Assembly: GCA_028713935.1 (NCBI GenBank) | Contig: JAQTNI010000036.1 | Coordinates: 1-13,924 of the forward strand | DNA length: 13,924 bases | Direction: 5' to 3' | Source of the DNA: Candidatus Iainarchaeum sp. | Lineage (GTDB): Archaea; Iainarchaeota; Iainarchaeia; Iainarchaeales; GCA-2688035 | Part shown: one piece after another, positions 1-13,924 of the stretch | Numbering within the stretch: the first letter of the stretch is position 1 | Layout of the letters: every line of letters begins with the position of its first letter | The notes under the pieces: model-generated | Databases searched by the model: none | The model's input: only the letters and a program-made list of their open reading frames with translations | What the model was told of the DNA's origin: nothing | Translations under genes and position numbers: made by a program

Positions 1-2
1 CA

Positions 3-617
3 GGGATTTACGTTTCAAAAAAAACTGGCCAGGAATGGGGCAAGCCTGAAAGAATAATCCTGCAAGATCCCGGGAAGCTTGCAATGGACGGCTGCGAATT
101 TATCCAGGGCAACACAATGTGGTTCTGTTCAGCAAGAGAAGGCTATGCCGGAGTGCACTGGTTTACTGCGGAATACAAAAATGGAAAATGGCAGGGCTGG
201 AAAAATTCTGATTTTAACCCAGAATACAAGGTTGGCGAATTGCACATTACTTCAGACGGTTCTGAATTGTTCTTCCACTCAGACAGGGAAGGCGGCAAAG
301 GCGGCCTTGACATATGGGTTTCAAAAAAAATTAGCGGAGAATGGGCTGCCCCTAAAAATATTGAAGCCGTGAACACAGCAGCCAATGAAGGCTGGCCTTT
401 TGTCACGCAGAATGGAAACGAATTGTGGTTTTTGAGGGATTATGGCTTATGGAGAGCCAAAAAAATTAACAGTGAATGGCAAACTCCCGAATTAATGATT
501 TCTCCGCTTGCAGGGGAAGCCTCTTTGGATAATGAAGGGAATGTTTTTTTCACGCACCACTTTTACAAGGACAACAAAATGATTGAGGCAGACATTTACA
601 CTGCAAAGAAAAAATAA
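3..617 (+). CDS. PD40 (WD40-like, TolB-type) beta-propeller repeat protein, 5'-partial (runs off the left edge)
   Basis: Frame 3 is open from the window edge: GIYVSKKTGQEWGKPE... precedes the first Met at 84. Stop at 615-617. There are three copies of a module ending (I/L)(Y/W)xxKKxxxEWxxPE. SDGSELFFHSDREGGKGGLDIWV matches the PD40 repeat pattern. Confidence 0.6.
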   Translation, partial: GIYVSKKTGQEWGKPERIILQDPGKLAMDGCEFIQGNTMWFCSAREGYAGVHWFTAEYKNGKWQGWKNSDFNPEYKVGELHITSDGSELFFHSDREGGKGGLDIWVSKKISGEWAAPKNIEAVNTAANEGWPFVTQNGNELWFLRDYGLWRAKKINSEWQTPELMISPLAGEASLDNEGNVFFTHHFYKDNKMIEADIYTAKKK

Positions 618-621
618 AAAT

Positions 622-706
622 CGCAGGGAGAGGGATTTGAACCCTCGTGCCCATAGGGCACACCGTCTCGAGCGGTGCGCTTTAAACCAAGCTCAGCCAT
701 CCCTGC
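622..706 (-). tRNA. tRNA-Ser (anticodon CGA)
   Basis: The reverse complement folds as a cloverleaf. Acceptor GCAGGGA/TCCCTGC. Anticodon stem CACCG/CGGTG with loop CTCGAGA. Long variable arm GCCC-TAT-GGGC. T arm GAGGG-TTCAAAT-CCCTC. Discriminator G. No encoded CCA. A T7/A7 TATA-like run lies about 25-31 nt upstream (731-737). Confidence 0.9.
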
Positions 707-763
707 AGCAAAAGAATTAGGATTAATGCTTTTTTTAACTCTTTAGGGAGACTTGGAAAATAA

Positions 764-788
764 TGGACTCGCGGGAAATCGGAAAGCC
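764..788 (-). repeat. Decayed duplicate of the 3' end (T-loop plus acceptor 3' strand plus discriminator) of tRNA-Ala
   Basis: tggactcgc-gggaaatcgga (764-783) aligns with tggactcgccggga-atcgga (851-870). They match except for two 1-nt indels. It forms a direct repeat with the intact tRNA 3' end. Confidence 0.55.
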
Positions 789-832
789 TTTTGAAGCGCT
801 CACTACGTTCGCTTTCAAAAGCCTTGGGAAAA
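786..832 (+). repeat. Composite palindromic repeat, copy A (GCC-hairpin-GCC-TTGGGAAAA)
   Basis: gccttttgaagcg[ctcactacgtt]cgctttcaaaagccttgggaaaa. The stems and flank are identical to copy D at 8543-8591 and only the loop differs. It lies between tRNA-Ala and its 3' duplicate. Confidence 0.7.
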
Positions 833-850
833 CCAGATTCCCATTACATT

Positions 851-922
851 TGGACTCGCCGGGAATCGGACCCGGAGTCTCATGCATGCCATGCATGCGT
901 CATACCATTAGACCACGAGCCC
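851..922 (-). tRNA. tRNA-Ala (anticodon GGC), with an unusual T-loop
   Basis: The reverse complement gives acceptor GGGCTCG/CGAGTCC with the G3:U70 Ala identity pair. D arm GTCTAATGGTATGAC. Anticodon stem CATGC/GCATG with loop ATGGCAT. T arm CCGGG-TCCGATT-CCCGG. Discriminator A. A TATA-like TTTTAAATG lies about 27 nt upstream. T-loop position 55 reads C, not the near-universal U. Confidence 0.75.
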
Positions 923-976
923 ATTACTGATTTAATTTGCTTGAAACATTTAAAACCTGTTCGGCTTCAGAAAAAG

Positions 977-1195
977 TCAAGGAGAAATGAAAAGAATGTT
1001 GTCTCCCCTGATCATTAATTTGCCGAATTTGGTTTTCATTTCGCCGTTTGCGAGCTGTTCAGCGTTTTCCATCAGAATGTTCATGTGGACATCAAAGGCT
1101 TTTAATGTGCCCCTGATTGAAATGTCGCCTTTCAGGATTATCAAGACTTCTTTCCCGATTGCACTGTTCAAAACATCAAAAGGCCTGTTTGCCAT
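977..1195 (-). CDS. Sm-like archaeal protein (SmAP/LSm)
   Basis: 72 aa. Sm1 motif: GKEVLIILKGDISIRGTLKAFDVHMNILMENA. Sm2 motif: LMIRGDNILFISP. GTGAGG Shine-Dalgarno-like box upstream of the ATG. Confidence 0.9.
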   Translation of the reverse strand: MANRPFDVLNSAIGKEVLIILKGDISIRGTLKAFDVHMNILMENAEQLANGEMKTKFGKLMIRGDNILFISP

Positions 1196-1214
1196 GGTTC
1201 CTCACTTGGTGAAA

Positions 1215-2036
1215 TTATTCCTGTGTTGTTTTTTTAATCTGTTCGGTTTGCTTTTTTTTTCCGAAATTTCCGAATAATCTTGAAAAAAAGCCGGGTTTTT
1301 TTTCTTCAGCGCTTGCTTCAATGTTTTTTCCGGCAAGCTTTTCTGCTATTTTTCTTATTGAATTGCTTGAAGGGCAATTGGGCTTGCGGAGAATAACAGG
1401 CAATGCATTTTCCTGCATAAAGCTTCTCCTGATTTCAGGGTCTTCAGGAACAATTCCCATGACTGGCAGTTCCAATAGCCTTGTAATGTCCTGTGCTTTT
1501 ATTTCACCTTTTTCATTTCTTGCGAAATTTATTATCAGGCCAATCGGATTAACCCCGAGCCTTTGGGCCACAAGCTTGATTTTTATTGCATCGGCAACAC
1601 TCGGGCTGTCGGGAGTTGTTACAATAATTGTTTCGTCTCCAGCTGCAATTGCAGCCATGACATTTTTTTCAATGCCAGCAGGCGCATCAATCAATATGAA
1701 ATCATAATTTTCCTGGATTCCTTTTATTACTGATTCAAGCCTTTCAGAATCAACTCTCCTGTATGCCTCAAGGCTCAGGCCGCTTGGAACAAAAAAAACT
1801 CCGCCAGGGCCGTCATAAACAGCGTCATTAATGGTTGATTCTCCAAGCAGGACATCGTGCAGAGTAATCGGGGAGCTTTGCATTCCAAGAATAAGGGAAA
1901 GATTTGCCATTGCAACATCGGCATCAACAAGCAAAACCTTTAAGCCTGCCTGTGAAAGCGCAACCCCAAGATTTGCAGTCAAGGAGGTTTTTCCAACTCC
2001 TCCTTTTCCAGAAACAATTGTTATTATTCTTCCCAT
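1215..2036 (-). CDS. minD: MinD/ParA-family septum-site/positioning ATPase with C-terminal amphipathic membrane-targeting helix
   Basis: Deviant Walker A SGKGGVGKTS. Switch region LLVDADVAMANLSL. Walker B YDFILIDAPAGI. C-terminal KKPGFFSRLFGNFGKKK resembles the bacterial MinD membrane-targeting sequence. Confidence 0.9.
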   Translation of the reverse strand: MGRIITIVSGKGGVGKTSLTANLGVALSQAGLKVLLVDADVAMANLSLILGMQSSPITLHDVLLGESTINDAVYDGPGGVFFVPSGLSLEAYRRVDSERLESVIKGIQENYDFILIDAPAGIEKNVMAAIAAGDETIIVTTPDSPSVADAIKIKLVAQRLGVNPIGLIINFARNEKGEIKAQDITRLLELPVMGIVPEDPEIRRSFMQENALPVILRKPNCPSSNSIRKIAEKLAGKNIEASAEEKKPGFFSRLFGNFGKKKQTEQIKKTTQE

Positions 2037-2053
2037 AAAAACACTCTCTTCCC

Positions 2054-2551
2054 CTAATTCGGAATTTTTTTTGCAGCCCCGTTGATTTTTGCCCTGTTGG
2101 TTTTTTCTTTTTTCAGGAAAACATCAATTTCCCTTGCCAATGCCCTGAGCTCTATTGTGGAAAGATTTGTGCCGGCCTTTACAATGTAAATGTTCTGGTT
2201 AAAGGGAAAAATCATGAACCAGCAGTCAGACATTTTCATTAAAATTGTTTCAGGGTCTTCAAGCTGCTTTCCAATGAATTCAATCAGGGCAGCGCTTGCA
2301 AAGCTTTCCCCAATGCCATTGCCTTCGCTGCTTGCAATCACTTCGCCTGCTTTTGAAACAGTTATTGAATCAACAAAATGCTTTTTTTTCAGCAGGCCCA
2401 AAAATTCGTCCATGCTGCTTGCGTCAATTTCAAACTTGTACTTTGCCAAAAAATCTCCCAATACTGCAATCTGCTCTTTTGGCTGCTGAGTGTCATCCAG
2501 GTCAAGCAAAATTGATGCCAGTCTGCCGATTGTTTTTGAAAAAAAGCCCAT
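2054..2551 (-). CDS. Hypothetical protein, Roadblock/LC7 (MglB)-like core with N-terminal amphipathic helix
   Basis: The tracked ORF is 2054..2569 and begins with TTG. ATG at 2551 (MGFFSKTIGRL) is the likelier start. The alpha-beta-beta-alpha-beta-beta pattern MDEFLGLLKKKHFVDSITVSKAGEVIASSEG...AALIEFIGKQL...ILMKMSDCWFMIFPF..IYIVKAG fits the Roadblock/LC7 profile by eye only. Confidence 0.45.
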   Translation of the reverse strand: MGFFSKTIGRLASILLDLDDTQQPKEQIAVLGDFLAKYKFEIDASSMDEFLGLLKKKHFVDSITVSKAGEVIASSEGNGIGESFASAALIEFIGKQLEDPETILMKMSDCWFMIFPFNQNIYIVKAGTNLSTIELRALAREIDVFLKKEKTNRAKINGAAKKIPN

Positions 2552-2561
2552 TTTCCCGCCA

Positions 2562-3065
2562 TTAATCAATTTTTCTCGTGAATTCAGTCAAGCCCACTTT
2601 CCTGAAAACATCAAACCTTGATTCCCTTTTTAAAAGCTCGTTTCCCAGGGCGCTTTCAGCAAGCCCGGGATTGAATTTTTCAGTTCCAATTTTTGCCAAA
2701 TCCCTTTGCAAAAGAGGCTTGCCTAACTCTATTTTTTCATTGAAAGCAATTATTAATTCTATCTGTTGCTTGGTCAAGGAAATAATATCCATTACTCCAA
2801 AATCCGCCTTTGCTGCATTAAAAAAATGTGCCACTGCCTCTTCCCCCAAAACCTTTTTTGAAAACCTCAAATAATCAAAAATCGCCCCAATTGCCCTGTT
2901 TTGCTGCAAAAGCAAAGCGCCTTCTTCAATTCCGCTTCTTCCCTCAATTGTAATAACCACATAGCCTGCAAAATCAGTTTCAAGCAAAGCGGCAACCTTT
3001 TCCTTTACAATATTGCCCTTTACAATGATTCCGCTTTCCAAAAATTCTCCCACAGGCAAATCCAT
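2562..3065 (-). CDS. Hypothetical protein, PATAN / DUF2226 / DUF4388-like
   Basis: 167 aa. The pattern ETDFAGYVVITIEGRSGIEEGALLLQQNRAIGAIFDY...LGEEAVAHFFNAAKADFGVMDI resembles the tG.L.v....G.i.f..G.iv.A....G.eAl..ll....G.F signature of that fold. Its start abuts the NYN stop (TGAATG). Its stop overlaps the next ORF. Confidence 0.4.
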   Translation of the reverse strand: MDLPVGEFLESGIIVKGNIVKEKVAALLETDFAGYVVITIEGRSGIEEGALLLQQNRAIGAIFDYLRFSKKVLGEEAVAHFFNAAKADFGVMDIISLTKQQIELIIAFNEKIELGKPLLQRDLAKIGTEKFNPGLAESALGNELLKRESRFDVFRKVGLTEFTRKID

Positions 3066-3518
3066 TCATGTTCCCTTCAATACAATTATTTCATCCGCAG
3101 TGTTTTTTAATGCAGCAGCGCTTGACTGCTCTGCCAAAACAACAATTGTTTCTTTGCCATAACGCTTTGCCTTTATCACAGCAGGCAAAAAGTCAGAATC
3201 CCTGCTTACAAAAACAATTGCATGGACATGCTTGTTGAAAATGCTTTCAGTGGCCTCAACAGCCATTGCAACATCAATGTCGTCAACAGTCATTATTGCC
3301 TCAAAACCCTGGTTTGCAACTGCCTCAACAAGCTTGTTGCTTGCAAACTGGTTCAAAAAAACCTTTGCAATCCGCAATTTTCCATACGGCTTCAAAGCCT
3401 TTTTAATGTCATTCAGGTCAATTGACAATTCCTTGCGCAGGATATTCGGGCCGTCAATGAAAACAGCCAGGTTTTTCTGTTTTTTCCTGGGCATTACCTT
3501 GCCGAGGTTTTTTTTCAT
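3066..3518 (-). CDS. NYN/LabA-like (PIN-fold) nuclease-domain protein
   Basis: KNLAVFIDGPNILRK...DIDVAMAVEA...AIVFVSRDSDFLPAVIKAKRYGKETIVV matches the NYN/LabA (DUF88) acidic-residue pattern. The tracked ORF starts at TTG 3530. ATG 3518 is preferred and has a TATA-like ATAATAA 25-31 nt upstream. Confidence 0.7.
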   Translation of the reverse strand: MKKNLGKVMPRKKQKNLAVFIDGPNILRKELSIDLNDIKKALKPYGKLRIAKVFLNQFASNKLVEAVANQGFEAIMTVDDIDVAMAVEATESIFNKHVHAIVFVSRDSDFLPAVIKAKRYGKETIVVLAEQSSAAALKNTADEIIVLKGT

Positions 3519-3530
3519 TTTGTCAAACAA

Positions 3531-3683
3531 AAAGCATCGCCGTTATTATGTTTAATACTAAAATGAACAATCAAAAATTATTTAAAACAATTAACAAGGA
3601 GATTTGTTTTTCAAGAAGATTTTTAAACACAATTTGTTTAATTCATATAAATAATATTGAAAATTAATTTTTTGGGTGTTTTT
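3531..3683. promoter_or_regulatory. Divergent A/T-rich promoter region (minus-strand operon and aIF5A)
   Basis: TATAAATA at 3646-3653 lies 31-38 nt before the aIF5A ATG. ttattat at 3543-3549 (ATAATAA on the minus strand) lies 25-31 nt before the NYN ATG. No ORF is present. Confidence 0.4.
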
Positions 3684-4094
3684 ATGGCTGAAATCGCAGA
3701 AGGGGAAAAAAAATTTGATTTTATTGGCTCGCTAAAACCGGGCAACTATGTGCTTATTGACAGTGCTGTCTGCCAGATAAAGGGAATTGAAAAATCCAAG
3801 CCTGGAAAGCATGGCGCTGCAAAAGCAAGAATAACTGCTTTTGACATTTTTACTGGCTCAAAAAAGACATTGCTAAAGCCAACAAGTGCTGATGCGGAAA
3901 TCCCGATTATAATAAAGGGAAACGCACAGGTAGTTGCAATAATGGGTGACAATTTGCAAATAATGGATTTGAACAGCTATGAAATGATGAGTGTGAAAAA
4001 ACCCTCTGACATCCAGGGGCTTGCTTCCGGAATAGAAGTGGAATACATCAAATACGGCCCCAATGTGAAAATCCTGCACAAAAAAGGCGCTTAA
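3684..4094 (+). CDS. eif5a: Translation initiation factor 5A (aIF5A)
   Basis: Hypusine-loop motif SKPGKHGAAKARI. N-terminal SH3-like plus C-terminal OB-like layout, 136 aa from ATG 3684. The tracked start at 3657 is an upstream TTG. Confidence 0.9.
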   Translation: MAEIAEGEKKFDFIGSLKPGNYVLIDSAVCQIKGIEKSKPGKHGAAKARITAFDIFTGSKKTLLKPTSADAEIPIIIKGNAQVVAIMGDNLQIMDLNSYEMMSVKKPSDIQGLASGIEVEYIKYGPNVKILHKKGA

Positions 4095-4118
4095 AGCATA
4101 TGGCTTTTTGGTGGCAAA

Positions 4119-4397
4119 ATGGCTCTTCTTTTAAAAGAATTTTCCGCAAAGAAAAAAGAAGCCCTTGTTTTTGAATTTTTGCCAGGCAAACTGCATGCCC
4201 TTGAATTTGAGCCAATAATTGAAAAACTGAACCAAAAACAAATAATCCTCCTTGTACAGACAGGCGGCTTGATTATTGCAAGGATATCCGAAAAAAAAGT
4301 GCACTTGTTCAGAAGCGGAAAAATCATTGTCAAGGGAACAAAAACACTTGCAGAAGCAAAAAAAATCCTTGAAAAATTCTTGGAAATAATAAATTAA
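4119..4397 (+). CDS. Small protein resembling a single TBP repeat (half-TBP)
   Basis: 92 aa. GGLIIARISEKKVHLFRSGKIIVKGTKTLAEAKKILEKFLEII aligns by eye with the TBP repeat core FPG(I/V)I.R(I/L)..P....L(I/L)F.SGK(I/L)V.TGAKS.......A...L. GGTGG lies upstream of the ATG. Confidence 0.45.
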   Translation: MALLLKEFSAKKKEALVFEFLPGKLHALEFEPIIEKLNQKQIILLVQTGGLIIARISEKKVHLFRSGKIIVKGTKTLAEAKKILEKFLEIIN

Positions 4398-4402
4398 AAC
4401 TG

Positions 4403-4410
4403 TTTTTTTT
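4403..4410 (+). terminator. Oligo-T (T8) tract just after the 4119..4397 stop codon
   Basis: tgttttttttgaaaaaaaaa starts 4 nt after the TAA. Archaeal termination typically uses oligo-T. Confidence 0.35.
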
Positions 4411-4494
4411 GAAAAAAAAAGCCCGCAGGCACTATTAAATACAAGTTTTTACCTATTAATTTTGATAATTGATGACTTTGCGGAGGTGAAAAAA

Positions 4495-5163
4495 ATGTTT
4501 TTTAAAGATTGGCTAGACATCCTATTTTACAAGAAAAAACCAGCTGAACTAGCAGGCACAAGCCTCGGAGAAGGACTAAAAAACGTTGCAATAGCAGGCT
4601 TAATTCTTGGCTTGTTAAGCGGCATATTCCAATATCTTTCGCCTTCCAAAGTTGCCAATGTATTGAGCATACCAGGCCCAGCTGCCATAATAGTTTCTAT
4701 CATAAGCGGCGTAATAATGGCAGTTATTGGGGCACTTATAGGCGGCGCAATACTGCACGTATTCTGCAAAATAGTTGGCGGAAAAGGCAGCATTGGAAAT
4801 TACATTGGAGCGCTTGCAAAAATATATGCAGCGATTGCAGGCACAGCACTCGCGGTTATATTATTAATTGAAATAATCGCGGTTCTTGCATTGGGAACAA
4901 ACGCAATAGCACTATTAGCAGTGCTTGGCATACTTGGATTAATTGGCTTAATCGTATCCCTGTGGGAATTGGTATTAGTAGTTCTCGCTACCAATGCAGT
5001 ACAGCAGCTATCAACGGGCCGAACAATAGTGGCAGTAATTATAATTCCAATAATAATAGGGGTAATTCTGCTATTTGTAATCGGAATGGCAATCCTGTCC
5101 CTCTTTATGGGAAGCGGCGCCCTAGGCGGCTTGAATGGCACAGGCGGATTTTTGTTAGGATAA
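4495..5163 (+). CDS. Polytopic Gly/Ala/Ile-rich membrane protein (possibly Yip1-like)
   Basis: ATG 4495 is preceded by GGAGGTGA at 4482-4489. There are about five long hydrophobic segments. The N-terminal FKDWLDILFYKKKPAELAG lead-in resembles Yip1-domain proteins. CpG count and CTA-codon use are atypical for the window. Confidence 0.6.
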   Translation: MFFKDWLDILFYKKKPAELAGTSLGEGLKNVAIAGLILGLLSGIFQYLSPSKVANVLSIPGPAAIIVSIISGVIMAVIGALIGGAILHVFCKIVGGKGSIGNYIGALAKIYAAIAGTALAVILLIEIIAVLALGTNAIALLAVLGILGLIGLIVSLWELVLVVLATNAVQQLSTGRTIVAVIIIPIIIGVILLFVIGMAILSLFMGSGALGGLNGTGGFLLG

Positions 5164-5230
5164 AAAAACCCGCCTTTCTTTTCTTTTTTCTTTTTTAAAA
5201 TTGCTTAAAATTCGTTTTCTTTGGGCAACA

Positions 5231-5298
5231 GCCTTTTCTTGGAAAGAAAAGCCTGGGGAAAAGAACAATTTGCTTCGCAAATTGGTTGCTTTGCAAAA
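5231..5298 (+). repeat. Composite palindromic repeat, copy B
   Basis: gcc-ttttctt-gga-aagaaaa-gcc-tggggaaaagaa-caatttgc-ttc-gcaaattg-gttgctttgcaaaag. It matches the reverse complement of 7628-7685 module for module. Confidence 0.7.
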
Positions 5299-5317
5299 GA
5301 GCCGAAAAGCGAAAAAA

Positions 5318-5513
5318 TTAGGTGTTTATCAAAAGTCCAGGATTCTTTTCTTTTGGGGCAACTTAGGCGTTTGTTTATCCAAAATTCAGGTTTTTCTCTT
5401 TTGGCAAATTTTGAGCTTGTTTATCATACAATTTGGGATTTCTTTCTTTTGGCAATCATTTTCTTTTGGGCAATCTGTTTATCAAAAGTTTAGAGTTTCT
5501 TTCTTTGGGCACC
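5318..5513 (+). repeat. Degenerate tandem array (~49-bp period): GTTTATC(A/C)AAA box plus TTTCTTTTGG(G)CAA box
   Basis: GTTTATC occurs at 5324, 5373, 5419 and 5477. TTTGG(G)(G)CA(A/C) boxes end near 5227, 5361, 5407, 5455, 5474 and 5511. The units are imperfect. Confidence 0.75.
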
Positions 5514-5518
5514 TTGCA

Positions 5519-5560
5519 CTTTCTTTCTTTTTAAAAGAAAGAAAGGGCAGTTTTTTATAT
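5519..5560 (+). promoter_or_regulatory. Perfect hairpin (ctttctttc/gaaagaaag) followed by TTTTTTATAT
   Basis: A 9-bp G/C-punctuated stem (5519-5527 / 5537-5545) is extendable through T/A pairs. T6+ATAT at 5551-5560 lies 23-32 nt before ATG 5583. It is therefore either a terminator for an upstream transcript or the TATA box of a leaderless gene. Confidence 0.4.
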
Positions 5561-5582
5561 TTCTTAATTCTTTATTGTAATT

Positions 5583-6911
5583 ATGCCTAATAAGAAAAAA
5601 ATCCTGCTTGACGGAATCAAAAAGCTTTTGGCTTTGAAGGTTCCTGAAGAAGAAATTATTGCCAATTTAAAGGATGTCGGGATTGGAGAAAAACAGGCAA
5701 AGGCATTGATTGATGAAGTCAGGCTTGGAAAAAAAGAAGAATTGCCAGAAGAGGAAGGCAGTGAATTTGAGCCGGAAGAAAAAAAAATTGAAGACAGCGA
5801 AAGCTTTGGGGAAGAAGGCGCTTCGGAAGAAGATGCCCAGGCAGAAGCCCTGGAAAAAAATTATCCAGAAGAAGAGAAAACTCCGGAAATGAACAAGGAA
5901 GAAACTGTGGAAGAAACAGAGAATCTTGCAGAAGAAGAAACACAGGGCATTTCTAAAAAGGAAATTGAGGACAATGGCTTTGAAGAAAAAGAAGAGGAAA
6001 CAATGGAAGGCAGTGAAACTGAAGCAGGCGAACCTGAAGAAGAAGGCGGAGAAATTCAGGAAGAAATTGAAGAGGAAGAAGCAGAGGTCCCTGAAGAGGA
6101 AAAAGAAGGCACTGGGTTTTCGGAAGCCAAAGAGGACAGGGCTGAAGAAAAAAGTTTTTCAAATAAAAAAAAGCTCGCAAGGGAAGAAAAGGCTGACAAT
6201 GCTGATTTTGAAAAGCTCTGGGAAAAGGGAATTCTGACAATTGTTAACCAGAGATTGCAGGAAATGAAAGGAATTCAGGGAGAAATAGAGTCCGAATTGG
6301 GCAAGAGGGCGTCTGAAATTGCAAAAAAGGAAATTGACAAGGTTAATGTTTTGTTTGAAAGCCAGAGAGACCTGGCTGTTGAAACAATGAATGCAAAGCT
6401 TGGGCAGAAAACAAAGGAAATTGACAAGATGCTTGACGCAAAGGTCCTTGAACTAAAAGAAATTTCAAAATCAGTAAAGGGAGACATTTCAAAGCTGGAA
6501 AAATTGCAGCAGTCACAGAAAGAAGGGTTGGAGCAGATTAATGAACGGCTCGCGGGGCTTGATGAAGCAAAAAAAACCCTGATTGTGGAAATGAATTCCG
6601 ACCTGATAAAATCAAAAAGCGAAATTGAGGAATTTTTGTCTTCTTCTTCCAAAAAAGTCCAGGAAATTGAAGCGAGGGTGAATGAAACCCTTGAATTGGA
6701 ATCAAACATTGTTGACAGCCTTGTAAAAGAAACAGAAGCAAAACTGGCTTCTTCCCAGTCAGGAAGGGAAAACGCCTCTGCAAAAAAATTTGAAGAAGCA
6801 CTTGATGCACTTGGAATTGCAAGGCAGGGCTTTGAACAGCAGGCAAGGGAAAAATTATTGGAAATTGACAGGCAATTGAAACTATTGAAAAAACAGCCTG
6901 TGCAAAAATAA
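5583..6911 (+). CDS. Acidic (poly-Glu) low-complexity plus coiled-coil protein, function unknown
   Basis: 442 aa. It has a ~50-aa helical N-terminal domain (ILLDGIKKLLALKVPEEEIIANLKDVGIGEKQAKALIDEV). A ~170-aa Glu-rich region follows. The last ~230 aa carry a heptad-like coiled coil. Confidence 0.7.
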   Translation: MPNKKKILLDGIKKLLALKVPEEEIIANLKDVGIGEKQAKALIDEVRLGKKEELPEEEGSEFEPEEKKIEDSESFGEEGASEEDAQAEALEKNYPEEEKTPEMNKEETVEETENLAEEETQGISKKEIEDNGFEEKEEETMEGSETEAGEPEEEGGEIQEEIEEEEAEVPEEEKEGTGFSEAKEDRAEEKSFSNKKKLAREEKADNADFEKLWEKGILTIVNQRLQEMKGIQGEIESELGKRASEIAKKEIDKVNVLFESQRDLAVETMNAKLGQKTKEIDKMLDAKVLELKEISKSVKGDISKLEKLQQSQKEGLEQINERLAGLDEAKKTLIVEMNSDLIKSKSEIEEFLSSSSKKVQEIEARVNETLELESNIVDSLVKETEAKLASSQSGRENASAKKFEEALDALGIARQGFEQQAREKLLEIDRQLKLLKKQPVQK

Positions 6912-6982
6912 GGCTTAAAGCCAATGGAACAATATTTGGGAACTGGTTCACGCAAATGTAATCAAGAAACAGGTGAAGAAAA

Positions 6983-7594
6983 ATGAGTGGCCCAATATTT
7001 GTTGGCGCAGCCCATATTGTTGAAGACAATAAGGAAAAACCATTAACAGCCAGAATAATAGCGCTAATTAGTTCGAAAGGAAAACCAAGCAAGACTTTAT
7101 TTATTGAAGGCGAAAAAGGTGGAATAGAAGCAGGCAGTAGCTATGCTACTGCAATAAAAACTGCAGAACAACGCGGAATGCGCATTGTATGCCTAGACTT
7201 GCCAAAACTTACTCGCTCACTTAGGGAAAAGATACTTCAACATACAGACGCGCAAGTTCAAAGTTTTATCATGGGCCAGCCGCACAGACCTGACAATCTG
7301 CTAACACTCGAAATTGGGTACATGATGTACAATGTCAGGGAACGTGAGTGGAAACGAAAAATAAAATTTGCCGTAGAGGGAGACGTTGTTCTGATGCACT
7401 CCAGCCACTTGGAACGATTTTTGAGAACTATTCCAGGAAATAAAGATGTTCGATACCTTTCTCCAATAGAACCAAGACCACTCGAACTCTCGCCAGCCCA
7501 AATAGAGGAATTAAGAAGGTTGAGAAAATCGCGGCGAATACAACAAGGCCCTAAGAAACCAGGAATTGCCAAAAGACAACCGAGACGCAAATAG
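6983..7594 (+). CDS. Hypothetical protein with basic C-terminal tail and atypical codon usage
   Basis: 203 aa. AGGTGA lies 6 nt upstream of the ATG. I counted 25 CG dinucleotides in 612 nt by hand and many CGN Arg codons. The motifs VGAAH...FIEGEKG...VLMHSSH are loosely reminiscent of the TraB/TIKI/ChaN GxxH...E...H superfamily (weak). Confidence 0.6.
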   Translation: MSGPIFVGAAHIVEDNKEKPLTARIIALISSKGKPSKTLFIEGEKGGIEAGSSYATAIKTAEQRGMRIVCLDLPKLTRSLREKILQHTDAQVQSFIMGQPHRPDNLLTLEIGYMMYNVREREWKRKIKFAVEGDVVLMHSSHLERFLRTIPGNKDVRYLSPIEPRPLELSPAQIEELRRLRKSRRIQQGPKKPGIAKRQPRRK

Positions 7595-7627
7595 CCTTTT
7601 CAACCTTAAATGTGAGCGTAGCGAACC

Positions 7628-7685
7628 ACAATTTGCGCAGCAAATTGTTTCTTTCCCAAGGCTTTCTTTCTTTAGAAAGAAAGGC
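7628..7685 (-). repeat. Composite palindromic repeat, copy C (inverted relative to copy B)
   Basis: The reverse complement reads gcc-tttctttct-aaa-gaaagaaa-gcc-ttgggaaagaaa-caatttgc-tgc-gcaaattg. Confidence 0.7.
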
Positions 7686-7691
7686 TTTTTT
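7662..7691 (+). terminator. Hairpin plus T6, likely terminator of 6983..7594
   Basis: ctttctttc-ttta-gaaagaaag (9-bp stem) is followed by gcttttttaat. Confidence 0.45.
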
Positions 7692-7783
7692 AATACTTTC
7701 TTTTTAATTAATCATTATCTGCTAAATTTCTTAATTAAGCGAATTTTTGGTTTTTTAAGGTTCAATTGAAATATGTGGTTTTT

Positions 7784-8542
7784 ATGGGTTTGAGGCCGGG
7801 ACATTGTTACAGCGACCCAAGCAGGGACAGGCCTTACACGAGAGTGGCAATTACTGTGCCAAAAAAGAATTTTATTGGAGCAACTCCTGGCTTGAAAACA
7901 AGGCAGTTTAACATGGGAAACCCTGTAAAAAAATTCACTCACATTGCAGACCTTGTTGTGGAAGAAAATGTCCAGATAAGGGACAATGCAATTGAATCAG
8001 TAAGAATCTCAATAAACAGGTTTTTGAACAACAAAATTGGCAAAGAAAATTATTTCATGCGCATAAGAATTTACCCTTTTCACATTCTCCGCGAAAACAA
8101 GCAGGCACAGGGAGCCCATGCAGACAGAATCCAGAAAGGGATGAGCCATGCATTCGGAAAGCCGATTGGCAGGGCAGCAAGAATAAGGGCAGGGCAGACA
8201 ATAATGAGCATTCTTATTGACGAAATTCACATTCCTTTTGCAAAACAAGCCCTTTTGAGGGCACGGGCAAAAATGCCTGCAAGGCTAAGCGTTACAATAG
8301 GCACTGATGTTGAAAGCATTGGCACAAGGCCAAAAGTAGTGAAAGAAATCACTGCGGAAGAAATTGCTGCACAGGAAGCAGCAGGAAAAGCAAAGGAAAG
8401 CAAAAAAGAAGGCAAAGAAGCAAAAACAGAAGCAGGAACAGAAACAAAGAAAGAAGAAGCAAAGCCAGCAGCAGGAACAGGAAAAGCACCAGCAGGCGGA
8501 AAAGCAGCGGAAACAACAAAAAAAGAAGAAAAGAAAAAATAA
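7784..8542 (+). CDS. rpl10e: Ribosomal protein L10e (uL16) with ~70-aa Lys/Glu/Ala-rich C-terminal extension
   Basis: MGLRPGHCY...RPYTR...FNMGN...QIRDNAIESVRISINRF...YPFHILRENKQAQGAHADRIQKGMSHAFGKPIGRAARI matches the L10e family. The true start is ATG 7784. The tracked start at 7766 is a TTG. Confidence 0.9.
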   Translation: MGLRPGHCYSDPSRDRPYTRVAITVPKKNFIGATPGLKTRQFNMGNPVKKFTHIADLVVEENVQIRDNAIESVRISINRFLNNKIGKENYFMRIRIYPFHILRENKQAQGAHADRIQKGMSHAFGKPIGRAARIRAGQTIMSILIDEIHIPFAKQALLRARAKMPARLSVTIGTDVESIGTRPKVVKEITAEEIAAQEAAGKAKESKKEGKEAKTEAGTETKKEEAKPAAGTGKAPAGGKAAETTKKEEKKK

Positions 8543-8618
8543 GCCTTTTGAAGCGCTCGCTGATGCTCGCTTTCAAAAGCCTTGGGAAAAATGCTTCGCT
8601 TTGCAACGTGGGAAAAAC
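8543..8618 (+). repeat. Composite palindromic repeat, copy D (shortened second module)
   Basis: gccttttgaagcg[ctcgctgatgct]cgctttcaaaagccttgggaaaaa-tgcttcgc-tttgcaa. It starts immediately after the L10e stop. tgcttcgc and tttgcaa match 5271-5278 and 5290-5296 of copy B. Confidence 0.65.
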
Positions 8619-8752
8619 TCAAAGTAATCTATTTTTGTCTCAAACCCTTCCAATGGAAAAAATTAATAACCGCTTTGCCTTTATTATTTGGATTAGTGAG
8701 GCTACAGGGCCAAATCCTGTTGGGGCCCAAACTAACAGTGGAGGAATAAAAC

Positions 8753-8872
8753 ATGGCTGTACCAAAAAGAAGACCAAGCATAGCGCAATTAAAATCAAAC
8801 CTTAGAGAACATCTTATAAAGAAACAAAGGGAGAACATGCGAAAACGGTTGCTTGCCAAAAGACCCCGCTGA
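8753..8872 (+). CDS. Small basic protein (39 aa), unassigned and absent from the ORF track
   Basis: ATG 8753 lies 7 nt after GGAGG (8741-8745). Translation: MAVPKRRPSIAQLKSNLREHLIKKQRENMRKRLLAKRPR, stop TGA 8870-8872. Confidence 0.45.
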   Translation: MAVPKRRPSIAQLKSNLREHLIKKQRENMRKRLLAKRPR

Positions 8873-9007
8873 GAATGAAATAAATTTACAAATTAAGAAT
8901 TGGAAAATTATTCTTGTCAGTTCTGGTAATGGTTGCAACAAGTTTTGCCCAGAATCTTTTCAAGGCAAAAAGAATAAATAGTATAATCACCTATTTTTAC
9001 TGGTTTT

Positions 9008-12000
9008 ATGCCTTACAGGACTGTTTTGTGGTTCAATGAAATTTCTGCTGGCAATATTGGCATTGTTGGCGGAAAAGGCCTGAATCTTGGCTTAATGACA
9101 AACGCTGGATTTCCAATTCCTCCAGGCTTTGTTGTTACTGCACAGGCATATTTTGATTTTTTGGAGCAGTCAGGCATTAAAAGAAAAATTGTCCAGGAAA
9201 TAGATGCAATTGATTCAGAAAATACAAGGCAATTGGAAACTGTTTCTGAAAAAATAAGGTCTCTCATCAGGACTGCAAAAATGCCTCCTGAAATTGCCAA
9301 TGAAATCAAAAAAAATTATTTGAAATTAAGCGAAAGAAGAATTGGGTTTATTTCAAGCAGCGAGGAAAGCTTTGTTGCAGTGAGAAGCAGTGCAACTGCA
9401 GAAGACCTGCCCAGCATTTCTGAAAACGAGCATGTGCTTGTAAAAATAAATGGAAAACCGAGTTATCAAAAAATTGGGGCTTTGTATGAAAAAGTCTCGG
9501 ATGGTTCTGGTTATGAAATAGAAGTTCCTGGCATGAAGGAAAACAAGATTGCTTGGTTGAAAGTAAAAAGCTTGTTCAGGCACAAGGCGGATAAAAACAT
9601 ATTATTCAAAATAAAAACGAACACAGGCAGAGAAATAATTGTTTCCCCAAACCACAGTTTGATAAAACTTAATGAAGAAGAACTAATCCCGGAAACAGTT
9701 GGAATTTCAGAAATCAAAAAAGGAAGCAAACTGCCTGTAACTGCATTTGTTCCGGAAATCAATTGTACTGAAAAAATCAGTGTTTTGGATTTTGTAAAAG
9801 GAAAAGAAGTTACAGAAAGCAACAGCAGAATAATGATTAAGAACAATTCTTCAAACTGGAAAATACAAAACAGCCTGCCAAAAGAAATTGCCATCACAGA
9901 AGAATTCGCCTATTTCTTAGGGCAATATGTTGCAGAAGGATCTACTTACAAAAATAACTCGGTTTCAATAACAAACACGAACCACAAAATTTTGGCAAAA
10001 ATAGAAAACACATTAAGGAAATTGGGAGTTTACAAAGAGGCTAAAATTAACAAGCATTCAGTCAGGGCCTATTGCCCTTCGCTTGTAAGGTTTATGCATG
10101 AAACCTGTGGCAGGCCATTGGAAAATAAAAAAGGAAAAGGCAAATTGTGTTACACAAAAGGAGTTCCTGATTTTGTTTTTGGGCTGAGCAAAAAAAACAT
10201 TGGGGCTTTTTTAAGAGGCTGTTTTGATGGAGATGGCACAATAGGCAAAAGCGAAGTTTCGTATTCTACTGTTTCTGAAATGCTTGCGGGCGGCATAATA
10301 AAACTTTTGGAAATTCTTGGAATTAATGTGTATATCCGCAGTAAAAATTGCTTTGTAATATCAATTCCTCTGGGCGAAACTGAAAAGTTTTCTGAACTTG
10401 TTGGTTTTGAAGATGAAAACAAGGGGGCAAAATTGAAAAAAGCCCTGCAAGATTATGGGGCAAGAAAAAAGCACCCTGAATTCAAATACGGCTTGAACAT
10501 TTCAGAAAAGCTTGCGGAGAAAATAATGGCAAAAGCACAAAGCAATTTGCCAAAAGAGCTTGTTGAAGAGCAGTTCTGCAAAAATTGCGGCAAAAAAACA
10601 GAGCAAACAAGTTATTACAAGGGAAAAAAAAGATTTTTCTGCCAGAATTGCAAAAAAACCTTTTACGAAGAAAATATTGACTGTAAGCAAACAGAAAAAT
10701 ATGTTTATTATGATAACGAAGGGCATTTTGCCAAAGGAATTGTTCCCTGGAATTATGCTCACATGCAAGGAAAGCAAAGCTTAAACGAATTAAAAAGAAA
10801 ATCTCGACAATATGGCTTGGATAATTTTTTCAAGATTCTTGAAGGCAATGTAAAATGGGACGAAGTAAAAGAAATATTGCCGGTAAAATACGATGGTTGG
10901 GTTTATGATTTTGTTGTACCTGAAGAAGAAAATTTTGCAGCAGGCTTGGGAGGCATAATTACACATAACTCTGCAAGCTTTGCCGGGCAGCAGGAAACTT
11001 ATCTGAATGTCCAGGGAAAAGACAAGGTTGTTGAGGCAGTCCAGAAATGCTGGGCAAGCCTTTTCACTGCAAGGGCTGTTTATTACAGGAGAAAACAAAA
11101 TTTTTCAACTGAAAAGGTTGGAATTGCAGTTGTTGTCCAGAAAATGATTGAAAGCACTGCTTCGGGAATAATGTTCACTGCCGACCCTACAGGAGATGAA
11201 ACAAAAATAATCATTGAAGCGGGTTTTGGGCTTGGAGAGGCAATTGTAAGCGGTTCAATTACTCCTGACAATTATGTGATTGACAAGAATTCAATGAGCA
11301 TTGTTGAAAAAAGAATCAATTTTCAGGAATGGAAGCTTGTTAAAAGGGGAAAAGAAAATTTCAAGCAGATGCTGACAGAAACAGAGGGCAGGAAGCAAAA
11401 GCTTGAGGATTCAGCAATTTTGCAGTATGCAAGGATTGGAATGCATATTGAAAATTATTACAAAAAGCCCCAGGACATTGAGTTTGCAATGGAAGGAAAA
11501 GAATTGTTTATTGTGCAAAGCAGGGCAATAACCACTCTCGGCCTGAAGGAAAAGGAAGGAGTGGAAAAAGACAGGAAAGAAAAATTAAAGGCAGTAAATG
11601 CAAAAATTCTTGTTTCAGGTTTGGGGGCAAGCCCGGGAATTGTTTCAGGCAGGGTAAGAATAGTGCCGAATGTTGAGGATGTTGAAAAAGTGGAAAAAGG
11701 AGACATTCTTGTTACAAAAATGACTTCTCCTGACTGGGTTCCGACAATGAAAAAAAGCATTGCAATTGTAACAGATGCAGGCGGAAAAACATGCTTTGCT
11801 GGAAACACAAAAGTTTTGACAAACAAAGGGATAATACAGTTTGAAGAATTATTCAACAGAGCTGAAGAAGGGGAAAGTTTTTTTGCATTATCCTTGAACA
11901 AAAGAACTCTGAAGCCAGAGTGGAAAAAAATAAATGCCTGCCTGAAAAGAAAGGCAAAAACAATAAAAATTGCGGTTTCGCAAACAGGGAAAGCTAATGA

Positions 12001-13924
12001 AAATTGCCTTGAACTTACGCCGAGTCACAAAATGATGCATCTGGAAAATAGGCAAATAATTGAAAAAGAAATCAAAGAAATTATGGATGCAGGAGAACTC
12101 GTTTGTTCAATCGATTCTATTCCTGTTGTTTCTGATGCAAGCGAAAGCAACATGAAAAAGGCGTATTTAATGGGCGCAATATTCACTGATGGTCACATGC
12201 GCTTGAATAAAAGGCGTGGATTGGTTGGATTTATCCAAAAAGCCACTCCTGAAAAAAAAGAATTTATTGGGGCGGTTGTTAGTTATTTCAAAGATTTGTT
12301 CAATGTTGAATTGAAAGCGAAAGAAAGAACTTATACTTCAACAATAAGGGGGCATACATTCACAAGCACTGCAATGTATTACACTTGCCCGCAAAAAGCA
12401 CCTGCCGCGAATATGCTTGAAAGCTATGAGGCCATTGAAGAATGGGTTTTGAGAACAGATGAAGAAAACCTGTTGATGTTTTTAGCAGGCGTAATTGACG
12501 GCGATGGAAGCTTCAACAAAAACCACGGCTGTAGGCTGCACATTTATTCAAGCGACGAAAAACTTACAAAAGCTATTGTGCTCGGATGCCTGCGCTTGGG
12601 AATTCAGCCGACCTTGCAGAAAAACAGGGAAACTTGCTTGAATATCCAAATTGTGGAAGAATTGGAAAAATTGTTAAAATATACAAAAAGAGTAAAGTTT
12701 AATCCAAGGGAAAAAAAACAGGGGGTAAAATTGTTTTCAGCAAAGCAATTGCTTTTGGACATTGTCAATGAGGTAAATTGGGGCGGAATAATAAAGCCTT
12801 ATGTTGAGAAGAATTTGCTTATTGATTCCAAAAAGGTTTTGGAAAGAATTGTGCCAATGGCAAAAAAAGAGGTTCAGGCAGAATTGGAAAAAATTTGTAA
12901 CAGCCCAGTTAGAATGAAGCGCGCAGTGCACTTGGAAGATTGTGAAGAAACTGATGTTTTCAATATTGAAGTTGATGAGTACCACAATTATGTTGTTTTC
13001 ACAGAGCAATTCACTCCTTTGTGGGTTGCAAATTGCCATGCGGCAATCATATCCAGGGAACTGGGAATTCCGTGTGTTGTGGGAACAGGAAAGGCAACTG
13101 AAATTCTTGAGGATAATGAAACAGTCACTGTCAATGGCTTTGACGGAGTTGTGTACCAAGGAAAAGTTGAAATTGCTGCTCCGGAAAGTGCAGAAGATCA
13201 TGCCCCTGTTTTTGAAAAAAAAGAAGTTGATGCAATTGAAAAAATAATGGCAAAAGAAATCAAGAAGGCAGACAATGAAAAGAAAAAAGGAAAGCCGGAA
13301 GAAAAGCCATTTGAAAAGGAAAAGAAAATTTCGGAACTTGAAGATGAAGAAGAAAAAGGTGTTGCGGAAGAATTAAGGGAAGAAGTTGTTGAGCATGCAA
13401 GAAACGAGGTAGAAGAAATTCTTGAAGAGTATGGCGATAAAAAAGCCGAAAAAATGCCTGAAAAAGAGCTTGGCGAAGAAGAGGAAAAAATTGCGGGTGT
13501 TTTGAGAAAAACAGCTGTAAAGGTAAAAGTGAATGTTGCATTGCCTGATGCAGCGGAGTCTGCTGCAAAAACAAGTGCGGACGGAGTCGGATTGTTAAGG
13601 GCAGAGCATATGATTACTGCAGAGGGAAAGCATCCTGCGGAGTATATCCGCGAAGGCAAGCAGGAAGAACTGGTTGCTGTTGTAAAAGAGGGAATAAAAA
13701 AAGTTGCTGTTTTGTTCAAAGGCAAGCCTGTCTGGTACAGGACTTTTGATGCAAGGACAGACGAATTCAGGCATTTGGAAGGCGGAGAAAAAGAGCCTGA
13801 AGAGGACAATCCAATGATTGGATGGCACGGCATAAGAAGAGACCTGGATGAGCCTGAGCTTTTGAAGGCACAGTTTTTTGCAATTAAGCAATTGCTGGAA
13901 GAGGGAATTGACAATATTGGAATA
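9008..13924 (+). CDS. ppsA: Phosphoenolpyruvate synthase (pyruvate, water dikinase), 3'-partial, interrupted by two inteins
   Basis: I hand-translated frame 2 from ATG 9008 and found 1639 sense codons with no stop. Extein motifs: VLWFNEIS..IGIVGGKGLNLG, VAVRSSATAEDLP/SASFAGQQETYLNV, MFTADP, PQDIEFA, TSPDW, IVTDAGGKT/CHAAIISRELGIPCVVG, DGVGLLRAEHMI, NPMIGWHGIRR. Confidence 0.9.
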   Translation, partial: MPYRTVLWFNEISAGNIGIVGGKGLNLGLMTNAGFPIPPGFVVTAQAYFDFLEQSGIKRKIVQEIDAIDSENTRQLETVSEKIRSLIRTAKMPPEIANEIKKNYLKLSERRIGFISSSEESFVAVRSSATAEDLPSISENEHVLVKINGKPSYQKIGALYEKVSDGSGYEIEVPGMKENKIAWLKVKSLFRHKADKNILFKIKTNTGREIIVSPNHSLIKLNEEELIPETVGISEIKKGSKLPVTAFVPEINCTEKISVLDFVKGKEVTESNSRIMIKNNSSNWKIQNSLPKEIAITEEFAYFLGQYVAEGSTYKNNSVSITNTNHKILAKIENTLRKLGVYKEAKINKHSVRAYCPSLVRFMHETCGRPLENKKGKGKLCYTKGVPDFVFGLSKKNIGAFLRGCFDGDGTIGKSEVSYSTVSEMLAGGIIKLLEILGINVYIRSKNCFVISIPLGETEKFSELVGFEDENKGAKLKKALQDYGARKKHPEFKYGLNISEKLAEKIMAKAQSNLPKELVEEQFCKNCGKKTEQTSYYKGKKRFFCQNCKKTFYEENIDCKQTEKYVYYDNEGHFAKGIVPWNYAHMQGKQSLNELKRKSRQYGLDNFFKILEGNVKWDEVKEILPVKYDGWVYDFVVPEEENFAAGLGGIITHNSASFAGQQETYLNVQGKDKVVEAVQKCWASLFTARAVYYRRKQNFSTEKVGIAVVVQKMIESTASGIMFTADPTGDETKIIIEAGFGLGEAIVSGSITPDNYVIDKNSMSIVEKRINFQEWKLVKRGKENFKQMLTETEGRKQKLEDSAILQYARIGMHIENYYKKPQDIEFAMEGKELFIVQSRAITTLGLKEKEGVEKDRKEKLKAVNAKILVSGLGASPGIVSGRVRIVPNVEDVEKVEKGDILVTKMTSPDWVPTMKKSIAIVTDAGGKTCFAGNTKVLTNKGIIQFEELFNRAEEGESFFALSLNKRTLKPEWKKINACLKRKAKTIKIAVSQTGKANENCLELTPSHKMMHLENRQIIEKEIKEIMDAGELVCSIDSIPVVSDASESNMKKAYLMGAIFTDGHMRLNKRRGLVGFIQKATPEKKEFIGAVVSYFKDLFNVELKAKERTYTSTIRGHTFTSTAMYYTCPQKAPAANMLESYEAIEEWVLRTDEENLLMFLAGVIDGDGSFNKNHGCRLHIYSSDEKLTKAIVLGCLRLGIQPTLQKNRETCLNIQIVEELEKLLKYTKRVKFNPREKKQGVKLFSAKQLLLDIVNEVNWGGIIKPYVEKNLLIDSKKVLERIVPMAKKEVQAELEKICNSPVRMKRAVHLEDCEETDVFNIEVDEYHNYVVFTEQFTPLWVANCHAAIISRELGIPCVVGTGKATEILEDNETVTVNGFDGVVYQGKVEIAAPESAEDHAPVFEKKEVDAIEKIMAKEIKKADNEKKKGKPEEKPFEKEKKISELEDEEEKGVAEELREEVVEHARNEVEEILEEYGDKKAEKMPEKELGEEEEKIAGVLRKTAVKVKVNVALPDAAESAAKTSADGVGLLRAEHMITAEGKHPAEYIREGKQEELVAVVKEGIKKVAVLFKGKPVWYRTFDARTDEFRHLEGGEKEPEEDNPMIGWHGIRRDLDEPELLKAQFFAIKQLLEEGIDNIGI
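9413..10969 (+). mobile_element. Intein 1 (519 aa) with LAGLIDADG homing-endonuclease domain and extra CxxC-x17-CxxC module
   Basis: It starts at Ser (SISENEHVLV, block A). Block B is GREIIVSPNHSL. LAGLIDADG motifs are FLGQYVAEGS and FLRGCFDGDGT. Blocks F/G are GWVYDFVVPEEENFAAGLGGIITHN, followed by +1 Ser. Removing it restores AEDLP-SASFAGQQ. Confidence 0.85.
11792..13033 (+). mobile_element. Intein 2 (414 aa) with LAGLIDADG homing-endonuclease domain, inserted before the catalytic Cys-His
   Basis: It starts CFAGNTKVLT (block A). Block B is LELTPSHKMM. LAGLIDADG motifs are YLMGAIFTDGH and FLAGVIDGDGS. Block F is DVFNIEVDEYHNYVV. It ends LWVAN, followed by +1 Cys of CHAAIISRE. Confidence 0.85.

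What the first reader, a model, noticed from the sequence alone, without database searches (positions are those of the whole stretch)
9413..10969. Intein 1 is inserted in the ATP-grasp [13 protein letters not shown] motif with Ser1/Ser+1, possibly an uncatalogued insertion site
The junctions are ...[23 protein letters not shown]... and ...[21 protein letters not shown]. Excision regenerates the canonical [18 protein letters not shown](E/D)T(F/Y)LNV nucleotide-binding motif.

The element uses Ser rather than Cys at both nucleophile positions and is large (519 aa). Both of its LAGLIDADG acidic residues appear intact (YVAEGS, FDGDGT), so the homing endonuclease may still be active.

The only PEP-synthase intein I can recall is the one in Methanocaldococcus PpsA. 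I believe, without being able to verify it, that it corresponds to the second site in this gene and not to this one.
Basis: partly seen in the sequence, partly recalled or inferred. Interest (0 to 1): 0.7.

Follow-up and report, generated by a model that had tools for sequence, protein, structure and literature searches.

The report
Unannotated but widespread PEP-synthase intein
This is a real, intact self-splicing intein with a homing endonuclease, sitting in the ATP-binding motif of an archaeal PEP synthase gene; it is an ordinary kind of element, and the same insertion is present, unlabelled, in dozens of public archaeal genomes.

Summary
Window 9413-10969 (+) encodes a 519-aa class-1 intein (Ser1 ... 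His-Asn | Ser+1) with a two-motif LAGLIDADG endonuclease. It lies inside a PEP synthase gene (9008->13924). Removing it restores [27 protein letters not shown], which aligns without a gap to solved PEP synthases.

The insertion lies between the equivalents of Arg117 and Thr136 of RPH-Lm, the two residues that hold the ADP alpha-phosphate.

The site is not unique to this genome. Forty-three GTDB species genomes carry a homologous intein there, mostly DPANN archaea plus a haloarchaeal clade; both junctions could be read in 40 of them. About 20 clusters at 50% identity carry it too. The catalytic residues are invariant or nearly so across the family.

The family also includes mini-intein derivatives and a natural intein-free allele that equals the in-silico spliced product.

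Source annotations never call it an intein. The only PEPS intein site I found in the literature is GG[TRM]T/CHAA, which is the second intein of this gene.

So this is a new member of a known kind: apparently undescribed in print, but already abundant in sequence databases. A conserved C4 zinc ribbon inside the intein is the one unusual feature.

The parts
9008..13924 (+). Host gene: phosphoenolpyruvate synthase (PpsA / pyruvate, water dikinase), interrupted by two inteins and cut off by the window end
   Evidence: Open frame with ATG at 9008 and no stop to 13924. Pfam PPDK_N 9e-96, PEP-utilizers, PEP-utilizers_C. NCBIfam NF005057 PEP synthase equivalog, 636 bits against a cutoff of 598. The N-terminus aligns from residue 1 with PDB 8a8e.
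9008..9412 (+). N-extein (135 aa), ending ...[13 protein letters not shown]
9413..10969 (+). Intein 1: 519-aa class-1 intein with a LAGLIDADG homing endonuclease (the finding)
   Evidence: AlphaFold model pLDDT 80.6. Best Foldseek hits are TliVMA intein 7qss (E 9e-24), PI-PfuI 1dq3 and PI-PkoII 2cw7.
9413..9415 (+). Ser1 codon (AGC), the N-terminal splicing nucleophile (block A)
   Evidence: Ser in 40/40 allelic inteins.
9644..9655 (+). Block B, S-P-N-H (the TxxH equivalent). His81 is invariant
   Evidence: His 40/40; first position Ser 30, Thr 9, Ala 1
9926..9943 (+). LAGLIDADG motif 1 (YVAEGS); catalytic Glu175
   Evidence: Glu in 38/40; coordinates
10223..10240 (+). LAGLIDADG motif 2 (FDGDGT); catalytic Asp274
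   Evidence: Asp in 40/40; coordinates
10577..10651 (+). C4 zinc-ribbon-like module (CxxC-x17-CxxC; Cys389, 392, 410, 413), lying between the endonuclease domain and the C-terminal splicing domain
   Evidence: All four Cys are conserved in 38/38 copies that keep the segment. Pfam gives only sub-threshold zinc-ribbon hits. The model predicts beta-strands 381-430 at pLDDT about 81-86. The module is absent from non-allelic relatives.
10901..10918 (+). Block F (VYDFVV)
   Evidence: Y498, D499 and F500 are 40/40
10961..10969 (+). Block G, Thr-His-Asn: penultimate His518 and terminal Asn519
   Evidence: T, H and N are each 40/40
10970..10972 (+). Ser+1 codon (TCT), the first residue of the C-extein and the second nucleophile
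   Evidence: Ser or Thr at +1 in all 40 alleles whose C-terminal junction could be read. Glu at this position in the natural empty allele P0177.
10970..11791 (+). Middle extein: the rest of the ATP-grasp domain and the phosphohistidine domain up to GGKT
11792..13033 (+). Intein 2 (414 aa, Cys1 ... Ala-Asn | Cys+1) at the phosphohistidine motif GGKT|CHAA, the published PEPS intein site
   Evidence: PMC10710043. Only distantly related to intein 1: 24% over 206 aa, E 4e-5.
13034..13924 (+). C-extein (partial): end of the His domain, an E/K-rich linker and the start of the PEP-binding domain

Best explanation
Window 9413-10969 is a canonical class-1 intein carrying a monomeric two-motif LAGLIDADG homing endonuclease. 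It is inserted in frame in the ATP-grasp nucleotide-binding motif of an archaeal (Iainarchaeum-like, DPANN) PEP synthase.

Inferred mechanism of splicing. The precursor is enzymatically dead because the intein separates the two alpha-phosphate-binding residues. Splicing would go by the standard four steps: an N-O acyl shift at Ser1; transesterification to the hydroxyl of Ser+1; succinimide formation by Asn519, helped by His518; and an O-N shift that leaves ...[13 protein letters not shown]....

Inferred mechanism of spread. The free intein is a site-specific endonuclease that cuts intein-less ppsA alleles across the junction sequence. Repair then copies in the intein together with the +1 Ser/Thr codon. 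A conserved C4 zinc ribbon probably adds DNA-binding contacts.

What is shown: the anatomy, the conservation, the allele's distribution, presence/absence polymorphism and decay to mini-inteins. What is inferred: that splicing and DNA cleavage actually occur.
For: - Sequence and domains.
- Fold: model pLDDT 80.6. Top PDB matches are intein-homing endonucleases 7qss, 1dq3 and 2cw7; I-DmoI matches the nuclease core.
- Excision restores the host: the spliced product aligns without a gap to PDB PEP synthases through the junction.
- Position in the active site: the insertion falls between RPH-Lm Pro126 and His127. That is between Arg117 and Thr136, which bind the ADP alpha-phosphate (PMC4844700).
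- Allele family: 43 GTDB species loci carry a homologous intein at the identical site; in 40 of them both junctions were read and the inteins aligned.
- Conservation at 31-78% pairwise identity: Ser1, His81, Asp274 and Thr-His-Asn are 40/40; Glu175 is 38/40.
- Purifying selection: intein dN/dS is about 0.15 against L001.
- Mobility, point 1: P0177 (770 aa) is a natural intein-free allele. It is 95% identical to in-silico spliced P0179 and the same length, with Glu instead of Ser at +1.
- Mobility, point 2: against L001 the exteins are 92% identical (dS 0.53-0.64) but the inteins only 68% (dS 1.6). The intein is no closer to L001 than to L022, whose extein is only 61% identical.
- Mobility, point 3: mini-inteins of 162 and 259 aa occupy the same site.
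Against: - No experiment shows that this copy splices or cuts DNA.
- dS of 1.6 is close to saturation, so the intein/extein discordance is suggestive rather than proof.
- The block B Thr is replaced by Ser. This is conservative and is the majority state in the family.
- The last 12 residues of the model have low confidence (pLDDT below 50).
- The zinc ribbon's role is inferred only from Cys conservation and sub-threshold Pfam hits.
Confidence: 0.88

Rival explanations
1. The intein still splices, but its endonuclease is no longer active in this lineage. It is inherited vertically as a harmless passenger, late in the homing cycle.
For: Mini-intein derivatives at this site show that the family does lose its endonuclease. 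Nuclease activity cannot be read from sequence. The allele may be fixed in the Iainarchaeum-like clade, since L001 also has it.
Against: Both catalytic acidic residues, the conserved Lys242 and the zinc-ribbon Cys residues are intact here and near-invariant across 40 diverged copies. dN/dS is about 0.15 over the whole intein. Intein dS is 2.5-3 times extein dS against the nearest relative.
Confidence: 0.25
2. The insertion is a dead, non-splicing remnant and this ppsA is a pseudogene.
For: None positive. The gene carries two large insertions and its end lies outside the window.
Against: There are 1,639 in-frame codons without a stop. All splicing residues are intact. The exteins are 92% identical to L001 with dN/dS of about 0.07-0.19.
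Confidence: 0.03
3. The intein acts as a conditional switch. PpsA is made only when conditions allow splicing, which would give post-translational control of gluconeogenesis.
For: The insertion sits in the catalytic ATP-binding loop, so an unspliced precursor must be inactive. Two inteins in one enzyme would multiply any such gating.
Against: Location in conserved active-site motifs is the general rule for inteins and is explained by homing-site conservation. The Ser1/Ser+1 chemistry rules out the known disulfide/redox traps. A closely related natural allele works without the intein. Nothing here tests conditionality.
Confidence: 0.08
4. One reading: an intein insertion site new to databases, perhaps unique to this genome.
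For: No paper found describes it. The source names never mention an intein. NCBIfam has no intein-containing PEP synthase model among the hits.
Against: The same allele occurs in 43 GTDB species genomes, in about 20 clusters at 50% identity, and in NCBI nr entries such as MBD3263295.1, MDP3919115.1 and RLI97358.1. The precomputed Pfam annotation of those proteins already lists Intein_splicing and LAGLIDADG_3.
Confidence: 0.05

Closest known systems
Archaeal LAGLIDADG intein-homing endonucleases with solved structures: TliVMA/PhoVMA inteins (7qss, 7qst), PI-PfuI (1dq3), PI-PkoII (2cw7)
   Same: HINT splicing domain split by a two-motif LAGLIDADG nuclease domain. Best structural matches have E 9e-24 to 2e-20. 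PI-PkoII is also the best sequence match in the PDB.
   Different: Different host gene and site. Sequence identity is only 14-19%. Ser1/Ser+1 are the nucleophiles here. A conserved C4 zinc ribbon lies after the nuclease domain and was not seen in the non-allelic relatives checked.
The published prokaryotic PEPS intein allele at GG[TRM]T/CHAA (PMC10710043); from my own memory this is the InBase 'Mja PEP' intein
   Same: Same host enzyme. That allele is present in this very gene as intein 2 (11792-13033).
   Different: Different site (phosphohistidine motif rather than ATP-grasp motif). It uses Cys1/Cys+1, not Ser1/Ser+1. It is only distantly related: 24% over 206 aa of the nuclease domain. Most genes that carry intein 1 have site 2 empty.
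Inteins of archaeal RNA polymerase subunit A'' and a MoxR-like ATPase (nearest non-allelic sequence relatives)
   Same: Best non-PpsA hits: P0008 at 29% over the full length and P0009-P0012 at 25-30%. NCBIfam PRK14898 RpoA'' E 6e-45 over intein residues 34-368.
   Different: Different exteins and insertion sites, and no zinc ribbon.

Membership tests
Class-1 intein (HINT domain, standard four-step splicing) | Ser/Cys (or Thr) nucleophile as first intein residue | tested here: met
   Ser1, codon AGC at 9413-9415; 40/40 in the family
Class-1 intein (HINT domain, standard four-step splicing) | Block B TxxH with the conserved His | tested here: met
   S78-P-N-H81. His is 40/40; first position is Ser 30, Thr 9, Ala 1
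Class-1 intein (HINT domain, standard four-step splicing) | C-terminal His-Asn, followed by a Ser/Thr/Cys at +1 | tested here: met
   T517-H518-N519 | S. H and N are 40/40; +1 is Ser or Thr in all 40 alleles with a readable C-terminal junction
Class-1 intein (HINT domain, standard four-step splicing) | HINT fold / profile match | tested here: met
   Pfam PF14890 E 1.9e-19; TIGR01445; Foldseek hits to solved inteins
Class-1 intein (HINT domain, standard four-step splicing) | In-frame insertion whose precise removal restores the conserved host sequence | tested here: met
   Gapless alignment to 8a8e/9dae/5fbs across the junction. The natural empty allele P0177 has the same length as spliced P0179
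Class-1 intein (HINT domain, standard four-step splicing) | Protein splicing actually takes place | not testable with these tools
   Needs an expression/splicing assay with S1A, N519A and S+1A controls
LAGLIDADG homing endonuclease (monomeric, two motifs) | Two LAGLIDADG motifs, each ending in a catalytic Asp/Glu | tested here: met
   YVAEG (Glu175) and FDGDG (Asp274); PF14528 E 3e-16
LAGLIDADG homing endonuclease (monomeric, two motifs) | alpha-beta-beta-alpha-beta-beta-alpha nuclease fold | tested here: met
   Foldseek matches to I-DmoI and I-Tsp061I, TM (target-normalised) 0.64-0.70 over about 195 columns
LAGLIDADG homing endonuclease (monomeric, two motifs) | Cleaves the intein-less allele and is mobile | tested here: inconclusive
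   Indirect support only: an intein+/intein- polymorphism at 95% extein identity, intein/extein dS discordance and spread across DPANN and haloarchaea. Cleavage itself is not testable here
Known PEPS intein allele (GG[TRM]T/CHAA) | Same insertion site in the host protein (the allelic rule) | tested here: not met
   Intein 1 sits at AEDLP|SASF, which is 274 extein residues upstream. Intein 2 (11792-13033) does meet this criterion
Known PEPS intein allele (GG[TRM]T/CHAA) | Close sequence relationship to other members of the allele | tested here: not met
   24% identity over 206 aa to the co-resident site-2 intein. Relatives of intein 2 (P0164-P0171) are a separate set

The most novel reading that the evidence does not exclude
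This could be the first recognised example of a PpsA 'site a' intein allele family that has never been described in print. It lies in the ATP-grasp phosphate-binding loop, always uses Ser1, and carries a family-specific C4 zinc ribbon added to the LAGLIDADG nuclease. It appears to be still homing among DPANN archaea and, as a separate clade, haloarchaea. If so, it would serve as a gene-flow marker in lineages where few such markers exist, and as a natural example of a zinc-ribbon-assisted LAGLIDADG enzyme.
Probability: 0.45. Interest if true: 0.4.

Novelty: new member of a known kind. Interest (0 to 1): 0.3.

Why it matters
There are three modest reasons.

1. It adds a second, independent intein site to PEP synthase, a central-metabolism enzyme rather than the usual replication or repair host. 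It also shows that automated annotation misses the intein: the proteins are labelled hypothetical or plain PEP synthase, and some gene calls are split.

2. The family shows the whole homing cycle in public data: empty alleles, full inteins, and degenerate and mini forms. It spans DPANN archaea and haloarchaea, so it could help trace gene flow.

3. The Ser1/Ser+1 chemistry and the conserved zinc ribbon next to a LAGLIDADG nuclease may interest protein engineers who want inteins with non-cysteine nucleophiles, or nucleases with an extra DNA-binding module.

None of this changes how inteins are understood.

Tried and rejected
- The literature was searched ten times: intein with phosphoenolpyruvate synthase, synthetase, PpsA, PEPS, water dikinase, DPANN and MJ0542, plus allele names. 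Only PMC10710043 mentions a PEPS intein site, and it is site 2.
- Novikova 2016 (PMC4760082) does not mention PEP synthase in its main text, and its supplements are not held.
- The Soucy 2014 haloarchaeal survey lists no PpsA allele.
- The InBase papers PMC146560 and PMC99080 are not held.
- The first genome scan, with the single protein as query, found nothing. The alignment-based scan succeeded.
- A search with intein 2 did not recover a Methanocaldococcus protein, so the M. jannaschii site was not verified directly.
- Recent intragenic duplication of intein 2 into site 1 is rejected: 24% identity, in the nuclease domain only.
- Pseudogene is rejected: the frame is open and all catalytic residues are present.
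- Pfam gives no significant family for the zinc ribbon, only sub-threshold hits to many zinc-ribbon models.
- The small ORF at 8753-8872 and the ORFs at 5201-7594 gave no family match.
Full report
**1. What is in the sequence**

The reading frame that contains 9413 is open from 8987 to the end of the window, with an ATG at 9008. Its product (at least 1,639 aa) matches PPDK_N (E 9e-96), the PEP-utilizers mobile domain and PEP-utilizers_C. It also matches Intein_splicing, LAGLIDADG_3 and Hom_end, each twice. NCBIfam places the host in the PEP synthase equivalog NF005057, with 636 bits against a cutoff of 598.

The segment 9413-10969 translates to 519 residues without a stop: [10 protein letters not shown]...GLGGIITHN.

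A second insertion at 11792-13033 (414 aa) reads CFAGNTK...LWVAN and is followed by CHAAI. It splits the phosphohistidine motif GGKT|CHAA.

The neighbouring genes are archaeal: aIF5A, DUF2226 and L10e. The extein is 92% identical to that of a Candidatus Iainarchaeum MAG, L001. The window therefore comes from a DPANN archaeon.

**2. It is a complete class-1 intein with a LAGLIDADG nuclease**

All the standard blocks are present:
- Ser1.
- Block B, S-P-N-H81.
- Two LAGLIDADG motifs, YVAEG (Glu175) and FDGDG (Asp274).
- Block F, VYDF.
- Block G, T-H518-N519, followed by Ser+1.

An AlphaFold model built on six allelic sequences has pLDDT 80.6 and pTM 0.78. Its best PDB matches are intein-homing endonucleases: TliVMA 7qss (E 9e-24), PI-PfuI 1dq3 and PI-PkoII 2cw7. 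The nuclease core matches I-DmoI. PI-PkoII is also the best sequence match in the PDB.

**3. Excision restores the enzyme**

With both inteins removed in silico, the 706-aa product aligns collinearly with the solved PEP synthases 8a8e and 9dae. The stretch [21 protein letters not shown](E/D)TYL is uninterrupted.

In the numbering of Listeria RPH (5fbs), the motif is R117-SSATAEDLP126-H127-ASFAGQHD-T136. Arg117 and Thr136 contact the alpha-phosphate of ADP, and mutating either one abolishes resistance (PMC4844700).

The intein therefore sits between the two phosphate-binding residues of the ATP-grasp domain. By inference, an unspliced precursor cannot be active.

**4. The same allele is common in public data**

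*Protein search.* Seven clusters carry PPDK_N plus this intein at 45-57% identity. Every junction present in these, some of them partial, sequences is the same.

*Genome scan.* An alignment-based scan of one genome per GTDB species returned 43 loci at 34-68% identity, all inserted after the conserved (A/T)EDL(P/E) motif and beginning S[IV]. In the 40 whose C-terminal junction was also read, it is ...THN|[ST]xSFAG. The other three are L034 and L040, which are cut off by the contig end, and L037, whose C-terminal junction was not identified; L042 lost the frame (see section 9).

The hosts are:
- Iainarchaeum, Woese-, Pace-, Nano-, Aenigmat- and Micrarchaeota.
- A separate clade of haloarchaeal MAGs: Natronomonas, Haloarculaceae, Natrialbaceae, Halovenus and Haloferacaceae.
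- A few bins with bacterial or Methanosarcinales labels. At least one of these, L002 ('Falkowbacteria'), is archaeal by gene content and is syntenic with the window (L10e-ppsA-diphthamide synthase).

*Exhaustive HMMER search of 1.84 billion representatives.* This gave 34 hits at E<=1e-30, of which about 20 clusters at 50% identity carry the allele.

*Conservation.* Forty full copies have a mean pairwise identity of 45%. Ser1, His81, Asp274, Tyr498-Asp499-Phe500 and Thr-His-Asn are 40/40. Glu175 is 38/40.

*Relation to site 2.* Most of these genes have site 2 empty. Among the 43 loci, only the window and L015 were found to carry both inteins; one further protein from the representative search, P0022, also does.

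**5. Evidence that the element is or was mobile**

(a) *A natural empty allele.* P0177 (770 aa, MAG45763.1, Nanoarchaeota 'phosphoenolpyruvate synthase') falls in the same 90% cluster as the intein-bearing P0003 and P0179. Removing the 518-aa intein from P0179 gives a 770-aa protein that is 95% identical to P0177. The +1 residue is Glu in the empty allele and Ser in the occupied one. This fits co-conversion of the +1 codon during homing. That position (x in DLPxASF) varies among PEP synthases: E, H or S.

(b) *Intein and extein histories disagree.* Between the window and L001 the exteins have dS 0.53-0.64 and dN 0.05-0.10. The inteins have dS 1.6 and dN 0.25. The window's intein is as close to L022 (67%), whose extein is only 61% identical, as it is to L001 (68%). 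dS of 1.6 is near saturation, so this is suggestive only.

(c) *Decay products.* Derivatives of 162 aa (P0030) and 259 aa (P0033) sit at the same site. So do 416-422-aa haloarchaeal copies that lack the zinc-ribbon segment.

Intein dN/dS of about 0.15 indicates purifying selection on the intein protein itself.

**6. An unusual detail: a zinc ribbon**

Between the nuclease domain and block F lies CxxC-x17-CxxC (Cys389, 392, 410, 413; window 10577-10651). It is followed by a conserved G-x-F-x-K-G-x-x-P-W-N stretch.
- The four Cys are present in all 38 copies that keep the segment.
- The model predicts a small beta-rich module there.
- Pfam gives only sub-threshold zinc-ribbon hits, the best being Zn_ribbon_Nudix at E 1e-3.
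- Non-allelic relatives from the MoxR-like ATPase, RpoA'' and RadA lack it. A few unrelated inteins carry a different zinc ribbon with an IS1-like 'QRYxCxxC' motif.

I infer an auxiliary DNA-binding role. This is not tested.

**7. Comparison with what is known**

The only PEPS intein site I found in the literature is GG[TRM]T/CHAA (PMC10710043). M. jannaschii itself was not verified.

Intein 1 shares only 24% identity with intein 2, over 206 aa of the nuclease domain. It fails the allelic criterion for that family.

No paper available to me describes the ATP-grasp site. InBase could not be read. Source names for the homologues never mention an intein, although the precomputed Pfam domains do.

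**8. Verdict**

The element is an ordinary class-1 LAGLIDADG intein. 'Ser at both nucleophile positions' is correct but not exceptional.

The claim of a possibly uncatalogued site survives only as 'apparently not described in print and not annotated'. The allele itself is widespread in public genomes. I rate it a new member of a known kind, with interest about 0.3.

**9. Other points**

- L001, the closest relative, has site 2 empty but keeps Cys at +1 (GGSTCHAA). So do ten other loci. This may be a footprint of earlier occupancy.
- A 113-aa Glu/Lys-rich linker (13169-13507) separates the His domain from the PEP-binding domain, in the window and in L001.
- L042 starts with a normal N-junction but loses the frame. 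I did not follow this up.

Noticed in passing
window 11792-13033 (+): A second intein (414 aa, Cys1...Asn|Cys+1, LAGLIDADG) lies in the same gene at the phosphohistidine motif GGKT|CHAA, the published PEPS site. The nearest relative L001 (extein 92% identical) lacks it. Among the 43 loci only L015 was found to share the double-intein state; one further protein from the representative search, P0022, also does.
   Followed up: partly
L001 and ten other loci (L002, L003, L008, L012, L013, L017, L022, L036, L039 and others), PpsA site 2: Many intein-free site-2 alleles read GGxT-C-HAA (Cys at +1) instead of the usual GGxT-S-HAA. This may be a footprint of a lost site-2 intein, or a pre-adapted target.
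   Followed up: no
window 10577-10651 (+), inside intein 1: A C4 zinc-ribbon-like module (CxxC-x17-CxxC) followed by a conserved ...KGxxPWN stretch. All four Cys are kept in 38/38 allelic copies. It is absent from the non-allelic relatives checked and deleted in two shorter haloarchaeal copies (L038, L041).
   Followed up: partly
window 13169-13507 (+): A 113-aa Glu/Lys-rich low-complexity linker (30% E, 18% K) lies between the phosphohistidine domain and the PEP-binding domain of PpsA. It is also present in L001. No counterpart was seen in the N-terminal parts of the solved PEP synthases that were aligned.
   Followed up: no
P0177 versus P0179/P0003 (Nanoarchaeota; MAG45763.1): A natural intein-minus/intein-plus pair of the same PpsA: 95% extein identity, and the same length after in-silico excision. 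The +1 residue is Glu in the empty allele and Ser in the occupied one.
   Followed up: yes
P0030 (162-aa insert) and P0033 (259-aa insert): Mini and degenerate inteins at the same AEDLP|SASF site. The endonuclease and zinc ribbon are lost, but the splicing blocks are kept.
   Followed up: partly
L002, L004, L009, L021, L025, L037: Contigs carrying the allele sit in bins labelled Falkowbacteria, Staskawiczbacteria, Methanosarcinales or Gammaproteobacteria. L002 is clearly archaeal (L10e, diphthamide synthase) and syntenic with the window, so it is probably mis-binned. L004 (GAPDH, class II aldolase, PfkB) remains ambiguous.
   Followed up: partly
L042:6001-7594: This locus has a normal N-junction (AEDLP|SIGKDEF...), but the tblastn frame then fills with stop codons. 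It could be a frameshift, a decayed copy or an assembly error.
   Followed up: no
window 8753-8872 (+): A short 39-codon ORF just upstream of ppsA begins MAVPKRRPS... and is very basic. It has no Pfam match and may not be a gene.
   Followed up: partly
window 621-707 (-) and 850-923 (-); 7766-8542 (+); 3657-4094 (+): tRNA-Ser(CGA) and tRNA-Ala(GGC); ribosomal protein L10e directly upstream of ppsA (the same order as in L002); aIF5A. Several ORFs between 5201 and 7594 have no family match.
   Followed up: partly
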